The notes beneath the pieces are model-generated. The model had not been told where the DNA came from. It was given only the letters and a program-made list of their open reading frames with translations, and did no database searches. The translations under genes were made by a program, and so were the position numbers. From positions 727,478 through 791,477 of the forward strand of contig JACPSJ010000001.1 of assembly GCA_016193315.1 (NCBI GenBank): DNA of 64,000 nt, written 5' to 3'. How positions within the stretch are numbered: the first letter of the stretch is position 1; each line of letters begins with the position of its first letter. This stretch comes from Candidatus Kerfeldbacteria bacterium. Its GTDB lineage: Bacteria > Patescibacteriota > Patescibacteriia > SBBC01 > CAIJZX01. Positions 1-64,000 of the stretch are shown here, piece by piece.

Positions 1-580
1 AATCAACGAATAGGAAGGATACAGAGAAGACGGCCATTTGCATCACGGCCAAAGCCACGATACCCGGCAACAGGAAATCGATGTACTTCAGGTTACGGGA
101 ATTAACCGCCTGAACGTCAAGTCGGAACAGCGGCGGCGCCTGGGCCACCGCCAGTATCGTTTGATCGAGGATTTGCTGGAGCACGCTGGACGCAGTTTGG
201 GCCTGCTGCAGTTGGCCGGTATTCTGGAGCACCGTCAGCGACCGCGGGTTTTGCACCGGACCGGTGGGAATGAGATCATCCGGCACCAGCAAGACCACGG
301 TCCGATCACCGTCGTCGAGTGCGTTTCGCTCGGTGGCCTCCGGCCCGGTGGTAATATCGAAAGCCGGAACCTTCTTGAGCTGGGTCAGAAACTCCGCCGT
401 GGCCGGAGTTGGGCTATCTACCACCAGGCCAACCTTGATTTTGGGTTCGGTATCGAAACCAATCAGTCCGAAAATGGTCATGATCACGATCGGCACAAAC
501 AGGGTAAAAAACACCGCTTGCCGGTTGCGCACAAACATCTTAATCGATGAACTGGTCAGGGTGGCAAGCGTGTTGGCCAT
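1..580 (-). CDS. ABC-2 type transporter permease (N-terminal part; 3' end runs off window start)
   Basis: Minus-strand translation from the ATG at ~578-580 gives MANTLATLTSSSIKMFVRNRQAVFFTLFVPIVIMTIFGLIGF... then ...FLLPGIVALAVMQMAVFSVSF, a hydrophobic ABC-2 permease-like sequence. It lies immediately downstream of, and co-oriented with, the ABC ATPase. It is absent from the ORF track because it has no stop inside the window. Confidence 0.6.
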   Translation of the reverse strand, partial: MANTLATLTSSSIKMFVRNRQAVFFTLFVPIVIMTIFGLIGFDTEPKIKVGLVVDSPTPATAEFLTQLKKVPAFDITTGPEATERNALDDGDRTVVLLVPDDLIPTGPVQNPRSLTVLQNTGQLQQAQTASSVLQQILDQTILAVAQAPPLFRLDVQAVNSRNLKYIDFLLPGIVALAVMQMAVFSVSFLFVD

Positions 581-589
581 CGTGAACGG

Positions 590-1507
590 CTATTCGCGAA
601 GTTTTCGGCCAGTCAGCTTCAAGAAGACGTCTTCCAGCGTTGCCTGCCGCAGCTGGAGATCGAAAATCTTGAACCCGTGTTGCGCTTCAACCGCAAATAG
701 GGCCGGCAATGTCTTCTCTGGATCGATCGTCAGGAGTTTAAAGCCATGATCCTCCGCATCCATCTGTTGCACGGCCGGCAACTGCTGGATAATCTCGGTC
801 GGGGGTCGACGGTTAGCCCGAAACTCAATGGTCGAGCCGACGTCCGACTGCTTCAGCAGTTCTTGGGGTGTGCCAAGGGCAATGATGTGGGCATGGTCCA
901 TGATCGCCACCCGGTCGCAGAGGACTTCTGCTTCTTCCATATAGTGGGTGGTCAGAATCACTGTCTTCCCCTTGGCTTTAATGTTTTCAATCAAGTCCCA
1001 TAGGTTCCGACGGGCTTGCGGATCAAGGCCGGTCGTCGGCTCGTCAAGGAAAACCGCCAGCGGATCGTTGACTAAGGCGACGGCAATCGACAGCCGCTGC
1101 TTCTGGCCGCCGGAGAGTTCTTTGACGCGGCTCTTCCATTTGTCCTCGAGTTGTACCTGGCGAAGAAGCTGCATCGCATCAACCTTCCGACCGTAGAGGC
1201 TGGCGAAAGTCTCAACTAGTTCTTTCAAGTTCAGGCCGTCAAAAAAAGAGGAGGCTTGGAGCTGGACGCCGATTCGGTGCTTGACGTCCCGCGGACGATT
1301 CTTGACGCTCAAGCCGTCGAGCACCACTTCGCCGGCGGTAATGCTTTTCAGACCTTCGATCATCTCCAAGGTCGTCGTCTTCCCAGCGCCGTTTGGACCG
1401 AGGATGCCAAACGTTTCACCGCGGTGCACGGAAAATGAAATGCCGTCGACGGCCGTGAAATCGCCGTAACGCTTAGTCAGGTTGGTGACAGTAATGAGAT
1501 CGGACAT
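590..1507 (-). CDS. ABC transporter ATP-binding protein
   Basis: Walker A GPNGAGKTT, ABC signature LSGGQKQR and Walker B VFLDEPTTGLD. Paired with the downstream permease. Confidence 0.9.
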   Translation of the reverse strand: MSDLITVTNLTKRYGDFTAVDGISFSVHRGETFGILGPNGAGKTTTLEMIEGLKSITAGEVVLDGLSVKNRPRDVKHRIGVQLQASSFFDGLNLKELVETFASLYGRKVDAMQLLRQVQLEDKWKSRVKELSGGQKQRLSIAVALVNDPLAVFLDEPTTGLDPQARRNLWDLIENIKAKGKTVILTTHYMEEAEVLCDRVAIMDHAHIIALGTPQELLKQSDVGSTIEFRANRRPPTEIIQQLPAVQQMDAEDHGFKLLTIDPEKTLPALFAVEAQHGFKIFDLQLRQATLEDVFLKLTGRKLRE

Positions 1508-1513
1508 AATTGG

Positions 1514-2197
1514 CTAGAACCCAAGTTTTTCTTTCACCAATACCACGGTAATCCGACCGGGAATGCGCTCGCGGGTAATGGTCAGGATCTTGCTGATACC
1601 GCTGTGGAAACCATGGGCTTGAAAGAGCCGTTGATCTTCGAGCGGCAAACTATACTCCGGCAAACGCTGCCCAGCTTGAACATCGTTCTGGACAAGCTTC
1701 TGGCTGCCGACGACGAAGATCACGTGCGCCGCACCGGAAACATAGGCACTGAGCTGGCTGCCGGTATTCGACGCGATGAACAAATGTCCATCTTCGGTCA
1801 CGGCATGGACGCTGCCAACAGCCCAATCAGGAGTTGCACCAAGGATTCTTTTCTCTTTGGCTTGGGTGGCGGTATCCATGGCGGTTAGCTTCTGCCGCAC
1901 CGATTCGTAATGGCCAGATTCATCAATCGCCTCGGCCAAGCCGATGGCCTTGAGCGTCTGCGATTGCATCGTAAAAACCTGACCGCCGGGCGGTAAGCGT
2001 TTTAGAACTTCCTCTTTCGCTTCTGCGCCAGTCGAGACTACGAGTGCATCCATGCCGTTGGCCGTAAGCGCCGCTACCGCATTCTTCAGCCGGGCGTCAG
2101 AAGCGAGTTGGGCGAATTGTGGATTCGGCTCCATCGACTCAGGCATGGGAGGCAGCCACCGGCTGAGATACGTGGTGGCTGGATGTTCGAAACCCAC
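1514..2197 (-). CDS. LUD-domain (DUF162, LutC/YkgG-like) protein
   Basis: 227-aa ORF with lactate-utilisation LUD-fold-like sequence (…VHAVTEDGHLFIASNTGSQLSAYVSGAAHVIFVVG…). The likely true start is the internal M (MPESMEPN, ~2146), giving an 8-nt overlap with marR. Confidence 0.5.
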   Translation of the reverse strand: MGFEHPATTYLSRWLPPMPESMEPNPQFAQLASDARLKNAVAALTANGMDALVVSTGAEAKEEVLKRLPPGGQVFTMQSQTLKAIGLAEAIDESGHYESVRQKLTAMDTATQAKEKRILGATPDWAVGSVHAVTEDGHLFIASNTGSQLSAYVSGAAHVIFVVGSQKLVQNDVQAGQRLPEYSLPLEDQRLFQAHGFHSGISKILTITRERIPGRITVVLVKEKLGF

Positions 2198-2588
2198 ACA
2201 TCAAAATCTTGCCTTTTTCCCAAATTGCATCGAGTAGGGCGTCAAGATTCTGGCGCAGCGCGTCTTTCTGCCTTGGGTTGAGGACTTTGAACAAGTCGCT
2301 GAATTTCGCATCGAGCAGTTCGCCAGCGGTGGCGGCTTTCTTGGCTCCTTGATGAGTCAGGGTCAATCGACGTTCGCGCCGATTCTTAGGATTGACCGTC
2401 CGCGAAATCCACTTTTTCTCCACCAAAGGGTCAATCTGACGACTGACTGCCCCGGCGGTCAGACCGTGGAAATTGGCAATTTTCTTCTGGGAAATTTGAC
2501 CGGCATGTTGGAGCCAGCGGAGGAGCCGGTACTGCGCAAAGGTCAGGTCGGCGCCTTCGCGGAGAGTTTGAACAGCGATCCGATCCAT
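2139..2588 (-). CDS. MarR family transcriptional regulator
   Basis: Winged-helix MarR pattern: LTFAQYRLLRWLQHAGQISQKKIANFHGLTAGAVSRQIDPLVEKKWISRTVNPKNRRERRLTLTHQG. Start trimmed to the internal M (MDRIAV) of the 183-aa ORF. Confidence 0.75.
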   Translation of the reverse strand: MDRIAVQTLREGADLTFAQYRLLRWLQHAGQISQKKIANFHGLTAGAVSRQIDPLVEKKWISRTVNPKNRRERRLTLTHQGAKKAATAGELLDAKFSDLFKVLNPRQKDALRQNLDALLDAIWEKGKILMCGFRTSSHHVSQPVAASHA

Positions 2589-2752
2589 GAGGAAGGTTAA
2601 TTTATGAATTTTGATGCTGATATCTTTACTCGGGTTCTGGGAATATGTCATAGGTATCCACAGTTTACAGATCAACAGTTTACATGTCAAGTATTAACGA
2701 AAGCTGGCCCGTGACTTACCGATTGGGCTGGCGAGGTTAGGGTTATGACTGT

Positions 2753-5185
<2,433 letters not shown>

Positions 5186-5433
5186 CTAAGTGTAGCACAA
5201 AAGCGGCTGATTGGGCAAGGCTCACGAACTTGACAGTATACCCTCTTTTTGCTACAGTCGCCAGGCCTCAAAAACGCCCGTTTGCACACTGGTTTCCACC
5301 CACGGCTTGAAAGGAGGGAGCGTCGTGAACAAACGACGAAAACGATTGGGCGCTCCCATGGATGGAAGCGAGCATGTGCTGGATCAGGCTCGGCGCGAGG
5401 CCCGGGAGCTTGCCCGGCGACCAGACCGTACCT

Positions 5434-6738
5434 TCAGGAGACTGCAGCGGGTTCGTCGACGTCTGACTCGCTCGACGTCAGCCGGAACTCGCCCGCTTGC
5501 ACGCGGGCGATAAAGGCACCGTCTCTCGTGCGGTAGAAATGGCTGAGTCCTTCCCGCACCACCTCCGCCTGGGCATCCTGGTGGAGGGTTTTTTGTTCTT
5601 GCGCCAGGCCGGCCAGATGCTGCTCCAACGCCAGCAGCTCATCCAAGACGGCGGGATCGGCCTGCCGGCCGGCCAACACCTTTCGTTCGAGTGCAATCTG
5701 CGCTGACAACTCTTCGACCACCATCCCCCGAAAGACGGCTGGATCCCGATACTGCGCCGCCAGCCGTTCGGCTTTCTCCAGCGTGGCGAAATCAGTACCC
5801 GGCTGGTCAGCCGCCGCATCAAGCAGCGCCAGGTGGCGATACATGCGTTCCGCGCGGCCCGGATCGATCGATAACACCCCGCGATAGAACCACTCCCCGG
5901 CCGCGAGATGCTCGGTGCCGTATTTCAGCTGATCGTGGGGTTGTTCAACCAGGCGCTGCAATTTTGCGGCGATCTGCTCTTCGCTGGCGCCGATGGTGAA
6001 ATCGATGCCAAGGCTAACCTGCCGCGCCTGCCCCTTGCCATCAACGAATTCCAGGCGTACGACCGCGTCCACGCCCCGGACATAGTCGTCAAACTTTGTG
6101 GTCGGGTGCGATTCCACGAGGGTCCGTTCACCGAACACGCGGGCTCGTTCCAACCACGGGAAGAAAGCCGACTCGAGCCGGTCCGTGACTTCAAAGAATC
6201 TTTGGCCCCGTTCTGATTGGGCCTGCCGCACTTGTTCCACCCGCCCGACCCGGGCCGCGTCCTCGAGCCGATACTCGATTGGGTGGCCGTCGCGACCGCG
6301 TGGGTCACGTTCCGTCGTCCACTCGCGAAATCGTGCTTCGGCTAGATGGTCAGCCCGAGCTGCCAGGCGACGATTTTGTTCAGCCAGGGAAACCGATCGG
6401 CGATCCTCCTGCAGGCGGCGATATTCCCGGAGCTGTTCCGCGATATTCCAGCGGAGATCGGCGGGTGCGATCGGCTTGGCCCGGAACCGCTTGCCTTCGG
6501 CCCGGGCCTTGTGGCCGGTTCGTTCCAAGACCTCGCCCAGGGTCCGGGCCTTATCCACGCCGGCTGCCTGCAGCTCCGATACCAGTCGGCGTTCAAAGCG
6601 CCCCAGCTCCTGATCGGGGATGGCTTCCAGATCCTTGGCTGAGTACCGTGCCCAGGCTTCAATCCCCTGTTCTGTCCAGGGCAGGGAAATCTCGGGGTGG
6701 ATAACCATGGTCTGAGAATTAACGGATTGTGGCGCCAA
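5434..6738 (-). CDS. hypothetical protein (Arg/Glu-rich, predicted coiled-coil)
   Basis: 434-aa ORF in the pheST-gyrB minus-strand array, with a 20-nt overlap with pheT. No motif I recognise. Confidence 0.45.
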   Translation of the reverse strand: MAPQSVNSQTMVIHPEISLPWTEQGIEAWARYSAKDLEAIPDQELGRFERRLVSELQAAGVDKARTLGEVLERTGHKARAEGKRFRAKPIAPADLRWNIAEQLREYRRLQEDRRSVSLAEQNRRLAARADHLAEARFREWTTERDPRGRDGHPIEYRLEDAARVGRVEQVRQAQSERGQRFFEVTDRLESAFFPWLERARVFGERTLVESHPTTKFDDYVRGVDAVVRLEFVDGKGQARQVSLGIDFTIGASEEQIAAKLQRLVEQPHDQLKYGTEHLAAGEWFYRGVLSIDPGRAERMYRHLALLDAAADQPGTDFATLEKAERLAAQYRDPAVFRGMVVEELSAQIALERKVLAGRQADPAVLDELLALEQHLAGLAQEQKTLHQDAQAEVVREGLSHFYRTRDGAFIARVQAGEFRLTSSESDVDEPAAVS

Positions 6739-8947
6739 GCTTCACCAGCCCATCTTTGATCGTGGCTTCGAGTTTGTCAACCTCGGCTTTCATTAAGGTC
6801 CGGTCGGGGGATTGAAAGATGAGTTCGAAGGTCAGGCTCTGCTGCTGCCCTTGCTGAAATTGATCGATTTTCCTAATGGTCGTCAGGAGTCCTCCGCCCA
6901 GCCGGCGCAATGTTTCATGAATACTCGGGGCCGATAACCGGCGGGGAATCCAAAGAGAAATATCTCTTTTGACTGACGGAAATTTCGATCGGGCCTGGTA
7001 TTTTTTCGGCCCCCACCCTTGGTTGATGTCGTCGAGATTGAATTCTACCCATTCGAGATCCCGTCCTTTCATTTGGTCGTGTGCGATCGGGCGCAGCAAA
7101 CCCGTCACTCCAAGCGCTTCCTGGAATAACCGTAGGTCCTCTTCAAGCCCAAGACCGCCCCCGGTTTTGTGACATCGCCCAAGGGCCAGAATCCATGGTT
7201 GAAGTTTCATCTCTTTGCCAAACACACGCCCGACCTCAAAAATCCTTGTATCGTGCCCCGCATCCGCGGCGGACATAAGAATACGGCGGATACCGGGTTT
7301 GAGGCTCAGCCGAAGGTATTGCTGCGTCTGATCAAGCGGGTTCGCGACTCTTACGTGTGCGTTGCGGTCTCCGGCATTGGAACTCTCGTCTCCACCGTAA
7401 TACGTATGGGTGATAACCTCAAGAAAACCTAAACGAGCCAGCGTGTCTCTCAGCTGATCCTTCAAGACAAGTGAGAATGGTAATGGTTTGGGGATCGACG
7501 GCGCCGTCGGCCACGACTCCAGAAGATGCTCGTATCCCACCATCCGCCCCACTTCATCCACGAGGTCCTCGGGAACGGTCGCGTCAAGCCGCCACTCCGG
7601 CACCGTGACCTTCCATGACTTCGACCCAGCTACCTTGAAACCAAGTTTGCCTAAGGTGGCTTTGCTTTTCGCGGCGGCAATGTTCGTCCCTAGGCGTTCC
7701 TTGACGTACTTTGGGTTGAAGGTGATGATTTTGGATTTTGACTTCACACCGCCAACCCGGACACTCCCCTGTTCCAACGTTCCGCCGCAAAGTTCAACGA
7801 TGAATGACGATGCAGCTTCGCTCGCTTCCTCCGGCAAACTTTGCCACAGTCCGCGTTCGAACCGTTTTGACGCTTCGGAGACTAAACCAAGCTTCCGCGA
7901 CGTCCGGCGGATCGAGATCGAATCAAAAATAGCCGCTTCGATGATGATGTCCTTGGTCGCATCGGACACCTCCGAATCGCGTCCGCCCATGATCCCGGCC
8001 AAGGCGGTCGGGCCGCGCGGGTCGGCGATGACGAGCATACTCGGATCCAGCCCGCGCGTCTGGGCATCAAGCGTGACGAGTTTCTCACCCACCCGCGCGG
8101 TCCGGACCACAATTCTTCCGTCTGACACTTTGGCGGCGTCGAAGGCATGGAGCGGCTGGCCGTACTCCAGCATGATGTAGTTCGTGGCGTCGACCACGGC
8201 GTTGATCGGCCGCATGCCGGCCGAGCGGAGACGTTGCTGTAACCAAGCGGGTGACGGACCGAGTGTTACGCCGTGGATGACTCGCGCCATGTAAACCGGA
8301 CATTGTTTGGGTGCCAGAACTTGGACCGCCACCGATCGCCCGGCCGGACGTTTGGCTCGGGGCGGTGCCGGTGAGGTTAGTTTTGGAGTCGTTCCGAGTA
8401 TGGTTCCTATTTCCCGCGCCAATCCTCGCACCGACAGCAAATCCGCCCGATTGGCCGGGATGGCCAGGTCGAGAATAACGTCCGACGCCCCGAGCACGCG
8501 CCCCAACGGCGTTCCGACTTTGATCGCGGTATCCAGAACCAGGACCCCGGCATGATTGTATCCTAGTCCAAGTTCATCCTCGGCGCAGATCATACCACCT
8601 GACTGAACGCCACGGATGGTTCGCGATTCGACGATTTGGCCGTTGGCGAGTTTCGCCCCCACCAATGCCACTGGGACCTTTTGGCCAACTGCGATATTCG
8701 GCGCGCCGCAGACGATCTGGCGTGGTCGGTCGCCGGGCTTGGTTACGACCTCGGCCAACTGCAGTTTGTCGGCATTCGGATGCGGCTTGATGGAAACGAT
8801 TTTGCCGACCACAAACTTCTCGAACTGACCGCGTCGATCAATCAGCTGCTCGACTTCCAGCCCGTGCATCATCAACGTCGCCACCAACTTCGGAGTCGGC
8901 GGCAAGCGGGGCAAGAATTCTTTCAGCCAAGAGAGGGGTAAGAGCAT
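6719..8947 (-). CDS. pheT: phenylalanine--tRNA ligase beta subunit
   Basis: 742 aa. N-terminal tRNA-binding OB fold (…KIVSIKPHPNADKLQLAEV…), B3/4 and B5 domains, and a C-terminal anticodon-binding domain. Confidence 0.9.
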   Translation of the reverse strand: MLLPLSWLKEFLPRLPPTPKLVATLMMHGLEVEQLIDRRGQFEKFVVGKIVSIKPHPNADKLQLAEVVTKPGDRPRQIVCGAPNIAVGQKVPVALVGAKLANGQIVESRTIRGVQSGGMICAEDELGLGYNHAGVLVLDTAIKVGTPLGRVLGASDVILDLAIPANRADLLSVRGLAREIGTILGTTPKLTSPAPPRAKRPAGRSVAVQVLAPKQCPVYMARVIHGVTLGPSPAWLQQRLRSAGMRPINAVVDATNYIMLEYGQPLHAFDAAKVSDGRIVVRTARVGEKLVTLDAQTRGLDPSMLVIADPRGPTALAGIMGGRDSEVSDATKDIIIEAAIFDSISIRRTSRKLGLVSEASKRFERGLWQSLPEEASEAASSFIVELCGGTLEQGSVRVGGVKSKSKIITFNPKYVKERLGTNIAAAKSKATLGKLGFKVAGSKSWKVTVPEWRLDATVPEDLVDEVGRMVGYEHLLESWPTAPSIPKPLPFSLVLKDQLRDTLARLGFLEVITHTYYGGDESSNAGDRNAHVRVANPLDQTQQYLRLSLKPGIRRILMSAADAGHDTRIFEVGRVFGKEMKLQPWILALGRCHKTGGGLGLEEDLRLFQEALGVTGLLRPIAHDQMKGRDLEWVEFNLDDINQGWGPKKYQARSKFPSVKRDISLWIPRRLSAPSIHETLRRLGGGLLTTIRKIDQFQQGQQQSLTFELIFQSPDRTLMKAEVDKLEATIKDGLVKLGATIR

Positions 8948-9028
8948 CCCGTTAGACGTTATCTAATTCAAGGCTCTGAGGCCGAAACAGACAAATCGTA
9001 GTGGGTAGCGGACGTCTAACGGGGAACA

Positions 9029-10030
9029 TCAAAACTGCTGTAAGAATTCCAAATTACCGCTGTAGAAGAGTCGGATGTCAGGGATGCCATACTCGAGCAT
9101 GGCCAGGCGATCAAGGCCCATCCCAAAGGCAAAGCCTTGCCACTGGTTCGGCTTCAAGCCCATCGACCGAACGACATTCGGATGGACCAGGCCAGCCCCG
9201 AGGATTTCTAGCCATTGACCCGGCTTGCTTGGCTGTTTCCACCACAGATCGAGTTCGATCCCCGGTTCGACAAATGGGAAGAAACTCGGGCGGATACGGC
9301 TCGGTTTCCCCGGATAGAGTCGATCCATGAAGGCTTTCAAGGTCGTCACTAGGTGGGCCATCGTCACTTGCCGATCGACCAACACGCCATCGCACTGAAA
9401 GAACATAGACTCGTGCGTGGCATCGGTCGCTTCGTGTCGGTAGACTTTGCCGATTTCAACGACTTTGAAGGGTGGTTTGACGCCGTAACTTTTTGGCCAC
9501 CGAATTTGGACGGTCGAGGTATGGGTACGGAGAACAAGCTCCGGGTGATCCTGGATAAAGAACGTGTCTTGTACATCTCGGGCCGGATGGTCAGGCGGCA
9601 CGTTCAGATCGTCGAAATTAGTCTTCGCTTCCTCGAGCTCCGGGCCTTCGTAGACGTCGTAACCGAAACTCCGCCAAATCTCCATCACCCGCCGACTGAA
9701 TAACGTCAGCGGATGGAGGTGACCGCGTTCCGGACGTCCGACGGGCAGCGAGCGATCAATGGGGCGGTCGCTCGTCGGTAGACTCCGCCGCCGTTCGATG
9801 AGTAATGCTTCGATGCGCCGTTTGACCTCATTGGCTTGCCGCCCAAGACCACGCCGTTCCTCCAGCGGGAGATGTGGCAGCGTCTGCAGCGCGGTGGTGA
9901 TCTTACCTCGCCGCCCAAGATACTCAACCCGCACCGCCTCCAGTGCCGGCAAAGTGGCGGCTTGACGAACGGCGATGCTGGCCGCCTGTTCGAGTGCCCT
10001 TAGATACGCTGGCGTCAGTCGAATGATCAT
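9029..10030 (-). CDS. pheS: phenylalanine--tRNA ligase alpha subunit
   Basis: 333 aa. Class II motifs (…FFPFVEPGIELDLWW…, GFAFGMGLDRLAML). Confidence 0.9.
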   Translation of the reverse strand: MIIRLTPAYLRALEQAASIAVRQAATLPALEAVRVEYLGRRGKITTALQTLPHLPLEERRGLGRQANEVKRRIEALLIERRRSLPTSDRPIDRSLPVGRPERGHLHPLTLFSRRVMEIWRSFGYDVYEGPELEEAKTNFDDLNVPPDHPARDVQDTFFIQDHPELVLRTHTSTVQIRWPKSYGVKPPFKVVEIGKVYRHEATDATHESMFFQCDGVLVDRQVTMAHLVTTLKAFMDRLYPGKPSRIRPSFFPFVEPGIELDLWWKQPSKPGQWLEILGAGLVHPNVVRSMGLKPNQWQGFAFGMGLDRLAMLEYGIPDIRLFYSGNLEFLQQF

Positions 10031-10419
10031 GGATTCCTGATGCGGCGGCTGTCGGTGGCGAGGTAGAAGAACTCAACCATCAGCACCAGCAGCGCCAGGA
10101 CGACCGCCGTCCACCACCGGAGCAGGCGAGCAGCCTGGAGGAGGAGGGCCAGGATTGTCCCGCTGCTGAGAATGATTGCTTCCCGGAGCGCAATCTCGAC
10201 CTGTCGAAAAAGTACTTTCTCTCGATCGAGCCAGTAGCGAACGAAAAATCCGAGCAGGGTAATCGTGCCGAGTAGAGCCAACCACAAGCTGAGATAGAAC
10301 AGGGCCGGAGCGACCGCGCCATTCGTGAATGGGTTGAGCGTCGTCAAGACCAGCCACCAAGCGGTCCACGACATGATCGTGCCGGCGCCAAGGATGATCA
10401 GGAATTTCGCCAACGACAT
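10027..10419 (-). CDS. small integral membrane protein (4 predicted TM helices)
   Basis: 130-aa hydrophobic ORF. ATGA overlap with the pheS start. Confidence 0.5.
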   Translation of the reverse strand: MSLAKFLIILGAGTIMSWTAWWLVLTTLNPFTNGAVAPALFYLSLWLALLGTITLLGFFVRYWLDREKVLFRQVEIALREAIILSSGTILALLLQAARLLRWWTAVVLALLVLMVEFFYLATDSRRIRNP

Positions 10420-10452
10420 ACGACCAGTTCAGTATAACGATTTTGCCAGCCC

Positions 10453-11064
10453 TTGACAACGGAAAACAGTCGGCGTAGACCAAAAACAGAAGCCCTTTCC
10501 ATCATCAACCCAAAGGAGGTGATCCTGGTGGTGCGGCTGGCTTCGTCTATTGAAACGCGCCGGTACAAGATGGCGTCGGCGATCGGCTTGGCCATCAGAG
10601 CCACCCAATCCCGCCCCGTCGTCAGGTGCCGCCGATTCCGGTTGCCGGCCTCGTTCCCAGTCGTCGAACGAGTGGACCATTTTGTCCGCCGCTTTGCTCG
10701 GCGGAATGGCATGACCGAGGACAACCTCATCCGGTTCAGCCTAGCCGTGGCCGAGGCGACCACCAACGCCGTCCAGCACGGACGCCAACCAGGACGGATC
10801 CAGTTCCTGTTTCTGGCCGTGGGGTTCTCGGGGCTGCGACATTTCAGTTGCTCGATCGACAACGCACCCCGCCTCAATCGAGCGCGACCAGCCCTGCCGC
10901 GAACCCAGCAGATCCGCCGACCGTTGACCCTTAGTACCGCGCCGCGTGGTCGGGGACGCCGGATCATCTATCAGATGGTGGACGGATTCCTGGCCATTCA
11001 TGTCCGGGCCCGCGGGCACGAATGCCGCCAGGTCGTCCTGACGCTGGATCAAATCGATCCGTAA
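10453..11064 (+). CDS. GHKL-type anti-sigma regulatory factor / serine kinase (RsbW/SpoIIAB-like), possibly degenerate
   Basis: N-box AVAEATTNAVQHG closely resembles RsbW AVSEACTNAVQHA. A G-rich box RGRGRRIIYQMVDGF lies downstream. The likely start is the internal M (MASAIG…). Arg-rich composition lowers confidence. Confidence 0.45.
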   Translation: MTTENSRRRPKTEALSIINPKEVILVVRLASSIETRRYKMASAIGLAIRATQSRPVVRCRRFRLPASFPVVERVDHFVRRFARRNGMTEDNLIRFSLAVAEATTNAVQHGRQPGRIQFLFLAVGFSGLRHFSCSIDNAPRLNRARPALPRTQQIRRPLTLSTAPRGRGRRIIYQMVDGFLAIHVRARGHECRQVVLTLDQIDP

Positions 11065-11150
11065 CCCCTGCCTAGCCGGCGGGGGATTTTTCCGTGGTTG
11101 GCGCCTTGACAACAGACGACCAACAGCGCTAGGTTGTACGGGTTGTTTGC

Positions 11151-11298
11151 GGCGGGGTGCTCGAGAGGATGATGAGATGCCGACTACGCGGGTCGGTAGG
11201 TCCCAGAGCCACGATGCAGAATCTCAAGCTGTGTCCGCAATGCGGAATGCCTCCTTGAGAATCTGGGGCCCATGGGTTCGAATCCCATCCCCGCCGCC
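11151..11298 (+). tRNA. tRNA-like gene with ~115 nt of extra internal structured sequence (isotype unresolved)
   Basis: Perfect 7-bp acceptor GGCGGGG (11151-57) / CCCCGCC (11289-95). Canonical T-arm ATGGG-TTCGAAT-CCCAT directly 5' of the 3' acceptor strand. Discriminator G, then CC. D-arm-like CTCG-AGAGGATGA-TGAG. The interior holds a 6-bp hairpin (gccgac…gtcggt) and a 12-bp hairpin (cagaatctcaag…cttgagaatctg) not explainable by a 76-nt cloverleaf. Confidence 0.3.
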
Positions 11299-11447
11299 TC
11301 GTATGCCCACCAACATCCTGATCACGTTCCTTTAGCGCCTGTCGCTCAGCTTGGAGAGTCACACCTTGCCAAGGTGGTTGCCGGAGTTTTCCACCCCGCA
11401 CCCATCGAGGTGCGGTGGACGTTCCTCTCAGGCGCTTCAACCTGTCA

Positions 11448-11625
11448 GCTCGGGTAGCTTAGCCCGGTAGAGCGTCTGATTCGTAATCAGATGGTCGCCG
11501 GGTCGCGGCGGGTTGAGGAACAAAGCAGATGAACTGCTTCATCTGCGTCCCGACGCGACGGGCGTCGCCATGTTTCGAAGGAACGGCGACGCCCAGGGCC
11601 ATGCCAAATCCGGCCCCGAGCTCCA
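11448..11625 (+). tRNA. tRNA-Thr(CGU) gene interrupted in the T-loop by a ~100-nt insertion
   Basis: Acceptor GCTCGGG (11448-54) pairs perfectly with CCCGAGC (11615-21), followed by discriminator T and encoded CCA. D-arm GCTT-AGCCCGGTA-GAGC. Anticodon arm TCTGA-TTCGTAA-TCAGA (anticodon CGT). Variable loop TGGTC. T-stem 5' strand GCCGG (11497-501). Then ~100 nt of hairpin-rich sequence. Then T-loop remainder CAAAT plus T-stem 3' strand CCGGC (11610-14) abutting the acceptor 3' strand. Confidence 0.5.
11524..11552 (+). repeat. 27-nt hairpin repeat, copy 1 (aagcagatgaactgcttcatctgcgtcc)
   Basis: 9-bp perfect hairpin gcagatgaa/ttcatctgc with loop ctg, inside the tRNA-Thr T-loop insert. Near-identical copy at 34841-34869. 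Both copies are followed by a second hairpin whose loop contains atgYttcgaagga. Confidence 0.5.
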
Positions 11626-11711
11626 AGTCTTACCCCCCATCACTCGATGTGGGATTTTTTTTATCGTCCGAAACTCGCAATCTTTTGGCAGCCGCGCTAC
11701 GCACCGAACCC

Positions 11712-12209
11712 CTATCGACAAATACCTTTAACCTCCATCACCTCAGCGATCAGCGTACGGCGCCGATATATGATTTCATGCTTTTGGATCGAACTGAATG
11801 CCCGCGCGAGGGCGATTTCTGAAACTTCATAGCGAAGCCCCGCGAAGCTTGCGTCACCTTCAATGAGGCTGGCTTTCTTTCGTTGCCACCGCTGTCGACG
11901 CGCCCACCGCAAGAATTTGTAAACCTGCTCGCTGTCTTCTGATTTCACGACATATCCCCAGTAGTGCGTCTGCCAACACGGTCGCGCCCGATACCAAACT
12001 GTCGTTACGCCGCTGAAAGGATTTGACCCAACCCACACATCCTCCCAAAACCACCGTCTGGTCCGTGGTCTGCCGCCGCGAGGATATTGCAAGATATCTA
12101 CACCCGGCCTGGTTTTCCTTTTCAGGCTTCGCGCCTCGGCATCATAACCATTGTGTTTTGCTTCCTCCATGAAACGTATGATTTGCCTGTAGGTCGGATA
12201 CTTGTTCAT
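11712..12209 (-). CDS. hypothetical protein
   Basis: 165-aa ORF (…WFWEDVWVGSNPFSGVTTVWYRARPCWQTHYWGYV…), moderately AT-richer than surroundings. Lies between the interrupted tRNA cluster and the helicase-nuclease. Confidence 0.4.
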   Translation of the reverse strand: MNKYPTYRQIIRFMEEAKHNGYDAEARSLKRKTRPGVDILQYPRGGRPRTRRWFWEDVWVGSNPFSGVTTVWYRARPCWQTHYWGYVVKSEDSEQVYKFLRWARRQRWQRKKASLIEGDASFAGLRYEVSEIALARAFSSIQKHEIIYRRRTLIAEVMEVKGICR

Positions 12210-12215
12210 AAACCC

Positions 12216-15206
12216 TTAGACGGCTCTAAATTCACAGATTTCTCTGTAATCACAAAACCTACAAACCATCGGACTCGGCGTGGCCCGAAAATCGCCAGAC
12301 TGGATTTTCTTGACCGTGCCCCGAATCCAGTCGAGCGTGGTGGCTGAATCCCTGGCTGACGGTTTCATGGTCTTGGCTTCGTTCGCATCGATGAAGTAGT
12401 ATGCCAGTTCTTTCACCTCAGCGTTGAGAATCGATGGGTCTTGCGCCGCTAAAGCGTAGATGAGCAGCTGGTACTTATCGTCTTTTTCAAATTTTTCTTT
12501 CATTTTTCCTGTTTTGTAGTCGACAATCCTTACTTCCCGTTTATGCGCAGATTCGTCTGCCACATTCGTAGATTCGTTATCTGAATTCGTGGTCTCGTAG
12601 TCATCAACCCGGTCAATCTTACCGCTAATCACAAACTGATCGACTTTGAGATTGAATGTTTGCTCCAGCCGAAGCACGTTCGGCATGGCCTTGGTCGTTT
12701 TCTCGTACCACATCGATAACGCATCCTTCCCTTGTTGATAGTACTTTTTGCGTTCCGCTTTCGTCGGATACCATTCGTCGATGAATGATCGATCGTAGAT
12801 TGTCCAAAGTTCCGGTAAGGTGACTAATTCTTTGCTGTCGCCTTTGTTCTTCTGCCGCTCCTTCCAGAGCATGAAGAAGTTGTAGAGCGTTTGATGGATC
12901 GAGGAGCCATACGATAAAACATGACTCCCCTTTTTCGGCACCTGGAGCACGAAGGCGTAGCGGTACTTCCAGGGGCATTCGTTGTAGGTTGCCAGCTTGG
13001 TGAAGCTGAAGCTTTTTTCTCGTTTGGCGTAGGCCGCAAGCTCTTTCTTCTCAGGTGGGGTGGGGCGGAATTGACGATCGGGCGGCGGTCGTTTCCTCGC
13101 GGCGCCGGGCCCAGTGCCGACTTCAGCCGGCGGAGTTAATAATCCCAATTCATACAGAAACGGTGACGGCTTTTTCCGCCGCTGCCCGCCATAGTCTTCG
13201 GCCAGGGTGAAGAACACGCCGTCCCGGGCGCGGGTAATCGCCACATACATCAACCGTCGTTCTTCCTGCACGTGGGCGTCGCCTTGGGGCAGGATTTCTC
13301 GGACCAGGGCATCAGGTACTGGGATCGGATCTTTGCGGTCCAGGCCGGGAAAACGCTGCTCCACGACGTTGCCGATGAACACATAAGGAAACTCCAGCCC
13401 TTTGGCCGAGTGGATGGTCATGATTTTGATGGTGTCCGGACTCGATGTTCCCAAATCATGCTCGAGACCGCCGCTATCGCCGGATTCCGTAACATGGTCG
13501 ATGTACCGCAAGAATGTTTTGACCGTCGCCGGACGCTCGCCGTGTTGGAAGATCTCAATGAGTTTGAACACTTGTCTCAGCAGCGCGACCTGCTGCTGAG
13601 ACTGAACCGATTCTTCTTTCGTGATCGACTGTAAATAGCCCGAGTCGTTGAGGAAATGGAGTAACACTTCGCCGACGGGCTTCGTGTTCGCCAGTTCGGT
13701 ATGCTTGGCCACTAGCTGCTTCAACCTGGCGATCCCGTGGCGACTTGCGTCGCTGCAGGCTACATCATCGTGCTGCAGCTGTTCGAACAACGACCGCGTT
13801 TTCTTCTTGGCTCGGTACGACAGTTCAACCACATCGCCGTGGTCAATACCCCAGATGGGCATGGCCAGGACCCGATAGAGTGCGGCGTTCTCGTGGTAGT
13901 TGTCGAGTAGTCGCAGATAGGCCAGCACGTCCAGCACCAGCGGCTTGGTAAACAACCCGCGGGCCGCCAGGAAGACGTAAGGCCAGCCGCGGCGTTCAAA
14001 CTCATTGACAAACATTTGGGCATGGTCATTCGCCCGCACGAGAACACAAAAAGAATCCCAGCCTAAACCCTTATTCCTTAACCGTAAACCCTCAATCTTC
14101 TCCGCTGCTCCACGCGCTTCAGCTTCTTGGGTATCAACACGAATGTCGCCAATCTCACCCTTTCCTTCACGCTGGGCTTTGAGTTTCTTCACCACCGCGG
14201 TGCCATCCACGAGTTGTTGTTTTGCCTCGAGCCGATCAGGATTGTTTTTTTGGATGAAGGCATGAGCTACATCGAGGATTGACTGTTTCGTCCGGTAGTT
14301 CTTGGTTAAGACAACCACCCTTGACTCCGGGAAATCTTTCTTGAACCCCAAGATGTTGGAGACTGACGCCCCGCGGAACTTATAAATCGACTGGTCATCG
14401 TCACCCACGACGGTCAAGTTATTCCTCGCTGCACCAATTAACTTAATCAACTCATACTGCGCCCAGTTCGTGTCCTGAAATTCGTCGACGAGAACATACT
14501 GAAATTGCTGCTGATATTTTTGGAGAATGGCCGGGCGCCCACGCAGCAACCGCAAGCAGTACAAGATCAAGTCGCCAAAATCGAGGGCGTTGCTGTCCAG
14601 CAGCAGTTGGTTGTACCGTTCGTAGGCCTTAGCTAGTTCCAAAACTCGATCCGCCTCGGCCCGGTCAGCCGTCAATCCCTTTTTGCCCTTGGCCGCTGAT
14701 TTAGCGTACTTCAAGTATTCGGACGGCGAAATATCTTCGTCTTTGAGGCGCGAGAAGTGTTTCACAAGCGCGGAAATAAACTTTGTCGGGTTGCCAAGTG
14801 GTCGGTAATAATCCAGGGCGAATGCATCAAGATGTTCACGGATCAACAGCCACTGGTCGGTTTGCGACAATAGCTTAAAATCGTTTGATAAACCGATATC
14901 GAGCGCGTGCGCCTGCAGCAGTCGCTGCCCGAAACTGTGAAACGTCATGACCCACAAGTCGAGGTAACCGAACGGCAAAATCCGTTCCACCCGATCTTGC
15001 ATTTCGCCGGCAGCTTTGTCAGTAAAGGTCAGGGCTAAGATGCTATCCGACGGCACATGTTCATTCATAATCAAATGCGCCAGCCGTTCGGTAATAACGG
15101 TGGTTTTCCCAGTTCCAGCCCCGGCGACGATCAATAAGGGCCCGCGGCCGTGCGTGATGGCGGCTTGTTGTTCTTTATTTACTTTTTCAGGAATGACGCC
15201 GGGCAT
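12216..15206 (-). CDS. UvrD/PcrA-family SF1 helicase fused to C-terminal PD-(D/E)XK RecB/Cas4-type nuclease domain (AddA/RecB-like single-chain helicase-nuclease)
   Basis: Walker A AGAGTGKTT and UvrD motifs (TFTDKAAGEM, VLVDEFQDTN, VGDDDQSIYKFRGA, TIHSAKGLEF). C-terminal nuclease core with a Cys cluster (CPWKYRYAFV… and CRFCDYREICEFRAV at the extreme C-terminus) typical of RecB-family/Cas4 Fe-S nucleases. Contains the ETTNSDNESTN repeat insert. Confidence 0.85.
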   Translation of the reverse strand: MPGVIPEKVNKEQQAAITHGRGPLLIVAGAGTGKTTVITERLAHLIMNEHVPSDSILALTFTDKAAGEMQDRVERILPFGYLDLWVMTFHSFGQRLLQAHALDIGLSNDFKLLSQTDQWLLIREHLDAFALDYYRPLGNPTKFISALVKHFSRLKDEDISPSEYLKYAKSAAKGKKGLTADRAEADRVLELAKAYERYNQLLLDSNALDFGDLILYCLRLLRGRPAILQKYQQQFQYVLVDEFQDTNWAQYELIKLIGAARNNLTVVGDDDQSIYKFRGASVSNILGFKKDFPESRVVVLTKNYRTKQSILDVAHAFIQKNNPDRLEAKQQLVDGTAVVKKLKAQREGKGEIGDIRVDTQEAEARGAAEKIEGLRLRNKGLGWDSFCVLVRANDHAQMFVNEFERRGWPYVFLAARGLFTKPLVLDVLAYLRLLDNYHENAALYRVLAMPIWGIDHGDVVELSYRAKKKTRSLFEQLQHDDVACSDASRHGIARLKQLVAKHTELANTKPVGEVLLHFLNDSGYLQSITKEESVQSQQQVALLRQVFKLIEIFQHGERPATVKTFLRYIDHVTESGDSGGLEHDLGTSSPDTIKIMTIHSAKGLEFPYVFIGNVVEQRFPGLDRKDPIPVPDALVREILPQGDAHVQEERRLMYVAITRARDGVFFTLAEDYGGQRRKKPSPFLYELGLLTPPAEVGTGPGAARKRPPPDRQFRPTPPEKKELAAYAKREKSFSFTKLATYNECPWKYRYAFVLQVPKKGSHVLSYGSSIHQTLYNFFMLWKERQKNKGDSKELVTLPELWTIYDRSFIDEWYPTKAERKKYYQQGKDALSMWYEKTTKAMPNVLRLEQTFNLKVDQFVISGKIDRVDDYETTNSDNESTNVADESAHKREVRIVDYKTGKMKEKFEKDDKYQLLIYALAAQDPSILNAEVKELAYYFIDANEAKTMKPSARDSATTLDWIRGTVKKIQSGDFRATPSPMVCRFCDYREICEFRAV

Positions 15207-15274
15207 GGCGTTATTCTACCACGAACAGAAAAAGCCCCACGAGGTCATAGCCCGTGGGAGCAGAGAAAGAGTCG

Positions 15275-16036
15275 TCATCGAGGTCGACCAGAAGCCAACC
15301 CTGGTGGCGGAACGTAGAAGGCGACGATTTCGGCGTCGGTCAGTCCGGCCAGGTAGCTACCAGCGAAGCCGCGATCCAGCTCCCGCAAACGCCCGAAGAC
15401 CCGCTCCGGAAAGTCTGCTTGGCCGCTGTGCGCGTAGAGCGTTAGCCAGAGCAGGCCGTGGACGTTCCGCTGGTAATCAGGATCGGACGAGTCGAGCTTG
15501 AGGATTCTGCCCCGACCGAGGTTCTGACCGTTGACAACCAGTACGTTCTCGAACAGAACGCGCATCAGGCCTCCATACCACTCCAGAATCCGCTGGCACC
15601 CTGGGTTGTCCGGAAACTGGTGCTCGTCGAACAGCCCGATCTTGTCATCGAAGTTACGGAGTTCGATCGGTTCGTCGTCCAGTAAGCCTTCGACACCGCC
15701 TTCGGTCGCATACGTGACACTGAAACCGAAGTGTTCGATGACGGCCGCGTTGGCGACCCGAATGACGGTACGTCTGGCTGGCCAGTCGAGGATACCGATG
15801 GCAACCCTGACGCCAACTTTGTTTCGGTCAACATCAACCCAAATGGGCTGGCGCCCGCGTTGCCGCTCCTCATCGAGTAGCCGCATCCACTCCGGCCATT
15901 GCTCTTGACATGATTGGCAGGTAATCCGGCCAGCATCATCGGTGTATCGTTCTCCACTGGCCATCGTGTCTTCGGCCCCACATGCTGGACAAGCACCAAG
16001 TAATCGCATCATCCCCCCTTGGAAAGATCGACTCAC
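15275..16036 (-). CDS. hypothetical protein with N-terminal CxxC…CxxC zinc ribbon
   Basis: 253 aa with N-terminal zinc-ribbon motifs: GACPACG…ITCQSCQ. Confidence 0.45.
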   Translation of the reverse strand: MSRSFQGGMMRLLGACPACGAEDTMASGERYTDDAGRITCQSCQEQWPEWMRLLDEERQRGRQPIWVDVDRNKVGVRVAIGILDWPARRTVIRVANAAVIEHFGFSVTYATEGGVEGLLDDEPIELRNFDDKIGLFDEHQFPDNPGCQRILEWYGGLMRVLFENVLVVNGQNLGRGRILKLDSSDPDYQRNVHGLLWLTLYAHSGQADFPERVFGRLRELDRGFAGSYLAGLTDAEIVAFYVPPPGLASGRPR

Positions 16037-16246
16037 CCTTCTTACGCTTCGATGACAAGAAAGTCAAATCCGTTAGAATTTGAGCGACAGTGGTTTTCCC
16101 GAAAGAGTTAGAGGAAGCTTAAATTCTTAGTTTTTTCGCACCGCCATCTCGGCCACTTCTAGCGTGGTTAAGCCCGAATAACGCTATGTCAACTTCGCGG
16201 TTACAAAAATCACCTGTTCGGCAGGAGCAGAACGGCATCCTTAGAC

Positions 16247-16495
16247 TTACGCAATCGCCAACTCGTCTTCGGTGGCGATCCCCTTCTTGACCAGGATGTC
16301 GCGGATTTTTTCGTGTTGGGCCCGAAGCACCAGCCATTCTTCGTCATGCCGGCGGACAATTTTCACGACGCCATCGACAGTCGTCGTCAGGAGACGAAGA
16401 TCGTGCTTGATGTCTCTGGTATCTCGCTTAATCGGCTCGACTTCTTTAACGACTATCTCCCGAATGCCTTTGAGGTCTTGATTCGTGAGCGGCAT
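16247..16495 (-). CDS. small hypothetical protein
   Basis: 82-aa charged, alpha-helical-looking ORF. Confidence 0.35.
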   Translation of the reverse strand: MPLTNQDLKGIREIVVKEVEPIKRDTRDIKHDLRLLTTTVDGVVKIVRRHDEEWLVLRAQHEKIRDILVKKGIATEDELAIA

Positions 16496-16571
16496 GGTGG
16501 GGCAAGGATAACGCTAGCTCCCAGCGATGTCAAGCGGTGACTAACATGAAGTTACAGGTCGCTCCCTCAGT

Positions 16572-16988
16572 CTAATGAATTTCCTTAAACGCCACCCCCC
16601 CTTTCCTTTCCAAGGTCGCCAGAAAGGTGCCGACTCTAACATCCGGTGCGGTTTGTTGAACCAGCTTCTTGGCTTCTATCAAATCTGCGCGGTGTCGTTC
16701 GATCTCGGCTGATTCATCGGGAAAAATCTTCCCATATGCCCCGCAATCGCGGTGGTTGATGATGATCACTTCCTCAATCTGATGGAGGTGTTTGGCGATC
16801 TTGATTTGCCGCAGGATAAACTCTCGGTCGGTCGGATGATTGGGGTCAACCAGGTTTTTGGCAGCTCCAGCCACAGACACATCGTCGTACTGATCAAGTA
16901 ATCCCCGTTGCTTCATGAAATGCACGATTTCGTGAATGAATCGGAAATCGAGGCAGTGGAGAACGAGGGCTTTCGCTTGGTGTGGCAT
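16572..16988 (-). CDS. beta-carbonic-anhydrase-like small protein (CxDxR … HxxC motifs)
   Basis: Start at the internal Met (MPHQAKALVLHCLDFRF…EVIIINHRDCGAYG). The long N-terminal extension in the ORF track is probably not coding, because an intrinsic terminator sits inside it. Confidence 0.35.
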   Translation of the reverse strand: MPHQAKALVLHCLDFRFIHEIVHFMKQRGLLDQYDDVSVAGAAKNLVDPNHPTDREFILRQIKIAKHLHQIEEVIIINHRDCGAYGKIFPDESAEIERHRADLIEAKKLVQQTAPDVRVGTFLATLERKGGVAFKEIH

Positions 16989-16995
16989 CGTTTGG

Positions 16996-17026
16996 AATAA
17001 AAAACGGACTGGTAGTCTACCAGTCC
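16996..17026 (-). terminator. rho-independent terminator (minus strand) after hypothetical gene 17051..17695
   Basis: Minus strand reads ggactggtagactaccagtcc (7-bp stem) followed by gttttttatt. It lies ~25 nt after the stop and ends 8 nt before the next start codon. Confidence 0.55.
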
Positions 17027-17050
17027 AAAAGGGCGGGAGCAAGTGAGCCG

Positions 17051-17695
17051 TTAGGCGGCCACCAGATCGAGTAGCCCCGGCGCCACGCGCTCCAGAAACT
17101 GCCGATCGCTGGAGCGCATGACCGTTGTGATCGGCAACTCGTCGAAGAGTGAATGTCGGCAGGCGATGACGCGCGTTTTCTGATGTTCGCGGCCAAGCTT
17201 GTCGTAACGACGGTGCCAGGTGATGCAAACTCTGATCGGTTCCGGGGTCCACTGTTCCTCCTCGGCCGCCCGGAGAATGACTCGTTGACCATCGCGAGAC
17301 AGCCACTGCCGCTGGGCGACAGTCACGCCCTCCTCGGCACACCAACCGCATTCTTCACCGTGGGCCCCGGCGAAAAAAATCCTGATTCCGCGTTTCTCAA
17401 CGGCGGTCCGGAACTCCCCGAGCATGAAGCGGGCATCACTGAGACGGTAGTCAGGACAGCGAGGAGACAGGCGGGTGATGCCGCCGAAGAACGGAACCGG
17501 CAGGGTCAGACAACGAACGACGCGTTCAATCTCCTCCTTCTTGTTCCAGTACGTCCGGTCGTCATTGCAGTCGTTGACGCCGACCAGCGTGTACGTTCCG
17601 GAAGGCCGACGGAGCTTAGTGTAGACGCCTCGGTCGGCTAGGGCCACACTAACTAACGCCCCGGCCGGCTGCGGTTCTGACGGATGGAACATCAA
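17051..17695 (-). CDS. hypothetical protein
   Basis: 214-aa ORF followed by an intrinsic terminator. Confidence 0.45.
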   Translation of the reverse strand: MMFHPSEPQPAGALVSVALADRGVYTKLRRPSGTYTLVGVNDCNDDRTYWNKKEEIERVVRCLTLPVPFFGGITRLSPRCPDYRLSDARFMLGEFRTAVEKRGIRIFFAGAHGEECGWCAEEGVTVAQRQWLSRDGQRVILRAAEEEQWTPEPIRVCITWHRRYDKLGREHQKTRVIACRHSLFDELPITTVMRSSDRQFLERVAPGLLDLVAA

Positions 17696-17892
17696 CCCTC
17701 CTTGATGACCGGGTAAACTCGGTGGTCATAACGTGCCAGGCCGCCCTCTTCATGCCGGTACTGCGGGTGGCGGTCAGTGACCTCGTCCACGGAACCGTGC
17801 GCTCTGACAAGCCTACGGTAAAGTTGCAGTAGGCTGACAACTTTGGAATCTGTCAGGGTACCCTCCTTGTGCGGGTGCGATCGGGCAACAAA

Positions 17893-17933
17893 AGAACCAA
17901 CAAAAAGCCGGGACCACCGATACTACCTGGTCC
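17893..17933 (-). terminator. possible terminator of atp operon (minus strand)
   Basis: Minus strand has ggaccaggtagtatcggtggtcc (6-bp stem ggacca/tggtcc), then cggcttttt gttggttctttt. About 40 nt after the atpC stop. Confidence 0.3.
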
Positions 17934-17970
17934 AAAGAGGTTTGTCAATCCCGTCAGAATTGGATCAGCT

Positions 17971-18426
17971 CTATTCCGGCCGAACCCCCTCGTGCGTGAT
18001 TCCGTGGTGTCCGCGATGGCGGAAACGCCGGATCACATGCAGCCGGGCCAAGTCGCGTTCGAGCTTGGCCAGCATCCCGGCGTACTCCTCAACATCGACA
18101 TGCTTCGCCTGCTTCAACTGCTCGGCCCGCTGTCGTGCCTCTTCAGCCCGTTGTTCATCAATCTCTTCCACGTGCTCGGCCGTGTCCGCCAAAACTGTAA
18201 GTTTCTGGCCATCGACCTCCACAAAACCGCCGCCGATGGCATATGGGTGTTCTTGACTGTCCTGGCGGATGATCATGGCCCCCGGCTTGAGGACCGCCAC
18301 CAAAGGCATGTGCTGAGCTAAGACCGTGATTTCACCTTCTGTGGTTGGTAAGGTAACACTTTCAACGACGTTTTCGTAGACGACACGTTCGGGAGTGGTG
18401 ATGACGAGGCGAAAAGAGGTAGCCAA
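17971..18426 (-). CDS. atpC: F0F1 ATP synthase subunit epsilon
   Basis: FRLVITTPERVVYENVVESVTLPTTEGEITVLAQHMPLVAVLKPG. Last gene of the atp operon. Confidence 0.9.
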   Translation of the reverse strand: MATSFRLVITTPERVVYENVVESVTLPTTEGEITVLAQHMPLVAVLKPGAMIIRQDSQEHPYAIGGGFVEVDGQKLTVLADTAEHVEEIDEQRAEEARQRAEQLKQAKHVDVEEYAGMLAKLERDLARLHVIRRFRHRGHHGITHEGVRPE

Positions 18427-18440
18427 TCGACAGGTAATAA

Positions 18441-20726
<2,286 letters not shown>

Positions 20727-20734
<8 letters not shown>

Positions 20735-22223
20735 GGGGACTGGAAAAATCCTTGATCAGTTTGTTCAGTTGCTGCTCCAAGTCCTCAGACAAATTTCCAG
20801 ATTTCATCAAAGATTGCTGCCACTGTTGTCCACTCGTGTCGAGCCAGCGATGGAAATCATGTTCCCATTGCGACAGCGATTCGACAGCTACCCGGTCTAG
20901 GTGCCCCTGATTGGCAGCATAGAGAATCGCCACCTGATGTGGCGCAGACATTGGCTGGTATTGTCCCTGCTTCAGGATTTCCGTGATTCGTTTTCCGCGA
21001 TCAAGCTGCTGACGGGTCGATTCATCGAGTTCCGAACCAAACTGGGCAAAGGCGGCCAATTCGCGATACTGGGCTAAGGCTAAACGAATCTGGCCGGCCA
21101 CCTTTTTCATGGCTGGCGTCTGGGCGGCCGAACCGACCCGCGACACGGACAACCCAACATTGAGTGCTGGCCGGATGCCTTGATAGAAAAGATCTGATTC
21201 CAGGTAAATCTGACCGTCGGTGATGGAAATGACGTTGGTCGGAATGTAGGCGGAAACGTCACCGGCCTGGGTTTCAATGATCGGCAACGCGGTCAACGAG
21301 CCGCCGCCGTGTTCTGGACTGAGCTTGGCCGCCCGCTCCAACAGCCGGGAGTGAACGTAGAAAATATCACCGGGATACGCTTCCCGACCAGGTGGCCGGC
21401 GGAGGAGGAGCGACACCTGACGATAGGCCCAGGCGTGTTTCGACAAATCGTCATAGACCACCAGGACGTCCTGGCCCTGGTCCATGAAATACTCACCCAT
21501 GGCGCAGCCAGCGTAGGGCGCCAAGTACGATAGGGCCGCCGGATCTGAGGCGCCAGCCACGACCACCGTCGTGTATTCCATCGCTCCCGTCGCTTGCAAC
21601 TTGGCGACAATCCGGGCCACTTTCGATTCCTTCTGCCCAATAGCGACGTAGAAACAAACGACTTGTTGCCCGGCCTGGTTGATGATGGTATCGATGGCAA
21701 TCGCGGTTTTGCCGGTTTGACGATCGCCAATGATGAGTTCGCGCTGGCCGCGGCCGATCGGGATCATCGCGTCAATCGCCTTGAGGCCAGTTTGCAGCGG
21801 CGTATTGACTGATTGACGGCTCATCACTCCCGGCGCGATTTTCTCCACCGGATACGTTTGGTTGGCTGCTATCCGACCTTGACCGTCAAGCGGCTGCCCG
21901 AGCGGGTTGACGACCCGACCAGTGACGGCCGGACCGACTGGCACTTCGAGTAGTTGACCGGTGGCTTTGACCATCTGGCCTTCGGCAATACCGACATCAG
22001 AGCCGAGGAGAATAACGCCGACGGTGTCCTCCTCAAGGTTGAGTACGACTCCCGGCACACCGTTGACAAACTCGACCATCTCCGATGAACGCACCTGGCC
22101 CAAACCAGCCACCCGGGCAATTCCATCACCAACTTCAAGCACCGTCCCCACGTGTTCGCGTTTGGCGGTAGTTTGGAAACTCTGAAGTCCCGCCGTCAGT
22201 TGGTCAATCAGCGATTCAGACAT
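20727..22223 (-). CDS. atpA: F0F1 ATP synthase subunit alpha
   Basis: [19 protein letters not shown]-loop, 498 aa. 8-nt overlap with atpG. Confidence 0.95.
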
Positions 22224-22228
22224 GGCGG

Positions 22229-22621
22229 TCAGGTCTGAGACCAGTGGGTCTGTAACCTTTTGAGACGGGTGGCGATGGAACTATCGATGAAGGTGTCGCC
22301 GTGGCGTAGCTGCCAGCCGCCGCGGAGCGGCGGATCAAGAATTGCATCAACGGTCACTTGGCCAAGGTACTTTTGCAGCCGCGCCGCCCATTCGGCTTGA
22401 TTGATCGATCGGGCAGTGGTCAGGGTCACTCGAGTGAGGCCGGCGGCTTGATCCTCCAGTCGGCGAAGGTGGGCGAAGATGCGTGGCCATAACTTGCCGG
22501 CGCGATGACGCGAGACCAGAAGGATTCCATTCCGCACCACCTGCCAACGTTGGTTCGGTTTGGCCCGCTTCCAGGACTGGGAGAGAACCTCTGCGTATTG
22601 ACTGGCCGACAGGCGCTTCAT
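22229..22621 (-). CDS. atpH: F0F1 ATP synthase subunit delta
   Basis: C-terminal …[16 protein letters not shown] typical of OSCP/delta. Start placed at the internal [13 protein letters not shown], abutting the upstream HD gene. Confidence 0.7.
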
Positions 22622-23097
22622 GATTGGGCCGCTGGTCCGGTTGACCACCGCTGGCGGAGGGCAATCTTTGCGCTCTGCCACAAGTCGACCGCCCAGATCA
22701 GATTATCGGCCGACCACACAATCCACGCTTCCCGTGTCTTCGGCAACATCCGGCCCCAAGGCCAGAAGTGCGTGCGGATTGCATGCAGGACCGTCGGATG
22801 TTCACCATAGGCGCTAGCCGCCTGCAGAGATATCCGGAAATGGTGCTGATCAGCGTTGACGAAATGCCGACGCTCCGGCATATGGCCATGGTACCAGTCG
22901 TGCAGAAAGCCTGCCCGAGCAGCGATATTGGCGTTGGCGTGAAAGAAAACCGCCAGCCGGTACGATAGTTTCCCGACGGCATAGCAGTGGCTAAACCGAT
23001 CGCGTTTCCAGTGATGATTCCGAGTTTCCCGCAGGCGTTGAATGTCTGGATGGTCCAACAGGTCGGCGATGTATTCTTCGTAAGACTTTATTCTCAC
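22618..23097 (-). CDS. HD-domain metal-dependent phosphohydrolase
   Basis: HCYAV…FLHDWYHG (H…HD motif). Embedded between atpF and atpH. Confidence 0.6.
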   Translation of the reverse strand: MRIKSYEEYIADLLDHPDIQRLRETRNHHWKRDRFSHCYAVGKLSYRLAVFFHANANIAARAGFLHDWYHGHMPERRHFVNADQHHFRISLQAASAYGEHPTVLHAIRTHFWPWGRMLPKTREAWIVWSADNLIWAVDLWQSAKIALRQRWSTGPAAQS

Positions 23098-23105
23098 GGC
23101 GGTGG

Positions 23106-23603
23106 TTATTTCAGCCCCTCGAGCGCACGACGAGAGAACCGACGATCGAGATCTTCATCGAGTTCCTGATCGATCACTTTGCCCGTCGCCTGTACCACCA
23201 GGCTAGCTAGTTCACGCTTGGCTTCGGTCACCAGCTGCGCCTGCTGGCGGGCCAGCTGATCTTTCGTGCGGGCCAGGAGACGCGCTGACTCAGCCTGGGT
23301 TTCAGCCAGTTGTTGCTGACGGAGTGTTTCAGCTTGGCGCTCGGCCTGGTGGACCAGGCGCAAGGCTTCGGTCTTGGCTTCTTCCACGAGACGTTGCTTT
23401 TCTTGTTGCCAGACCTTGAACTCTTCTGCGGACTGCTTGGCCTTGGCTAAGCTATCGGCAATCGCTTGGCGGCGTCGATCGAGGAGATTGATGATCGGCC
23501 GGTAAGCAAACCGCCGCAGGATCCAGAGGACGATGCCAAACGTGATGGTGTTGGCCACCAGCAGCTTCCAGTCGATGCCGAGGGTGCGGATGAGTTCGTC
23601 CAT
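23106..23603 (-). CDS. atpF: F0F1 ATP synthase subunit b
   Basis: N-terminal TM helix, then a long charged coiled coil. 165 aa. Confidence 0.85.
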   Translation of the reverse strand: MDELIRTLGIDWKLLVANTITFGIVLWILRRFAYRPIINLLDRRRQAIADSLAKAKQSAEEFKVWQQEKQRLVEEAKTEALRLVHQAERQAETLRQQQLAETQAESARLLARTKDQLARQQAQLVTEAKRELASLVVQATGKVIDQELDEDLDRRFSRRALEGLK

Positions 23604-23661
23604 AACAGTTCAATGAATGCCGGCTACTAACCTCCTACCTTAAACCTCTCACCTCTACTCC

Positions 23662-23904
<243 letters not shown>

Positions 23905-23936
23905 TCATCAGATGAGTAAGTTCCCATCATCGTCGA

Positions 23937-24683
23937 TTAATGTTCCTCGGCCGTCGCCGCGATTTTGAAAAACACCAGCGTGAGGAGGGCAAAAACGAAG
24001 GCTTGAATCAGGCCGACGAAAATCTCCAGAAAATAGAATGGTACCGGCGCCAGTAACGGGACCAGGCTGGCAATGACGAGCAGCAGCACTTCGCCGGCGA
24101 AAATGTTACCGAATAACCGGAACGAGAACGAGATCATCTTGGTGAACTCGGAAATGAACTCGATCAGGCCAACGAAGGTAAAGATTGGATTCTTGAGATT
24201 CAGAAATTTCTGGCCGTATTTCTTGGCCCCGACCGCCAAGATCCCAACGACCTGAGTTCCGATGACTGAGATCAGGGCGATGGCCAGGGTCATATTGAGA
24301 TCAGCCGACCCGGAGCGGAAGAACGGCACGAACGTTTCCCGACCATGCTCGATTTCCCGCCAGCCAATGGGGCCGAAGAATGGCAACAAACCCAACCAGT
24401 TCATGGTCAGGATGAACAGGAAAATCGTGGCCACGACCGGAAAAAAACGCCGCGTTTGTTGACGATCGTTGGTCACCGAATCGACCAGTCCCAACAGACC
24501 ATCGACCGTGGCTTCGGCCGCCACTTGCCAGCGCGAAGGCACAGCCTGTAGGCGCCGAGTCGCTCGCCGCGCCACGATGGCAATAACCGCCACCGCTGCC
24601 AGAGTGCCGATCATGCTATTGGTGATCGGAAAGCCGAGCACGTGAGCGATCGGTTCAGCCGCGAGTGAGATCGAGAGATTCAT
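23937..24683 (-). CDS. atpB: F0F1 ATP synthase subunit a
   Basis: FRLFGNIFAGEVLL motif. Start placed at MNLSISLAAEP; the upstream extension in the ORF track overlaps atpZ. Confidence 0.85.
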   Translation of the reverse strand: MNLSISLAAEPIAHVLGFPITNSMIGTLAAVAVIAIVARRATRRLQAVPSRWQVAAEATVDGLLGLVDSVTNDRQQTRRFFPVVATIFLFILTMNWLGLLPFFGPIGWREIEHGRETFVPFFRSGSADLNMTLAIALISVIGTQVVGILAVGAKKYGQKFLNLKNPIFTFVGLIEFISEFTKMISFSFRLFGNIFAGEVLLLVIASLVPLLAPVPFYFLEIFVGLIQAFVFALLTLVFFKIAATAEEH

Positions 24684-24958
24684 GGCTTCCGGTCCGAACG
24701 GTTGGAACTTTGTTCGATGTCTTTGAGCAAACGACGAAATTTTCGAATCAGGAGTAAGGTTGTAGCCGCGACGGCAATCGCCATACCGCTCAGCAGCAGC
24801 CACGGCGAGGTGCCCAACGTTCGGTCGGCCAACCGCCCTCCCAGTCCGAACATGACCAGCGGCACGACTATCATCCAACCCAGTTCCCAGGCCAGGTTCA
24901 GCGCCTGCCAGAACGGTGAACGAGCGTCCTTGGTCATGCCGGGGGCGTAGTTATCCAC
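24680..24958 (-). CDS. AtpZ/AtpI-like small membrane protein of ATP synthase operon
   Basis: 92 aa with two TM helices. ATGA overlap with atpB. First gene of the operon. Confidence 0.6.
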   Translation of the reverse strand: MDNYAPGMTKDARSPFWQALNLAWELGWMIVVPLVMFGLGGRLADRTLGTSPWLLLSGMAIAVAATTLLLIRKFRRLLKDIEQSSNRSDRKP

Positions 24959-25424
24959 TTCTCAAGGCGCCTACAGACTACTACTTTTTTGATGATCTTT
25001 CAAGACGGCAAAAAGAATTCCGCTAAGATTAGCCACGGCAGCACTTGACGAGAAACACGTAAAGTCTTACGGTCGTATGGTTTTCCGGTTTCGACCAAGG
25101 AGGGGAGGATCAGTGGTCAGCGATCAGTCCTTTGACTACGAATACGAGGCGATGGATTCCGGCCTCTGGCATCGTTTTGCCCAATCCAGCCTGGACTTCG
25201 TTGTTCTCGCGTTCGGCCCCATGCTACGGGCACTCGATTCGTTGTTCGGCTAAATCTGACGGCCCCTCGGCCGTCTTGTTTTTTGAAGCCGGACGTCGAT
25301 GCCGTGCTTGTGTTTGTGAAAGTCTTGATCGCCGGAGATTCTGATGTACATTGGGTTAAGGATTTAGGATGAAAGACTTCATGCCAGTACTTAACAAAAA
25401 CCTTAACCCTAAATCCTAAACCCA

Positions 25425-26519
25425 CTATTCCACATTCGGCTTCTCCAACACTACCGGCTCTGCTTTTTCTCCGGCCTCAGCGATCTTTAACACGTCTTTG
25501 TCGATGCTCTTGAACTGTTTCAGGGCTGCCTCATAGGTGTTCTGCGTGGTATCGATTTGCTTGCCTAGTCGTTCCATGTACCCTTCGTATGACTGCAAGT
25601 GTTTCGCCAAGACTACAATGTTCTGCCTAATTTCCTTGGCTGATTCTTCAATCTGCAAGGCTCGCAACCCCTGCAAGACGGTCTGCAGATAGGCAAAGAA
25701 TGATGTCGGCGAGACGATGATGACGTGCTTCTCCTTGAAGGCGTAGTCGATCAAGTCGCGCGAGGACACGCCGGTTTGGCCGACTTGGTGGACCAGCAAA
25801 TCATAGTAGATCGCTTCAGCTGGAATGAACATGAAAGCGAAGTCCATGGTGTTTTCGGCCGGACGGATGTATTTTGACGTTTCATCGATCCGGTTCTTGA
25901 GGTCCTGTTTGAACTGCTTTTCGATTCGTTCATGTTCCGACCCAGCCGGCAGCTCGACCAACCGATTATAGTTTTCCAGGGAGAATTTAGCATCGATAGG
26001 AATCACCTTATCTTGAATAAAAATCGCCGCATCAACGATCTCGCCGTCGCGGAATCGGTATTGCAACTTGTAGTGTTTTGGCGGCAGCACGTTTTTTAAA
26101 ACCGTTTCCAGGTAATACTCCCCCAGCACGCCACGCTGTTTTGGATTGTTCAACGTGTCTTGCAGGCGTTTCAGCTGGTCAGCAAAATTCACCACCTGGC
26201 GGTTTGTTTCATCCAGCTTCGTCAACCGTTCGGTGACGTCACGGACGATCTTGGTCGTTTCACCAAACATTCTGGTGCTCTCGCCGAGTTGGGACTGGAT
26301 GGATCTTTGAACCGACTCGGTTTGACGTTCGATGCGCTCGTTCAGCGCCTTGAGGTCCTCTTTCAACAACAAGGCCGCCGGATTGCTCGCCGCCTGGTCT
26401 TTCATGTCTTGTAACAGCTTCGACGTACCGGCCAGTCGCTGGCCCAGGATCACAAACCCAACCACGACCAGTCCCAGGCCAATCAGCAGAATCGTTGTCA
26501 GTGCCGGATCCACAACCAA
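25425..26519 (-). CDS. rmuC: DNA recombination protein RmuC
   Basis: N-terminal TM helix, coiled coil, conserved …QRGVLGEYYLETVLKNVLP… and C-terminal nuclease-like region. Confidence 0.85.
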   Translation of the reverse strand: MVVDPALTTILLIGLGLVVVGFVILGQRLAGTSKLLQDMKDQAASNPAALLLKEDLKALNERIERQTESVQRSIQSQLGESTRMFGETTKIVRDVTERLTKLDETNRQVVNFADQLKRLQDTLNNPKQRGVLGEYYLETVLKNVLPPKHYKLQYRFRDGEIVDAAIFIQDKVIPIDAKFSLENYNRLVELPAGSEHERIEKQFKQDLKNRIDETSKYIRPAENTMDFAFMFIPAEAIYYDLLVHQVGQTGVSSRDLIDYAFKEKHVIIVSPTSFFAYLQTVLQGLRALQIEESAKEIRQNIVVLAKHLQSYEGYMERLGKQIDTTQNTYEAALKQFKSIDKDVLKIAEAGEKAEPVVLEKPNVE

Positions 26520-26632
26520 ACTGTATCAACCCACTCCGCGCTTGACAAGCCGCGTTCGAGCTGGTAGCCTCAGGGGTCGCCGACTCTGAAACTGATTCCG
26601 TTCATTCTCATCCCGCGAAAAAGGAGGTTCGT

Positions 26633-27421
26633 TTGAGTGGAGAGAAGACGAGGAATTTCGGACATCCGGGATTGACGCGGGCTGATCATCGGTTTCCCTG
26701 GAAACTGCACGGCCCGTTCGGTTTCGGGCGGGACTTCCCGGCGCAACTGGAAATCCCCTTCTTGGCCGCCCTGGCCGAGACGGTGGAAGCCGAGCGGTCC
26801 GTCCGCGGGAGGCTCCGACGGTTTGTCCACCGCGCCGCCACCCGGAACCTCTGGCAGCGGGAGGTACACTTGTCGATGGTCCGGGCGAATGCTTCCCCCC
26901 TCACTATCGATCTGGAGACCTTCCAAGCCGGACTGTCCCACCTGATCCCCCGGCTCGTCTACGACGGGCTGACGCTCGAGCATCTGGTCTACCACCCGAC
27001 TCGCCCGGAGTCGTTCCAACCCCGCGGGCGACCGATCGTGATGAAATGGTCCGGGTATCCCCTGGCGCAAGGCGTATTCTTTCACCTGGCGCCGCACCTC
27101 ACCCCGGAAGAATTGGCTCAGCCCGAGACGGCCTGGAACCGTCTGCAGACCTTGGCCCGCTGGAACTTCCAACATGGCTGTCGGCGCCGATTCAAGCGCG
27201 GTGACGCCCGCTACCTGCGCTATCGGATCAATCTGGCGCTCGCCCTGTACGAACGCTGGCTGCGGCTGCAAAGTGACGTCCGGCAGGGGGAAGCTTGGTT
27301 GCCGGAGCAACTGAGAACTTCACCGCCCCACCAAGCGCTGTTCCGTTCCTTTCTGGAAGTCTTCCGTCTGTATCTTCGCATCGATCTTCGCTCCGCGCTG
27401 ACCGATCTACGCTCCAGCTAA
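26633..27421 (+). CDS. hypothetical protein
   Basis: TTG start 5 nt after AAGGAGG (26621-27). 262-aa protein-like composition. Preferred over the antisense 26570..27310 ORF, which is Gly/Pro/Gln-rich. Confidence 0.5.
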   Translation: MSGEKTRNFGHPGLTRADHRFPWKLHGPFGFGRDFPAQLEIPFLAALAETVEAERSVRGRLRRFVHRAATRNLWQREVHLSMVRANASPLTIDLETFQAGLSHLIPRLVYDGLTLEHLVYHPTRPESFQPRGRPIVMKWSGYPLAQGVFFHLAPHLTPEELAQPETAWNRLQTLARWNFQHGCRRRFKRGDARYLRYRINLALALYERWLRLQSDVRQGEAWLPEQLRTSPPHQALFRSFLEVFRLYLRIDLRSALTDLRSS

Positions 27422-27538
27422 CGCTGGGGCTTTTTTCTTCCCGATTACCGCCGAGGGATTCAACAGTTGACAACGTCAAGCCGCCTCGGTAGGGTGTAGT
27501 CGTTTCCGTCTCTCGAATGGAATGGAGGGTTCACGAAC

Positions 27539-27982
27539 ATGTCTGCACTTTCCGAACAGCTCACCACCTTGGCCCTGGTGGTACTCAGCGGCTGGCCAAT
27601 TGTCGCCCTCTACGCCTGGCGATTCGCTCTGGCCTGCCGGCGTCTCCGAGGCCAGCGTTTGGCCACCGGCTGGACTGGGCCCGGGGAGCCGATGATGGAC
27701 GTTATCACCTGGACCCGGGTCGGCAACTGGCTGCTGTCGATCATCCCGATGGTCTGGGTGGGGCGCCTGATGATCGAGCTGCGGCCCGGCTTGAATCCAT
27801 CCTCCGGCTCGGCCTCGGCCACGGCCCAACTAGCCGGCGTGGTCAATCTGCTGCTGCTAGGCCTGGTCGCCGAATGGATCTATGACCACTTCGAACACGA
27901 CTGTGAAGCCCGGCTGGCACGTCTCACGTCGGCGGGTGGATCCGTCCTTCCGGACCGCATCCCCAGCGCCGCGGCTGTCTAG
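27539..27982 (+). CDS. hypothetical membrane protein
   Basis: ATG preceded by GGAGGG. 3-4 predicted TM helices. Confidence 0.5.
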   Translation: MSALSEQLTTLALVVLSGWPIVALYAWRFALACRRLRGQRLATGWTGPGEPMMDVITWTRVGNWLLSIIPMVWVGRLMIELRPGLNPSSGSASATAQLAGVVNLLLLGLVAEWIYDHFEHDCEARLARLTSAGGSVLPDRIPSAAAV

Positions 27983-28785
27983 ACAGCCGTTTTTTTTAAG
28001 CCAAAAAATTGTTCCGCCGCGCGGGTGGTTGCTTCGGCTACCTGCTGATAGGGAATCGCCCTCAACCGAGCGATAGCTTCGGCCACCAATGGTGCGTGTG
28101 CTGGCTCATTCCGCTGCCCCCGATGCGGCACCGGCGCCAAAAACGGGGCGTCGGTCTCGATCATGATTCGTTCGATGGGCGCGCGCCGAGCGACCTCCTG
28201 CATCATCTCGCTCTTGGGGAAAGTCACAATGCCGGTAAACGACAAGTACCCGCCGAGTTCCAGAAACCGCTCGGCGCGCGCCCAGTCCCCGGAGTAACAA
28301 TGCATCACAAACCGCGAAAACTGGTGACGAGCCAACAATGTCAACACCTCGTCGTAGGCATCGAAGACTCCGTGGCGATCGCGGACGTGGACAATGAACG
28401 GCCGCTGACGTTGACTAGCCAACAACAAGTGCTGCTCAAGCACGTCGGCCTGAAGTTGCCTGGCCTCGACGTCATCCGGTGCCAGACGAAAGAAATCAAG
28501 GCCTGATTCACCAATGGCTACGACTTTTTGGTGGTCGAGCATGGCGGCCAGTTCGGCCGGATTTACTTGGTCAAGGTCACCATCAGTCGGATGGACGCCG
28601 ACCGCCGCCCAGACCGGCTGGGTCGGGTATTGTTCGGCCAAACGGATGCCGGCTCGGCTGTCTTCCAGCGTCGTGCCGACGCAGATCAAGCCTATTCCCT
28701 GGTCCAGGGCGCGGCAAATTACGGCGTCGCGGTCAGCATCATACTGCGCCATCTGAGGGTGGCAGTGGGAATCAACCAATTGCAT
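27979..28785 (-). CDS. tatD: TatD family hydrolase
   Basis: VDSHCH N-terminus and TIM-barrel metal-ligand pattern (…VAIGESGLDF…, HVRD, IETDAPFL). Confidence 0.85.
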   Translation of the reverse strand: MQLVDSHCHPQMAQYDADRDAVICRALDQGIGLICVGTTLEDSRAGIRLAEQYPTQPVWAAVGVHPTDGDLDQVNPAELAAMLDHQKVVAIGESGLDFFRLAPDDVEARQLQADVLEQHLLLASQRQRPFIVHVRDRHGVFDAYDEVLTLLARHQFSRFVMHCYSGDWARAERFLELGGYLSFTGIVTFPKSEMMQEVARRAPIERIMIETDAPFLAPVPHRGQRNEPAHAPLVAEAIARLRAIPYQQVAEATTRAAEQFFGLKKTAV

Positions 28786-28788
28786 TTT

Positions 28789-29319
28789 CTACCGCGGCAA
28801 AAACCGGTCAATCGCCTTTTCCGCTCCCTTGAGCGCCGGCGGAAATAATGGCACCAGCCAGGCGGCCACCGTCATCAGCATCTTGGCCCACGATGATTCC
28901 GCGATCGCTTCGCTTAGACGCGGACCAAGCGGCAAGCGGACGGCGTACTGCAGCATGACTCCCAGGAACAGGGCGCCCTCAAGAAAACCAAATGCTGCTC
29001 CGCCCAGTCGGTTGACCAGTTTCATCCCCGGCACGATGGCGACGAGATTGAAAATTCGGTTGACCAAGACAAACAGTAACCCAATCAAGCGGGTGACCAG
29101 TAGAAACAACAAGAAAAAGGCGGCGATCGAGGCCCAAACTTCTTGGCCGGCGAAAACCGGTGTCAGAACCTGACCGAATTGATCGGCGTAGTGAGAGGCC
29201 ACGATGACGCCGACGAGCAACCCCACCACACCGCCGATCGACTGAATCAAACCAGTCCAAAAACCGCCCCAGACGAAGCTGAACAGGGTCAGGAGGAGCA
29301 ACCAGTCGAGCCAGGACAT
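28789..29319 (-). CDS. cvpA: CvpA family membrane protein
   Basis: MSWLDWLLLLTLFSFVWGGFWTGLIQSIGGVVGLLVGV… Four TM helices, 176 aa. Confidence 0.7.
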   Translation of the reverse strand: MSWLDWLLLLTLFSFVWGGFWTGLIQSIGGVVGLLVGVIVASHYADQFGQVLTPVFAGQEVWASIAAFFLLFLLVTRLIGLLFVLVNRIFNLVAIVPGMKLVNRLGGAAFGFLEGALFLGVMLQYAVRLPLGPRLSEAIAESSWAKMLMTVAAWLVPLFPPALKGAEKAIDRFLPR

Positions 29320-29328
29320 ATTTCTACC

Positions 29329-30780
29329 CTACTCTTTGAGCCGTGACTCATCAAGTCGGGGGAATAACGGCTCGGCTTTCTTGACCGGCTCAACAAATAC
29401 TTGCTGGATTTTCATCGATGTTTCAGGTAAGTACGGTGTCAGCAGTTCGGCAATATTCAGAACTCGGCTGGCCAGGTCGTTGAGAAACTCCTTGAGCTTG
29501 TCTAGCTGCCCTTTCGCCGCCAGTGTCCACGGTGCCACGTCATCGATGCGCTTATTTGCATCGGCAATCATGGCCCAAATAATCGCCAGTGCCGCATCGA
29601 ATTTGTATTGACTCGTGTTCCGAGTTACTCCGTCGCTCCGCGACGCGTCTACGAATACAGTATTCTTATCGAATGATCCGCTCACGTACTTCTCCAGCAT
29701 ATTAGTCACCCTCGACACCAAATTCCCCAAGCTATTCGCCAAATCCGACGTATAGGCGGCCTCGAAACGCTCGATCGTGAAATCACTATCCTCAAACGGG
29801 CTGACCTGCCGCAGCAGGTAGTACCGCAGCGCGTCGGTGCCATACCTCTCCGTCAACGAAGACGGATCGACGACATTCCCTAAGGATTTGCTGATTTTTT
29901 GGCCGCCCGACGTAATGAATCCGTGAATGACGATTTGTTTCGACGGTTCAAGGCCGGCGGACAACAGCATTGCCTGCCACATGGCTGCCTGTTGCCGTAG
30001 ATTATCTTTTCCGGCGAACTGTGTGGATGGCCACCACGCAGCGTACTTTTCATTCGGCCAGCCCAACGCTGACACGTAGTTAATCAAGGCGTCGAACCAG
30101 ACGTACATTACGTGCTCGGTATCATCAGGGACCGGCACGCCCCAAGGCAACTTGTCCTTGAGCCGGGAAATGCTGAAGTCTTCCGGGCCTTGTTGAACAA
30201 AATTCCTAACCTCTTTCAAACGGTATCCCGGCACCACAAAATCCGGGCGTTGTTCATAGATGTCCAAAAGCGGCTTACGGTATTTCGAAAAACGGAAAAA
30301 GTAGTTCTCTTCGTCAATCGTTTCCAATTCAAGGTTGGGGTGAATCTGACAGCGACTGTTTTCGTCGAGTTCGGAGTTGGTCTTCTCCAACTCGCACCCA
30401 ACGCAATACTTGATTACGTACGCCTTCTTGTAGATATCGCCGGCGGCGGCACAACGCCGCCAAAACTCCTGGGCGGCAGCGATATGCTTCGGGTCAGTGG
30501 TGCGGAGAAAACTGTCATAACTGAGGTTGAGGGCTTGCCTCAGACGATCAAATTTGGCGGCGTTCTCGTCAACGTAAACTTGCGGATCTTGACCTGCTGC
30601 TTGCGCGGCACGATAGATCTTCAGCCCATGTTCATCGGTGCCGGTATTGAAAAAGACTTCGTCTCCCTGCTGGCGATGCCAACGCGCCATCACGTCGGCC
30701 TGGATGATTTCGAGGGCAAAGCCAATATGTGGCTCGGCGTTGACGTACGGCAGGGTGGTGGTCAAAGACAGCTTAGTCAT
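29329..30780 (-). CDS. metG: methionine--tRNA ligase
   Basis: HIGF(A)-type N-terminus (PYVNAEPHIGFALE), KISKS motif. 483 aa. Confidence 0.9.
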   Translation of the reverse strand: MTKLSLTTTLPYVNAEPHIGFALEIIQADVMARWHRQQGDEVFFNTGTDEHGLKIYRAAQAAGQDPQVYVDENAAKFDRLRQALNLSYDSFLRTTDPKHIAAAQEFWRRCAAAGDIYKKAYVIKYCVGCELEKTNSELDENSRCQIHPNLELETIDEENYFFRFSKYRKPLLDIYEQRPDFVVPGYRLKEVRNFVQQGPEDFSISRLKDKLPWGVPVPDDTEHVMYVWFDALINYVSALGWPNEKYAAWWPSTQFAGKDNLRQQAAMWQAMLLSAGLEPSKQIVIHGFITSGGQKISKSLGNVVDPSSLTERYGTDALRYYLLRQVSPFEDSDFTIERFEAAYTSDLANSLGNLVSRVTNMLEKYVSGSFDKNTVFVDASRSDGVTRNTSQYKFDAALAIIWAMIADANKRIDDVAPWTLAAKGQLDKLKEFLNDLASRVLNIAELLTPYLPETSMKIQQVFVEPVKKAEPLFPRLDESRLKE

Positions 30781-31451
30781 GATCGCGGTCCAACCACCAA
30801 GACAATCTCCCCCCGCACCTCGTCAGGATGATGCTGAAAATGTTGGTGCGCCTCGGCCGCCGTTCCAGACACAACCGATTCATGAATCTTGGTTAATTCC
30901 CGGCAGACAGCGATCCGACGATTCGGCATCATCGTGGCCAACGCCTCGAGGGTCTTCATCAGTCGGTGTGGCGATTCGTACACCACTACCGTTTCTTCGG
31001 TGGCGGCGATTCTCCGAAGCAGCGTCGGCCGACCCTTTTTGTGCGGCAAGAATCCGACAAACCAAAACCGGTCGGCCGGAAAGCCGCTGAGGGCTAAGGC
31101 GGCGGTCAAAGCTGAGGGCCCAGGTACCACCTCAACTGGAATTCCGCGCTCCCGAGCGCCGGCCACCAGCCGACCGCCAGGATCGGCTATCCCCGGCATG
31201 CCGGCGTCAGTCACCACCGCGACCGGCTGCCCCGCCGCGACCCGATCAAGCACCCCTCCCAGATCATCAGGCCGGGAATGCTGATGCAAACTGATCACCG
31301 GTGTTGTCAGGTGGTAGTGGGACAAGAGTTTCCGGGTCACACGCGTGTCTTCGCAAGCGACGAGTGTCACGGTCTGCAATATTCGCTTCGCCCGCTGGCT
31401 AAGATCTTCGAGGTTGCCGATCGGCGTGCCTACCAAGAACAGCCGGCCCAT
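30777..31451 (-). CDS. rsmI: 16S rRNA (cytidine1402-2'-O)-methyltransferase
   Basis: LFLVGTPIGNLEDLSQRA…ACEDTR tetrapyrrole-methylase fold typical of RsmI. 4-nt overlap with metG. Confidence 0.85.
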   Translation of the reverse strand: MGRLFLVGTPIGNLEDLSQRAKRILQTVTLVACEDTRVTRKLLSHYHLTTPVISLHQHSRPDDLGGVLDRVAAGQPVAVVTDAGMPGIADPGGRLVAGARERGIPVEVVPGPSALTAALALSGFPADRFWFVGFLPHKKGRPTLLRRIAATEETVVVYESPHRLMKTLEALATMMPNRRIAVCRELTKIHESVVSGTAAEAHQHFQHHPDEVRGEIVLVVGPRS

Positions 31452-31461
31452 GATGACAGGC

Positions 31462-32508
31462 TTAGGTCTTGGGGGTTTCCAGCCGAGCTTCTTCGACTTT
31501 CTTTTCTTCCAAGAAATCGCCCAAGAAGGTGGTGATGATAATGATCGTCGGTACCGCCAGGATGATGCCGATCAATCCGGCCAGCTTGGCGCCGATCAGG
31601 ATGGCGATGATGACGATCACCGGGTTGAGGCCGGTTGCCCGCGACATGACTTTCGGCACAATCAAGTTGTTCTCCAGCTGTTGAATGACAATGTAGAGAA
31701 TCAGCACCCACAATGCCAGGAGCGGGTCTTGCGACAGGGCCACAATAATGGCCGGAATGGCACCGATGAGCGGACCGACGATCGGTATGAGTTCGGTCAC
31801 TCCGGCAATCAGCGCCAGCACCAGCGCGAATTTTACCTGCAGGAGCGACAGGCCGAGGTAGGTCAGGACGGCGATGATCAGGCCGAGCAGGAGTTGCCCC
31901 CGTAGCCACGAACCAAGACGGTCCTCGATCCGGTTGAACAGCTGGGTCAAATACGGACGGTGCCTGGCCGGGGCCAGATCGACCGCCAATCGCTTCATCC
32001 CCTTTTCTTCCATCGTTAAGTAAAAGGTTAAAACAAGAACGCCGATGAACGACAGTAGACCGCCGAAGAAGCTGAACAACCGCGTGAAAATGCCTTGGGT
32101 GAATTGGCTGAGACCTTGCGTGAGAGACTCGAGTGCGCGTTGGAGTCCGGTCACCGCCGAACTGTCCTGATAGTTCTGAAACAGGGCAAACCCCTTCTCG
32201 TACAGCTGCGGGAAAGCCTTGGTGAATTGGGCCAATTGGTCAACCACGAGCGGCACGAACAAGATGACAATCAGCGACAGCACGGCCACGATGCCGACGT
32301 AGATGATGGCGATCCCGGCCGCGCGGGGGATCCCCCGGCGTTCGAGGCGGGTGATCGAGGGGTCGATGGCCGCCGCCAGTACGAGAGCCACGAAAATGAC
32401 CAGGGCCACGTCGCGCACCACGTAGAGAAACTGAAGAATCAACAGGATGCCAACGATCTTCAGAATCGTCAGAGTCGAGATGTTGACCGTTTGGGTGGGT
32501 TGGGCCAT
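31462..32508 (-). CDS. AI-2E family transporter
   Basis: 348 aa, ~8 TM helices. PerM/YhhT-like pattern. Confidence 0.75.
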   Translation of the reverse strand: MAQPTQTVNISTLTILKIVGILLILQFLYVVRDVALVIFVALVLAAAIDPSITRLERRGIPRAAGIAIIYVGIVAVLSLIVILFVPLVVDQLAQFTKAFPQLYEKGFALFQNYQDSSAVTGLQRALESLTQGLSQFTQGIFTRLFSFFGGLLSFIGVLVLTFYLTMEEKGMKRLAVDLAPARHRPYLTQLFNRIEDRLGSWLRGQLLLGLIIAVLTYLGLSLLQVKFALVLALIAGVTELIPIVGPLIGAIPAIIVALSQDPLLALWVLILYIVIQQLENNLIVPKVMSRATGLNPVIVIIAILIGAKLAGLIGIILAVPTIIIITTFLGDFLEEKKVEEARLETPKT

Positions 32509-32549
32509 GCTCCTAGCCTAGGCTTTTCAGCCGCAAAAAGCAACCGTCG

Positions 32550-33818
32550 TTAGACGGCGCGCACTATGGGTATAAATGGTTTCGGATCTTTGAACGGACC
32601 GAGCATCGCCAACCGCATGGCCGTCGGCCGGAATAATTGGCGGGCCACTCGCTGAACATCGCGAGCCGTGACTTTCATAATCCTGCCCATTACCTGATCG
32701 GGTGTTTCAATCTTCGGATGGAATAACGCTTGGCGTCCGTACCAGGAAGCGATGGCATCCGAATCTTCAAGATCGAGAATCATCTTGCCGCGGAGGAATT
32801 CCTTGGTTCGCTTTAGCTCGGACGAAGGCACCGGTGTCGACTTCACCTTTCGCAATTCGCTCGTCATGACGCGCAGCGCTTCGGCCACTCGACTCTTTTC
32901 CAGGCCAGCTTGGACCATAAAGGTGCCAGTATCTTCATAGGGATTCACCGAGGCGCTGACGGAATACGCCAAGCCACGGCGTTCGCGGACCTGGATGAAA
33001 AGTCGCGAGCTCATGTTACCGCCGAGGAGAACGCTCAGGACGCTGGCCGCCGGTAGCCGTCGATCTGTGTAACGGAAACCTTTGACCCCGACCGCCAGCT
33101 GCACCTGCTCCGAATCTTTCCATTTCAGCTTGACCGGAGACGTCGCGGCCGGGCGATAGGGCCGGGCCACACTCTGGTGAGGCTTACTCGGCAAGGAACG
33201 GAAAAAACGCCGCAGCTCCGTGTCCAGTCCATGTCCGATTCTCCCGGCCACCACCACCCACATGTTGCGCGCCTGGTAGTGCCGGTCACGGAATTGAATC
33301 AGGCTGGTGCGGCTGACGCGACGGATAACCTCTCGCGGGCCAGCAATATTCCAACCGAGCGGATGGTGGTCGCCGAACACGGTGGTTTCGAACAGGTCAT
33401 CAATCGACATAACCGGGTTGTCCTCGTAGAGATTGATTTCTTCAATAATCACGCCTCGTTCGCGTTCAATTTCTTTGGGCGCGAAGAGTGAATTTTGCAA
33501 CATATCGCTGACTACGTCGAGCGCTAGTTCGGTGTGCTCGTGATTGATCTTGACATAGTACCCGGTCCAGTCTTTACTGGTAAAGGCATTATACCGGGCG
33601 CCGACGCCATCGAGCAGGCGGGAGATGGCCAAGGTCGACGGCCGCCGCTTCGTGCCTTTGAACATCAAATGTTCGATAAAATGGGCGATGCCGTTGGTGC
33701 GGCGCGTCTCGTAGCGCGAACCGACTTTGGTAAAAACAAAGACCGTCACCGCTTTCGTATCATGGAGCGGGACGAGCAGCAAGCGCAACCCGTTCGGCAA
33801 CGTCTCGACTTTCATCAC
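32550..33818 (-). CDS. M16 family zinc peptidase (pitrilysin-like)
   Basis: Inverted zinc motif HFIEH near N-terminus (GIAHFIEHLMFKGT). 422 aa. Confidence 0.85.
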   Translation of the reverse strand: MMKVETLPNGLRLLLVPLHDTKAVTVFVFTKVGSRYETRRTNGIAHFIEHLMFKGTKRRPSTLAISRLLDGVGARYNAFTSKDWTGYYVKINHEHTELALDVVSDMLQNSLFAPKEIERERGVIIEEINLYEDNPVMSIDDLFETTVFGDHHPLGWNIAGPREVIRRVSRTSLIQFRDRHYQARNMWVVVAGRIGHGLDTELRRFFRSLPSKPHQSVARPYRPAATSPVKLKWKDSEQVQLAVGVKGFRYTDRRLPAASVLSVLLGGNMSSRLFIQVRERRGLAYSVSASVNPYEDTGTFMVQAGLEKSRVAEALRVMTSELRKVKSTPVPSSELKRTKEFLRGKMILDLEDSDAIASWYGRQALFHPKIETPDQVMGRIMKVTARDVQRVARQLFRPTAMRLAMLGPFKDPKPFIPIVRAV

Positions 33819-34492
33819 GGCGTGTCCTTGATGATGAAAACTTTTTGTTGGCTGACCAGATAGCTGGTCAGTTCGAAATTCTGGCCGCTCGACGTATAGC
33901 CGTAGTAATGAGTCGGATGTTCGGGGTCGATCGGTTCGTTGAAGCTGCCGCCGTAAAAATCCTTCAGCGTCTGGTAGAGAACGTCGGCGGTGCCGCGATC
34001 AAGTCGGATCTGTTTGCCGCCGGTTGAGGGGTAAGCGCGTTTGACGGCGTAGTACGCTTTCAGTCGGTATTTCAAGCTGATCAAATCTTGCTGGCGAAAA
34101 ATATCGGTTAGGCTAGAGGATTGGTCGACCAACCGCTCCTTGTCACGCTGCTCCTGGCGGTTCAGCTCGGCTTGCGTGGCGGAGTCGATGGCTAAGTAGT
34201 CGCCGCTGTTGAGGGCATTGCCATTGCCCAAGATACCGTTAACGCTGAGATTGGCGTTGCTGGTATTCTTGTTGATTACAGCGTTGGCATTCGGCACCAC
34301 CGTGGAGGGGATTTTTGACTCGTTGGCGGCCTTCTCGGCCTGCTGTTGTCCCTGCTTCAAACCGATCACCAGCCCGACGCTCAAACCGACCACGAAGATC
34401 ACCGGGTAGAGCAGGAGAGTAATAATTTGGGCCGGCGTCAGCTTTCGTGATTTTTCCGGCAACGCGGTGGCGGGGTCGATCAGGACAGGCAT
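33815..34492 (-). CDS. hypothetical membrane-anchored/secreted protein (Asn-rich)
   Basis: N-terminal TM helix, then an N/S/T-rich linker and a C-terminal domain. 4-nt overlap with the M16 peptidase. Confidence 0.45.
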   Translation of the reverse strand: MPVLIDPATALPEKSRKLTPAQIITLLLYPVIFVVGLSVGLVIGLKQGQQQAEKAANESKIPSTVVPNANAVINKNTSNANLSVNGILGNGNALNSGDYLAIDSATQAELNRQEQRDKERLVDQSSSLTDIFRQQDLISLKYRLKAYYAVKRAYPSTGGKQIRLDRGTADVLYQTLKDFYGGSFNEPIDPEHPTHYYGYTSSGQNFELTSYLVSQQKVFIIKDTP

Positions 34493-34554
34493 GGTTGTTG
34501 GTCTTACTGAAAACTAGTCTAGCATATTTAGCTACTTTCCCCTAAGGCCGCGGC

Positions 34555-34930
34555 GAGCGATCGGGAGCCGCGACAGAAAAATACCTGGTCGCGAGGAACG
34601 TTTGCAAGACTGGGTCTGGTGGGGTCGGGGCGGCATTACGCGGAGCGGGATAGCGAGTAAATTGCTTTACTCGCGGCCGCCGAGACGGGCCGAGCTCTGT
34701 TTCGGAGGAATAGCGAGGCCCAAGAGGCAACGAGCAAACGGACGATCGACACACAAGGGAAGGGAGGCAGTCCCGACCGCGAAAGCGCGTCGGGACGGTC
34801 GGAACGGGCCGTAGACCGGCAGCCGAAGGCCAAGCAGATGAACTGCTTCATGTGCGTCCGGTCGGAGGTGGGCCGGCCGATGCTTCGAAGGAGCCGGACG
34901 GCTCAGGGATACCATCGGTTTCCCTCCGAG
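34555..34930. ncRNA. candidate structured non-coding RNA (unclassified)
   Basis: ~390 nt with no convincing ORF between two co-oriented genes. Very GC-rich with many perfect hairpins (e.g. gtcccgaccgcgaaagcgcgtcgggac; cgcgagtaaattgctttactcgcg). Contains copy 2 of the 27-nt hairpin repeat. Confidence 0.25.
34841..34869 (+). repeat. 27-nt hairpin repeat, copy 2 (aagcagatgaactgcttcatgtgcgtcc)
   Basis: 27/28 identity with 11524-11552. Followed by a second hairpin with loop atgcttcgaagga, as in copy 1. Confidence 0.5.
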
Positions 34931-34931
34931 A

Positions 34932-36674
34932 CTACCACGACCCCCCACCACCCCCGCCAAAACCGCCGCCGGAGAATCCACCGCCACCGAACCCAGACGA
35001 ACCGCTGGCCGCCGGCGGGGCGAAGCTGCGGAGCGTGCGAGCGGAAAAACTGTTCATGGCCGACCACAACATCAGACTGTTGAAACTACCAGGGTATGAT
35101 CCGTGATACCACGATGGCGGCGGCTGGTTGAGGCCGGCGAAAGCCTGACTCCACTTCTCGGCCACGCCAAAGGCCATGGCGTACGGCAAGTACTGTTCAA
35201 AGATATTCTGGCGCTCCTGCCATTGTAAACGATACTTCTCGGCCTTTTCCAGAAACAGCTTGAACCCGCGGGCGTGCCAGAAGGCAGTCACGCCTTTTGA
35301 GGTGCGCTTCGGCATGACGCCGGCGAAAACGATGATCAGCAGCCCGATGATGGCCAGGCCGAGCTGCGGGAAAAGCGTAAACGCCACCACCAGCCCGAGT
35401 ACCAGCACGCCGCCGCCGACCAAGCCGGCTCGCACGCGCGCTTGTGACGGATCAGTCAGAAAGTACCCTTGTTCGGCTACCTGGCGGTAGAGATCCGATT
35501 GGATGGCCCGGACGTCGTCGGCGAAGGCGCCCTTTAGTTCAGACAGCCGGACGGAATCGCCGTCGGCAAACAGACCTGATAGCAGTTGGCGTTCATGTGC
35601 CCGGAGCGGTGGGTCGTCTTTTCGTTTACGCCGGCGAAGTTCGTAATCAGTTGACGCGGCCAAACCGAGCAGTTTCTTCTCTTTTGTTTCGGTAATGTCC
35701 ACGTAACCGCGAACGGCCAAGTCGATGATGGTGGCGACCACGTCGCGTTGATTGGCGCGTTCGTCAAAGAGGACGCCCATCTCACCCGGCGTCATCCCGG
35801 GCGGCGGGTCGTACTGGGCGATGACCGTGCCCGGCCCGGCCGGATCGCGACCCTGCCGCTTCCAATATCGCCACAGCCAGACCGCCAAGATCAGCGGCAA
35901 GGCAATATCGCCGATGATGACGGCCGGTCCTGACCGGAAAACAGCCCGCCATCCCGGCCCCAAACCGCCGCCCTGCCGAAGCTGGTCGTAGTTGCCTGGT
36001 TTCGTCACCACTCCGGTGGGCCAGCCGACGACCACGGTCAGGTAGTCGTTGCTAGCGAATGTGGCGCTCGAGATATCGGTGGTGAATCGGCACTCTTCAC
36101 TCTTCGACCCCACGGCGCCGGTGAAACAGCGAGACTGCAATTCATTGATGGGTACCTGTCCCGGCAACCTGACGGTGGCGTCGACTTGCCGAATCGGCAC
36201 TTCCCAGTCCGAACCGGTGACGTTCCAGTAGAGTTCGTCGTAGTCGTCAAAAAAGTTAACCGCCGCCAGCGCGCGGTAGCGAAGGGAATACGTGTGTTCG
36301 CCGCTGATCGTGCGATCAGGATCGCCTATTTTCCAGCGAACCGTGTCGGCGAATGACGATTGTTCGTACGGCACCGATCCCCCATCAAGAGTAATCTCAT
36401 CCAGTTCAATCGGCACGCTTATCCGATCAGCTCGATCTGTGGCGTAACGAAACGGTAGGTCACGGAAAATACCGTGCTTCGGCACAAAAAAATTGACCTC
36501 GATCGTTTCCGTGACATCAATCGAAGCGTCGGACTGAACGGTGACCGCTGAATGAAAGCGACTGATCGCCCAGTCGGCGGCCGTGGCCGGCCGAGCTATC
36601 AGGAATCCGACGACCGCGGTCAGAACAAAGTAACTACGCCAAGCGCTCACGGAGATAGTCGACCAGTTCTCCAA
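34932..36674 (-). CDS. DUF2207 domain-containing membrane protein with C-terminal Gly-rich tail
   Basis: N-terminal signal/TM, large extracytoplasmic domain, TM helices around LPLILAVWLW and VLVLGLVVAF, C-terminal GFGGGGFSGGGFGGGGGGSW. Confidence 0.65.
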   Translation of the reverse strand: MENWSTISVSAWRSYFVLTAVVGFLIARPATAADWAISRFHSAVTVQSDASIDVTETIEVNFFVPKHGIFRDLPFRYATDRADRISVPIELDEITLDGGSVPYEQSSFADTVRWKIGDPDRTISGEHTYSLRYRALAAVNFFDDYDELYWNVTGSDWEVPIRQVDATVRLPGQVPINELQSRCFTGAVGSKSEECRFTTDISSATFASNDYLTVVVGWPTGVVTKPGNYDQLRQGGGLGPGWRAVFRSGPAVIIGDIALPLILAVWLWRYWKRQGRDPAGPGTVIAQYDPPPGMTPGEMGVLFDERANQRDVVATIIDLAVRGYVDITETKEKKLLGLAASTDYELRRRKRKDDPPLRAHERQLLSGLFADGDSVRLSELKGAFADDVRAIQSDLYRQVAEQGYFLTDPSQARVRAGLVGGGVLVLGLVVAFTLFPQLGLAIIGLLIIVFAGVMPKRTSKGVTAFWHARGFKLFLEKAEKYRLQWQERQNIFEQYLPYAMAFGVAEKWSQAFAGLNQPPPSWYHGSYPGSFNSLMLWSAMNSFSARTLRSFAPPAASGSSGFGGGGFSGGGFGGGGGGSW

Positions 36675-37968
36675 TCGCCACGTCAGTTTGCTTCATCGAA
36701 TCGCGCTCGCGGACCGTGACCGTGCCCTTGGGGCGTTTGCCGCCTTCGAGGGTGTCGAAGTCGATGGTCACGCAGAACGGCGTGCCGATTTCGTCTTGGC
36801 TATAGTACCGCTTGCCGATGTTGCCGCGATCATCCCAAGCCACCATGAAGTGCGATTGGAGTTGGTGAAAAATATCCCGCGCTTGCTTGACCAGGGGCGG
36901 CTTGTTTGCCAAGAGCGGAAACACCGCGACTTTGTACGGTGCCAACCTCGGGTGCAGTTTTAGGACCAAGCGGTCATCCTCTTGGTGGTAGGCCTCGATC
37001 AGAAAGAACAGCAGCGAGCGATCGACGCCGGCCGAGGTTTCAATGTCCCACGGCAGAAACACGTCGCCGCTCTCAGGGTCTCGGTATCGAACGTCCTGCC
37101 CGGAAAATTCTTGGTGCCGCTTGAGATCCCAGTCCCCGCGATCATGGATGCCGATGAACTCCGCCCAGCCGAAGGGGCTGTGGTATTCGATATCGAACGC
37201 TTGCTGAGCATAGTGGGCTCGCTCTTGAGGCCGGTGCTCATGCCATCGCAAGTGCCGCGGGTTTAATCCGTACCTCACATACCAATCCCAACGATCCTGT
37301 TTCCAGTACGAAAACCATTTGTCAGCCTCTTTGTTATCCGGTCGAATGTAGAACTGCGTCTCCATCTGTTCAAACTCGCGGCTGCGGAAGGTAAAATTCC
37401 CAGGGGTTATTTCGTTGCGAAAGGCCTTGCCGATTTGGGCAATGCCGAATGGGATTTTGACCCGAGTGGTATCGAGAATATTCTTGAAATTCACCTGCGC
37501 TCCGTTGGTGATTTCGCCGCGCAGATAGATTTGCTGTTTTTCGCCCTCGATCACGCCGAGGAAGGCCGGTACCAGCAGATTGAACTTTTTTGGTTCGGTC
37601 CAGCTGGCTTTCTTGTTGGGGTGGGTGGTGGCGTGAGCTTTAATTTCACCTTCATGGTCAGCCCGAAAACGCTGATGACAAATTTTGCACTCGATCAATG
37701 GATCAGTGAAAGCTTCGACATGCCCAGAAGCCTCCCACGCCCGGGGGTTCATCATGATGGCCGCATCGATGCCAACCATGTCTTCGCGTCGCTCGACCAC
37801 ATCGGTCCACCAGGCGTCTTTGATACTCTTTTTAAAGAGTGCGCCGAGTGGACCATAATCCCAGGTACCAGCCAAGCCGCTGTAGATTTCTGAACCTGGA
37901 TAGATAAAGCCGCGCCGTTTGGCAAAACTGACAATCTCGCCCATCAAGTTCGGTTCCGGCGCCGCCAT
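36634..37968 (-). CDS. glyS: glycine--tRNA ligase (single-chain type)
   Basis: …EIVSFAKRRGFIYPGSEIYSGLAGTWDYGPLG… class II core and anticodon-binding domain. Start placed at the internal MAAPEPNLMGEIV of the 468-aa ORF. Confidence 0.85.
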   Translation of the reverse strand: MAAPEPNLMGEIVSFAKRRGFIYPGSEIYSGLAGTWDYGPLGALFKKSIKDAWWTDVVERREDMVGIDAAIMMNPRAWEASGHVEAFTDPLIECKICHQRFRADHEGEIKAHATTHPNKKASWTEPKKFNLLVPAFLGVIEGEKQQIYLRGEITNGAQVNFKNILDTTRVKIPFGIAQIGKAFRNEITPGNFTFRSREFEQMETQFYIRPDNKEADKWFSYWKQDRWDWYVRYGLNPRHLRWHEHRPQERAHYAQQAFDIEYHSPFGWAEFIGIHDRGDWDLKRHQEFSGQDVRYRDPESGDVFLPWDIETSAGVDRSLLFFLIEAYHQEDDRLVLKLHPRLAPYKVAVFPLLANKPPLVKQARDIFHQLQSHFMVAWDDRGNIGKRYYSQDEIGTPFCVTIDFDTLEGGKRPKGTVTVRERDSMKQTDVAIGELVDYLRERLA

Positions 37969-38036
37969 GATAACCTCAATGGTAGCAAGAATTGGACAAA
38001 ATTCAAGAGGGATTTCGAAATGAAAAACACCCGTCG

Positions 38037-38579
38037 TCATGCGGCGGGTGGTTCGCTCGGGCCTCCGGTCAATGTGCTCGGGCGGACCGCGCCGGTCGGC
38101 TCTGGACTTGGAGTTCCGAGAACGGTCTCAATCGAACCGCGCCATTCGAACCGCACGAACCAACTGCGATTCTTCGGTTGCCCTTCGACCGGCGGCGACT
38201 CCGTCGAACCGAGAGAAACGTTCGTATTCCGCTGGAAGTGCTCCTGGAGAGCCGGGTTAGCCCTGAAGAGGGCAGAAATCAACCAGGTGCACAGCCGACC
38301 AGGGGGAGTCAGCTTGCCTTCGGACAATTGACGATACTCGCTGAGCGACTCCATCACCGGTTGTGGAATCCAAGTCCCGACTGCTTGGCCCTCCGGAATC
38401 CGCCCGCCGAGTTTTTCCCCCACCTCCTGGCTGAAGGAAAACGTTAGATCCCCGCCAGCGGTCCGAAAGTACTGGATCCACTGGTGTCCGAGCCGCAACT
38501 GGTCTTCGTCCGTGAGCTCCAATTTGGAGCCCGGCCGCTCCGGTTCGATGTGGACTTCGGGTCTGGTTACCACCGGCAT
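38037..38579 (-). CDS. hypothetical protein
   Basis: 180-aa ORF downstream of clpC-like and upstream of glyS. No recognisable motif. Confidence 0.35.
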   Translation of the reverse strand: MPVVTRPEVHIEPERPGSKLELTDEDQLRLGHQWIQYFRTAGGDLTFSFSQEVGEKLGGRIPEGQAVGTWIPQPVMESLSEYRQLSEGKLTPPGRLCTWLISALFRANPALQEHFQRNTNVSLGSTESPPVEGQPKNRSWFVRFEWRGSIETVLGTPSPEPTGAVRPSTLTGGPSEPPAA

Positions 38580-38738
38580 AACCCCTCCTTGTGAAAGGTC
38601 GCAGATATTGTGGTCGGCGACACCTTATCGAAAGCCGGACCGTTTGTCAACAGCAGCGAACCACCTGCTTCCGGACGCTTCAGGAATTGGACACCAGCCG
38701 ATCGCCTAGCGGTCGGCGTTTTTCTTCACGCCGAGTGG

Positions 38739-41474
38739 TTATCCCACCGGCTTGGCTTTCTCCACCCGCAGCGTGCCGCCCGGCTCGAGCACGGCCACGT
38801 CGCGCCGGCCCAACTGTCCCTGGAGGAGAAATTTCGCAATCGCGTCATCAACCCGCTCTTGGACCAGCCGACGGAGCGGGCGGGCACCGAAGACTGGGTC
38901 GTATCCAGTTTGGGCCAGTTCGGCGATCGCTTCCGGCGAAGCTTTGAGGGTGATGCCCTTCGTCTGCAGATGTCGGGCGATCTCGTTGATCATCAGGCCG
39001 ACAATCTTGACAATCTGGATCGGGCTGAGTGGCTTAAAGACCACGACGGCATCAAAGCGGTTGAGGAATTCCGGTCGGAAGTACTGCTGGAGAATGTCAT
39101 TGATCAATTCTTGTTTGATCGTTTCCATCAACGCACCTTCGCGGAGTCGATTCTGAATATGCTGCGTGCCGGCGTTGGAGGTGGCAATGATGATGACATT
39201 GGTGAAATCAATGGTCCGTCCGGAAGCATCGGTCAACCGTCCGTCGTCCATCACCTGGAGAAAAAGATTGAGCACATCGGGATGGGCTTTTTCTAATTCA
39301 TCGAGCAGGACCAGTGAGAACGGTCGGTGCCGGACTGCCTCCGTTAGCAGGCCGCCGCTGGACCCGCCGTAGCCCGGCGGGGCGCCGAGTAGACGGTGGA
39401 TGCTGGCGATGTCTTGATACTCCGACATATCGAGCCGGACCATCGACGTGGCCGAGCCAAAGTAAACGGCCGCCACGGTTTTCGCCAGCTCCGTCTTGCC
39501 CACGCCGGTCGGCCCGAGAAAAAGGAAACTGGCGATCGGGCGTTTGGTGTCGCGGATTTCCGCCCGGGCGCGACGGAGGGCATTGGATACAGCCTTGACC
39601 GCTTCATCTTGGCCGACGATCCGACCATGGATCTCGTCTTCGAGGTGCAGCAGCTTCGACTGTTCGTCGGCGGTCACACTTCGGACGTTGATCTTCGATT
39701 GCTCGGAAATAATAGTCGCTACGTCGTCACCTAGGACGAGCGCCCGTGGGCCCCGGGCCCGGCGAGCTAGGGTAGCGGCTTCGGCCAGAATCTCTAGGGC
39801 TTTCCCCGGCTGCGTTTTTTCGTGGAGGTAGCGCTGCGACAATCGGACGGCTCGGTCAATGGCGTCATAGGTAAAATATACTTCGTGCTTCGCTTCCAGG
39901 GCGCCGATTCGCGACTCAACCGCGACGATCGATTGTTCTTCATCCATTTCCGGGACTTCCACCAGTTCGAACGCGCCGCTCACGCCGCTGGGCTCGATCA
40001 GCCGCCGATAGGCGCTGACCTGGGCAGTGGCCGCGGACAAAAAGGTTCCACGTTGCAGTTCTTCAGCAATCATATGGGCTGCATCCAGCCCGCCGCCGCT
40101 CGACGACACACCGACCAGTTGGTCGAAGTCTTCAATCGCCAACACGATATTCCCCGCCCGAACTAATTCCTGGATGATGAGGGCCACCCGTTCTTCCAGC
40201 TCGCCCATCCCACCAGCCCCGGCCACGAGCGCCGCCGAGGATAAGCTGACCAGCCGCTTGTCTTGGAGGATCGTCGGCACATCCTCGGCCACCATTCGCT
40301 CGGCCAGTGCGTTGAGGACGGTCGTTTTGCCGACGCCGACATCGCCCACCAGCATCACGCTCCGCCGGCCGCTGGCCATGATCCGGAATATTTTTTTCAG
40401 CTCCTCGTCACGGCCGATGACGTAGGGCAGTACCCCTTCGCGAGCACGGCGAGTCAAATCAAGGCTGAAACGATCGAGGACCGGCGTGGCCGAAGCGGTG
40501 TAACCACGATCAATGACGCCGCGCGGCTTCATGGCTGCCCGCTGCCGGTACCGTCGCAGCCTCGTCCGCAAGTCTTCCTGAATCAACAGCCAGGCGATGA
40601 CGTGTTCGAGCCGCTGTTCATCAACTCCCAATTCGTACAATAGTTCCCGGGCCGGATCTTCCAGTTCGCTGATGGCCGCCATCAAATACGGCGGTGTGAC
40701 CCGATCTAAGCGGTCGCCGGCGGCCCGTCGAAAAGCGTGGATGAGCAAAGTTCGCGTGGCCAGACTCGGCACCGGGTCAATCGAGCCAGACGGCTGGTGG
40801 CTATCGAATGTGGCTAGGCGCTCGCGCATCGTGTCCGGCCTGAGCCCCATGCGCACAATCATGCTGGCCACCTGTGGTGTGGTGGTCAACACGTGGAGGA
40901 CGTGGGCGGGGGTCATTTCCGACCGCCGGCGTTGCTGTGCCAAGAACCAGGCCTGATCCATAATCCGGAGCGCTGCTTCAGAGAAGCGACTGCCCACATC
41001 GAGGTGTCTTGTGCCCGCTGTCCAAGCCTGATCGACCGGAAGTTGATCGGTCCCGGGCGGAATGCGCGGATAGAACATGGTTTCCCGCTCCAGGCGGTAG
41101 TAAAGGTAGAGCGCGGCCACGATCCCGAGCCACCAAGCAGCCAAACTGACGTCGCGGGCGAGCCAGGTGAGCAGCAACTGCCCATCGAGCAAAGCGCGGT
41201 AGAGAACGGGTCCGCCCAAAACCGCGCCGCCGATAACAAGCAGCATTAACAGCCCGGTGATGAGTAGTTTGATGACATGCTCCTGGCGTCGCTCGGCGAT
41301 GGTCAGAGCGTTGATCGGATGAGACCATGACCACCAGCGCCCGGCCCACCAGGTGGCCAGGCCCGCCCCCTGACAGGTAGGGCAGGTTCGGGTTTGCCGA
41401 CGCTGGTCGACCAGCATCCCGTGTCCGCCACAAGTTAGGCAGCGGGCCAGTTCGGCGGATGGCGAACCAGCCAT
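38739..41474 (-). CDS. ClpC-type double AAA+ Clp ATPase with N-terminal zinc ribbon and two transmembrane helices
   Basis: N-terminus CLTCGGHG…CPTCQG, then two hydrophobic helices (IKLLITGLLMLLVIGGAVLGG; LAAWWLGIVAALYLYY), then a Clp_N repeat pair. D1 Walker A GDVGVGKTT. Short middle region. D2 Walker A GPTGVGKTE, sensor and C-terminal domain. Confidence 0.85.
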   Translation of the reverse strand: MAGSPSAELARCLTCGGHGMLVDQRRQTRTCPTCQGAGLATWWAGRWWSWSHPINALTIAERRQEHVIKLLITGLLMLLVIGGAVLGGPVLYRALLDGQLLLTWLARDVSLAAWWLGIVAALYLYYRLERETMFYPRIPPGTDQLPVDQAWTAGTRHLDVGSRFSEAALRIMDQAWFLAQQRRRSEMTPAHVLHVLTTTPQVASMIVRMGLRPDTMRERLATFDSHQPSGSIDPVPSLATRTLLIHAFRRAAGDRLDRVTPPYLMAAISELEDPARELLYELGVDEQRLEHVIAWLLIQEDLRTRLRRYRQRAAMKPRGVIDRGYTASATPVLDRFSLDLTRRAREGVLPYVIGRDEELKKIFRIMASGRRSVMLVGDVGVGKTTVLNALAERMVAEDVPTILQDKRLVSLSSAALVAGAGGMGELEERVALIIQELVRAGNIVLAIEDFDQLVGVSSSGGGLDAAHMIAEELQRGTFLSAATAQVSAYRRLIEPSGVSGAFELVEVPEMDEEQSIVAVESRIGALEAKHEVYFTYDAIDRAVRLSQRYLHEKTQPGKALEILAEAATLARRARGPRALVLGDDVATIISEQSKINVRSVTADEQSKLLHLEDEIHGRIVGQDEAVKAVSNALRRARAEIRDTKRPIASFLFLGPTGVGKTELAKTVAAVYFGSATSMVRLDMSEYQDIASIHRLLGAPPGYGGSSGGLLTEAVRHRPFSLVLLDELEKAHPDVLNLFLQVMDDGRLTDASGRTIDFTNVIIIATSNAGTQHIQNRLREGALMETIKQELINDILQQYFRPEFLNRFDAVVVFKPLSPIQIVKIVGLMINEIARHLQTKGITLKASPEAIAELAQTGYDPVFGARPLRRLVQERVDDAIAKFLLQGQLGRRDVAVLEPGGTLRVEKAKPVG

Positions 41475-41477
41475 GGT

Positions 41478-41849
41478 CTAGGCCGGAATGAGTTGACGGA
41501 TGAGCATCCCCACGGCCACGACTGGCACCAAGAGCCACAGCAGGAAGAGGAACACGATCACACCTGACCAGACAGTCAGCACGGCCAGCGACCAACCGAT
41601 CAGGAGGAGACGGAAGAAAAAACTGATGATCCGCCCGCTCCGCGAATAATCGGCGTACATCGGTTTGCCGATGTTGATGATCAGAAACCGCAGCCCAAGA
41701 CGATCGACCATACCCCACCACTGTCGCACGGTCCGGCGCCAGGTCAGACGCAGGCCATCGCTATACCACCAGACGGGAAAATACAAGATTTCTCCGATCA
41801 CCTCGCGAAGAACAAACGATAGGGTTCGACCAGTCAGCGACTTAGTCAT
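41478..41849 (-). CDS. small Trp-rich membrane protein
   Basis: 123 aa with 2-3 TM helices, directly upstream of the clpC-like gene (4-nt spacer). Confidence 0.45.
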   Translation of the reverse strand: MTKSLTGRTLSFVLREVIGEILYFPVWWYSDGLRLTWRRTVRQWWGMVDRLGLRFLIINIGKPMYADYSRSGRIISFFFRLLLIGWSLAVLTVWSGVIVFLFLLWLLVPVVAVGMLIRQLIPA

Positions 41850-42014
41850 GGAGAATTTTTCTTACTTTACCATTTTCCGCCGGCTCAGCCAAGGAAAAGC
41901 AGGCAGGGGGAGGCACCGTCGATCGTTTGCGCGCTCGGCGGTGCCTTTAGAGATGCTGGGTACTTGTATCTGTCCGCCAAAGACTGATTCCCTTCATGAC
42001 GCGACCTCCCGGTG

Positions 42015-42419
42015 CTAGTGGTCTTTCTTGGTATCGACTGTCCGTAGCCGATCCCACTGAACCCGTTTGTGACTGTCATTCTTCATCAGGACCACCCCCC
42101 ACTCCGGCTCGAAGCGACAGCCATTCTCCTCCATCTTCCAAGGCTCGGGTGGTAGGCTGCGGCCGATAACCGCGAGCAGCATCCCGCTTTCAAGGTTGCC
42201 ATCGGCACCAGGAAACATTACGGTGTCGCCTGGTTTGAAGCCGCCTCCGACGTCGCCCTTGAGCGTGAAGCTGAGGTCATCTCGTCCGTAGCTGAACAGG
42301 GCCCGATTGTATCCGTCGAGGGTACTCCAGACCCGATCCCGAGGCCAGCGCTGACCGATTCCAGTTGTGACTTCGTCGGTCAAAACTTCTAGTTCTGTAG
42401 CAGCAAGCAATGCAATCAC
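42015..42419 (-). CDS. hypothetical protein
   Basis: 134-aa ORF, no motif recognised. Confidence 0.35.
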   Translation of the reverse strand: MIALLAATELEVLTDEVTTGIGQRWPRDRVWSTLDGYNRALFSYGRDDLSFTLKGDVGGGFKPGDTVMFPGADGNLESGMLLAVIGRSLPPEPWKMEENGCRFEPEWGVVLMKNDSHKRVQWDRLRTVDTKKDH

Positions 42420-42586
42420 CTCCTAGGAAGGACAGATTGTGAAACAGCATCCCCTGTGCCTTCCACAATACAAGAGGCCTGGGTCATGTCAAGTGTGAAG
42501 ATCCATCATTTGACTACGGCCCCAAAAAAAGGTAGACCGAGATCAGCCGTCGTTCCTTCAACCCTGACTCGAGGAGGTGATCATCT

Positions 42587-43393
42587 ATGGCTGCCTGGGC
42601 CCATGTCCTGGTTGCCCTCTTCGTCGTCGTCGTCATCGCTATTGCGTTGGCCCTTGGTATCGAGCGGTCGGTGTACCGACTCGTCCGAGTCGTCGGCCGC
42701 CTCTTCGATCTCGCTTGGCGGCTGATGATGACCGTCCTGGAGTTCCTGGCCCGCCTCGGTCACCGGTTGCGGGCGTTCGTCTACCGGCTCGAGCCGCTGA
42801 CGGACTATCTGCCCTTCGGGGCCGACACGCAGACGGCTCTCCGTGGACTGCTGATGGTTGGCGTCGCCATGCTCATCGCCGAACGTCGTTTTCCCTTGGC
42901 CCTGACCATTTTCATTCCGGCCTGGATGCTCGACTTCACCGATGGCATGACGGCCAAGCGTCGCGGACCAACGCGGATCGGGAAGTATCTCGATCCAGCC
43001 ATCGACATCCCGTCGATTGTGCTGCTCGCTTCGTTGCTGTGGCCATACTACCACCGGCAGTGGCTGGTCCTGGCGGCCGGGGCGCTGGCCATCTTCCGGG
43101 TCCTGCTGTTCGGACTGTACCACCTGGTGTTGGCTAAGCGCATCGGTCTCGGCATCCTGCCGAGTCACATCGGCGGACAGACGAAGATGTGGTTCATTGC
43201 CATCAGTTTTGGTCTGATACTACTCAACCCCCGGTCGTCGGCTACGGTTCGGTGGGCCGAAGTGTGTCTGTCAGTGGCTAACGCTCTCGAGGCCTTAGCG
43301 CTGATCGGCCTGGGCCGACGCGTCGTCCAAGGCCGGACCAGCCGCCAAGCGAAAACCCGTCCTGAGCAGCAAGTGCCGCGGACGGGAACCTAG
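42587..43393 (+). CDS. CDP-alcohol phosphatidyltransferase family protein
   Basis: Signature DFTDGMTAKRRGPTRIGKYLDPAIDI (D-x2-DG-x2-AR-x8-G-x3-D-x3-D). Multiple TM helices. GAGGAGG RBS before the ATG. Confidence 0.75.
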   Translation: MAAWAHVLVALFVVVVIAIALALGIERSVYRLVRVVGRLFDLAWRLMMTVLEFLARLGHRLRAFVYRLEPLTDYLPFGADTQTALRGLLMVGVAMLIAERRFPLALTIFIPAWMLDFTDGMTAKRRGPTRIGKYLDPAIDIPSIVLLASLLWPYYHRQWLVLAAGALAIFRVLLFGLYHLVLAKRIGLGILPSHIGGQTKMWFIAISFGLILLNPRSSATVRWAEVCLSVANALEALALIGLGRRVVQGRTSRQAKTRPEQQVPRTGT

Positions 43394-43421
43394 CTACCAC
43401 TCGCCGCCGGGCGAGTGTTTC

Positions 43422-45539
43422 TTATTCTTCGGCCGCCGCCACTGTCCCCTCTCCCGCGGCCTGTGGATCATTAGGGACATCGGTCGTCAGCGACGGTTGG
43501 CTGACCTCCAGCGTGCGGCCAGAGAAGCTGTCCGTCGCTTTGGCCGCGGCCGTATTCGTCAGCACCACGGAATTTCCCACCTGAGTATCGTTGGGGGTGA
43601 TGGAAACTTCAAAGTAAGCAACCAACGTTGGCAAGCGCGACCCAGTCCCGGGCGGCACCTTGTTGAGCGTCCAGCTGACCGTCCGCTCGTCGGGGTCGAT
43701 GCGAATATCGCCGGCATCGCGACCGATATTCTTCCCGGTCCAGAAAACGTGGGTTGGGAGGGCGGCCGTGACTACCATGTTCGCCGCCTCACTGGTCGTG
43801 TTGGTCACCCGCCAGAAAATCCGGTAACTCGTGGTTTGGCCGACCACCGGCGGGACGGGGCCCTGTCCGTAGGCCGAGCCCTCATCACTATAGTACCGAG
43901 CTTCGGCTTGGAAACCGAAGGTGGTTACGATCTTGGTCGTAAATTCAATCGGGGGCGTTCCCTCAGCCGGAGTCGGCAGTGTCGGCGAAGAGACTGCCAC
44001 CCGGGCCACCACCCGCTGGTTCACATCATCGTCGCTGTCAACAGTTAGGCTAGCCACGGTCCCGACCGCCAACCGAATAGTCACATCCTGCCCGGGCTTG
44101 AGCAGCTCCAGACCGAGAACCTGATCCTTGGTCCAGGTCAAACTGCGATTGTCAACCTTGGCCTTGGCTGGGTTTTCTAGCTCAGTCAGGTCGAGGGCCG
44201 CACCATCAAGGGTCACGGTCGCAGCGATGTCGCTGATTTCCACGTCGCTCTCGTTGGCAATACGAATCGTGTAATTAAGGGAAGTTCCGAGTTCCGCCAC
44301 GCTTAACTCTGTTTGACCGTTGACTGCGACCGAGGTGGTCAGACCGGTATTCACCAAGATGACTAAGATAGCTTGCTCCGCCTGGAGATCAATTGTATTG
44401 GTGGCTGTCACCAGGCCAGCTCTGGCCGTCAATTCAAAGGTGTCACCCACATCACCGACCATCGATCCGGTGACGGTAATCGTGCCTTTGGTGTCCTGGG
44501 CGATCGAGTCCAGCCGCCAGACACCGGTGCCAGTTCGCGATTCCGGGCCGGTGGCTGGGTTCGTCCCCGTCACCTCCAAGCCATCAGGGTAGACCGCTTC
44601 GATTTGCACGTTGGCCAAATCACGGTTAGCCGTGTTGGCGTAGCCGATGGTCCACGCGCCGCTGGCGCCGGGGGCCAATTTCTTCGGTCCGTCGAGCGTC
44701 AGAGTGAGGATCGAAGAAGTAATTTTGGTCTTGGCCTCGGCCGTCGTCTGGAATTCGGAGTTGAAATTGGCTGGTCGGTAGGCCAAGGTGGCGCTAAACG
44801 CCCGCGCGGTGTTGACCGAGCCAAAAATAGTGCCTTTGATCGTCATCGTCGCCACCCGGCCACTGGCAATCGTCCCGAGATCGAAGGCGTTCTGGAAATC
44901 ATTCGTGCTGGCACGGCTCGTTTCTTGCACCGTAAAACCTTCCGGATACTCGATGGTTAGTTCCGCCCGCACGAGGTTGACTGGTTCGAGGTTCTGGTAC
45001 TTCGCGGTCAGCACAATATCGTCCCCCGAGGCCACCTCGGCCGGCGCTTCAAGTTCGAGTTGGACGCTGGCGCCGCTGAATTGGTTGGTCCGGTTAAAAA
45101 CGAAAAAACCGCCGACCGCTGCCAGGGACAAAACCGTCAGCGAGCCGATTACCCAGCCCCACGGGAATGGCCGTCCGCGGCTGCGTTCGAGCCGGCCCAT
45201 GCCCACTGGGGGGGAAGGTGGGGGGGCGCCATGTAGGACCGGCTCCAGTCCGCCGGAATCTAGTTTCTCGTCAGCTCGAGGCTGAGGCTCAGCCGCCGCA
45301 TCGCCGACGGCGACCGGCACTTTCCGACCTGATCCCATACGCTTTGTTGTCCGGCCTCGACCTTCGGGCGGCGAGCCTTCGGCTGGCTCAACTTCGGGGT
45401 GGTCGAGATCAGCCAAGAACGCCGAGACGTCGGCGTTTGAGTATTTTGCTGATGCCGGTCGACGAGCGCTCACGGTGCTTTTTGGTTTCGCCATGACCAC
45501 TAGTCTAACCCGAAACGGCGGCCCCTGACAACCGCTCAA
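43422..45539 (-). CDS. large membrane-anchored surface protein with DUF11/CARDB-like beta-sandwich repeats
   Basis: 705 aa. N-terminal low-complexity cytoplasmic tail, single TM (WGWVIGSLTVLSLAAVGGFFVF), then repeated T/V/S-rich Ig-like segments. Confidence 0.5.
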   Translation of the reverse strand: MSGCQGPPFRVRLVVMAKPKSTVSARRPASAKYSNADVSAFLADLDHPEVEPAEGSPPEGRGRTTKRMGSGRKVPVAVGDAAAEPQPRADEKLDSGGLEPVLHGAPPPSPPVGMGRLERSRGRPFPWGWVIGSLTVLSLAAVGGFFVFNRTNQFSGASVQLELEAPAEVASGDDIVLTAKYQNLEPVNLVRAELTIEYPEGFTVQETSRASTNDFQNAFDLGTIASGRVATMTIKGTIFGSVNTARAFSATLAYRPANFNSEFQTTAEAKTKITSSILTLTLDGPKKLAPGASGAWTIGYANTANRDLANVQIEAVYPDGLEVTGTNPATGPESRTGTGVWRLDSIAQDTKGTITVTGSMVGDVGDTFELTARAGLVTATNTIDLQAEQAILVILVNTGLTTSVAVNGQTELSVAELGTSLNYTIRIANESDVEISDIAATVTLDGAALDLTELENPAKAKVDNRSLTWTKDQVLGLELLKPGQDVTIRLAVGTVASLTVDSDDDVNQRVVARVAVSSPTLPTPAEGTPPIEFTTKIVTTFGFQAEARYYSDEGSAYGQGPVPPVVGQTTSYRIFWRVTNTTSEAANMVVTAALPTHVFWTGKNIGRDAGDIRIDPDERTVSWTLNKVPPGTGSRLPTLVAYFEVSITPNDTQVGNSVVLTNTAAAKATDSFSGRTLEVSQPSLTTDVPNDPQAAGEGTVAAAEE

Positions 45540-46302
45540 AACGCATCACTGACTGGAGAACCTGGTCGCTCTGCAATGGTCGATCAAGCGTTTGTTCTAT
45601 CACCAGCCGCAGCAGCTGACGGACCTGACGAAAAATCTGTCGCTGATCATTCGGCTGACCTTCGTTCCGGAGGTAGTCGACGGTGTCCGTCGAAAGAGCC
45701 ATGTATCCAGCCTGGGCCTCAGCCCGATGGACGAATCCATGGAGCGGCTGGAAGACCAGGTCATCAGCCGACAACGGACGATGGCAAAAACCACATCGCT
45801 CAAGTGATGGCGCAAACCCTTCGTGCTGTAGAATCTGCCAGGCCCGGCGAAGAAGAAGCAGCCATCGACGTCCGCTTGACCATACAATCTCGCCGGTCAT
45901 TGCTTCGAGCATCTGCACGACCAGCGGGTACAGGCCGGGTTCCGGCTGGTTCGGTTTCGTCACGCGCTCGACGAGTTCAAACAGCCACTGCGCACTGACC
46001 AAGGCGATGAGGTCTGATCGCAGCCTTGGCCATCGTCGCCGGATGATGCTGCCGGTGACCACGTCGACCACCCGACCATTGGCCACCATCATGTCGACTT
46101 CCATCAGCGGCTCAAGTGACCCGCCGAGTTTGGAAATGCTCTTCTTCGTGCCGCGGGCGCGAATCTGCTGCTGGCCGAGATTCGGTGTCAAAACCACCAA
46201 TTGCCGGTCGTGTTCGCGATCGTCCGTGTGCCGGAGAATGAGCGCTTTGGTGCGGATGACAGTGGACACGATGTCCAGTATACCACGGGTTCTTGACACC
46301 AA
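45505..46302 (-). CDS. recO: DNA repair protein RecO
   Basis: OB-fold N-terminus, CGFCHRP zinc motif, 265 aa. Confidence 0.7.
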   Translation of the reverse strand: MVSRTRGILDIVSTVIRTKALILRHTDDREHDRQLVVLTPNLGQQQIRARGTKKSISKLGGSLEPLMEVDMMVANGRVVDVVTGSIIRRRWPRLRSDLIALVSAQWLFELVERVTKPNQPEPGLYPLVVQMLEAMTGEIVWSSGRRWLLLLRRAWQILQHEGFAPSLERCGFCHRPLSADDLVFQPLHGFVHRAEAQAGYMALSTDTVDYLRNEGQPNDQRQIFRQVRQLLRLVIEQTLDRPLQSDQVLQSVMRFERLSGAAVSG

Positions 46303-46394
46303 TGCTGGGCCTGGGTAGGCTCCGATCAGCCCATCACATGGTCAGTCGAAACGCGACTGATCGAGGTGGGAAGCTCTTTTCATGAGGTGGAATC

Positions 46395-47708
46395 ATGGCT
46401 CGAATCTTCAGCACCAGCGACGCCGAACGCGGTCAGCTCATGGGCCTCCTGGGTGAGGCGATCCGGCGCATGACCGAGGGGTCAGTCCCACACGAAATCA
46501 TGGATCAAGCCTTGCGGTCGGTCGCGTTCTGGAAGTTGCCGTGTGTTGTCAGGCCACTTGTGCCTGGCTATGGATCACGGCTGTTGGATGGTCACCCGGA
46601 TCTTTACGCCACACCGAACGGGGTCATCTACCAATCTGGTGGCTCCATCATGCTGAGTGAGTGGAATCGCCCTGATCCGTGTATCCTGTGCTCCGTCCGG
46701 GATCTCATCGAAGCTTCAAAACAATTCTGCGTTATCCCCAAAAACGATGGCGTGGTCGTCGCCGAGGAAGGCCGGATCGTCTTCTGCCGTGAACACCTGG
46801 ATATCCGCCTGTACGACGGACCTGGCGCAGTCCACAACGCCTATGACCACCCCGACGGAGTCGCCCTAGTCACGGATCAGGACGTATTGATCCTGACGCT
46901 CGACGCGGTAAACCGGTACGAGTTCCGAAGGGTCGACCCCCATGAAGGATCCACCTGGAAATCCAGTGCCACCTGGCTGGTCGAGCAGGATGGCGGCGTA
47001 TTCCACTGCTATGGACGGCGGGGAATATATCACTCGCTGGTGATCGGCCACGTGGATTTTTGGCAGCCGCACGCCCGTGGCATCGTCTTCCGGCGAGAAA
47101 GGTCGTTCTTCCTGGTCAGGCCAGAAGACCTGAGCCAGGTCGAGCTTTTCACGGGCGACTTCAGCCCGCTCTGGGACCGTCGCCACCAGAAGGAAGTGGA
47201 CTTTCTCTGCTTGCCCCAGGGGATTATCATCAATGCCCGGTGGGAAGGCGGCTGCGCGCTGCTGTACTGCGATAAAAACGGGCAACGGCCGATCGTAACC
47301 GGCGAACATTTCCTCGGTACCGCCGAAGTGGACGTCGATCCGAATGGGTACGTCGTCTACAAACGCGATGGGCTCCATCGGGTCATCCCCGGTCAGTGGC
47401 CGAACCGAAGCTGCCGGCCGGTGCCCCAGTCTCGGCCACCGAACCTCCCGCACCTCAACCCGCCTGACCCCAGGCGGTTTTTTATTCCGACGTTGCGTCG
47501 GAATAACCCTGAGCGCGACTCGCGCGAAGGGTCTCCGTTTCCAACGGTTTTGACAAGTCTTGTTTCCGGCCGTAGACTTGCTCACGTCACGATGGCTGTA
47601 CTTTCCCCTTTCCAGGAGGAGCGTCATGGGATCCGAAATATTGCATATGACGGATGGTGTCTACCTTTCCACCGCCGAGGCGGCCCGACGCTTGGACGTC
47701 AGTCCTAG
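46395..47708 (+). CDS. hypothetical protein
   Basis: 437-aa ORF with protein-like composition for ~340 aa. The C-terminal ~90 codons are low-complexity and overlap a predicted promoter, so the true 3' end is uncertain. Confidence 0.4.
   Translation: MARIFSTSDAERGQLMGLLGEAIRRMTEGSVPHEIMDQALRSVAFWKLPCVVRPLVPGYGSRLLDGHPDLYATPNGVIYQSGGSIMLSEWNRPDPCILCSVRDLIEASKQFCVIPKNDGVVVAEEGRIVFCREHLDIRLYDGPGAVHNAYDHPDGVALVTDQDVLILTLDAVNRYEFRRVDPHEGSTWKSSATWLVEQDGGVFHCYGRRGIYHSLVIGHVDFWQPHARGIVFRRERSFFLVRPEDLSQVELFTGDFSPLWDRRHQKEVDFLCLPQGIIINARWEGGCALLYCDKNGQRPIVTGEHFLGTAEVDVDPNGYVVYKRDGLHRVIPGQWPNRSCRPVPQSRPPNLPHLNPPDPRRFFIPTLRRNNPERDSREGSPFPTVLTSLVSGRRLAHVTMAVLSPFQEERHGIRNIAYDGWCLPFHRRGGPTLGRQS
47551..47579 (+). 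promoter_or_regulatory. sigma70-like promoter (TTGACA-17-TAGACT)
   Basis: ttgaca agtcttgtttccggccg tagact. ~45 nt upstream of the AGGAGG + ATG of the HTH gene. Confidence 0.4.
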
Positions 47709-47895
47709 CACGGTCCGTCGCTGGATCCACCGCGTTCGAAGCCGGAGCCGGAAGTGCCCGCCAGTCTTGAAGCTGCTCAAGATCACGTACCTTCGATACG
47801 TGGAGAGTGATCATCGGGAATGGTACCTGGAACGCGAATCCGTAGCCGCCCTCAAGCGCGCCCTCCGTGCTCGCGTTCGCGCCCCGGCCAAATGA
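47626..47895 (+). CDS. helix-turn-helix DNA-binding protein (MerR/excisionase-like HTH)
   Basis: AGGAGG RBS 6 nt before the ATG. LSTAEAARRLDVSPSTVRRWIHR HTH. 89 aa. Confidence 0.55.
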   Translation: MGSEILHMTDGVYLSTAEAARRLDVSPSTVRRWIHRVRSRSRKCPPVLKLLKITYLRYVESDHREWYLERESVAALKRALRARVRAPAK

Positions 47896-47913
47896 TACGG
47901 CGGGGTTTTTCTT

Positions 47914-50900
47914 TTAGGCCCGCGCTAAACCAATATCGGCTTTTTTACCGTCCAGCTCGATGGTGGTTTTGTGGCTGACTCCGTCGAGACTCGGCGACGC
48001 GGTTTTCGCCCGAACCTCTGGCAAAATTCGCTGGGCGTACCGCTCCACCACCTGACCGGCCAACGTTTTAGGCTGCACATACAGGACGATTTGATCGGCC
48101 GGCTTCAGGCCGGCAGTTTTTCGCAAGGCGTTGATCTCACGCACCAGATCACGAACCATCCCCTCTTCTTTTAGTTCATCGCTGACCGTCGTGTCGAGCG
48201 CCACTCGATCAGACGACATCCATTCCTTGCCGGACGGCAGCGACTCGGCCACGTGAATCTCTTTGACGTTCAGTTCTTCACGCACGATCGAATCAAGGTC
48301 AGGCCGGAGCGCGGCCGTCATCACCAATTGCGCCAGCGGTTGTCGTACTTTCAAGCCGGCTTTGGCCCGCAGCGCATGGCCTTGCTCAACGATCTGCTTG
48401 GCCAGCGCCATGTCGCTCAGCAGCCGCGCGTCAATTTCGCCGACCGATGGCCAGTCTTCGAGGTGGACAGATTCTTTGTCACCGCCAACAACGTGGTACA
48501 CATGCTCCGCCAAAAATGGGATGAACGGAGCCATCAGTTTCGACAACTTCCGGAGCACGTGCTGCAGTACGACGCTGGCCACTTGCATTTCATCCGACTT
48601 GAATCGATCCCGGCTCCGCCGGACATACCAGGTTGAAAGATCGGTCACGAACGCGCCAATGGCTCGCGCCGCGCCGGTAATGTCATAGTGCTCTAGACGC
48701 TTGGTCACGTCTTTCGTCAGGACATTGACCATCGAATGAACCCAGCGGTCGAGCGGGTGGTTCGCCCGACCAACATTCGTAGATTCGTAGCTCCTATTCG
48801 TAGGTTCGTAGTTTTTATTTGTAGATTCGTAGAGTTGCCAAAAACTGACTACGTTCATCAAAATCAAGAATGTTTTCTTCACCCCTTCGCCAACAATCTT
48901 CGGGTCAAAGTTTTTCGTGTCCCACGGCTGGTTGGCCGTGTACATGAACCAGCGCAGAGCATCAGCGCCGTGCTTGGCAAACAGCTCGTCCAGATCACCG
49001 TAGTTCTTTAGCGATTTTGACAACTTTCGACCTTGGGTGTCGTTCAGGTGGCCGAGCACCAGGACGTGCCGGTACGATGATTCCTTCACCGCGCCGGCGC
49101 GCTGGAGCAAGGTGCTGATCGCCAACAAGGTATAGAACCAGCCACGCGTTTGATCGATCGCTTCGGAAATGTAGTGGGCTGGATAGCTTCCGGCACCGTC
49201 GATCTGGTTCTTGTGCTCGAACGGGTAGTGCCACTGGGCAAACGGCATGGCGCCGGAGTCGAACCAGGCGTCGGCCACCTCCGGAACACGTTTCATGGTG
49301 CCGTGGTGACATTGCGGGCATGACCATGCCAGACCATCAATAAAGGGCCGGTGGGGATCGAAACTGCCATCCGACTGGAATACCGTGGCCGGAAATTTCA
49401 ATTCGATCGGCCGGCCGTTTGGCACGTCCTCCAGTCGGGTTATGGTCGGCGCCGGCTGCAGGGATAAAGCCCACTCCGTCACCAGAATCGGGTCGGCGTG
49501 GGTGACGATGACAAAGGTTTTTCCTTCGTGCTTGGCATCGAGTTCGCGCAGAAAACTGAGCATCCGCTGACGAATGTCGGTCCACGTTTCTCCCCCGGGT
49601 GGTGCGTCGTGCACCCGTTTCGAACGATCACCGAACGTGGCGTGGAATTCGGCAATCGTTTTTCCTTCAAAAACTGGTCCGATGTGGTACTCGTTGATCC
49701 GTTTGTCCTCGGTCACGGCGATGCCCAGCTCTTGACCAATAATTTCAGCCGTTTGCCTGGCCCGGAGAAACTGTGAGGAGTAGATGGCGTCAATCTTTTC
49801 CGGCTCCAATTTCTGCGCTCCGCGTTGGGCTTGTTTTCTCCCCGACTCAGTCAGGGGACACAAATTTTTGTTGGCTGGTTCGGTGTTGAGCGTATTGTTC
49901 TCGTTGTTCGTGGATCCGCCGTGTCTGACGAAGAAATAGCGATTCCTGGTCGGTAGCCGATCGAGTAAGTCTTGGTAACTGCCGAGGCACTCCTGGTGCC
50001 CACACTGATCACATCGCCAGATCGGCAGCGGCGTCCCCCAGAAGCGCTCGCGCGAAACAGCCCAATCCTTCACCTCTCGCAACCACTCCCCAAAGCGTCC
50101 GGCTTTAATGTGCGCCGGGTGCCAATTGATTTTATTATTGTTCGCGATCAGTTGATCGCGTAGCTTCGACATCTGAATGAACCACGACGTTTTGGCGTAG
50201 TACAGGAGCGGATGTTTGCAGCGCCAGCAGAATGGATAATCGTGGGTGTAGTTCTCAATCTTGTACAACTTGTGATGCTTCTCCAGCCAGTCAACAATCT
50301 TCTTTTGCGTCTGACCTTTGGCATCGCGAACCTCCAAACCAGCCCACGGCTTTACCAACTCGTCGAACTTTCCTTGCAAATCGACGGTGTGGATCGTGGG
50401 CAAGTCAAGTTTCTTCCCCAATTGAAAATCATCTTCGCCGTACATGACTGCGGTGTGGACGACGCCGGTGCCTTCGTCGGTGGTGACGAAGTCGGCGGGC
50501 ACAATAGAATAGGCGTGTTCGTATTCCTGAGCCCACCGGCGAAGAATCTCTGGTGCCGTAAGGCCGGTCGGTTCCAGAGACCCTTCGCTTCGCCGCGGGC
50601 TTCGCTCAGGGATACGGCTCTTCCCTACTTCACGCAAATCCAGAAAATCAAACAGCGGCTTGTATTTCTTCCCGACCAGTGCGGCACCGGAAACGGTTTT
50701 TGCCACCTGCTCCTTCCTGAATCCTAAATCCGGCATTCGGTTCTCGGCCAAAATGTAGTACTCGTCGCCGCGCCGAACCCGGGCATACCGAATCTTTGGA
50801 TCCACAGCTAGCGCCACGTTCCCCGGCAGCGTCCACGGCGTCGTCGTCCAGGCCAGCACAAACGTTCTCGGTTCATCAACTAGTTCGAATTTCACATACG

Positions 50901-51501
50901 CTGCTGGCTCGGTTATCCGTTCGTACCCTTGGGCGACTTCATGACTCGACAGGGCCGTACCGCACCGCGGGCAATACGGCACGACTTTGTAATCCTGAAC
51001 CAACAGTTTCTGATCCCAAATCTGCCTGAAAATCCACCATAGTGTTTCAATGTATTCCGGCTGATAGGTGATGTACGGGTGCTCGAGATCGAGCCAGAAC
51101 CCCACGCGCCTGGTCATCTTCTCCCACAAGTCTTTGTACTTCCACACCGATGCCTTGGCCTGGGCATTGAACCTCTCGATGCCGTACTTCTCGATATCTT
51201 TCTTGCCGGAGATGCCGAGTTCTTTTTCGACTTCTATTTCAACCGGCAGCCCGTGCGTGTCCCAGCCGGCTTTGCGCTCGACACGATAGCCCTGCATCGT
51301 TTTGAATCGCGGAATGATGTCCTTGAACGCCCGGGTTTCAACGTGCCCGATGTGCGGGATGCCGTTGGCCGTTGGTGGTCCGTCGTAGAATACAAAGTCT
51401 CCTTTCGGTGAGGGTTTCGCTAGCGTTTTCTTGAAGATGTCTTGGGCTTCCCAATCCTTGAGAATCTGTTCCTCGAGTTCGGGAAATTTGGGGATGGGCA
51501 T
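47914..51501 (-). CDS. ileS: isoleucine--tRNA ligase with inserted histidine-phosphatase (phosphoglycerate-mutase-family) domain
   Basis: HIGH (PHIGH), KMSKS (KLSKS), CP1 editing domain and C-terminal anticodon-binding region. 1195 aa, versus ~940 aa typical. In-frame insertion at aa ~497-731 carrying RHG and downstream catalytic His of the PGAM/histidine-phosphatase fold (motifs in findings), bracketed by two CxxC pairs. Confidence 0.9.
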   Translation of the reverse strand: MPIPKFPELEEQILKDWEAQDIFKKTLAKPSPKGDFVFYDGPPTANGIPHIGHVETRAFKDIIPRFKTMQGYRVERKAGWDTHGLPVEIEVEKELGISGKKDIEKYGIERFNAQAKASVWKYKDLWEKMTRRVGFWLDLEHPYITYQPEYIETLWWIFRQIWDQKLLVQDYKVVPYCPRCGTALSSHEVAQGYERITEPAAYVKFELVDEPRTFVLAWTTTPWTLPGNVALAVDPKIRYARVRRGDEYYILAENRMPDLGFRKEQVAKTVSGAALVGKKYKPLFDFLDLREVGKSRIPERSPRRSEGSLEPTGLTAPEILRRWAQEYEHAYSIVPADFVTTDEGTGVVHTAVMYGEDDFQLGKKLDLPTIHTVDLQGKFDELVKPWAGLEVRDAKGQTQKKIVDWLEKHHKLYKIENYTHDYPFCWRCKHPLLYYAKTSWFIQMSKLRDQLIANNNKINWHPAHIKAGRFGEWLREVKDWAVSRERFWGTPLPIWRCDQCGHQECLGSYQDLLDRLPTRNRYFFVRHGGSTNNENNTLNTEPANKNLCPLTESGRKQAQRGAQKLEPEKIDAIYSSQFLRARQTAEIIGQELGIAVTEDKRINEYHIGPVFEGKTIAEFHATFGDRSKRVHDAPPGGETWTDIRQRMLSFLRELDAKHEGKTFVIVTHADPILVTEWALSLQPAPTITRLEDVPNGRPIELKFPATVFQSDGSFDPHRPFIDGLAWSCPQCHHGTMKRVPEVADAWFDSGAMPFAQWHYPFEHKNQIDGAGSYPAHYISEAIDQTRGWFYTLLAISTLLQRAGAVKESSYRHVLVLGHLNDTQGRKLSKSLKNYGDLDELFAKHGADALRWFMYTANQPWDTKNFDPKIVGEGVKKTFLILMNVVSFWQLYESTNKNYEPTNRSYESTNVGRANHPLDRWVHSMVNVLTKDVTKRLEHYDITGAARAIGAFVTDLSTWYVRRSRDRFKSDEMQVASVVLQHVLRKLSKLMAPFIPFLAEHVYHVVGGDKESVHLEDWPSVGEIDARLLSDMALAKQIVEQGHALRAKAGLKVRQPLAQLVMTAALRPDLDSIVREELNVKEIHVAESLPSGKEWMSSDRVALDTTVSDELKEEGMVRDLVREINALRKTAGLKPADQIVLYVQPKTLAGQVVERYAQRILPEVRAKTASPSLDGVSHKTTIELDGKKADIGLARA

Positions 51502-51606
51502 AAGAAAATCCAGTCAGATTCAGCGATCCGACCTCCTACTCCCAACGTCTGACCTCTGAATTGCGATATATCAGATCGCCCTTCTATTGTACCCCCAAAC
51601 GAGGTG

Positions 51607-51942
51607 CTAGTCAAAAAAAGCTTTCCCGACTACGAGGGCGATAATCAACGTCATGCACCCAATGAAATACCCCACACCACCGGTGAGAATAGCTTTGGGC
51701 CACCTTTGCTTGGATCGGTGCGGGGGTTGAAGCGATGAGGATGAATCAGAATGCACCGGCCTTCCGAAGGCGCTCCGACCCAAGCACCACAGTACCAGAA
51801 CAAATAGCGTCGCGGTCCAAATGATAACCACGGGGAACAGGACATCATAGAGAAACGACCACATGGCAAGTACCGATGTGGCACCAATGAGCCACGAAGC
51901 TGGTGCAACTCGCTTGTCGGAAAGCACACTAATCACTATCAT
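51607..51942 (-). CDS. hypothetical membrane protein
   Basis: 111 aa, three hydrophobic helices. Confidence 0.35.
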   Translation of the reverse strand: MIVISVLSDKRVAPASWLIGATSVLAMWSFLYDVLFPVVIIWTATLFVLVLWCLGRSAFGRPVHSDSSSSLQPPHRSKQRWPKAILTGGVGYFIGCMTLIIALVVGKAFFD

Positions 51943-52027
51943 GGTAGATCGATCGTATTAAGTTTTTTCGACTTAGTCAATCCACAACTGATGACAAGAA
52001 AAATCCCAACTTCTTTCGAAGTCGGGT

Positions 52028-52612
52028 CTAGTGCGGCACGAGTTTCAGGTGGTTGGCGTGGGCCCAACGGGAGAGAATCTGGTGCCCCACCAGATAGACC
52101 AGGAGCATGAACATCAGCGCTGGGCCACGGCTGGCGATGAAGTTGCCGGTGAACCATTGCCGGTCGAACATCCACGAAAGCAGGAAGGCGCCGGCCACGG
52201 CATCGAATTGGTCGACCAGGAACCACGGCTGACCGCGGTCGAAACCGATCCGCCGCTTGATCAGCGACTTGGTCAAGTCGCCAAGGAGGGCACCAAGCGC
52301 CAACCAGCCCATGTGTCGAATGAACTGGAAATCGTCGATCTCCCAGATCCGGTACAGGCTGGGCATACCACCGGGCGTCAACGCCAGCATGGCCAGTGTC
52401 CAGGTCGTCAGGACCCCGAAGAACACGCCGCCGAAAAAACCTTGCCAAGTCTTGCCATCGCCGAGGAGACGACGGCCATCGCCAGCGCACCAACCGAAGT
52501 CCATTGGCCGCCCGCCGCCGAGCACCACCGGCAGCATGTTGGCCAGCAGCAGCGGCAGGCTGAGCCAGGTGACAAGCGCACAATCTCCGAGGAACCCCAA
52601 GACATAGGACAC
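52028..52612 (-). CDS. CarS/DUF46-like (CTP-dependent cytidylyltransferase family) integral membrane protein
   Basis: 194 aa. GDGKTWQGFFGG and C-terminal GDLTKSLIKRRIGFDRGQPWFLVDQFD resemble CDP-archaeol synthase / short CdsA-like enzymes. Confidence 0.5.
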   Translation of the reverse strand: MSYVLGFLGDCALVTWLSLPLLLANMLPVVLGGGRPMDFGWCAGDGRRLLGDGKTWQGFFGGVFFGVLTTWTLAMLALTPGGMPSLYRIWEIDDFQFIRHMGWLALGALLGDLTKSLIKRRIGFDRGQPWFLVDQFDAVAGAFLLSWMFDRQWFTGNFIASRGPALMFMLLVYLVGHQILSRWAHANHLKLVPH

Positions 52613-52695
52613 GGTCCACCTCGCGGGTGTGGGTGGAATTCGAAAGGACGAGGAACGACAGTCGCCGCTACCCTACCCCAGACGTATTATCTCCG

Positions 52696-53850
52696 TCAAG
52701 CCCGCAGTCGTGCGATTATGTCTTCGTAGACACGGAGCGTCTGTTTCGCGGTCGCCATCCAGGAGAAATGACGGGCTCGTCGTCGCCCGCGCTGAGCAAG
52801 TTCCGCGGCAAACTTCGGATTGGTCAACAATCGATGCATGGCCCGGGCCAAACCTTGTACATCTGTCGGTTCAAAGAGGAGCGCGGCATCGGCCGCTACT
52901 TCAGGTAATGAGGAGCTGGTCGAGGAGATAACTGGTGTACCTAACGACATGGCTTCCAGGATCGGCAGTCCAAAGCCCTCGTAGAGCGAAGGGTAGACAA
53001 AGGCCATGGCTTCCTCGATCAACTTGACTTTGTGGTTGCGGGTGACGGAGCCAAGAAAACGCACCGCACCTTCCAGTCGCAGTTCTCGTATCGCTCGGAG
53101 TTGTCGCTTCCCGCGGCGGCCAAGGCTGCCGGCCAAGACGAGTTTGACGTCGCCCAGTTCAGTCTGATGATGCCATAGGTCACGCCACGCTTCGAGTAGT
53201 GTCCGGATGTTCCGCCGTGGCTCAATCGTGCCGACGAATAGCACGAACCGTTCCGGCAGGTGGTACACTTTCCGCACATCATCATCCGCATCCTCAAGCG
53301 GCAAGATCGCTACATCCGCGGCTTCCGGAATAACTACGATTTTCTCGACCGGTACGTCAAACTGCTCACGAATGTCGCGTTTGGTTGATTCGGACACGGC
53401 GATCACTCGCTTGGCTCGGCGGAGTGACCGCGGGACGAGGACGCGGGTGGAGAAAACCTGGGTCGGGAACCACTCGGGATACTTGTAGCTGACCAAATTA
53501 TGAACGGTCACTACGCTGGGTCGACGGTAGCCCAGGGGAATGATATTGGCCGGGGCATGAAAAAGATCGAGCCGCGCCCGGAGCAGCACGGCGGAGACGA
53601 GCATCTGCGAGTAAGCGATCGGCAGGAATCGACCATAACTCGAGAAGGGGAAAAAACGAATCTTGACGTTCGGCCGCTGGAACTCCTGTGTCCCCTCCGC
53701 CGCCATCCGATAGTCGAAGAACAAGACGTACTGATTAATATCGTCTTGTTCCAGCAAGGCCTTGACCAGGTGGTACGTGTAGTGCCCGACCTCAGCGCGT
53801 CCGCCCACGGCGGGGCTCAAAACTGTCCGACAGTCAATCCCAATCCTCAT
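52696..53850 (-). CDS. glycosyltransferase family 4
   Basis: GT-B fold with MRIGID… N-terminus and C-terminal E-x7-E-like region (…EGFGLPILEAM…). Confidence 0.8.
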   Translation of the reverse strand: MRIGIDCRTVLSPAVGGRAEVGHYTYHLVKALLEQDDINQYVLFFDYRMAAEGTQEFQRPNVKIRFFPFSSYGRFLPIAYSQMLVSAVLLRARLDLFHAPANIIPLGYRRPSVVTVHNLVSYKYPEWFPTQVFSTRVLVPRSLRRAKRVIAVSESTKRDIREQFDVPVEKIVVIPEAADVAILPLEDADDDVRKVYHLPERFVLFVGTIEPRRNIRTLLEAWRDLWHHQTELGDVKLVLAGSLGRRGKRQLRAIRELRLEGAVRFLGSVTRNHKVKLIEEAMAFVYPSLYEGFGLPILEAMSLGTPVISSTSSSLPEVAADAALLFEPTDVQGLARAMHRLLTNPKFAAELAQRGRRRARHFSWMATAKQTLRVYEDIIARLRA

Positions 53851-54093
53851 AGTGCAGCATAGTCGCTAATTACTGCGGGAATAAGGTTGTCTCTCCGCCG
53901 GCCGCGCGTTGACCCGCCGGTCCGCTTGGAGTCGCACCAATCTGTTTTGGCGCCTGGTGATGAACATCGTGACCGGTGCGGATGACAATCAGAGTATATG
54001 ACGATCACGCCAGCATGCAAATGCCCGATCCCGAGCGGCCGCGGCGAGTTTGGATTCCTCGGGCACGGTGGCTATGATCCCGCGTCCGGCGCC

Positions 54094-55656
54094 TCACGCA
54101 CCGCCCCCGCGGTCGTGGCGGGACAATCGCGGACTGAATAACTGTCCGAGCTGGGTCAGTTCTTTAACCTTGAGCAGCCTCAGCGAGGCGCCGAAGACGA
54201 CCAGGCCGAGCGCCGCTGACAGCGCCGCCCGAATGGCCTGGTTGGTGAGCGTCGGAGAAAACGCCGGCCCGAAATAGGCAAAGACTCCGTACGCCGCCAG
54301 CCCACAGAGTCCGCCGGCCAAAAAAACCTGGCCCAGGAAGGGGACAAAGGTGGTGCTCGTCCAGGACAGCCGGCGATGAACGGCCACCAGCCCGACCACC
54401 GCAGTCATGATAGCCCCCAGGCTGTAGGCCAGCGCCAGCCCTAAACCATTGTACGTTTTGCCAATGGCCAGATACCAAAGCAGCGCTGTGGTGGTGCCGA
54501 TGATCGTGATCAGCAGCGGAGTACGGGTGTCTTTTTGAGCGAAGAAAATACGGTTGAATATTTCTACGACGCCGAAAGCGACCAAGGAGAAGGAAAAGAA
54601 TGCCAGCGCCGTGCTGATCCCCAGGACCACGGATGGCAACCCCGCGCTCCGCTGGTACACAATTTCAATCAGGGGGACACGTAAAACGATCAGCAACACG
54701 CTCACTGGGACCAGCGCGACGGTGATTGATTTCATGCCAAACAGCGACAACGCGCCAAGCTGCTGGCGGTCATTTGACCTGGCCAGGTCGGACAAACACG
54801 GGAAAACGACAGTCGCCAGCGAGGCGAACAAGAGATCGAGAAATACCTGCTGAATCCGGAGGCCGTACGTCAGGAAACTGTAGGTCCCATCGGCTTGGTA
54901 GGAACTGAGGTGCATCATGACCAAGAAGTTAAGGTTAAAGACTACGGCCGCAGCGAAAACTGGCCAGCCAACGGCACCGATCTGACGGAACAGCGGGGCC
55001 AGGCCGGCAAACATCACCCGCGACACGACCAGGCGTGACCGAGCCGCCCCAGCCACGAGCAGCAACTGGACCACCGCCCCGACCAGCGTGCCCCACGCCA
55101 CGGCGCCGATCCCCGCGGTTTTGTATAGCAGAACTATGACCACTAAAATCATAGCGTTGCCGATCAATGGCAACGCGCCTGGTAGGTAGAACCGTTTTTC
55201 TGCGTTCAGCAAGGCGGAGACAAAAAAACTCAATGGCATGGCCACTAAGAGCGGCGACATGATCCGGACCAGGCGCACGGTCAGCACCTGTGTCGTCACG
55301 TCACTGCCCGCACTGACCAGCTGGACGACCCACGGCGCGACCAGGCCCAACACCGCCACCGACAGCACCAGCACCATCGCCATCAGCGTCACGATGCCGG
55401 AAAACTTCCGCCAGGCCTCGGCGGTCCCGTGCTGATCCCGCTCTTGAATAAACAAGGGAATGATGCTGGCGGTGATCGTTGGCGCGACGAACGAAAACAG
55501 AAAAGTGGTGATGGTCAAAGCAGTGAAGAAGGCGTCCGTCCGGTGATCGGCGCCGAACAGCGCGGCCACCAACGGGTCGCGCACAAAGGCCAAGACTTTG
55601 GCTAGTAGCACCAGCAGGATCAAGACGGCGCTGACGGCCATGATGTTCCGTTTCAT
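54094..55656 (-). CDS. murJ: lipid II flippase MurJ
   Basis: 520 aa with ~14 TM helices. MviN/MurJ N-terminal pattern (…LAKVLAFVRDPLVAALFGA…). Confidence 0.85.
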   Translation of the reverse strand: MKRNIMAVSAVLILLVLLAKVLAFVRDPLVAALFGADHRTDAFFTALTITTFLFSFVAPTITASIIPLFIQERDQHGTAEAWRKFSGIVTLMAMVLVLSVAVLGLVAPWVVQLVSAGSDVTTQVLTVRLVRIMSPLLVAMPLSFFVSALLNAEKRFYLPGALPLIGNAMILVVIVLLYKTAGIGAVAWGTLVGAVVQLLLVAGAARSRLVVSRVMFAGLAPLFRQIGAVGWPVFAAAVVFNLNFLVMMHLSSYQADGTYSFLTYGLRIQQVFLDLLFASLATVVFPCLSDLARSNDRQQLGALSLFGMKSITVALVPVSVLLIVLRVPLIEIVYQRSAGLPSVVLGISTALAFFSFSLVAFGVVEIFNRIFFAQKDTRTPLLITIIGTTTALLWYLAIGKTYNGLGLALAYSLGAIMTAVVGLVAVHRRLSWTSTTFVPFLGQVFLAGGLCGLAAYGVFAYFGPAFSPTLTNQAIRAALSAALGLVVFGASLRLLKVKELTQLGQLFSPRLSRHDRGGGA

Positions 55657-56705
55657 GGTGCGACGGAACTATAGAGTGTCTCCAGCCGGCCAACCAGCGC
55701 CGACCAGGAATGTTCTGTGACCAACGTCTGCTGAGTCTGGCTGGTTGGTTGATGGTCAACTGGTAGTTGCCGGATCCAGTCGAGCCAGCGGCCAACATCA
55801 TCCAGCGACGCGTAGCGAATTACTTCGCCATACACCGCCCGCAGCGATGGTATGTCCGCCGCAATCACCGGGGTTCCACAGGCCAGTGATTCTAGAATCG
55901 GGAGCGCGAAACTCTCGTCGATTGAAGGTTGCAGCAGGCCACGGGCGTTCTGGTATAGCGCTACAAGCTGGGCGCTACCGAACTCGAGACGGGGGGTAAA
56001 AGAAAAATGGGCTGACACGGTACGGCCACGTAGGGCTCGCCGAAAATCAATGGCGGCCGCACCGACCACGACGCACCTGATGCCGGCCTGCTCGATGATC
56101 GCGTTCAGCAAGGGTACGTTTTTGTACGGCGCCGCGCTCCCAACGTACAGCAGGTAATCGCGGGTCGGATGCGCGGCCGGCACAAATCTGGTCACGTCCA
56201 CCCCGTTCGGGATGATTGACAGACGGCGCGGATCGACATGGAATCGTGATCGGATGCGGCTGGCCACGTCGGGGCTAATAGCCAGAATCTGCTGGGCGCG
56301 TTTGATCGAACCTGGCACCACGAACATCTTACTCCACCATTGCCCGGGGGCGAACCATTCGGGATGGGTGTAAATACTGATATCGTGCGCCGTGGTGACG
56401 AACGGCTGATAGTAGGTTAATGGCACGTTTAAGTGGGGGAAATGCATCAGGTCGAACCCCTGAGATCGTAGTCGTGAGGGAAAGTAGCCGTGCTCCCAAA
56501 TGACTGGCAGAAACCGTTTGACGCGTCCGCGAACGGACAGTGTTTTGATCGTCGCCGGTATCCAGGTTGTATCCTGAGCCCGGTCGACCACGGCCGTGTA
56601 CGAATGCCGCGTGCCATAGCGCCCAAGCGAACGAACGAGGTCGAACGTGTAACGGCCGATCCCGCCAGCCGAGGCGGCGTTTCTAGCGTCGATGCCGATA
56701 CGCAT
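55653..56705 (-). CDS. glycosyltransferase family 4
   Basis: MRIGIDARNA… GT-B fold, …ESFALPILESLACGTPVI… 4-nt overlap with murJ. Confidence 0.8.
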   Translation of the reverse strand: MRIGIDARNAASAGGIGRYTFDLVRSLGRYGTRHSYTAVVDRAQDTTWIPATIKTLSVRGRVKRFLPVIWEHGYFPSRLRSQGFDLMHFPHLNVPLTYYQPFVTTAHDISIYTHPEWFAPGQWWSKMFVVPGSIKRAQQILAISPDVASRIRSRFHVDPRRLSIIPNGVDVTRFVPAAHPTRDYLLYVGSAAPYKNVPLLNAIIEQAGIRCVVVGAAAIDFRRALRGRTVSAHFSFTPRLEFGSAQLVALYQNARGLLQPSIDESFALPILESLACGTPVIAADIPSLRAVYGEVIRYASLDDVGRWLDWIRQLPVDHQPTSQTQQTLVTEHSWSALVGRLETLYSSVAP

Positions 56706-56851
56706 GGAAAGGGAAGAAGATAGATTTAGGATTAAAGATTTAGGTCCGGTTTTAGGCCTTTAGCGCTCCCCTGGTGCAACTTTAATCTTTAACCTTAAAC
56801 CTGCCGGGCCTCACATCCTCTCCGGGCAACTGACGCCCATCAATCATAGCA

Positions 56852-57343
56852 CTATTCGGCCCACCGGATTTCTAATGTTTCATCATCCTCTGCCCCCTGG
56901 CCGTAGTAACGATGAACATCAAAGTGGAGGTATGGGCCTAACCCACCAAGCCATCCGGTGGCACCAGCGTATCCAATAACTTGTCCTCGGCTGATCGTAT
57001 CGCCCACCTTGACAAGTGAACCATGTTGTTTGAGATGTTCATAAATCGAATACTCCTCTCCTTCGTGTTGGATTTCTATGTAATTTCCCATTTGGTCGAA
57101 GCGCGGATCGTCCCCGCCCTGATCAGAATCTTGTCGGACATCAACCACCACCCCTCCGCGGGAGCCCCTAATTGGAGTTCCGACAGGAATAATAAAATCG
57201 ACTGCCTTCTGAAGACGGCCTTTGTGAGCGGGCGATCGATCGAACGTCATTAGAGCTGCAGCAGATGCATCCACCGGGCGGTTATATTTACCTTGAGTTT
57301 TCATAAGGAAGGTTGGGCGGGAATTCACATTCTTTCGGGGCAA
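56852..57343 (-). CDS. M23 family metallopeptidase
   Basis: HxxxD/HxH pattern (…GNYIEIQHEGEEYSIYEHL…GYAGATG…YLHFDV). The start may be the internal MKTQGK, which would avoid overlap with argS. Confidence 0.7.
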   Translation of the reverse strand: MPRKNVNSRPTFLMKTQGKYNRPVDASAAALMTFDRSPAHKGRLQKAVDFIIPVGTPIRGSRGGVVVDVRQDSDQGGDDPRFDQMGNYIEIQHEGEEYSIYEHLKQHGSLVKVGDTISRGQVIGYAGATGWLGGLGPYLHFDVHRYYGQGAEDDETLEIRWAE

Positions 57344-58947
57344 GTTACACCCATCAACCCCAACACTCTCTCCAGCACCTGGCGTGTCACTCGAACTAGC
57401 TGCAACCGGTGAGCCCAGACCGTGCCTGTATCAATCACTCGGCATTGGGTGTAGAATTCGTGGAACTTGGTCGCTAAGTCAAGACTATAGAACGGCAGTT
57501 TTTGGGTTTCGTGGCTAACTGCAACCTCCGCCACCACGGTCGGGAAGTAGAGCAACGCCTTCACCAACCTCAGTTCACTCGGCTGCGGCGGTTCTTTTGA
57601 TCGCTGGACTGGCAGGCTGGCCGCGTTTTTCAGAATGCCCGCCAACCGTGCCCCCGCGTACTGGACGTAGTAGACCGGATTTTTTTCCGACCGCTCTTTG
57701 GCCAGGGTGATGTCAAAATCCATGTGCGTATTCGGCGCGTGCATCAAGAAAAAGAATCGCGCTGCGTCCAGACCGACTTCGTCAACCACTTCTTCCAGGG
57801 TGACATACGTGCCTGCCCGCTTTGACATCTTCACCTCGTGGCCATCACGGATCAGCCGCACCAGCTGGACAATTTCCGCGTCGAGTTGATGGGCGAAGCC
57901 GAGCGCGGCCATGGCCGCCTTCAGGCGTCGAACGTAGCCATGGTGATCGGCGCCGAGGTACAAAATCTCCCGCTTGACGCCGCGGATGGCGAATCGATCC
58001 CAACGCAACGCGATGTCTGACAGAAAATACGTTTTCTCACCGTCCTTCTTGATCAGCACCCGATCTTTATCGTCGCCAAAAGCCGTCGTCCGGAACCACA
58101 GCGCGCCGTCTTTATGCGCCAATAAATCATGGCGCCGGAGTTCGTCAACTACTTTCACATCGAGCTTCTCGGCATACAAGCTGCTCTCCCGAACCCAGCG
58201 GTCAAACTCGACCTTCAATTTCTTCGCTACCACGCGCTGGATATCACGAATCATGATGTTCAGGATTCGACTTTTGATCCGATCACGAATGGTCATCATG
58301 TCCTGGAGTTTCAAGCGATCGATCTTCAGCTGTTTCGCCAAGTCGGTAACGTATTCTCCTTGGTAGCAGTAATCGGGATACTCGGTCGGTATTCCTTTGA
58401 ATTGGAAATATCGGCGAATGACCGATTCGGCCAGGATGTTGACCTGTTGGCCGATATCATTGAGGTAGAACTCGCGGCTGACCCGCCACCCGCTGATGGC
58501 CAACACATTCGACATCGTGTCACCAGCAAAAGCGCCGCGGCCATTGCCGAGCGTCATTGGCCCGGTTGGGTTGGCGGAGATGAATTCGACCAAGATTTTG
58601 CCGCCCCGTCCGGCATCGTTGTGTCCAAATTTTCGATCAGCCGCGATCTTCGGAGCATAAGACATCAGCCATTTCGGCGATAACCAAAAATTAATGAAGC
58701 CCGGACTGGCCACCTCGGCTTTGGCGAGAATCGATACCTTGCCCATCTGCGCCAGGATGTGTTGCGCGACTTCTATCGGCGGTTGTTTTACCATCGGGCC
58801 GAGCTTCAACGCCACCGACGAGGCGTAGTGGCCGAACCGCTCGGCTGGCGCCGGCTCGATTGCCACCTCGACTTCCCCAACCGCTGGGTACGCTCGGCGG
58901 ATTGACTCGGACAATAACTGACGCAATCGGTCGACCGGCAGAATCAT
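57325..58947 (-). CDS. argS: arginine--tRNA ligase
   Basis: Class I Rossmann core (…ANPTGPMTLGNGRGA…), DALR anticodon-binding C-terminus. Start placed at MILPVDRLRQLL, directly after a TATAAT box. Confidence 0.85.
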   Translation of the reverse strand: MILPVDRLRQLLSESIRRAYPAVGEVEVAIEPAPAERFGHYASSVALKLGPMVKQPPIEVAQHILAQMGKVSILAKAEVASPGFINFWLSPKWLMSYAPKIAADRKFGHNDAGRGGKILVEFISANPTGPMTLGNGRGAFAGDTMSNVLAISGWRVSREFYLNDIGQQVNILAESVIRRYFQFKGIPTEYPDYCYQGEYVTDLAKQLKIDRLKLQDMMTIRDRIKSRILNIMIRDIQRVVAKKLKVEFDRWVRESSLYAEKLDVKVVDELRRHDLLAHKDGALWFRTTAFGDDKDRVLIKKDGEKTYFLSDIALRWDRFAIRGVKREILYLGADHHGYVRRLKAAMAALGFAHQLDAEIVQLVRLIRDGHEVKMSKRAGTYVTLEEVVDEVGLDAARFFFLMHAPNTHMDFDITLAKERSEKNPVYYVQYAGARLAGILKNAASLPVQRSKEPPQPSELRLVKALLYFPTVVAEVAVSHETQKLPFYSLDLATKFHEFYTQCRVIDTGTVWAHRLQLVRVTRQVLERVLGLMGVTCPERM

Positions 58948-58954
58948 GCGCTCA

Positions 58955-58960
58955 TTATAC
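58955..58960 (-). promoter_or_regulatory. -10 box TATAAT ~7 nt upstream of argS ATG (near-leaderless)
   Basis: Minus strand reads gtgTATAATgagcgcATG. Lies in the 45-nt divergent spacer with smpB. Confidence 0.35.
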
Positions 58961-58992
58961 ACTACCCCTTGAAGCCGTGATACACTGCGGTC

Positions 58993-59439
58993 ATGCCCAC
59001 ACTCGCTACGAACCGCGACGCTCGACATCGCTATCGCATCCTCGAAACCCTCCAGGCTGGTATGGTGTTGACCGGTCCGGAGGTAAAATCAATCAAGGAT
59101 GGCAACGTGTCTCTCAAGGGCAGCTATGCCACCATCATCGGCCGTGAGCTGTGGCTGGTCAATGCCCATGTCGGCGCGTACAAACCGGCTGGGCCGATGA
59201 AACACGACCCGACCCGCAGCCGCAAGCTGCTGGTCCGACGGTCGGACATTGATCGGCTGATCGGCACGCTCAAAAGCCAGGGCGTAACCTTGGTGCCGCT
59301 GTCGGTATTCAGCCACCGCGGATTGATCAAAGTCGAACTCGGCCTCGGTCGGGGCAAAGGGAAAAAAGACAAGCGTGAGACAATCAAGCGTCGAGAAGTC
59401 GAAAGAAAAATCGGCCGGGCGCTCCGTCAGAAGGTCTGA
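58993..59439 (+). CDS. smpB: SsrA-binding protein
   Basis: …RYRILETLQAGMVLTGPEVKSIKDGNVSLKGSYATIIGRELWLVNAHVGAYKP… with a basic C-terminal tail. 148 aa. Confidence 0.9.
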   Translation: MPTLATNRDARHRYRILETLQAGMVLTGPEVKSIKDGNVSLKGSYATIIGRELWLVNAHVGAYKPAGPMKHDPTRSRKLLVRRSDIDRLIGTLKSQGVTLVPLSVFSHRGLIKVELGLGRGKGKKDKRETIKRREVERKIGRALRQKV

Positions 59440-59555
59440 CTTCACGCCAAACACCCGGTGGTCGCCCGGGGTTGACCCCGTTAGAGCGACCTTCGAAATA
59501 CTTCAAATGCAGGGTTAGTTAGAAAGAAATCTTTCTCGCTCACGCTCTAACGGGG

Positions 59556-59900
59556 TTGACGGAAAAACAAGATCAGAGTAAATTCTCGGTCATCTTAGCA
59601 CGTTCACCGCGGTCAGCGCGATCGCGCTGCATACCGAATCATGGGAGGGAGGAGTCCACCATGGTCATCCCCGACCCGTCCGAATGCGACGAGCGTGAAC
59701 TGCCCTTTTGGCTCAGGTTTTGGAACACGGCCCTGGTTGCGGCACTGCTTGTCCCCCTGGCGGTTCTGCTCTACAGCCGGCCGAATGTCATCGTGGCGCG
59801 ATACTGCATCTGGATTTTCTTCGCTGGCACCGCCGGACTCGTCCTCACGGCCTTCATCGCCTATCTTCAAACCGGGCCAGCTCCCCGCTCGACTACATAA
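59556..59900 (+). CDS. hypothetical membrane protein
   Basis: 114 aa, two TM helices. Followed by an intrinsic terminator. Confidence 0.4.
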   Translation: MTEKQDQSKFSVILARSPRSARSRCIPNHGREESTMVIPDPSECDERELPFWLRFWNTALVAALLVPLAVLLYSRPNVIVARYCIWIFFAGTAGLVLTAFIAYLQTGPAPRSTT

Positions 59901-59918
59901 CGTCGGCGGTTTTTTATT
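59885..59918 (+). terminator. rho-independent terminator
   Basis: ccgctcgac-tacataa-gtcggcgg (8-bp stem with a 1-nt bulge), followed by ttttttatt. The stop codon lies in the loop. Confidence 0.55.
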
Positions 59919-59945
59919 GACAAAACTATTGATTTCCGTTACACT
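59917..59945 (+). promoter_or_regulatory. sigma70-like promoter (TTGACA-17-TACACT) upstream of ssrA
   Basis: ttgaca aaactattgatttccgt tacact. ~110 nt upstream of the mature tmRNA 5' end. Confidence 0.4.
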
Positions 59946-60056
59946 GATTTTCTGAACGTTGGACATTCGCTACAAGCAGGAGTCAGCTCTCGGAAATCTG
60001 AGGTCCGGGTTTGGACTTTCTGACTTCCGACCTCTAACCCCCGACCTCTGCTCGTC

Positions 60057-60460
60057 GGGGATGTACAACAGTTGATCGATCGTTGACAGTCCATCGCGCT
60101 CATGCCGACACGCCCACGCCGTCGTTACTGTGTGGGAACATGAGAAGTGCCAATACACTTTTCAGCAGGCTGAAGACCGCGGTCGCTTCGGCGTTCCGCG
60201 CGCCTTTGCTTGCGCCTGCCTTTGCCTAAACAGTAAGGGCCATCCGTCCGGTTGACTCCGACTAGACCGATCGCGGGTGTCACCTCAGTCGGACCAGTGG
60301 TGAAACGTTCAGACTCATCACCGCGTACCTTCTGAACACCGTCGTCAGGATTCTTGTCCGTTCTTGACCTGATGGCGCGTACTGAGAACGGGCTGAGCAT
60401 GGAAGCCAGCGTGATGGATGGTCCGTCGAGACGCGGGTGCAAGACCCGCCATCTCCACCA
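60057..60460 (+). ncRNA. ssrA: tmRNA (transfer-messenger RNA)
   Basis: 3' end GCGGG-TGCAAGA-CCCGC (T-arm) + CATCTCC + A + CCA (60458-60). 5' GGGGATG forms a 7-bp acceptor with G3:U70 wobble. 5' uugacaguccauc pairs with gauggUccguc just before the T-arm (helix 2). In-frame Ala-rich tag candidate …AFRAPLLAPAFA-stop (stop at ~60227-29). smpB lies 600 nt upstream. Confidence 0.7.
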
Positions 60461-60622
60461 GGTAAAATGCCGCCGCAGGCGGCATCACCTGGCAAGCCAC
60501 GGCGTGGCGAAGCCAGGTGTTCCGCGCAGCGGAATTACCTGGTGGCCAGGTGGTCGCGTTGCGCGACTTTACCTGGCAAAGTATCAAAGTATGTATGTGG
60601 CTTGGGCTAAGTCCATTTCACG

Positions 60623-60880
60623 ATGTTTTACGTTTACCTCATTGAAAGTCAGCTCGATGGCTACTGGTACATCGGCTTCACGACTCACCTCAATAAGCGC
60701 GTTGCCAAACATAACCGCGGCGAAGTGACTTCGACTTCTTCTCGAAAGCCGTGGCGCCTAATTTACGCCGAGTTCTATCGGAACAAGTCTGACGCACTGG
60801 GTCGCGAAAAGTTTCTAAAGTGCGGCGCCGGCCTGCGTTTTCTAAAAAAGCAACTCCGCCACCACCTTAACGGCCGTTGA
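60623..60880 (+). CDS. GIY-YIG nuclease family protein
   Basis: MFYVYLIESQLDGYWYIGFTTHLNKRVAKHN…WRLIYAEFY matches the GIY-YIG core (GIY…YIG…R…H/N…E). Confidence 0.6.
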   Translation: MFYVYLIESQLDGYWYIGFTTHLNKRVAKHNRGEVTSTSSRKPWRLIYAEFYRNKSDALGREKFLKCGAGLRFLKKQLRHHLNGR

Positions 60881-60919
60881 CACCCAAAACAGCGATCATA
60901 GACTGGGCATGAAAGAAGA

Positions 60920-61543
60920 ATGACACATCGCCCAGGACTTACCCTCACCCCAGTCCTCATCGCCTTCCTAGCCGTGGTGGCGTTTTTGGTGGTCTTGAAT
61001 TTTTCCATTCCGGCAGCCAAGCAGTCTGCCTCCACGAACCGCAATACGAGCAACACCTCCTCCTACGTTCCGGCCCCTGGCCACGAGAACGTCAATGAGA
61101 TGGTTGTGGTGAATGCGAATTCTACGAATGTGAATACGAACGTTGCGAATGTAAACGCTCCATCCGACCTCACCGCCGGCTGGACGACGTACTCGAACTC
61201 GACGCTGGGTTACTCAATTCAATATCCACCCGATTGGACGCAATCTGTGGTTGACGATGCCGTTCTCATCGTGCCGCCAGAAACAGTGGTCGCCGGGTAC
61301 GCCGAGGGTAGTATCCGTCTGCTGGTCCAAAAAGTCCCCACCATCTCAACTGACCTAGTGACAAATTCAAGCAACATTACCATCAACGGCCTGTCGGCGA
61401 CCCAGCAAACGGAAGGGGGCTTACGAATATACACTGCCACATACTTCCAGAAGGGCAACGAGTATGTTCAGGTTATTTACGAACAAGACGCAAACAGACC
61501 AGAATTCCCCCTCATTCTTACATCCTTTGCCTTCACCCAGTAA
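60920..61543 (+). CDS. hypothetical membrane-anchored extracytoplasmic protein (Asn/Thr-rich linker)
   Basis: N-terminal TM, NANSTNVNTNVANVN repeat linker, ~130-aa C-terminal domain. Confidence 0.5.
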   Translation: MTHRPGLTLTPVLIAFLAVVAFLVVLNFSIPAAKQSASTNRNTSNTSSYVPAPGHENVNEMVVVNANSTNVNTNVANVNAPSDLTAGWTTYSNSTLGYSIQYPPDWTQSVVDDAVLIVPPETVVAGYAEGSIRLLVQKVPTISTDLVTNSSNITINGLSATQQTEGGLRIYTATYFQKGNEYVQVIYEQDANRPEFPLILTSFAFTQ

Positions 61544-61708
61544 ATGAGCCAAAAAACCACCCCTTGCACCCCAAACTCCCCTCCGCTATACTGATTTCCA
61601 GATTCTGCCATCGTTGACTAGTAATCCCCACCACAATTCAGACTAGGTGCTCGACACCCCTCAGTAATGCTGGGTCGAGCGCCCTGAGCCAGTGCTCGGG
61701 CATCGTTC

Positions 61709-62269
61709 TTGGACCTCCCTCGCGGAGGGCCTGGTTTAGCATTTAGACTGTCAGCTATTCCACCGAAACGCTACAGAGTAAACCAGCAGATTCGCGTGCC
61801 GCAGGTCGTCGTCATTGACGATCAAGCGAAGCATCTGGGCGAGATGGACACCGTCCAGGCCCTGGCCCTGGCCCAGGAGCGGGGTTTGGATTTAGTCGAG
61901 GTGGCGCCGATGGCTCGGCCACCAGTCTGCAAAATCCTCGATTTCGGGGCGTTCATCTACCAGCAGGAGCGGCAGCAACGGAAAGCGCGGGCCGGGCAGA
62001 AGAAAGTCGACCTCAAGGGGGTCCGCCTCACCTTCGGCATCGGTCACCACGACCGGGAACGCCAACGCCTCTTGGCGCTCAAATTCCTCGAGGAAGGCCA
62101 TAAAGTCCAGGTAGAATTGCGTCTCCGCGGCCGCCAGAATGCCCATCGTCAACTCGCTCAGAAAAACGTTGGCCAGTTCATCACTGATCTTGGTGATCAG
62201 GTGGTGACCGAACAACCTATCAACATCCTCGGCAATCGGATTACGGCAATTGTGGGGAGAAAGAAATAA
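61709..62269 (+). CDS. infC: translation initiation factor IF-3
   Basis: …[48 protein letters not shown]… The true start may be a downstream non-ATG codon (ATT before IPPKRYRVN), as is common for infC. Confidence 0.8.
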   Translation: [186 protein letters not shown]

Positions 62270-62354
62270 TTCTCCCCATCGCGCGCCCACGGTGGGCCGA
62301 AGGTTTGGCCCCGTCCTTGACGTCAATTAGTTGATTCGGTATTATTGCCCTCTC

Positions 62355-62552
62355 ATGCCCAAACTCAAGACCCACCAAGCCACCGCCAAGCGCGTCCGGT
62401 TCACCGGTCGCTCCCGTTTGTTGAAGCGCAAAGCCGGGCAGGATCATTTCAACGCCCGCGAATCCGGCGTGACGACGATGCGGAAACGCCGAGACGTGTC
62501 GCTCCACCCAGCTGACGCCAAGGCGGCTCGCCGGCTTGCCCCCTATCGCTAG
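62355..62552 (+). CDS. rpmI: 50S ribosomal protein L35
   Basis: MPKLKTHQATAKRVRFTGRS… Start placed at the internal M of the track ORF. Confidence 0.85.
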   Translation: MPKLKTHQATAKRVRFTGRSRLLKRKAGQDHFNARESGVTTMRKRRDVSLHPADAKAARRLAPYR

Positions 62553-62563
62553 ATTCTTGCGCT

Positions 62564-62908
62564 ATGAGAGTCAAGCGGGGAGTCACACACCTTCGGCGCC
62601 GAAAGCGCCTGTTGAAGTTGACGAAAGGCTACCGCTGGCGTCGAAAAACTTCGATCCGTCTGGCCCGCCAAGCGGCCATTCGCGCCGGTCAGCACGCGTA
62701 CCGTCACCGCCGGCTGAAGAAACGGGACTTCCGGGGCTTGTGGCAAATCCGTATTAACGCCGCCGTCCGGCCGTTTGGCTTGAACTACAGTCAGTTCATC
62801 CATAAACTCAAGAACGCTCAGGTCGAGGTCGATCGGAAAATCTTGGCCCAGTTGGCGGTCGAGCAGCCCGAGGTTTTTCGGGCCATCGTTCAGAAGATCA
62901 AGAGTTAG
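62564..62908 (+). CDS. rplT: 50S ribosomal protein L20
   Basis: MRVKRGVTHLRRRKRLLKLTKGYRWRR…. Confidence 0.9.
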   Translation: MRVKRGVTHLRRRKRLLKLTKGYRWRRKTSIRLARQAAIRAGQHAYRHRRLKKRDFRGLWQIRINAAVRPFGLNYSQFIHKLKNAQVEVDRKILAQLAVEQPEVFRAIVQKIKS

Positions 62909-63083
62909 ACGGGTATCCAAAGACAGCTTACAGCCTTGTGGCTGAGGGTTGTTTGTAGTGGGCCCGAACCCGCACCAGGCCCTTGACTTGATCGGGGGTG
63001 CGCAGCAATCTCTCCCCCGTGACCCCGTATGGTTCTCGCTTCGCTCGAACCATGGGGCAGGCAAGAGGGCTCGTTTCGCTCTG

Positions 63084-63158
63084 CGGACCCAAGGGGATTT
63101 GAACCCCTGATCTTCTCCGTGACAGGGAGACGTGTTAACCGGGCTACACTATGGGTCC
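63084..63158 (-). tRNA. tRNA-Asp(GUC)
   Basis: Minus strand: GGACCCA-TA-GTGT-AGCCCGGTTA-ACAC-G-TCTCC-CTGTCAC-GGAGA-AGATC-AGGGG-TTCAAAT-CCCCT-TGGGTCC-G. CCA not encoded. Coordinates ±2. Confidence 0.7.
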
Positions 63159-63640
63159 GCAGAGCGGATGAACTTTGCTGCGTGCCTCGCCCGTAAATTC
63201 GCGTTAGCGAATTGTACGGGCTTAACCACTACACCAACGGTCCGCATGAAGCGGGACAGGCCGGGAGACTCTAGATAAAAAGAATGGAGACGTGCGTCAG
63301 TCCCGCACCCGAGTGAAACGAGCGGTGCGGGATTAACCGGACTACAGTATGGGTCCGCGTTTGCGCCAGGTTCTTCTTGGCATGCCTGGCCCGTAGACCG
63401 GCGCGCGGCGACGGCTGTACGGAGCTAGCTGGGTTTCATTACGACACACTCTGCGAGCCATCACCGGCCTGGAAATTTGGCAGGGCGATTGTAGCATGGA
63501 AGTCGACATCCGTCCAGCCGCCTAGCAAACGCAAACCAGACCGGGCCGGAAACGTAGGCCGCCGGGTCCAACCACTATCCCAACCACCAGCCCACGGAGA
63601 TCGACGACTATTGCCCACCACCCTCGGCCGTGTATTTCAA

Positions 63641-63669
63641 TCGACACGTCTAATCGCTTATCGTATACT
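63641..63669 (+). promoter_or_regulatory. sigma70-like promoter (TCGACA-17-TATACT)
   Basis: tcgaca cgtctaatcgcttatcg tatact. 20 nt upstream of the pilM-like ATG. Confidence 0.4.
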
Positions 63670-63689
63670 GGAAACGCGGCTTCGAAGAC

Positions 63690-64000
63690 ATGAACCTCTC
63701 GTCGCTATTTCTCAACGAACAACCTATTGCCGGTCTTGAGGTCAGAGACACCTGCCTCCGATTGGCCCTGCTATCAACTCCTGGCGGCAAACCCCAGGGT
63801 GCGCAACTGCGGGCCGTGGCCGAAGAAAACCTGCCGGTCGGAGTTATCCGGCAGGGCGTGCTTCACGATCCGCGTTCGTTTGCCCAATCCCTCAAGAGAC
63901 TGAGGGCCAGGGCGGGCGCGAGGATTCGCTATGTCATCCTATCCTTACCGGCCGACGTCGTCTACAGCCGGGTCTTTTCTCTCCCCGGTACCCTCGACGC
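63690..64000 (+). CDS. pilM: type IV pilus assembly ATPase-like protein PilM (N-terminal fragment, continues past window end)
   Basis: MNLSSLFLNEQPIAGLEVRDTCLRLALL…LPVGVIRQGVLHDPRSFAQSLKRL…RYVILSLPADVVYSRVFSLP matches the PilM/FtsA-like N-terminal actin-fold pattern. No stop in window, hence absent from the ORF track. Confidence 0.5.
   Translation, partial: MNLSSLFLNEQPIAGLEVRDTCLRLALLSTPGGKPQGAQLRAVAEENLPVGVIRQGVLHDPRSFAQSLKRLRARAGARIRYVILSLPADVVYSRVFSLPGTLD

Follow-up and report, generated by a model that had tools for sequence, protein, structure and literature searches.

In the 64-kb stretch of Kerfeldbacteria DNA analyzed here (the window, numbered from its first nucleotide), the gene for tRNA-Thr(CGU) is split in its T-loop by a 101-nt insert, W1, which is a copy of a structured element that we call hp1. 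The hp1 elements are an uncatalogued family in CPR/Patescibacteria genomes and groundwater-type metagenome contigs, undescribed as far as Rfam 15 and the literature that we searched show, and the split gene itself is a new case. Our preferred reading, which we judge about evenly balanced between right and wrong, is that an hp1 unit, inserted or rearranged aberrantly at positions 55/56, has turned the gene into a transcribed 178-nt chimera that has no elbow and yields no working tRNA.

A tRNA-Thr(CGU) gene interrupted between T-loop positions 55 and 56

Read directly from the sequence, all parts of a tRNA-Thr(CGU), the encoded CCA included, lie within 11448-11625 (+):

11448-11503 (+): tRNA-Thr 5′ part, positions 1-55, ending in G-T (loop positions 54-55)
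11448-11454 (+): acceptor 5′ strand GCTCGGG, pairing over 7 bp with CCCGAGC at 11615-11621
11457-11473 (+): D-arm, GCTT/AGCCCGGTA/GAGC
11475-11491 (+): anticodon arm, TCTGA/TTCGTAA/TCAGA, with anticodon CGT at 11482-11484
11492-11496 (+): variable loop, TGGTC
11497-11501 (+): T-stem 5′ strand GCCGG, pairing with CCGGC at 11610-11614
11504-11604 (+): W1 insert, 101 nt, hp1 family copy, between T-loop positions 55 and 56
11605-11625 (+): tRNA-Thr 3′ part, CAAAT (56-60), CCGGC, CCCGAGC, T, CCA
11622 (+): discriminator T, followed by CCA at 11623-11625

The interrupted T-loop consists of G-T (11502-11503), the 101 nt of the insert (11504-11604) and CAAAT (11605-11609). With its 7-bp acceptor, D-arm, anticodon arm with U33 and a purine at position 37, and 5-bp T-stem, the gene has the cloverleaf of a tRNA-Thr, including the G1:C72 and C2:G71 pairs that we take to be identity elements for ThrRS; what it lacks is the 7-nt T-loop (T54-Psi55-C56-R57-A58) that forms the elbow with the D-loop. 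An earlier note on this DNA had listed the canonical tRNA parts in the right order, and all of them were found by direct reading and by ARAGORN after excision. The note had also placed an insert of about 100 nt at 11503-11603 and let the T-loop start with T: the length holds (101 nt), the bounds are off by one (11504-11604), and the first base of the T-loop, position 54, reads G. With G at this position, the canonical TTCAAAT loop is irrecoverable by any precise excision.

ARAGORN, which the earlier note had proposed as a check, finds no tRNA at 11448-11625 as the sequence stands. After in-silico deletion it calls tRNA-Thr(cgt), and it does so for dozens of deletions of ~95-105 nt centered on the insert, which bears out the claim of a tRNA-Thr(CGU) interrupted in the T-loop. 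The native split gene also falls below the gathering score of the Rfam tRNA model, which is 29, and the 5′ part by itself (11448-11505) comes just below that score with 26.1 bits (E = 0.007, 1.2 kb searched). The 178-nt sequence folds at −96.1 kcal/mol (z = −6.5 relative to shuffled sequences), with the acceptor stem closed around two strong hairpin domains.

That the native gene is passed over both by ARAGORN and, at the gathering score, by Rfam is what one would expect if the tRNA halves were unrelated fragments, joined by chance resemblance or in a chimeric assembly. We find this scarcely credible: the halves are complementary over 7 + 5 bp in the right order and at the right spacing, excision yields tRNA-Thr(cgt), and relatives carry an uninterrupted tRNA-Thr(cgt) at the syntenic site (see below). 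Logan assemblies of other runs (L001 and L002) are 100% identical across the tRNA halves and the insert, and the presence of the same sequence in independent assemblies rules out an assembly artefact.

The host locus and its relatives

The locus is ordinary chromosome: a helicase gene adjoins the split gene, and the other neighbors are pheS, pheT and the genes for a DUF5680 protein and a HATPase_c_2 protein. The helicase is 100% identical to a protein from a Candidatus Kerfeldbacteria MAG. Between a promoter-like site and a terminator lie three tRNA-like genes, of which the split gene is the third:

11106-11135 (+): putative promoter of the tRNA operon, TTGACA, 18-nt spacer, TAGGTT, read by eye
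11151-11299: tRNA-like gene A
11335-11436: tRNA-like gene B
11636-11663 (+): intrinsic terminator closing the operon, from the terminator scan
12216-15206 (−): UvrD/PD-(D/E)XK helicase

The putative promoter was not called in the consensus scan because its −10 box is weak; TTGACA-type −35 boxes stand at the equivalent place before the syntenic tRNA operons of the relatives L020, L017 and L018. Genes A and B, like genes in the operons of the relatives, are tRNA-like, with acceptor stems that are perfect and loops that are odd. A deletion scan of gene A was uninformative, as every in-silico deletion gave some ARAGORN call. A T-arm fragment at 11271-11288 had raised the idea of an att site or tmRNA island; the idea was dropped, the fragment being part of gene A.

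The helicase-pheST synteny is conserved in relatives, with helicase identities of 73-77%. At the syntenic site L017 and L020 have a canonical, uninterrupted tRNA-Thr(cgt), L018 has a tRNA-Thr with a normal T-arm, an uninterrupted T-loop and a 12-nt anticodon loop, and L019, L021 and L022 have no tRNA. The insert is absent from the syntenic tRNA-Thr genes, and the hp1 element was not found in 85 kb of the relatives' sequence. Since the syntenic tRNA-Thr of relatives is uninterrupted, the insert is a derived state of this lineage.

Structure of the insert

Minimum-free-energy folds of the insert agree with the two strong hairpins described in the earlier note and resolve them as follows:

11502-11559 (+): helix P1, in which GTCGCGGCGGG (11502-11512) pairs with CCCGACGCGAC (11549-11559)
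11513-11523 (+): loop J1, enclosed by P1
11524-11547 (+): hp1, enclosed by P1, stem GCAGATGAA/TTCATCTGC, loop CTGC
11560-11594 (+): hairpin P2, GGGCGTCGCC / AU bulge / GUUUC-GAA-GGAAC / GGCGACGCCC
11597-11605 (+): mini-hairpin GGC-CAU-GCC, ending with C56 of the T-loop; here the element has its right-hand junction

Of the two junctions with the tRNA, the 5′ one is hidden within P1 and the 3′ one within the 3-bp mini-hairpin, and the two regions are not complementary to each other. A small hairpin equivalent to GGC-CAU-GCC, ending at a tRNA 3′ fragment, is present in related copies. A small ORF starting in hp1 (MNCFIC...) was rejected as a gene: W1 and W2 (see below) differ by a frameshift, W3 has no ATG, and the copy in L009 has an early stop, past which nucleotide conservation runs on. 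A weak resemblance between this ORF and the beginning of Microbacterium phage gene 233 (E = 0.01) was judged to be chance.

The compact conserved fold at a defined position, 55/56, together with intact exons, an encoded CCA and an intact transcription unit, would suit a small T-loop intron, removed by self-cleavage or by host RNases and ligation (e.g. by RtcB) to give a working tRNA-Thr(CGU). Bulge-helix-bulge and ribozyme motifs, which the earlier note had suggested looking for, are absent from the folds and from the Rfam matches: no bulge-helix-bulge could be drawn across the junctions, and Rfam at E up to 10 gave no match to group I or II introns or to known self-cleaving ribozymes over 10900-12100. 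G54 would bar a canonical T-loop after any excision, and the other family members listed sit where splicing is unneeded. We know of no archaeal splicing endonuclease in bacteria. Introns are unusually abundant in Patescibacteria, but the bacterial tRNA introns described so far are group I or II, and those surveyed in Patescibacteria are group I introns of 184-894 bp in the anticodon loop (PMC13011429), from which the insert, with its 101 nt at 55/56, departs both in placement and in length. We regard a small intron as quite improbable.

Two further copies in the window

Two more copies of the element lie in tandem elsewhere in the window:

34833-34907 (+): W2, second copy, from repeat family D2, alignment and R1 (89.1 bits)
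34652-34724 (+): W3, third, diverged copy, from an nhmmer hint, alignment and R1 (86.3 bits)

R1, a covariance model of hp1 and P2, was run unfiltered over the whole 64-kb window and finds exactly three copies: W1 with 98.5 bits over 11524-11597, and W2 and W3 with 89.1 and 86.3 bits; nothing in the rest of the window scores above ~11 bits. The sequence 3′ of W2 resembles a tRNA 3′ quarter (CGGTTTCCCTCCGAGACTACCA), and the hp1 stem of W3 is GCGAGTAAA/TTTACTCGC. Covariation among the three copies is of the RNA type and belongs to the tRNA strand: 94% of cells pair, against ~40% with the partners slid, and compensatory changes on both sides are seen at 9 of 24 base pairs, with four double changes in hp1 of W3 and five such pairs in P2. 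G:U pairs among W1-W3 are confined to the + strand.

The hp1 family outside the window

An exact hp1 20-mer matched four CPR genomes in the GTDB species set, and the carriers include Parcubacteria L007, Kerfeldbacteria L013 and the MAG L009; in L007 and L009 the element starts at the last bases of tRNA-Glu. An association with oriC, suggested by DnaA boxes close to the copy in L013, was rejected, as the window has neither box enrichment nor a skew switch. The exact hp1 23-mer has no match in the metagenome collection, a null that is misleading because the hp1 stem covaries, as W3 shows. With a degenerate pattern, AGCRRRTRAAYTGCTTYAYBYGCG, which does not impose stem pairing, at least 120 metagenome contigs were matched. 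The search for further copies that the earlier note had called for thus gave two more in the window and at least 129 matches in metagenome contigs.

A fully complementary 9-bp stem is found in 122 of the 129 matches listed. Counted as distinct hp1 variants among these listed matches, 20 of 26 are fully paired, where 8.5 are expected with the 3′ halves shuffled, and four stem positions alternate between A:T and G:C across the variants. The family can be defined by hp1 (AGC-N6-AA-YUGC-UU-N6-GCG, with a 9-bp stem), a 12-nt arm, P2, a small terminal hairpin and a T-loop junction to the tRNA 3′ quarter.

Neither the exact nor the degenerate hp1 pattern has a match in the viral contig collections, and the phage and plasmid collections gave chance-level matches only. 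Rfam 15, searched with permissive thresholds over both window loci and 24 related loci, has no family that covers the units; its matches in these loci are to tRNA, tmRNA and rRNA and to one unrelated LOOT RNA. We found no matching description in the literature on T-loop introns, MITEs in tRNAs, and tRNA-linked repeats or motifs in CPR. No protein family recurs within 2.5-3 kb of the ~120 hp1 copies examined among the matches listed, and this holds for integrases as well.

Association with tRNA genes and anatomy of the units

ARAGORN places a tRNA or tmRNA no more than 300 nt away from 100 of the 129 matches listed; the strand is the same in every case, and the tRNA is upstream in nearly all. 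The tRNA ends 5-57 nt upstream of hp1 in 74 of the matches listed, which between them involve 16 amino-acid isotypes and one tmRNA (L142). Fifty of these 74 listed matches have an exact 10-25-nt repeat of the tRNA 3′ end after the element, and a longer comparison window extends the repeats among the matches listed to as much as 32 nt. Because of this second copy of its 3′ end the tRNA stays whole. In the printed sequences of the listed matches the repeat starts mostly inside the T-loop, commonest at C56. As a rule, the element passes on its right into the last quarter of a tRNA, inside the T-loop (~positions 55-57); the T-loop, which the earlier note had taken for the junction, is where the family's junction with tRNA sequence lies, with C56 as its mode.

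The sequences on either side of hp1 also relate to the neighboring tRNA: among the 74 listed matches, 64 have at least 6 nt of complementarity between the segment after hp1 and the 3′ side of the T-arm, and 44 have a segment before hp1 that is complementary to the acceptor 3′ strand. The usual unit runs from an intact tRNA through a spacer (often with a terminator-like hairpin) and a copy of the acceptor 5′ strand to hp1, continues with a duplicate T-stem 5′ strand and the T-loop's complement, 'AG' and P2 (often with an AUG-type bulge), and ends with a small hairpin or a longer third stem, followed by the direct repeat of the tRNA 3′ end. GGUCG/UGACC closes the longer third stem (P3), and a G:U recurs in the basal stem of P3. 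In a second unit type (L007-like) the element stands 11-12 nt after the tRNA, has neither arms nor repeat, and forms a helix P1 around hp1. Tandem units, two or three, occur on several contigs among the matches listed, and orthologous tRNA-Gln(ttg) loci retain the unit and differ in their variant of the hp1 stem.

On the tRNA strand, the 90 nt that follow hp1 fold better by 3.5 kcal/mol than on its complement. This advantage is seen in 81 of 108 distinct units among the matches listed (p = 1.5e-8), and control segments are unbiased; the fold is thus selected in RNA or in that single DNA strand.

A small element that targets the T-loop was among the explanations in the earlier note, which thought of an IS200/IS605 derivative or another MITE. 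A repeated structured element with a T-loop junction is indeed what we find, but the IS200/IS605 derivation is not supported: tblastn with an IS200 TnpA found no Y1 transposase in the window and no homologue in the other loci among L001-L016. Could the units still be a PATE of IS200/IS605, or a classical MITE with terminal inverted repeats, served by a transposase encoded elsewhere? Their size of ~100 nt, two hairpins and multiple copies would fit, and an IS200-type TnpA does lie 600 nt from a weak copy in L008. That IS200, however, has end hairpins of its own (CCTGCRGCAGAGACYGCAGGG), unrelated to the hp1 element; hp1 and P2 are unlike each other, the element has no terminal inverted repeats, and no transposase recurs near the ~120 copies examined among those listed. 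IS605 insertions produce no target duplication and DDE transposons produce duplications of 2-14 bp, and repeats of the tRNA 3′ end of 10-32 nt are unlike either outcome. We rejected the PATE for these dissimilar hairpins, the missing TnpA in the window and the unrelated IS200 ends in L008, and hold either version to be very improbable.

The window copy compared with the family

W1 belongs to the family by its R1 score, by alignment of its modules and by its junction at C56. It aligns module by module with L127, L037, L071, L137 and L139; the order common to all six is hp1, the 12-nt arm, P2 (opening with GGG and closing with CCC) and AGG plus the small hairpin, and the right end that they share consists of the T-loop remainder, the T-stem 3′ strand and the acceptor 3′ strand. 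The right junction of W1, GC followed by C56-AAAT, is the family's modal junction.

The left side is different. Here hp1 is preceded by 20 nt and by T55 of a full tRNA-Thr 5′ part, and the first copy of the tRNA 3′ end is missing. Where 50 of the 74 members listed have a direct repeat of the tRNA 3′ end, W1 has a single 3′ end, and without a second one the tRNA-Thr gene is split. Its 12-nt arm (CCCGACGCGAC) pairs with the 11 nt on the left (P1) and not with the T-arm of tRNA-Thr. Among the 54 hp1 matches listed that have no tRNA just upstream, in-silico excision yields a tRNA from W1 only, so that the split gene is an exception in its family.

Interpretation

On our preferred reading, the hp1 element would be non-autonomous and would insert, or be duplicated, specifically at the conserved T-loop. 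Transcription from the promoter of the tRNA operon to its terminator would give a 178-nt chimeric RNA with tRNA-like acceptor, D, anticodon and T stems, and with three helices in place of the T-loop. Having G54 and no T-loop/D-loop elbow, such a chimera would probably not work as a tRNA, and ACG codons would then be read by another tRNA-Thr from elsewhere in the genome, if we assume redundancy beyond the 64 kb seen here.

Several observations speak against a simple disruption. The tRNA parts are flawless except for G54, the CCA is encoded, and promoter and terminator look intact, whereas a long-dead pseudogene should show decay. The element is under selection at the RNA level, as seen in the covariation, the fold bias toward the tRNA strand and the recurring G:U at the base of P3, so it could be an RNA with a function and not selfish DNA. 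Its surroundings show no linked gene for a transposase, integrase or reverse transcriptase. In many copies, moreover, the arms flanking hp1 are complementary to the neighboring tRNA 3′ end, which a simple insertion does not account for; this complementarity might serve to recognize the tRNA 3′ quarter in a guide-like way, might form a tRNA-like minihelix with the repeat, or might stem from copying of the target in both orientations. Flawless exons and RNA-level selection leave real weight both with the small intron discussed above and with a functional chimera.

In the latter case hp1 units would be small tRNA-like RNA genes ending in a tRNA 3′ quarter, and the 178-nt RNA would be the product itself, its acceptor and T stems providing for processing by RNase P, RNase Z and the CCA-adding enzyme and for stability. 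The short arms flanking hp1 would be the 5′ partner at most loci, a place taken in the window by the 5′ three-quarters of tRNA-Thr. This would account for the RNA-type covariation and strand asymmetry and for the perfect preservation of the window gene's tRNA parts; in the arm-bearing (type-2) copies, the acceptor 5′ and T-stem 5′ strands are reproduced around hp1, so that an acceptor/T minihelix with the downstream repeat is possible, and retention of the unit at orthologous tRNA-Gln(ttg) loci suggests that it is kept over the long term. The tRNA-like genes A and B and those in the operons of relatives, with their perfect acceptor stems and odd loops, point the same way. Many copies, however, follow the terminator-like hairpin of a tRNA with no space for a promoter of their own, and units are attached to some tRNAs only, the tRNA-Asp and tmRNA of the window having none. 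Tandem amplification and presence or absence at orthologous tRNAs look more like selfish DNA, the arrangement in the window is unique among the ~130 copies listed, and no function can be named. A functional chimera seems to us unlikely, if well worth keeping in view.

More broadly, we entertain, with our judgment leaning against it, that CPR bacteria harbor, in the hp1 units, an RNA-based genetic element of a new class, either a small mobile RNA or a family of tRNA-like RNAs. A mobile RNA of this kind would resemble an intron or retro-element, finding the tRNA 3′ quarter by means of the arms flanking hp1 and entering the T-loop at 55/56; in the tRNA-like version, each RNA would be built on the acceptor/T minihelix of the neighboring tRNA. 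If such a class exists, the window gene would be the first unit nested in a full tRNA, and either a T-loop intron or a 'tRNA-scaffolded' RNA.

This tRNA-Thr gene is missed by standard tools, and tRNA counts feed estimates of completeness and decoding in CPR. Behind the insert stands an abundant structured motif, with at least 129 copies and covarying stems, tied to the T-loop and 3′ end of 16 isotypes and a tmRNA. It may be a protein-less element that lands on the most conserved tRNA sequence or, alternatively, may represent functional tRNA-derived RNAs in organisms with minimal RNA-processing machinery. Splicing of W1, if it occurs, would make it a bacterial tRNA intron new both in kind and in position.

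Comparison with known systems

The closest known system to hp1 units is that of integrative elements with an att site in the T-loop, such as tyrosine-integrase islands and prophages. A 'T-loop sublocation' for integrative elements in tRNA and tmRNA genes was reportedly described by Williams in 2002. Like these elements, hp1 units have their junction within the T-loop and leave the tRNA whole by supplying a 3′ end; the displaced 3′ fragment forms a direct repeat, and a tmRNA can be the target too (L142). Unlike them, hp1 units are ~100-200 nt long, have no integrase nearby and are selected as a folded RNA of the tRNA strand; hp1 is flanked by inverted copies of the tRNA 3′ end, the units go with 16 isotypes and not with one, and W1 has no repeat.

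Small structured bacterial repeats, among them the Rickettsia palindromic elements, Correia/NEMIS, REP/BIME and BOX/RUP, can land inside functional genes. With Rickettsia palindromic elements, Correia, REP and BOX the hp1 elements share a length of ~100 nt, hairpins, multiple copies, absence of a protein, occurrence in reduced genomes and occasional tolerance within genes. They differ in being strictly at tRNA 3′ ends with a junction in the T-loop, in having no terminal inverted repeats, and in that their copies have diverged with compensatory changes and are not near-identical bursts.

Archaeal non-canonical tRNA introns, which have a bulge-helix-bulge, can occur in the T-loop, and like them W1 is short and lies at a non-anticodon position of an otherwise perfect tRNA; unlike them, it has no bulge-helix-bulge, its host is a bacterium, and its family is found mostly outside tRNAs. 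With the group I tRNA introns of Patescibacteria it has in common the phylum and an interrupted tRNA gene that standard tools miss, whereas those introns are ribozymes of 184-894 bp in the anticodon loop and W1 is 101 nt, sits in the T-loop and has no group I signal (PMC13011429).

W1 resembles the intervening sequences of bacterial 23S rRNA as well, in that a conserved RNA hairpin carries a helical insertion of ~100 nt at its tip. Such sequences are cut out by RNase III without re-ligation and leave a fragmented but functional RNA; to our knowledge, none of this type has been described for tRNAs. In architecture the two differ: an intervening sequence forms one long stem from its own ends, whereas W1 forms two hairpins side by side.

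tRNA-like genes of the operon in the window and in related Kerfeldbacteria

The split tRNA-Thr(CGU), which holds one copy of the structured hp1 repeat in its T-loop, shares its operon with two other tRNA-like genes:

11151-11299, plus strand: tRNA-like gene A, the first gene of the operon
11335-11436, plus strand: tRNA-like gene B

In gene A (~149 nt) the acceptor GGCGGGG/CCCCGCC is perfect over 7-9 bp, the D-arm is class-II-like, the T-arm (ATGGGTTCGAATCCCAT) is canonical and position 73 is G73. The gene also has an extra arm of ~70 nt and a non-canonical 'anticodon' hairpin with the loop UACGCGG. The equivalent position in the relative L020 is occupied by a tRNA-Arg(TCG), to which the T-arm/acceptor region of gene A shows a 95% match across 21 nt. 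Gene B, called by neither ARAGORN nor Rfam, resembles tRNA-Gly(GCC) in its 5' two-thirds (anticodon loop TTGCCAA) and has a perfect acceptor of 7 bp. Its T-stem, GGAG(T)/(C)CTCT, is accompanied by a T-loop region of 36 nt containing the hairpin CCACCCCGCACC/GGTGCGGTGG, making gene B the second gene of the operon, besides the split tRNA-Thr, with an expanded T-loop.

Aberrant tRNA-like genes are also found in the syntenic tRNA operons of three related Kerfeldbacteria loci:

L018 8990-9560, minus strand
L020 9128-9247, minus strand
L017 3665-3770, minus strand

Their acceptor stems are perfect. The L018 'tRNA-Thr', for example, has an anticodon loop of 12 nt. Other oddities in these three operons include a 27-nt D-loop, a 5-nt T-loop, a 'tRNA-???' (ctaa) whose anticodon loop measures 8 nt, and long tRNA-like RNAs, 120-140 nt in size.

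hp1 units in tandem

The two other hp1 copies of the window, W2 and the diverged W3, lie in a single region:

34493-34931, plus strand: tandem W3 and W2, 439 nt, intergenic, flanked by two minus-strand genes

W3 and W2 are 181 nt apart, and this region yielded no tRNA, promoter or terminator calls. Downstream of W2 comes CGGTTTCCCTCCGAGACTACCA, which resembles the 3' quarter of a tRNA in degenerate form, CCA included. Two or three tandem units per single tRNA occur in seven metagenome contigs (L037, L137, L031, L085, L118, L130 and L051); here the units are located behind the tRNA with a period of ~120-235 nt, each terminating in a copy of this one tRNA's 3' end.

Neighbours of hp1 copies and association with tmRNA

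One MAG contig, L008, carries a weak hp1 copy together with two elements that we judge to be unrelated to it:

L008 2077-2195, plus strand: LOOT RNA (Rfam RF03000, 76 bits)
L008 4825-5250, minus strand: IS200-type TnpA, which has end hairpins of its own

In L013, a DnaA-box-like cluster lies ~250 nt upstream of a Kerfeldbacteria hp1 copy:

L013 about 7480-7620, minus strand: TTTTCCACA (twice) and TTGTCCACA

The cluster may be an oriC; within the window, hp1 copies have no DnaA-box/oriC association.

Two RNA genes of the window are without an hp1 unit:

60057-60460, plus strand: standard one-piece tmRNA
63083-63158, minus strand: tRNA-Asp(GTC)

A tmRNA gene (tag ANYSPNYAYA*) is followed by an hp1 unit in L142:

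L142 3275-3298, plus strand: hp1 unit, 45 nt past the tmRNA gene

Downstream of this unit the 3' end of the tmRNA is repeated over 18 nt; the hp1 family thus uses the tRNA-like domain of tmRNA as well.

Follow-up and report, generated by a model that had tools for sequence, protein, structure and literature searches.

A small folded module in the T loop of a tRNA-Thr gene and in a G-rich spacer of a Candidatus Kerfeldbacteria genome

The gene at 11448-11625 (+) reads as a tRNA-Thr(CGU) gene in which the T loop is split by 101 nt and which is otherwise canonical. What is the inserted segment, and how did a part of it come to recur in an intergenic spacer elsewhere in the 64-kb window (the whole stretch of DNA that was analyzed, 64,000 nt)? 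To our knowledge, the only interruptions known in bacterial tRNA genes are group I introns, which sit in the anticodon loop. It is unusual to find a tRNA, perfect in other respects, whose T loop carries a structured insert with clean borders and paralogs elsewhere. We found that the insert carries a folded RNA module of ~95 nt, which is present in three copies at two loci of the window (copy A in the tRNA gene, copies B1 and B2 in the spacer). In order, a helix (P1) closes off a hairpin (H1) of 9 bp with a YUGC loop, and a bulged hairpin (H2) of 35 nt follows.

The split tRNA-Thr gene and the three copies of the module

The 5' part of the tRNA-Thr gene (11448-11503, +) was identified by direct reading, by the Rfam tRNA model and by blastn, in which 11454-11504 matches annotated phage tRNA-Thr genes. 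It carries the acceptor strand GCUCGGG, a D arm with A14 and G18G19, the anticodon arm UCUGA-UUCGUAA-UCAGA and the variable loop UGGUC, and it ends with the T-stem strand GCCGG followed by G54 and U55. The 3' part (11605-11625, +; direct reading) contains CAAAU (T loop 56-60), the T-stem strand CCGGC, the acceptor strand CCCGAGC, discriminator U and an encoded CCA. The tRNA body shows a 7-bp acceptor stem, G1-C72, C2-G71, U8, A14, G18G19, U33, G53-C61 and the encoded CCA. The Rfam tRNA model (RF00005) aligns with the T arm deleted and scores 26.1 bits, below the gathering threshold of 29. The interrupted gene is missed by ARAGORN, and low-threshold ARAGORN runs allowing introns gave noise only. 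Without 11504-11604 the same program calls tRNA-Thr(cgt) with a score of 115.8 and the T loop GUCAAAU, in which G54 is atypical.

The insertion (11504-11604, 101 nt, +) was placed in the T loop between U55 and C56 by in-silico deletion and by a covariance model (CM) of the module. It consists of module copy A and the tail AGGGCCAUGC. The CM matches copy A over 11502-11600 with 108.5 bits, thus the inserted segment is essentially the module; copy A and the insertion borders agree to within 1 nt on the 5' side and 6 nt on the 3' side. The junction (flanks GCCGGGT and CAAATCC) has a 1-nt C ambiguity only. The initial annotation had proposed a check of the borders for target-site duplications; none was found by direct reading and in-silico excision, and terminal inverted repeats, the other mark of MITE- or RPE-type repeats, are missing too, the ends CGCGGCGGG... 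and ...AGGGCCATGC being non-complementary by direct reading. The insert folds compactly, apart from the T stem. Inspection of the folds revealed no bulge-helix-bulge at the junctions, the 5' junction lying in P1 and the 3' junction being single-stranded. A group I intron has a catalytic core (P3-P9) and usually 200 nt or more; the 101-nt insert has no such core and no Rfam match at E <= 10, and it was rejected as a known ribozyme or group I intron. It was concluded that a tRNA gene was there first and received the module as one unit.

In copy A (+), P1 pairs UCGCGgCGGG (11503-11512) with CCCGaCGCGA (11549-11558). This unit (11503-11558) is seen in the minimum-energy and centroid folds (z = -4.5) and in the pair counts, and a purine-rich strand, UUGAGGAACAAA, lies inside P1 in the fold. 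H1 (11525-11546; folds and pair counts) is enclosed by P1 and reads GCAGAUGAA-CUGC-UUCAUCUGC. H2 (11560-11594; fold, pair counts and RNAalifold) reads GGGCGUCGCC / AU bulge / GUUUC-GAA-GGAAC / GGCGACGCCC. The 28-mer AAGCAGATGAACTGCTTCATCTGCGTCC at 11523-11550 (+) contains H1 of copy A and occurs a second time at 34832-34859 (+), with 27 of 28 positions identical and one mismatch. This recurrence had been noticed in the initial annotation and is borne out, although its second site had been placed at 34841-34869, 9 nt off. The window has two matches at <=3 mismatches compared to 0.00 in 100 shuffles, and the pair has E = 1.3e-8 in blastn-short. Together with a duplication of the tRNA-Asp 5' end, it makes up the sole significant intergenic-intergenic similarities found by blastn-short in the window. 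The hairpin had been described as perfect, with 9 bp and a CUG loop. The 9 bp hold; the loop is the 4-nt CUGC, and the stem is perfect in copy A only. The accompanying hairpin with a shared loop motif was also found in both places, with ATGYTTCGAAGGA downstream of both 28-mers (at 11570 and 34880) within 35-nt hairpins at 11560-11594 and 34870-34904, but the supposed loop is itself structured. In copies A and B2, H2 consists of a 10-bp outer stem, a 2-nt AU bulge, a 5-bp helix GYUUC/GGARY with a U.G pair, and a GAA triloop.

Copy B2 (34814-34904, +; centroid fold, pair counts, CM 93.8 bits) has P1 formed by GACCGG (34814-34819) with CCGGUC (34858-34863), H1 at 34834-34855 with one G.G mismatch, and H2 at 34870-34904. 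A third, more diverged copy of the two-hairpin unit, B1 (34629-34721, +), had been overlooked when the element was taken to occur twice. Its minimum-energy fold shows P1, H1 and H2, and it scores 96.3 bits with the CM. P1 of B1 pairs GGCGGC (34629-34634) with GCCGCC (34676-34681); its H1 counterpart (34653-34674, +) reads GCGAGUAAA-UUGC-UUUACUCGC; its H2 counterpart (34687-34721, +), 35 nt exactly, reads GGGCC-GA-GCU / CU bulge / GUUUC-GGA-GGAAU / AGC-GA-GGCCC. Each copy folds this way individually (minimum-energy or centroid folds), and the sequence of P1 differs from copy to copy. The apical part of H2 in B1, UUCGGAGG (34701-34708), is complementary to CCUCCGAG (34923-34930) at the 3' end of the spacer over 8 bp with one wobble. 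This post hoc find points to a possible long-range pairing. In copy A, GAGGAAC (11515-11521, in the strand within P1) is complementary over 7 bp to GUUCCUC (11420-11426) on the 3' side of the T region of the neighboring Gly-like gene, a match which may be due to chance.

In the three-way alignment, 94.4% of the cells are standard pairs, compared to 35 to 53% when the partners are slid by 1-3 columns. Changes on both sides are found in 9 of 24 pairs, a number reached by 0 of 500 shuffles. H1 of B1 has both-side changes in 4 of 9 pairs relative to A and B2. Unguided RNAalifold agrees; it predicts both H1 and H2, with 10 pairs showing double changes. The earlier claim of a structure conserved through compensatory stem changes is thus confirmed. 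The asymmetric features are kept in all three copies: the NU bulge, the invariant U.G pair, and the YUGC and GRA loops. There are five wobble cells, all of them G.U on the + strand, and no A.C cells; because of this, and because the spacer is G/purine-rich on the + strand, the + strand fold is the best one. It is also the sense strand of the tRNA hosting copy A. Retention of the structure while the stems diverge, in both hairpins and three copies, fits a fold under constraint. We conclude that copying between loci has involved a discrete structured unit, and that the fold, including its asymmetric details, was kept while the stems changed.

The identity between copies is uneven. H1 of A and B2 are identical at 21 of 22 positions, and B1 matches either one at 13 of 22; H2 identity is 63-74% in every pair of copies. 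Between A and B2 the 28-mer is identical at 27/28 positions versus 30/48 in the remainder (Fisher p = 0.0008). Since the near-identity of H1 is specific to A and B2 and does not extend to B1, it is a property of two copies and not of the family. Recent homogenization, re-copying or gene conversion of H1 is a more likely source of the 28-mer identity, as judged from the sequences, than a universal sequence constraint. The initial annotation had regarded the pair as something other than a recent duplication. This holds only in part, the identity being mosaic; for H1, recent re-copying is likelier.

The two host loci and searches for further copies

Copies B1 and B2 lie in region B (34540-34930, +), a 390-nt G-rich spacer defined by its composition and folds. 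It sits between a DUF2207 gene and a gene for a 225-aa protein, both on the - strand, and is antisense to both. Its + strand composition is G 37.6%, C 26.6%, A 22.3% and T 13.6% (window average G 27.9%, C 29.1%). Besides the two copies there are two hairpins, one of 11 bp capped by GAAA (34770-34796) and a terminal one (34905-34925). The + strand of region B showed neither a recognizable promoter nor a terminator. In the relatives, the syntenic spacer is an unrelated AT-rich sequence of 219 nt (locus L020), 98 nt (L021), or 33 nt after an extra PMT gene (L022 and L023). Because relatives with the same gene order have a different spacer, region B is taken as a gain in this lineage. Short motifs in it look like those of RNase P, SRP, 6S RNA or tmRNA by eye; a divergent member of these families was rejected after cmscan found nothing at E <= 10, and region B has no Rfam match at that threshold. 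A CsrB/RsmZ-type sponge for CsrA was also rejected, GGA/ANGGA not being enriched (15 GGA versus 12.2 +/- 2.8 in shuffles). There is no recognizable tRNA or RNA gene around B1 and B2. Their 5' flanks are not similar to tRNA parts. The 3' flank of B2 resembles a tRNA 3' end at a level reached by 7 of 500 shuffles, but it includes the conserved end of the DUF2207 gene; the non-coding part alone is not significant (118 of 2000 shuffles).

Copy A lies in a transcription unit (11107-11661, +) delimited by sequence and by a terminator scan. The unit comprises TTGACA (11107-11112)-N18-TAGGTT, three tRNA-like genes (11149-11298, 11335-11436 and 11448-11625) with tRNA-Thr(CGU) as the last, and a terminator (11636-11653) with a T8 run. 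The promoter-like TTGACA site was read by eye, and a scan with a stricter consensus made no call. The first tRNA-like gene (11149-11298, +) has a canonical T arm (AUGGG-UUCGAAU-CCCAU) and an 8-9-bp acceptor stem, together with an atypical anticodon arm without U33 and a giant extra arm of ~72 nt; standard tRNA finders miss it. Comparable but unalignable RNAs are found at the same locus in two relatives (L006, ~8760-8890, -; L024, ~3690-3830, -). The second (11335-11436, +) is tRNA-Gly(GCC)-like, with good acceptor, D and anticodon arms, a T stem of 4 bp only and a ~30-nt hairpin in the T loop; removal of the hairpin does not restore an ARAGORN call. Both neighbors of tRNA-Thr look degenerate.

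The hairpin of the Gly-like gene belongs to a second family. Its stem CCGCACC/GGTGCGG occurs exactly twice in the window versus 0.02 expected, once in that T loop (11396-11415, +) and once in the D loop of a truncated tRNA-Asp 5' duplicate (63303-63330, -). The normal tRNA-Asp gene is at 63083-63158 (-), and the region upstream of it (63160-63358, -) carries tRNA pieces. One is the 26-nt duplicate of the tRNA-Asp 5' end (63333-63358, 24/26 identical), with the hairpin after the D loop and truncation before the anticodon loop; the other is a tRNA-like piece at ~63160-63245 (-) with a 14-bp hairpin. In the relatives the syntenic cluster contains odd tRNA-likes with other anticodons, in which the T or D loops are replaced or filled by different hairpins; it is absent altogether in one relative. 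No recurrent module was found among these clusters of the relatives. Because the CCGCACC family occurs twice in tRNA-like loops and the relatives have other hairpins in their T or D loops, the sequences suggest that hairpin insertion into tRNA-like loops is a general process in the clade. A whole class of loci is flagged in the clade, in which tRNA-like genes are clustered and carry hairpins in their elbow loops.

Other RNA genes were noted along the way. The window has an ordinary tmRNA gene (60057-60460, +, Rfam 65.5 bits). One relative has a 75-nt tRNA (L006, 8605-8679, -) with a Thr-like body, no long extra arm, the anticodon UGA (a reader of Ser codons) and an acceptor C.A mismatch. In another (L025, 1-715 and 3890-4400), an RVT_1 reverse-transcriptase gene is located just past the helicase gene flanking the cluster; two tRNA-likes there, Phe GAA-like and Thr GGU-like, have T loops filled or replaced by hairpins, and the Phe-like one is without the 3' acceptor strand.

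Further copies were sought at several scales. The CM, of a kind that the initial annotation had proposed for two copies, detects the three training copies in the window (next best score 9.9 bits) and none in 168 kb of relatives' loci (13 loci). PheS and the 225-aa protein match proteins of a Candidatus Kerfeldbacteria MAG (longest contig 857 kb) at full identity. The source is a groundwater site (metagenomes SRR12113385-425). The nearest sampled relatives are distant, with amino acid identity of <=75% (PheS) and <=67% (225-aa protein), so absence of the module there is weak evidence. Genome, metagenome, virus, phage and plasmid collections yielded no further copy in pattern scans (blastn for phages and plasmids). 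The two-part pattern had 10 matches in genome contigs, all in unrelated taxa, and the one from Saccharibacteria was read and is without the rest of the module. The metagenome 20-mer had eight matches and the viral 18-mer seven; in these the rest of the module is missing and the contigs are of unrelated composition. A degenerate H2 pattern had 0 matches in viral contigs. These scans require exact or near-exact matches, so diverged relatives of the module would be missed by them. Five other contigs of the same population in four Logan assemblies are 100% identical, without strain polymorphism.

The initial annotation had also pointed to a TnpA/TnpB/IscB gene as a possible partner. Among the ~50 ORFs of the window (~7% of the ~857-kb genome) there is no gene for these proteins or for a transposase, RAYT, integrase or reverse transcriptase, and none for a splicing endonuclease or RNA ligase. 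The ORFs are housekeeping genes or have no Pfam match. One of them (47914-51501, -) encodes an IleRS-like class I tRNA synthetase (1195 aa) with a histidine phosphatase domain, His_Phos_1, (residues 523-678) between two catalytic-domain stretches. Rfam cmscan (E <= 10 for both regions, E <= 5 for the whole window) gave chance-level matches only to self-cleaving ribozymes, RNase P, SRP, 6S and other families, and no Rfam family matches the module in either region. Peptide coding was considered and rejected. ORFs begin at an ATG within H1, but A and B2 do not have ATGYTTCGAAGGA in the same reading frame, so the module is not coding; ORFs on the opposite strand translate into Arg/Pro/Ala-rich junk. 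No complementary targets for the module loops were found in the window.

Origin and possible role of the module

The reading we favor, to which we assign a probability of about 40%, is that of a small non-autonomous, structure-dependent insertion module comparable to the Rickettsia palindromic elements (RPE) and the CIR repeats. It would be lineage-restricted and neutral or selfish. This reading is supported by the coincidence of insertion borders and module borders and by the in-silico excision that restores tRNA-Thr. In this Kerfeldbacteria genome, the entire module would have been copied into non-coding DNA that is transcribed, and the mosaic identity between the copies implies re-copying or gene conversion. 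The fold would be kept because copying requires it, whether through a trans-acting enzyme on single-stranded DNA or through an RNA intermediate; alternatively, stable RNAs might tolerate insertions only if these fold compactly. Copy A would project from the tRNA elbow as a three-way junction and probably disable the contact between T loop and D loop, which would leave a dispensable or repurposed tRNA-like RNA. Against an insertion element, there are three copies at two loci in 64 kb and none in the relatives' loci or the collections scanned, and the module is without terminal inverted repeats, target-site duplication or an enzyme gene in the window. All invariant nucleotides of the tRNA body are intact, too, which is unexpected in a disabled gene unless it was interrupted recently or its RNA still has a use.

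The conserved asymmetric features and apical loops would fit a host-useful RNA domain equally well. Such a domain could be a binding platform for a protein or RNA through the YUGC/GRA loops and the U.G helix, present as a tandem pair in a ~390-nt non-coding RNA (region B) and displayed once on a tRNA body that would supply RNase P and 3'-end processing as well as stability, as a natural "tRNA scaffold". Covariation around a conserved bulge, wobble pair and loops, the + strand specificity of wobbles and purine richness, the promoter-like site and terminator of the unit with copy A, the GAAA-capped hairpin of region B, and a tRNA-Thr body canonical save for its T loop are all consistent with a use for the host. 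This reading is set back by the missing promoter and terminator of the region B + strand, by the absence of region B from the sampled relatives (distant as they are), by a sequence of H1 that is not conserved in B1, and by the degenerate look of the neighboring tRNA-likes; no partner is known and no loop-complementary target was found in the window. Taken together, we regard a host-useful domain as possible but rather doubtful.

The high-scoring tRNA with its 7-nt T loop GUCAAAU, all invariants and an encoded CCA, which appears upon removal of exactly 101 nt, together with an insert folded compactly away from the T stem, could also indicate an intervening sequence of a type new to bacterial tRNAs. 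As part of the pre-tRNA-Thr transcript, it would be excised with joining of the ends, or released so as to leave a two-piece tRNA, by a protein endonuclease and ligase, by RNase III-like processing or by self-cleavage; the product would be a functional tRNA-Thr(CGU). The missing group I core, bulge-helix-bulge and Rfam ribozyme or intron match argue against it, as do the atypical G54 of the restored loop, the position of B1 and B2 outside any recognizable tRNA or RNA gene, and the Gly-like neighbor that is not rescued by hairpin removal. Our literature search turned up no non-group-I tRNA splicing in bacteria, and we consider this reading quite improbable. A broader proposal, in which the insert at T-loop positions 55/56 is either such a sequence (non-group-I excision) or a retained scaffolded domain that also occurs twice in a ~390-nt non-coding RNA, seems unlikely to us. 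The hairpins could instead act at the DNA level, recognized by a trans-acting HUH/Y1 enzyme (REP/RAYT-like or IS200/IS605-like) or left as attachment relics of an element integrating in T loops; the "compensatory" changes would then come from single-stranded DNA recognition or from template-switch correction of quasi-palindromes. Enzymes of the HUH/Y1 type typically bind hairpins with conserved bulges, and tRNA T loops are known crossover sites of integrases. In favor of this idea, both loci are indel hotspots in the relatives, and hairpin-bearing tRNA fragments adjoin tRNA-Asp. Palindrome correction without selection is disfavored because it should erase the bulge, the U.G pair and the internal mismatches that persist in three copies. 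A classic REP or IS system is disfavored because enzyme genes are missing from the ~7% of the genome viewed and the copy number is low, and the flank of B2 offers no significant homology to a tRNA 3' end. We judge recognition at the DNA level to have a small chance of being correct.

If the favored reading of a selfish insertion module holds, it would help to explain why tRNA genes in such genomes are missed by ARAGORN and by the Rfam gathering threshold. If the insert is instead processed or functional, it would point to a new RNA processing route or to a natural tRNA-scaffolded RNA.

Comparison with known systems

Bacterial group I introns (anticodon loop) and archaeal bulge-helix-bulge introns of tRNA genes resemble copy A in that a discrete insert, once taken out, leaves a canonical tRNA. 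Non-canonical introns of archaeal tRNAs can lie in the T loop. As far as the cited account goes, archaeal tRNA introns occur at unusual positions (PMC4090602). In contrast to these introns, the 101-nt module is too short for a group I core, has no Rfam match and no bulge-helix-bulge, sits in a bacterial host, and has paralogous copies outside tRNAs. The subterminal hairpins of REP/RAYT and IS200/IS605 systems resemble it in being imperfect and GC-rich, with conserved bulges and strand-specific structure. The module differs from them in having no GTAG-type head, a larger size and two hairpins, and no TnpA, RAYT or TnpB gene is found in the window.

BOX/BIME repeats are arranged in a tandem or modular fashion in intergenic spacers. 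The CIR repeats of Caulobacter and Brucella have no terminal inverted repeats and fold into two stem-loops, one from the 5' half and one from the 3' half (PMC2229807). Two independent stem-loops and the lack of terminal inverted repeats are thus common to CIR and the module. It shares no sequence or motif with CIR or BOX/BIME, however; CIR carries a methyltransferase site, and none of these repeats is known to be inserted in a tRNA loop.

RPEs are found in intergenic DNA, and they also sit inside tmRNA and RNase P M1 RNA genes without destroying these genes (PMC2229807). Like the module, they are structured repeats of ~100-150 nt in the reduced genome of a host-dependent bacterium, in stable-RNA genes too. 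They differ in their ~12-bp terminal inverted repeats and many copies, compared to no such repeats and three copies so far for the module. The module further consists of two side-by-side hairpins with a closing helix, has no sequence similarity to RPEs, and has a tRNA as its host gene. A selfish module would extend the RPE-type colonization of stable-RNA genes to the Candidate Phyla Radiation. By this comparison the module belongs to no described family and is best classed with the small structured repeats that colonize stable-RNA genes.

Follow-up and report, generated by a model that had tools for sequence, protein, structure and literature searches.

Copies of a small structured module in a lineage-specific spacer and in an interrupted tRNA-Thr gene of a Candidatus Kerfeldbacteria genome

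A non-coding spacer between two minus-strand genes

The locus studied here lies in a 64-kb stretch of a Candidatus Kerfeldbacteria genome (64,000 nt; hereafter the window), where a spacer separates the gene for a DUF2207 membrane protein from the gene for a 225-aa protein (Table 1). The spacer was taken to run from the DUF2207 stop codon to the ATG of the 225-aa gene, which makes it slightly larger than the interval noted in a first-pass annotation of this DNA. The 225-aa protein is 100% identical to NCBI HYY50_04105 (Candidatus Kerfeldbacteria, a CPR/Parcubacteria MAG), and a second assembly from a separate sequencing run (L001) reproduced the spacer base for base.

This region had been described as having no credible ORF, and our analyses agree with that description. 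ORFs of 70–106 aa are present on both strands, and they had zero Pfam matches at E ≤ 1, had codon-usage scores of −0.34 to +0.03 (compared to 0.23–0.72 in 13 real genes of the window), and sit in DNA that is missing from relatives (see below), so that a protein-coding spacer was rejected. The 82-aa ORF predicted by one gene caller was judged spurious on the same grounds (no Pfam match, codon score −0.03, and location within lineage-specific DNA). The spacer had also been called far too long and far too structured. The first point is correct relative to the median gap of 42 nt between ORFs in the window, although several other gaps in it reach 270–620 nt (based on a rough ORF map), and the second is only moderately true, as the whole interval folds with z of −2.8 on the minus strand and −2.2 on the plus strand, and 1 of 100 shuffles folded equally well. 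All of the hairpins reported earlier were located in the sequence; the GAAA-loop hairpin among them is unique sequence outside the repeated module described below, with no similar copy elsewhere. No sigma-70-like promoter or intrinsic terminator was found within 34300–35100 on either strand, and no canonical terminator was found 3′ of the DUF2207 gene.

Table 1 Features of the spacer, its flanking genes, and the interrupted tRNA genes (positions in the window)
Feature	Position	Strand	Description
tRNA-Gly(GCC)-like gene	11335–11436		Adjoins tRNA-Thr; 30-nt hairpin at 11390–11419 in the same part of the T-loop
Interrupted tRNA-Thr(CGU) gene	11448–11625	+	Last gene of a tRNA operon
Module copy 1	11503–11598	+	CM R1, 106.6 bits; best-formed copy
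225-aa gene	33815–34492	−	No Pfam family
Intergenic spacer	34493–34931		439 nt, GC 0.61 (window, 0.57); separates DUF2207 from the 225-aa gene
Promoter and 5′ leader of the 225-aa gene	34493–34535	−	Sole part conserved in relatives
Lineage-specific extra DNA	34536–34931		~390 nt; missing at syntenic loci of relatives
Two short GC hairpins	34549–34572 and 34569–34593		CGCGGC..GCCGCG and CGCGAC..GTCGCG; unique stretch 5′ of module A
Module copy A	34631–34725	+	CM R1, 90.9 bits, E = 4e-19
Outer stem of copy A	34624–34634/34676–34686
Hairpin-1 of copy A	34653–34674		Perfect 9 bp, loop TTGC; GCGAGTAAA-TTGC-TTTACTCGC
P2 of copy A	34687–34721		Two-tier hairpin
82-aa ORF	34667–34915	−	Predicted by one gene caller (in L001)
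GAAA-loop hairpin	34770–34796		GTCCCGAC-CGC-GAAA-GCG-C-GTCGGGAC; between modules A and B
Module copy B	34812–34908	+	CM R1, 94.6 bits, E = 5e-20
Outer stem of copy B	34817–34822/34858–34863		GACCGG/CCGGTC
Hairpin-1 of copy B	34834–34855		9 bp including one G/G mismatch
P2 of copy B	34870–34904		Two-tier hairpin
DUF2207 membrane-protein gene	34932–36674	−	Pfam DUF2207 and DUF2207_C

Most of the spacer is extra DNA of this lineage

Gene order around the spacer is kept in relatives (class II aaRS, DUF2207, gap, 225-aa gene, M16 peptidase, AI-2E transporter, and TP_methylase), whose 225-aa proteins share 61–67% identity with that of the window. The syntenic gap in these relatives measures 218 nt (L002), 97 nt (L003 and L004), or 53 nt (L005), compared to 439 nt here. 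Alignment of four syntenic loci was possible only for the last ~45 nt before the ATG, where T-TG-TA---T and gAATAAa.ACCAA were invariant; the 225-aa gene has an extended −10 here (TG at 34524–34523 and TAGACT at 34521–34516, followed by the leader AGTAAGACCAAC). Because nothing else aligns in relatives, we regard the remaining ~390 nt as extra DNA of this lineage. An unrelated imperfect palindrome of ~190 nt (z −3.25) occupies the same intergenic site in L002, which we list as a point for an insertion reading, with the site as a possible insertion hotspot.

The boundaries of the extra DNA were also inspected. Terminal inverted repeats were absent, by inspection, from the ends of the ~390-nt insert as well as from those of the modules within it (GTCGCGGCGGG... 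and ...CCCAGGG), and the direct repeat that flanks the whole insert (TTTCCCC at 34534 and TTTCCCT at 34919; 6–7 nt) is near chance level (roughly ~0.05), both of which count against an insertion element.

The spacer contains two diverged copies of a ~97-nt structured module

A sensitive BLAST comparison of the spacer with the window returned two matches only, both to the same stretch at 11500–11598 (hereafter copy 1), from copy B (34832–34908; 78% identity over 79 nt, E = 5e-10) and from copy A (34622–34722; 68% over 102 nt, E = 4e-6). The copy of a 27-nt hairpin module that had been noticed in the spacer is therefore real (34832–34864 is 91% identical to 11523–11555). Copies A and B lie in direct orientation to each other, and all three copies can be aligned over ~100 nt with the common order of outer stem, A-rich internal loop, hairpin-1, GACGG-containing linker, and P2. 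Hairpin-1 (9 bp with a YUGC loop) is enclosed by the outer stem, and P2 consists of a 10-bp GC stem with a GYUUC-GRA-GGARY cap. Within the window, the hairpin is accompanied by the loop signature TGYTTCGRAGGA at three places and no more, always on the + strand and with a spacing of 45–47 nt. A scan of the window with CM R1 (filters off) likewise gave three copies at 107, 95, and 91 bits, followed by a next best score of 9.9 bits; this copy count covers 64 kb of a ~857-kb genome. No module was found in the fetched loci of Kerfeldbacteria relatives (~62 kb in total).

Homology between the copies ends at the module limits. The ~85-nt stretches 5′ of the modules (GAAA hairpin included) have no likeness to each other or to any fetched sequence, and these stretches and the tails show no significant similarity to each other or to the exons of the interrupted tRNA-Thr gene (see below). 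Tandem duplication of a whole ~181-nt unit was rejected, as the pre-module stretches and tails are dissimilar. The two ~85-nt flanking stretches, which have hairpins of their own, are not accounted for by an insertion element and count against it.

Structure has been kept between the copies to a much greater extent than sequence. Pairwise identity of the three copies is 52–64%, yet 94% of the stem cells are still paired, compared to 34–53% pairing in slid-alignment controls. Between the three window copies, both sides had changed in nine of the 24 pairs (a count equalled by 0 of 500 shuffles), with four compensatory pairs in hairpin-1 of copy A, and the number rose to 12 of 24 when sequences from four other genomes (described below) were added. 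The compensatory changes preserve the helices, as in a structured RNA. These statistics derive from seven members, three of which are paralogues in one genome, and from an alignment (A6) that was fitted to the model, and are thus indicative rather than definitive. The first-pass annotation had named a non-conserved spacer with no covariation as one of two outcomes that would speak against an RNA; the spacer is indeed non-conserved, but covariation is present among the module copies, and RNA-like structure in the region is borne out by the compensatory changes.

The strand of the fold could also be assessed. At all five wobble cells (5/5), the + strand reads G·U and never A·C, which favors a folded + strand, i.e., the strand antisense to both flanking genes. 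Compensatory change together with the G·U bias shows that selection acted on the copies, or on their source lineages, for folding as a single strand, a pattern that fits an RNA-level element (intron, IVS, or processed RNA) and an ssDNA-hairpin element alike. Copies A and B themselves fold modestly better than shuffles (z about −2).

A third copy interrupts the T-loop of tRNA-Thr(CGU)

Copy 1 makes up the bulk of a ~101-nt insertion (about 11505–11605) in the 7-nt T-loop of a tRNA-Thr(CGU) gene, whose operon has a promoter (TTGACA-N17-TAGGTT at 11108) and a terminator (hairpin and T8, 11636–11661). Everything from a perfect 5′ acceptor strand through the D arm and the anticodon arm (CGU) to the 5′ half of the T-stem lies 5′ of the copy, which is followed by AAAT, the 3′ half of the T-stem, a fully complementary acceptor strand, the discriminator, and CCA (acceptor GCTCGGG/CCCGAGC; T-stem GCCGG at 11497–11501 and CCGGC at 11610–11614; discriminator T; CCA at 11623–11625). 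The interrupted gene was overlooked by ARAGORN and by Rfam, which gave a sub-threshold tRNA match of 26 bits and noise for the region 11050–11750, and removal of about 11505–11605 led ARAGORN to call tRNA-Thr(CGU) in 177 deletion variants. With the insert in place, the gene folds with z of −6.5 and retains the acceptor stem, and the insert is predicted to fold into a pair of hairpins (about 19 and 15 bp). No BHB was obvious at the insert junctions in the MFE fold (judged by eye), and no target-site duplication was evident at the T-loop junctions (GTC/.../AAAT). The syntenic tRNA-Thr(CGU) is uninterrupted in two relatives (L029 and L030), whose helicase neighbors are 75–76% identical, and an independent assembly (L033) reproduced the interrupted gene exactly, which rules out an assembly artefact as the source of the interruption.

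The adjoining tRNA-Gly(GCC)-like gene appears to be interrupted as well. It was detectable at a slightly relaxed threshold once its 30-nt hairpin was removed, and by our own placement of the loops both tRNA inserts follow the third base of the T-loop. An ARAGORN deletion scan of the spacer, by comparison, gave no tRNA from 59,427 single-deletion variants, so copies A and B do not lie within recognizable tRNAs. A derivation of the module from a tRNA was rejected, since the AAGCAGATG that it has in common with the tRNA-Lys anticodon arm of L029 is not a significant similarity.

Relatives of the module in other CPR genomes

A search of 185,579 species representatives for the 20-mer AAGCAGATGAACTGCTTCAT placed it in four CPR genomes (L009, a member of Parcubacteria; L010; L011; and L015, another Kerfeldbacteria), with other matches being chance ones in coding sequence. 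CM R1 recovered the module in all four (18–32 bits). Hairpin-1 recurs in each of them with little or no change (22 nt, nearly identical between different CPR genomes), and the fetched loci range from 35 to 47% GC; two variants of the hairpin, with either C or G at a single stem position, are each common to more than one genome. The shared hairpin variants and the GC range are more readily explained by an element that spreads than by vertical inheritance. In L009 and L011, the motif begins 1–3 nt 3′ of a complete tRNA-Glu on the same strand and opens a ~140-nt three-hairpin RNA (z −9.3 and −6.5, respectively). This very stable unit after tRNA-Glu resembles a real sRNA gene, an observation that counts against an insertion element.

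Searches around these relatives were otherwise negative. Rfam gave no match for the four modules at E ≤ 0.1 and nothing meaningful for that of L010 at E ≤ 10, and the ARAGORN deletion scan found no interrupted tRNA beside any of them. No protein family common to the module neighborhoods was found. Across the six contexts, no transposase, integrase, or homing-endonuclease gene was linked to the module, another observation against an insertion element. A metagenome scan with the 20-mer returned chance matches in coding sequence only, mostly in Bacteroidaceae-like contigs, and a phage or viral origin was rejected because neither IMG/VR (18-mer) nor INPHARED phages (L009 RNA) gave matches.

Tests for known RNA families and mobile elements

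The region belongs to no known family according to the Rfam scan that the first-pass annotation had proposed as a check: Rfam 15 returned nothing for 34350–35100 on either strand, at gathering scores or at E ≤ 10. Known RNA families (RNase P, SRP, 6S, tmRNA, riboswitches, group I/II introns, and ribozymes) were rejected on this basis. The motifs that we take to be characteristic of RNase P, SRP, and tmRNA gave a few short resemblances (such as AGAUGAA and AGUCCGG), without model backing, and Rfam places the tmRNA elsewhere in the window (60057–60460). Copies A and B also have no promoter or terminator and are missing at syntenic loci, in contrast to what an independent sRNA gene should show. 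Like mobile repeats, the module is present in several copies at unrelated places (three within 64 kb, one in a tRNA T-loop and two in an intergenic spacer), and relatives have an uninterrupted tRNA-Thr and short spacers at the corresponding sites.

Several specific classes of elements were considered as well. A link to IS200/IS605 was rejected, as the TnpA near the L010 module has different end hairpins (CCTGCRGCAGAGACYGCAGG) and a tblastn search of the window gave no Y1_Tnp homologue. A group I tRNA intron was rejected given a 101-nt insert with two hairpins at a T-loop site and no Intron_gpI match at E ≤ 10, and a diversity-generating retroelement was rejected because, by inspection, the differences between copies are not adenine-specific.

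Interpretation of the spacer modules

We tentatively interpret the spacer modules as a new small structured insertion element that is constrained as a + strand RNA or ssDNA, a reading in which our confidence stops slightly short of even. An insertion-type reading is suggested because the landing in the T-loop is precise, three copies occupy unrelated contexts within 64 kb, the syntenic loci of relatives lack the module, and the distribution among CPR genomes is sporadic while the hairpin is nearly invariant. An ancestral promoter-bearing gap of ~55 nt would have grown by ~390 nt of inserted DNA in this lineage, with two direct, long-diverged copies of the ~97-nt element as the recognizable content of the insert. 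The element would act as an insertion unit rather than as an ordinary gene, and a third copy would have landed in the T-loop of tRNA-Thr(CGU). Constraint would act on the element as a folded + strand, either RNA or possibly ssDNA, and its near-invariant hairpin-1 is most simply seen as a putative recognition site for a protein. Because the spacer copies are antisense to both neighbors and lack a promoter and a terminator, they most likely represent a selfish or intron-like element carried at this site rather than a dedicated regulator of the flanking genes.

Diverged copies that keep their structure resemble functional RNAs under purifying selection more than idle relics, which counts against an insertion element, and in the main alternative A and B would be functional paralogues from a CPR-specific sRNA family. 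Such RNAs would be trans-acting or protein-binding and expressed from the + strand, antisense to the DUF2207/225-aa unit, while the tRNA-embedded and tRNA-adjacent copies would get their ends via tRNA processing. The retention of structure at 36–48% sequence divergence, the strand-specific wobbles, the conservation of the loop UGYUUCGRAGGA at fixed spacing in 3/3 window copies, the highly stable homologues that abut tRNA-Glu on the same strand in L009 and L011, and the position of copy 1 in a tRNA operon bounded by promoter and terminator are all in line with this possibility. We nevertheless regard it as rather unlikely, given that a + strand promoter or terminator was found for neither A nor B, both of which fold with z of only about −2 against shuffles, that the spacer is missing from relatives, that the family is so sporadic (the exact 20-mer in only four CPR species of the 185,579 species genomes), and that gene duplication leaves the precise T-loop landing unexplained. 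The hairpins could instead act in cis in the minus-strand mRNA, as a REP/BIME-like 3′-end stabilizer, an RNase III site, or a leaky terminator or insulator that separates DUF2207 from a downstream gene with its own promoter. The region is within the 3′ UTR of DUF2207, which has no canonical terminator, and lies directly upstream of the conserved promoter; an unrelated long palindrome is at the same place in L002; four of the six module contexts lie between convergent transcription units; and on the opposite strand a short U-rich run follows hairpin-1 in several copies and copy 1 scored terminator-like. On the minus strand, though, every wobble pair turns into an A·C mismatch, the gaps of 53–97 nt in relatives have no such hairpins, and the copy within the tRNA T-loop goes unexplained, which makes a cis role improbable in our judgment.

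Two further readings take the spacer as a larger unit. According to one, it contains a tandem pair of interrupted tRNA genes of the tRNA-Thr plus module type that have since decayed, i.e., tRNA pseudogenes, as might be suggested by the period of 181 nt from A to B (compared to 178 nt for the interrupted tRNA-Thr gene), by the end of unit B (...CCTCCGAGACTACCA), which recalls that of tRNA-Thr (...CCCCGAGCTCCA), and by a 10-bp long-range helix that can close unit B. This reading is already weakly refuted and appears very improbable: the deletion scan of the spacer gave no tRNA while its control gave tRNA-Thr 177 times, the exon-like parts score no better than chance would allow (z −0.5 to 1.2; 150–787 of 1000 shuffles score as high), and full decay of the exons would be odd beside an insert that keeps its structure. 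The other is the proposal of the first-pass annotation, a single structured ncRNA of ~390–440 nt, either novel or a divergent housekeeping RNA such as RNase P RNA. Its length would be within the RNase P/tmRNA range, hairpins are numerous, and the whole-interval z (−2.2 to −2.8) is compatible with it. One ~390-nt ncRNA was not borne out by our data, since the syntenic gaps of 53, 97, and 218 nt show the interval to be missing in relatives, the only repeated or conserved units within it are two ~97-nt modules of a kind found elsewhere too, Rfam is blank at E ≤ 10 on both strands, promoter and terminator were not found, and the tmRNA is already located at another place. We consider this reading largely refuted, with very little probability left to it.

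Returning to the insertion element, a bolder form of that reading can be formulated, in which the module represents a new CPR/Patescibacteria class of intervening element. It would be a self-folding, RNA-level insert living in tRNA T-loops and removed or tolerated via a protein-dependent pathway new for bacterial tRNAs, with hairpin-1 as the recognition site and the spacer copies as dispersed members. We think this form unlikely to be correct; if true, the bacterium would process non-group-I tRNA introns or IVS.

Significance

To our knowledge, the non-coding content of CPR genomes is almost unexplored, and the insertion element, if we read it right, adds an unannotated structured element family to these bacteria, in whose stable-RNA genes unusual insertions are already a familiar feature. 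Of greater consequence is a finding away from the spacer, namely that a non-group-I insert splits the T-loop of a bacterial tRNA-Thr gene and apparently that of a tRNA-Gly gene too. For bacterial tRNA genes, a review lists group I introns only, mostly at position 37/38 (PMC4033280). A full-text literature search gave no report of CPR tRNA T-loop inserts, of CPR RNase P RNA, or of the hairpin sequence. Either this reduced genome tolerates the loss of tRNA-Thr and tRNA-Gly, or it can excise or tolerate T-loop inserts. As ARAGORN and Rfam both missed the interrupted tRNAs, tRNA counts for such genomes are underestimates.

Comparison with known systems

Bacteria have several families of small structured repeats and MITEs between their genes, among them REP/BIME, Correia/NEMIS, BOX, RUP, and ERIC. 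The module resembles these in being ~100 nt long, hairpin-forming, multi-copy, and intergenic, with a site that is empty in relatives, and it is compatible with co-transcription into neighboring RNAs. It differs from these families in having no terminal inverted repeats, clear target duplication, or associated transposase or RAYT; its copies are very diverged (52–64%) yet structurally compensated and strand-biased, one of them lies within a tRNA T-loop, and the 22-nt hairpin is near-identical across CPR genomes. Another class, the tRNA-linked sRNAs, is cut from tRNA precursors or trailers (e.g., the 3′ETS-leuZ type). The RNA of L009 and L011, which starts 1–3 nt after tRNA-Glu on the same strand, and the presence of copy 1 in a tRNA operon are reminiscent of this class, whereas spacer copies A and B have no adjacent tRNA and are antisense to local transcription.

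Among inserts in stable-RNA genes, group I introns of bacterial tRNAs lie in the anticodon loop, mostly at position 37/38, and require a catalytic core of ~100 nt within roughly ten helices (PMC4033280). Copy 1 also interrupts a bacterial tRNA gene, but the insert is 101 nt with two hairpins, sits in the T-loop, and has no Rfam intron match at E ≤ 10. Archaeal non-canonical tRNA introns have a bulge-helix-bulge, are spliced by EndA, and are thought to spread between tRNA genes (PMC4033280, PMC4090602). Similarly, the module is a short insert (about 100 nt or less) at a non-anticodon tRNA position with copies at several sites, whereas its host is bacterial and no bulge-helix-bulge was recognized, by eye only. 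As for rRNA genes, 31% of CPR 16S genes have insertions >10 bp (reviewed in PMC9698310). Compared to rRNA intervening sequences (IVS), the host here is a tRNA T-loop, two side-by-side hairpins take the place of one extended loop-replacing helix, copies are present outside RNA genes as well, and excision by RNase III would be putative. With IVS and the CPR rRNA insertions, the module shares the form of a compact, self-folding insert in a hairpin loop of a stable-RNA gene and a sporadic, lineage-specific distribution in a CPR organism.

An operon of tRNA-like genes and its neighbourhood

Three tRNA-like genes form an operon in the window, with a promoter at one end and a terminator at the other (table below). 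None of the three was detected by ARAGORN or Rfam at default thresholds, at which the sole tRNA found in the window was an Asp tRNA (63083-63158), and tRNA counts for this genome would thus come out too low. The acceptor stem of the 146-nt tRNA-like gene is a perfect 7-bp helix (GGCGGGG/CCCCGCC), its T-arm is canonical (ATGGG-TTCGAAT-CCCAT), and about 60 surplus nucleotides lie within the D-loop and the anticodon/variable region; variants of this gene carrying single deletions gave ambiguous ARAGORN calls. In the tRNA-Gly(GCC)-like gene, a 30-nt hairpin (11390-11419, TCCACCCCGCACCCATCGAGGTGCGGTGGA) splits the T-loop as TTT^CGTT, the identical T-loop position at which the tRNA-Thr gene carries its insert. 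When this hairpin was deleted, ARAGORN reported a tRNA-Gly at -ps90, and the T-stem was still poor after the removal.

Features of the window and of related genomes
Feature	Location	Strand	Remarks
Operon of three tRNA-like genes	window 11108-11661	+	promoter at one end, terminator at the other
tRNA-like gene, 146 nt	window 11151-11296	+	acceptor stem and T-arm
tRNA-Gly(GCC)-like gene	window 11335-11436	+	T-loop carries 30-nt hairpin
GIY-YIG nuclease gene, small, 85 aa	window ~60620-60880	+	
tRNA pair	L030 6498-6573 and 6586-6663	-	unusual anticodon loops
Long tRNA-like RNAs	L029 ~3665-3790; L030 ~6770-7030	-	first genes of syntenic tRNA operon
Candidate closed RNA, ~310 nt	L010 5855-6165	+	complementary ends around conserved hairpin
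IS200-like TnpA	L010 4825-5250 (element region 4779-5356)	-	flanking sequences
LOOT RNA	L010 2077-2195		Rfam, 76 bits

The relatives L029 and L030, in which the syntenic tRNA-Thr(CGU) is uninterrupted, also carry long tRNA-like RNAs that were detected by no tool applied. These RNAs have closing stems of 8-10 bp and a D-arm-like motif (GTAGYTCAATATA), and one of them has a canonical T-arm. In L030, the anticodon loop of one tRNA is 8 nt long (CACTAACC); it was returned by ARAGORN as '???(ctaa)' and could hold a CUA, amber-reading anticodon. The adjoining tRNA-Thr(CGT) has an anticodon loop of 12 nt.

Upstream of the operon, a 189-aa ORF (10398-10967, minus strand) has a negative codon score (-0.13), and the real gene is probably the overlapping plus-strand ORF (10453-11064), in which a gene caller predicted a HATPase_c_2 product of 178 aa and which is followed by a terminator (11065-11085). 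The GIY-YIG nuclease gene lies a short way downstream of the tmRNA gene (60057-60460), with an SmpB gene nearby according to gene calls on an overlapping contig (L032).

A possible insertion-prone site and other contexts of the module

The spacer between the DUF2207 and 225-aa genes seems to be a site that collects structured insertions. Its counterpart in the relative L002 contains an AT-rich, imperfect palindrome of about 190 nt (3783-3975, z -3.25) unrelated to the spacer content of the window. The lineage-specific ~390 nt of the window are bracketed by direct repeats, TTTCCCC (34534-34540) and TTTCCCT (34919-34925), and removing the DNA between them leaves a ~55-nt spacer, similar to the 53 nt of the relative L005. 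This pair may represent a target duplication, although it is close to chance level; a purine run (GGGAAGGGAGGC, 34756-34768) can pair with either repeat.

In L010, an AT-rich CPR genome with a module homologue, GGCUCCGCGAAG lies 5' of the conserved hairpin, and its perfect 12-nt complement, CUUCGCGGAGCU, is found about 290 nt downstream, followed by a U-run. These complementary ends and the U-run suggest a closed RNA, for which Rfam gave no match. The IS200-like TnpA in this genome, which appears to split a host ORF, has CCCTGCAGCAGAGACTGCAGGG at one flank and CCTGCGGCAGAGACCGCAGG, present twice, at the opposite flank; the LOOT RNA precedes the module by 3.7 kb. Finally, a contig of an independent assembly (L034, SRR12113422) stops at the edge of the tRNA operon, 12 nt past the DUF5680 gene, a position that would fit repeat-induced breaks in assembly near the module.

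Follow-up and report, generated by a model that had tools for sequence, protein, structure and literature searches.

A membrane-anchored Hsp100/Clp-type ATPase and its linked small membrane protein in Candidatus Kerfeldbacteria and other Patescibacteria

To our knowledge, every Hsp100/Clp ATPase characterised so far (ClpA, B, C, E, L, G, V, and X) is soluble. AAA+ quality control at the bacterial membrane is attributed to FtsH. In the Hsp100s, the N domain and the D1 ring form the substrate-entry face, and ClpE carries an N-terminal Cys4 zinc-binding element. Msp1/ATAD1 is presented (PMC12793716) as a membrane-protein dislocase consisting of an N-terminally anchored AAA+ protein. Torsin is described in a review (PMC5425593) as a Clp-D2-like, membrane-associated AAA+ protein without aromatic pore loops, which needs the transmembrane cofactors LAP1/LULL1. 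Finally, autonomous disaggregases work without Hsp70 (report on ClpL, PMC11006417).

The window considered here is a stretch of 64,000 nucleotides from Candidatus Kerfeldbacteria, in which two adjacent genes encode a large ATPase derived from the class-I Hsp100/Clp proteins and a small membrane protein (Table 1). This type of locus is widespread in Patescibacteria (CPR), and a literature search returned no description of a membrane-anchored Hsp100 paired with a small partner. The original prediction for this DNA was of a membrane-anchored, ClpC-type unfoldase with an N-terminal zinc ribbon, placed at 41069-41849; these positions cover residues 1-135 of the ATPase and the small gene.

Table 1. 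Features of the gene pair, with positions in the window.
Feature	Position	Strand	Basis
123-aa small membrane partner	41478..41849	(-)	ORF list
3-nt intergenic spacer (TAG acc ATG)	41475..41477	(-)	read from sequence
911-aa membrane-anchored Hsp100/Clp-type ATPase	38739..41474	(-)	ORF list
Putative cytoplasmic zinc module, residues 9-38	41361..41450	(-)	read from sequence, conservation, Pfam, AF2
Trp-rich beta-hairpin, residues 39-55 (LATWWAGRWWSWSHPIN)	41310..41360	(-)	AF2, conserved consensus
Predicted TM helix 1, about residues 67-91	41202..41276	(-)	hydropathy, Hessa dG, AF2
Predicted short extracytoplasmic loop, residues 92-109	41148..41201	(-)	K+R pattern, conserved length
Predicted TM helix 2, about residues 110-126 (LAAWWLGIVAALYLYY), aromatic-rich	41097..41147	(-)	AF2, family composition
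Clp_N-type N domain, residues 157-281	40632..41006	(-)	Pfam, AF2
D1 AAA+ module, about residues 330-575, degenerate in its motifs	39750..40487	(-)	motif census, alignment to ClpB structures
D2 AAA+ and D2-small, about residues 600-905, canonical	38760..39677	(-)	alignments, motif census, invariant columns

The gene pair and its membrane anchor

The ATPase is identical to a database protein named "AAA family ATPase" (P0065, Candidatus Kerfeldbacteria), which was recovered by a full-length search, and the small protein is identical to "hypothetical protein HYY50_04130" (P0001). Independent gene callers agree on both ORFs, and the call of the larger one is present on independent assemblies. Approximately 70 full-length homologs of the ATPase, with 39-67% identity, are found in Patescibacteria; the name given to homologs in their source records is "ATP-dependent Clp protease ATP-binding subunit ClpC/ClpA", and some occur in MAGs labelled Saccharibacteria. 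The N-terminal 136 residues are kept in these homologs, so the annotated start codon is correct. With a profile of this N-terminus, 201 cluster representatives were retrieved at E<=1e-10, each time by a match at the N-terminal end; the profile also retrieves proteins with multiple CxxCxGxG repeats. The AF2 model of the whole protein has a pLDDT of 88.4, which exceeds 90 over residues 10-130.

The N-terminus begins with the putative zinc module, C12-x2-C15-GGHG ... C31-x2-C34-QGAG, that is, CxxC-x15-CxxC in the form of a single DnaJ-type CxxCxGxG pair. A zinc ribbon preceding Clp_N had been noted at first, and its four cysteines can be read directly; each is conserved in at least 90% of the family, and all four are present in 64 of 77 species pairs. 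The best Pfam match of the module is DnaJ_CXXCXGXG (PF00684), with an E value of 3.4e-4 and 21.2 bits, below the gathering score of 32.7. AF2 places beta-strands at residues 9-11, 20-22, and 28-30. These are followed by the Trp-rich hairpin (strands 39-43 and 46-49, pLDDT >90), whose consensus WxxGxWWxW is conserved in the family.

Two helices then form a predicted transmembrane hairpin, modelled by AF2 at pLDDT >90 over residues 56-97 and 109-133. TM1 reaches a KD19 maximum of 2.46, with a Hessa dG of -1.44 for residues 70-88, and no comparable hydrophobic segment was found by hydropathy in three true ClpBs. TM2 of the Kerfeldbacteria protein is only moderately hydrophobic (KD19 1.3), so that the original description of two strongly hydrophobic helices holds for TM1 and is too strong for TM2. 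Across 71 homologs, TM1 is 82% apolar and 7% charged and TM2 86% apolar and 3% charged, the corresponding values for the soluble domains being about 52% and 24%. The loop between the helices has a conserved length of about 18 residues, and the mean number of K+R falls from 3.1 before TM1 to 1.1 in the loop and rises to 4.0 after TM2, a positive-inside pattern. This topology requires TM2 to span the membrane. Taken together, hydropathy, charge distribution, family composition, and the modelled hairpin agree with the membrane anchoring originally proposed: an anchor with its N- and C-terminal sides cytoplasmic is well supported as a prediction, with TM2 marginal in this protein. At position 121, within TM2, 54 of 77 homologs have Asp and the Kerfeldbacteria protein has Ala.

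The small protein contains eight Trp in its 123 residues and has two conserved motifs, Y23FPVWWY29 and G61KPMY..SGRIISFFFR80, in the latter of which Arg80 is invariant. Residues 1-80 are basic and amphipathic. They are followed by a single hydrophobic stretch of 38 residues (81-118), which may form either a single long TM helix or two short ones; the description of a Trp-rich membrane protein is thus retained, whereas "polytopic" is not. The AF2 model has a pLDDT of 93.1, and no relative was found in Pfam, NCBIfam, PADLOC, or, by fold search, the PDB. In this family, 64 homologs were collected, and it is found in 282 species genomes.

The small gene lies immediately upstream of the ATPase gene on the same strand, as first noted, at a distance of three nucleotides and not four; the spacing suggests co-translation. 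A check of co-occurrence, which had been proposed for this gene, found the two adjacent and on one strand in all 76 testable species loci, and three of three reverse look-ups gave the same adjacency, which extends to members that lack the zinc module and to a sister group that is TM-only. This linkage is stricter than any other feature of the family and is kept where the zinc module has been lost. The small protein is a genuine, obligately linked partner, and its physical contact with the ATPase is predicted from the gene linkage. The association between D121 of the ATPase and K/R87 is weak.

Rings, motifs, and class assignment

Pfam assigns to the ATPase AAA_2 (3.5e-57), ClpB_D2-small (4.1e-22), AAA_lid_9, AAA in two stretches, and Clp_N, and the tandem of AAA (D1) and AAA_2 (D2) with AAA_lid_9 and ClpB_D2-small is that of a class-I Hsp100/Clp protein. 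A Foldseek search with the model matched ClpC and ClpB subunits with E values from 1e-59 to 1e-45, and the D1-D2 core fits onto ClpC/ClpB hexamer subunits at a TM of about 0.85. When the N domain was scanned alone, Clp_N scored 27.2 bits in two stretches against a cut-off of 20.7; AF2 gives it eight helices and leaves a linker of only about 30 residues between the membrane and the entry face of the N domain. The Clp_N region and the two AAA+ modules of the original prediction are therefore present.

The two rings differ in their motifs, as judged by a census of 72 family members and three true ClpBs. D1 keeps its Walker A (G377DVGVGKT). Its Walker B reads E448-D449 in place of DE, its pore loop (GGMGELEER) has no Tyr, and the arginine fingers ERRF have become SGAF, with the loss of both Arg. 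The same holds family-wide: E[DN] or KD stands at Walker B, residues other than Arg take the place of ERRF, and GG[MVI] takes that of K[YF]R, whereas the three ClpBs are canonical in these motifs. By these motifs, the D1 ring appears catalytically degenerate across the family, it was not normal as had been stated, and two competent rings, as in class-I Hsp100s, were not found. The claim of a normal D2 is confirmed by its full set of motifs, including Walker A (654-661), Walker B (D725-E726), the pore loop (G701-Y702), sensor 1 (N767), the arginine finger (R806), and sensor 2 (G863ARPLRR). All catalytic residues of D2, R806 included, are invariant in the family. The canonical GAPPGY pore loop, with Y702, is kept by the Kerfeldbacteria ATPase and by some 40 further members. 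A deletion of 4-6 residues has cost about 30 of 71 members the Tyr, among them close relatives with 64-67% identity. In these, neither ring has an aromatic pore loop, and classical threading is thus not a mechanism conserved family-wide.

The assignment to ClpC does not survive these comparisons. An M domain was sought by spacing and by alignment to ClpB and ClpA and is absent: PxKA and the D2 Walker A lie 98 residues apart, as against 218-221 in three ClpBs, and ClpB models and structures align in two stretches, with the M domain left out between them. The ClpA model gives one continuous match over residues 166-889, and PDB 1ksf over 172-888. The search for a ClpP-docking loop, which had been suggested as a check, was negative as well. 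The TSN..RPEF segment is 30 residues long in 69 of 69 members and aligns to ClpB without gaps, and the tripeptide [ILVM]G[FLIM] is absent from this region in 67 of the 69; that this is where ClpA, ClpC, and ClpX have their docking tripeptide is general knowledge. The ATPase thus appears, like ClpB, to be without a docking loop. Profile scores also fall below every NCBIfam equivalog cut-off: 588.3 bits against 1232.1 for ClpB (TIGR03346), 508.4 against 993.15 for ClpA (TIGR02639), 488 and 468 against 1900 for ClpK and ClpG, and 457 against 885 for ClpV1. Without M domain, docking loop, or sufficient profile scores, a ClpC-type identity was ruled out. The best match of D2 is to ClpB of T. thermophilus (1qvr, E 2.8e-143). 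Peptidase_M41 was not seen among the 25 of 39 Pfam matches listed, and the C-terminus of the ATPase is ClpB_D2-small.

Proposed machine and alternative readings

The reading favoured here, with a probability of roughly 55%, is a two-subunit membrane AAA+ machine, driven by D2 and independent of both ClpP and DnaK, which probably extracts or remodels membrane-associated proteins. As there is no M domain, the ATPase would have no known route to DnaK coupling, and the missing docking loop implies that it would not feed ClpP. Since the anchor is N-terminal to the N domain, the entry face should be turned toward the membrane, as it is in FtsH and Msp1. In a hexamer, 12 TM helices and the partner would hold the N-domain/D1 face to the inner surface of the membrane. 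D1 would act as a structural or assembly ring that may still bind nucleotide through its intact Walker A, and D2 would be the sole motor. The machine might then grip membrane-embedded or membrane-proximal proteins and pull them toward the cytoplasm as a dislocase or remodeller, releasing its substrates without degrading them. The small subunit, made from the same message, would contribute a long hydrophobic anchor and a cytoplasmic part that is basic, Trp-rich, and amphipathic. The loss of the D2 pore-loop Tyr in about 30 of 71 members and the marginal hydrophobicity of TM2 in this protein weigh against this reading. A broader version can be put forward only tentatively: a CPR-wide membrane proteostasis machine with an Hsp100 hexamer, a pseudo-ATPase D1, a single D2 motor, and a small membrane subunit, again independent of ClpP and DnaK.

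The neighbouring genes give no clue to substrates. The neighbourhood is housekeeping, with RecO and GlyRS also conserved near the relatives, and PADLOC does not fit either gene to a defence system, the ATPase giving only generic D2-domain matches (PDC-M37B, DolB).

An alternative which we consider unlikely, and which fares best among those weighed, is a switch that does not thread. Conformational changes driven by D2 hydrolysis would travel by way of D1, the N domain, and then the TM hairpin to the partner, an oligomer of which could be gated, assembled, or remodelled; no polypeptide would pass the pore, a logic resembling that of Torsin with LAP1/LULL1. The D2 pore-loop deletions and the universal absence of the D1 aromatic fit this possibility, since the catalytic residues of D2 are nevertheless invariant, and so does a partner linkage that outlasts the zinc module. 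The mid-membrane Asp121 and the invariant Arg80 of the partner hint at an intramembrane contact, but the D121-K/R87 association speaks little for it. Retention of GAPPGY in the Kerfeldbacteria protein and many others stands against such a switch, as does that of Clp_N, the substrate- or adaptor-binding module in all known Hsp100s.

It is improbable that the ATPase is a stand-alone disaggregase, acting at the membrane like ClpG/ClpL on cytosolic aggregates without DnaK, with the anchor merely concentrating it there. The proximity of D2 to ClpB and the joint absence of docking loop and M domain, as in autonomous disaggregases, agree with this proposal. However, the known ones have two active rings and aromatic pore loops, whereas D1 is apparently dead here, and the scores for ClpG and ClpK are far below their cut-off. 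Moreover, an entry face tethered to the membrane by so short a linker would hinder bulky aggregates, and the obligate membrane partner would be left unexplained.

An export or assembly motor is very improbable; it would push or hand its substrates through a channel made by the 12 TM helices and the partner, either into the membrane or to its other side. The candidate substrate would be a large DUF11 surface protein: a DUF11/CLIPPER-type TM protein is encoded upstream on the same strand in 41 of 67 testable loci and directly adjacent in seven. Yet this neighbourhood also keeps RecO and GlyRS, and the synteny may therefore be non-functional. In addition, Hsp100 translocation runs, according to textbook knowledge, from the N face and D1 to D2, which is here away from the membrane, and the extracytoplasmic loop is very short.

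Highly improbable is also a ClpP-coupled membrane protease, the "ClpC-type / FtsH-like" idea in which membrane substrates are handed to ClpP. The labels of homologs and the presence of clpP in at least some Patescibacteria (TM7x) are in its favour, but the fixed, ClpB-like docking segment lacking the tripeptide is against it, and clpP is absent from the 64-kb window. Finally, an annotation artefact, in which an ordinary soluble ClpB/ClpC would start 3′ of the hydrophobic region, a possibility already raised with the original prediction, has nothing in its favour, the one oddity being a word-index search with residues 1-227 that gave no match, and is refuted by the conserved N-terminus with C12, C15, C31, and C34, the invariably N-terminal profile matches, the confident model, and the recovery of the identical 911-aa protein.

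The family has been studied heavily, and an Hsp100 that is integral to the membrane, has a dead D1, couples to neither ClpP nor DnaK, and comes with an obligate small subunit would be a new architecture in it. If the proteostasis reading is true, it would be a bacterial counterpart of Msp1 or of the Cdc48-ERAD dislocases. If about half of the family has truly given up aromatic pore loops, a non-threading AAA+ action would be indicated, and close relatives with and without the D2 Tyr offer a natural experiment on the need for pore-loop threading. Hundreds of Patescibacteria species, whose genomes are very small, carry the pair, and this suggests that it has a core function in these little-understood episymbionts. 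Saccharibacteria include cultivable and genetically tractable members, and with homologs in MAGs of that label the question is testable.

Comparison with known systems

The ATPase shares with ClpB/Hsp104 the order Clp_N, D1, D2, and D2-small as well as the loop region without ClpP docking. It differs in having no coiled-coil M domain, which serves DnaK coupling in ClpB, and in its degenerate D1, its membrane anchor, and its N-terminal zinc module. ClpA likewise lacks the M domain, but it is soluble and has the IGL docking loop and two active rings, none of which is seen here. The overall fold is closest to ClpC, the top Foldseek match (E 1e-59), and a PDB chain of ClpE, with its own N-terminal Cys4 element, was also matched; both proteins are, however, soluble, with a short M domain and a ClpP loop, whereas here a zinc module of DnaJ type (CxxCxGxG) precedes a TM hairpin. 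In the cysteine-rich domain of DnaJ, the module corresponds to model positions 14-51 of PF00684, that is, one zinc centre, with two CxxCxGxG motifs about 15 residues apart; DnaJ has four such repeats, and the ATPase has no J domain.

With FtsH, to whose surveillance role the ATPase had been likened at first, the likeness is reasonable as one of geometry and is not one of homology: an N-terminal TM pair holds an AAA+ ring with its entry face to the bilayer. FtsH itself combines a single AAA module of the classic clade with an M41 metalloprotease at the C-terminus and a sizeable periplasmic domain; none of these is present in the ATPase. Msp1/ATAD1, with its N-terminal anchor and no attached protease, is proposed as the working analogy, but it is a eukaryotic protein with one AAA module and one TM, is not known to have an obligate small partner, and shares only the AAA+ fold. 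Torsin resembles those members of the family that lack a pore-loop aromatic, and a membrane partner is common to all members; it differs in being luminal, in having a single ring, and in receiving its arginine finger from the cofactor, whereas R806 is invariant in the present family.

The gene pair and its genomic neighbourhood

The cassette consists of a small gene and the ATPase gene 3′ of it. The window belongs to the genome of a Candidatus Kerfeldbacteria member (Patescibacteria/CPR). The 123-aa product of the small gene is 100% identical to the NCBI entry “hypothetical protein HYY50_04130”, and the 911-aa product of the second gene occurs in the database, identical in sequence, as an “AAA family ATPase” from the same organism. 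Both genes are called identically on independent assemblies, and the annotation of homologs in public records is generic, e.g., “AAA family ATPase” or “ClpC”. The interval 41069-41849, to which the original prediction referred, covers ATPase residues 1-135 and the small gene; the spacer, given there as 4 nt, measures 3 nt at the junction TAG-acc-ATG. Promoter and terminator scans stayed at or under shuffle expectation.

The 64-kb window is of housekeeping character (GyrB, PheRS, an AddA-like helicase-nuclease, F-type ATP synthase, MetRS, GlyRS, RecO, IleRS, MurJ, and ArgRS), and no ClpP, FtsH, or Lon is encoded within it. Divergent Patescibacteria share one arrangement of genes: RecO, a DUF11/CLIPPER-type TM surface protein of 640-705 aa, the small gene, the Clp gene, and GlyRS. 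Of the 67 testable loci, 41 have a DUF11 homolog 5′ on the same strand, in 7 cases adjacent; among the related loci (L005-L084), 29 contain RecO and 30 contain GlyRS. Because unrelated housekeeping genes are conserved alongside, the DUF11 synteny was not counted as functional evidence. The cassette is also carried by public MAGs titled “uncultured Gammaproteobacteria”, “Acutalibacteraceae”, and “Lysobacteraceae” (loci L008, L013-L015, L045, L063, and others), some of which, e.g., L008, share the RecO/DUF11/GlyRS synteny; these are probably mislabelled or mis-binned records.

A defence system was considered and rejected, as the PADLOC matches are generic D2 ones only. The two ORFs on either side of the pair (134 and 180 aa) matched nothing in Pfam or PADLOC, and tblastn found no homolog of them among 80 related loci, which places them outside the cassette, and they are predicted to be lineage-specific genes or non-genes. 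Elsewhere in the window, the IleRS-like ORF carries a His_Phos_1 domain (histidine phosphatase superfamily) at residues 523-678 (E 1.1e-34) between two tRNA-synt_1 stretches, an unusual insertion for an aminoacyl-tRNA synthetase.

Features of the locus, the ATPase, and related proteins (L, related loci; P, database proteins)
Feature	Location	Strand	State	Basis
Small gene, 123 aa	window 41478..41849	(-)		
ATPase gene, 911 aa	window 38739..41474	(-)		
Flanking ORF, 134 aa	window 42015..42419	(-)		
Flanking ORF, 180 aa	window 38037..38579	(-)		
IleRS-like ORF, 1195 aa	window 47914..51501	(-)		
RecO and DUF11-type region	window 43422..46302	(-)		conserved synteny
GlyRS end of conserved order	window 36634..38040	(-)		conserved synteny
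Partner Arg80	window ~41610-41612		invariant 77/77	
ATPase residue 121, mid-TM2	window ~41110-41112		Asp in 54/77 homologs, Ala here	
Five short strands (zinc module and Trp-rich hairpin, residues 39-49)	ATPase N-terminus			AlphaFold2
Helix	ATPase 56-97			AlphaFold2
Short helix	ATPase 100-105			AlphaFold2
Helix, then linker	ATPase 109-133			AlphaFold2
Clp_N domain, eight helices	ATPase 157-281			AlphaFold2
Long helix, then D1 and D2	ATPase 286-315			AlphaFold2
D1 Walker A (GxxGVGKT)			kept in family	motif census
D1 Walker B DE	E448-D449		replaced by E[DN] or KD	motif census
D1 pore loop K[YF]RGEFEER			replaced by GG[MVI]GQLEER, without aromatic	motif census
D1 Arg fingers ERRF			replaced by Arg-free residues; SGAF in this ATPase	motif census
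D2 Walker A			canonical, largely invariant	motif census
D2 Walker B	D725-E726		canonical, largely invariant	motif census
D2 sensor 1			canonical, largely invariant	motif census
D2 Arg finger	R806		canonical, largely invariant	motif census
D2 sensor 2 (GARPLRR)			canonical, largely invariant	motif census
~600-aa paralogs	L088 4001-5812; L092-L101; P0209, P0220, P0223, P0228, P0235, P0246, P0251, P0255, P0293			

The N-terminal extension and the membrane anchor

The pattern CxxC-x15-CxxC read from the ATPase is formed by C12-x2-C15 and C31-x2-C34, with 15 residues between them. Both motifs have the form CxxCxGxG, as in the DnaJ cysteine-rich domain, and the top Pfam match of residues 1-66 is DnaJ_CXXCXGXG (E 3.4e-4, under the gathering score and spanning one zinc centre). 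This N-terminus is common to ~70 full-length homologs (39-67% identity, ~900 aa, all Patescibacteria-type MAGs), in which the four Cys are kept at 90% or more. A profile of residues 1-136, searched against 1.84 billion cluster representatives, retrieved 1091 of them at E<=1e-3, of which 201 reach E<=1e-10, and every match sits at the N-terminus of the target protein. It had been conceded at the outset that the true start might lie downstream of the hydrophobic region, as homologs lacking the N-terminus would indicate; the extension would then be an annotation artefact on a soluble ClpB/ClpC. The ~70 full-length homologs keep it, and this conservation, together with the exclusively N-terminal profile matches, excludes a downstream start and leaves the artefact a negligible probability.

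Anchoring in the membrane by two N-terminal helices, as first proposed, is supported by several kinds of prediction. TM1 (~67-91) is strongly hydrophobic, with a KD19 maximum of 2.46 and a summed Hessa dG of -1.44 (residues 70-88); TM2 (~110-126, LAAWWLGIVAALYLYY) is rich in aromatics and only moderately hydrophobic in this ATPase. Across 71 homologs, the two segments are 82-86% apolar and 3-7% charged, as compared to ~52% and 24% in the soluble domains, and no comparable segment is present in three true ClpBs. Lys plus Arg amount to 3.1 ahead of TM1, 1.1 in the 18-residue loop, and 4.0 past TM2; since the AAA+ part must be cytoplasmic, this pattern gives a predicted N-in/C-in TM hairpin. The AlphaFold2 model of the ATPase (pLDDT 88.4, pTM 0.75) likewise shows helices at these segments.

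The zinc module is less constant. Among 77 species pairs, all four Cys are present in 64 and all are missing in 9, which include MAGs labelled Saccharibacteria and Uhrbacteria, whereas the TM hairpin and the partner are retained in every pair, with or without the zinc module. This distribution points to anchor and partner as the conserved core of the system and to the zinc module as an optional part.

The AAA+ rings and class assignment

By fold and domain order, the ATPase is a member of the Hsp100/Clp superfamily, and the D1-D2 core of its model can be superposed on subunits of ClpC/ClpB hexamers (Foldseek E 1e-59 to 1e-45, target-normalised TM ~0.85). The narrower label “ClpC-type” must be abandoned, as the protein scores under all NCBIfam equivalog cut-offs (ClpB 588 vs. 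1232, ClpA 508 vs. 993, with ClpK, ClpG, and ClpV far under theirs) and the ClpP-docking tripeptide is missing in nearly all of the family. In ClpA, ClpC, and ClpX, this tripeptide lies between sensor-1 (TSN) and RPEF. A search for the docking loop, which had been suggested as a check, found none: the segment aligns to ClpB without gaps, is exactly 30 residues long in 69 of 69 family members, and is devoid of [ILVM]G[FLIM] in 67 of them. ClpB models and structures align to the ATPase in two stretches, skipping the M domain, and ClpA, which has no M domain, aligns in one; the PxKA motif and the D2 Walker A are 98 residues apart, as against 218-221 in true ClpBs.

D1, too, departs from the normal module that had been described. 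A motif census of 72 family members and three true ClpBs found its Walker B DE, Arg fingers, and pore-loop aromatic all replaced. Mean top-residue frequency is highest in D2 (0.77), followed by D1 (0.62) and the N domain (0.45). The D2 pore loop reads GAPPGY in this ATPase, with Y702 present; in ~30 of 71 members, including P0066-P0069 and P0071, which are 64-67% identical to this ATPase, a deletion of 4-6 residues removes the Tyr (family alignment A1, query residues 697-708). The Tyr was apparently lost more than once in the family.

The small partner, related families, and proposed action

In the protein collection, 64 homologs of the 123-aa protein were found, and 282 species-representative genomes encode relatives. 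Its invariant positions (W27, W28, Y29, G32, P63, S76, R80, and W105) fall in the motifs YFPVWWYSxGL and GKPMYGDYTRSGRIISFFFR. A Clp-like gene lies directly 3′ on the same strand in 76 of 80 loci, and in the remaining 4 less than 300 nt of contig is left. Reverse look-up was started at three divergent ATPases, namely a member lacking the zinc module, an ordinary one, and one of an ~840-aa sister group with TM helices only; in 3/3, a gene of 113-126 aa lies directly 5′ and matches the small-protein profile (E 3e-28, 3e-24, and 3e-14). The upstream gene, at first only a possible partner, is on this linkage predicted to be an obligate one.

The partner matches nothing in Pfam, NCBIfam, or PADLOC, and a Foldseek comparison with PDB folds gave noise only (best E 1.1). 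In its model (pLDDT 93.1), three shorter helices (5-28, 31-51, and 53-58) are followed by a single one of 51 residues (70-120). Residues 1-80 contain 13 Lys/Arg and strong hydrophobicity is confined to residues 81-118 (dG -3.39), so that a polytopic topology is not established. Arg80, at the start of the hydrophobic helix, and residue 121 of the ATPase could make an intramembrane contact; charge-pair covariation between TM2 Asp121 and partner K/R87 (41/13 against 14/9) is too weak to use.

The sister group mentioned (L086 2571-5532; P0141-P0144) has its partner homolog 5′ (E 3e-14) and no zinc module. In a paralogous family of ~600 aa, zinc module, TM hairpin, and Clp_N are as in the ATPase, D1 is a remnant, and D2 is missing; the genes are complete, and their products share the conserved C-terminus ...VPYTKILK. 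In the loci examined, no small partner is found nearby, a Glycos_transf_4 gene and then L21 follow 3′, and in four loci an S26 signal peptidase lies directly 5′.

A proposal for the action of the pair starts from the observed domain order, motif states, family-wide conservation, and gene linkage. All Hsp100s form hexamers, and the ATPase would assemble in the same way. The Hsp100 substrate-entry face is composed of the N domain and D1; as the anchor is N-terminal to the N domain and the linker has only ~30 residues, this face would be held against the membrane at its cytoplasmic side. D1 probably still binds nucleotide and serves as an assembly ring, leaving D2 as the putative sole motor. As M domain and ClpP loop are both missing, the machine should require neither DnaK nor ClpP. 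The partner, which would be co-translated from the same message, probably joins both hairpins (TM and Trp-rich) at the membrane interface. With a probability of about 0.55, we regard the whole package as a dislocase or remodeller that acts on proteins embedded in or close to the membrane; the architecture alone is far more secure.

The main evidence against a dislocase is the D2 pore-loop Tyr, missing in nearly half of the family, which would suit a non-threading, Torsin-like switch acting on the partner; with Y702 present here, such a switch is unlikely but a serious contender. An autonomous disaggregase localised at the membrane would share the anchor and the independence from DnaK, and we consider it distinctly improbable. 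An export motor deserves very little credence, and a ClpP-coupled protease, for which the annotation of homologs as ClpC might speak, is hardly credible given the missing docking loop.

Full-text literature searches turned up no account of an Hsp100/ClpB anchored in the membrane, nor one of the present CPR family; the lipocone paper and the CPR protein-family paper are both unrelated. With its entry face held against the membrane, the ATPase would resemble FtsH and Msp1. It differs from ClpB in the M domain, the active D1, and the equivalog score, from ClpA, ClpC, and ClpE in the ClpP loop, and from FtsH in the M41 protease, each of which it lacks.
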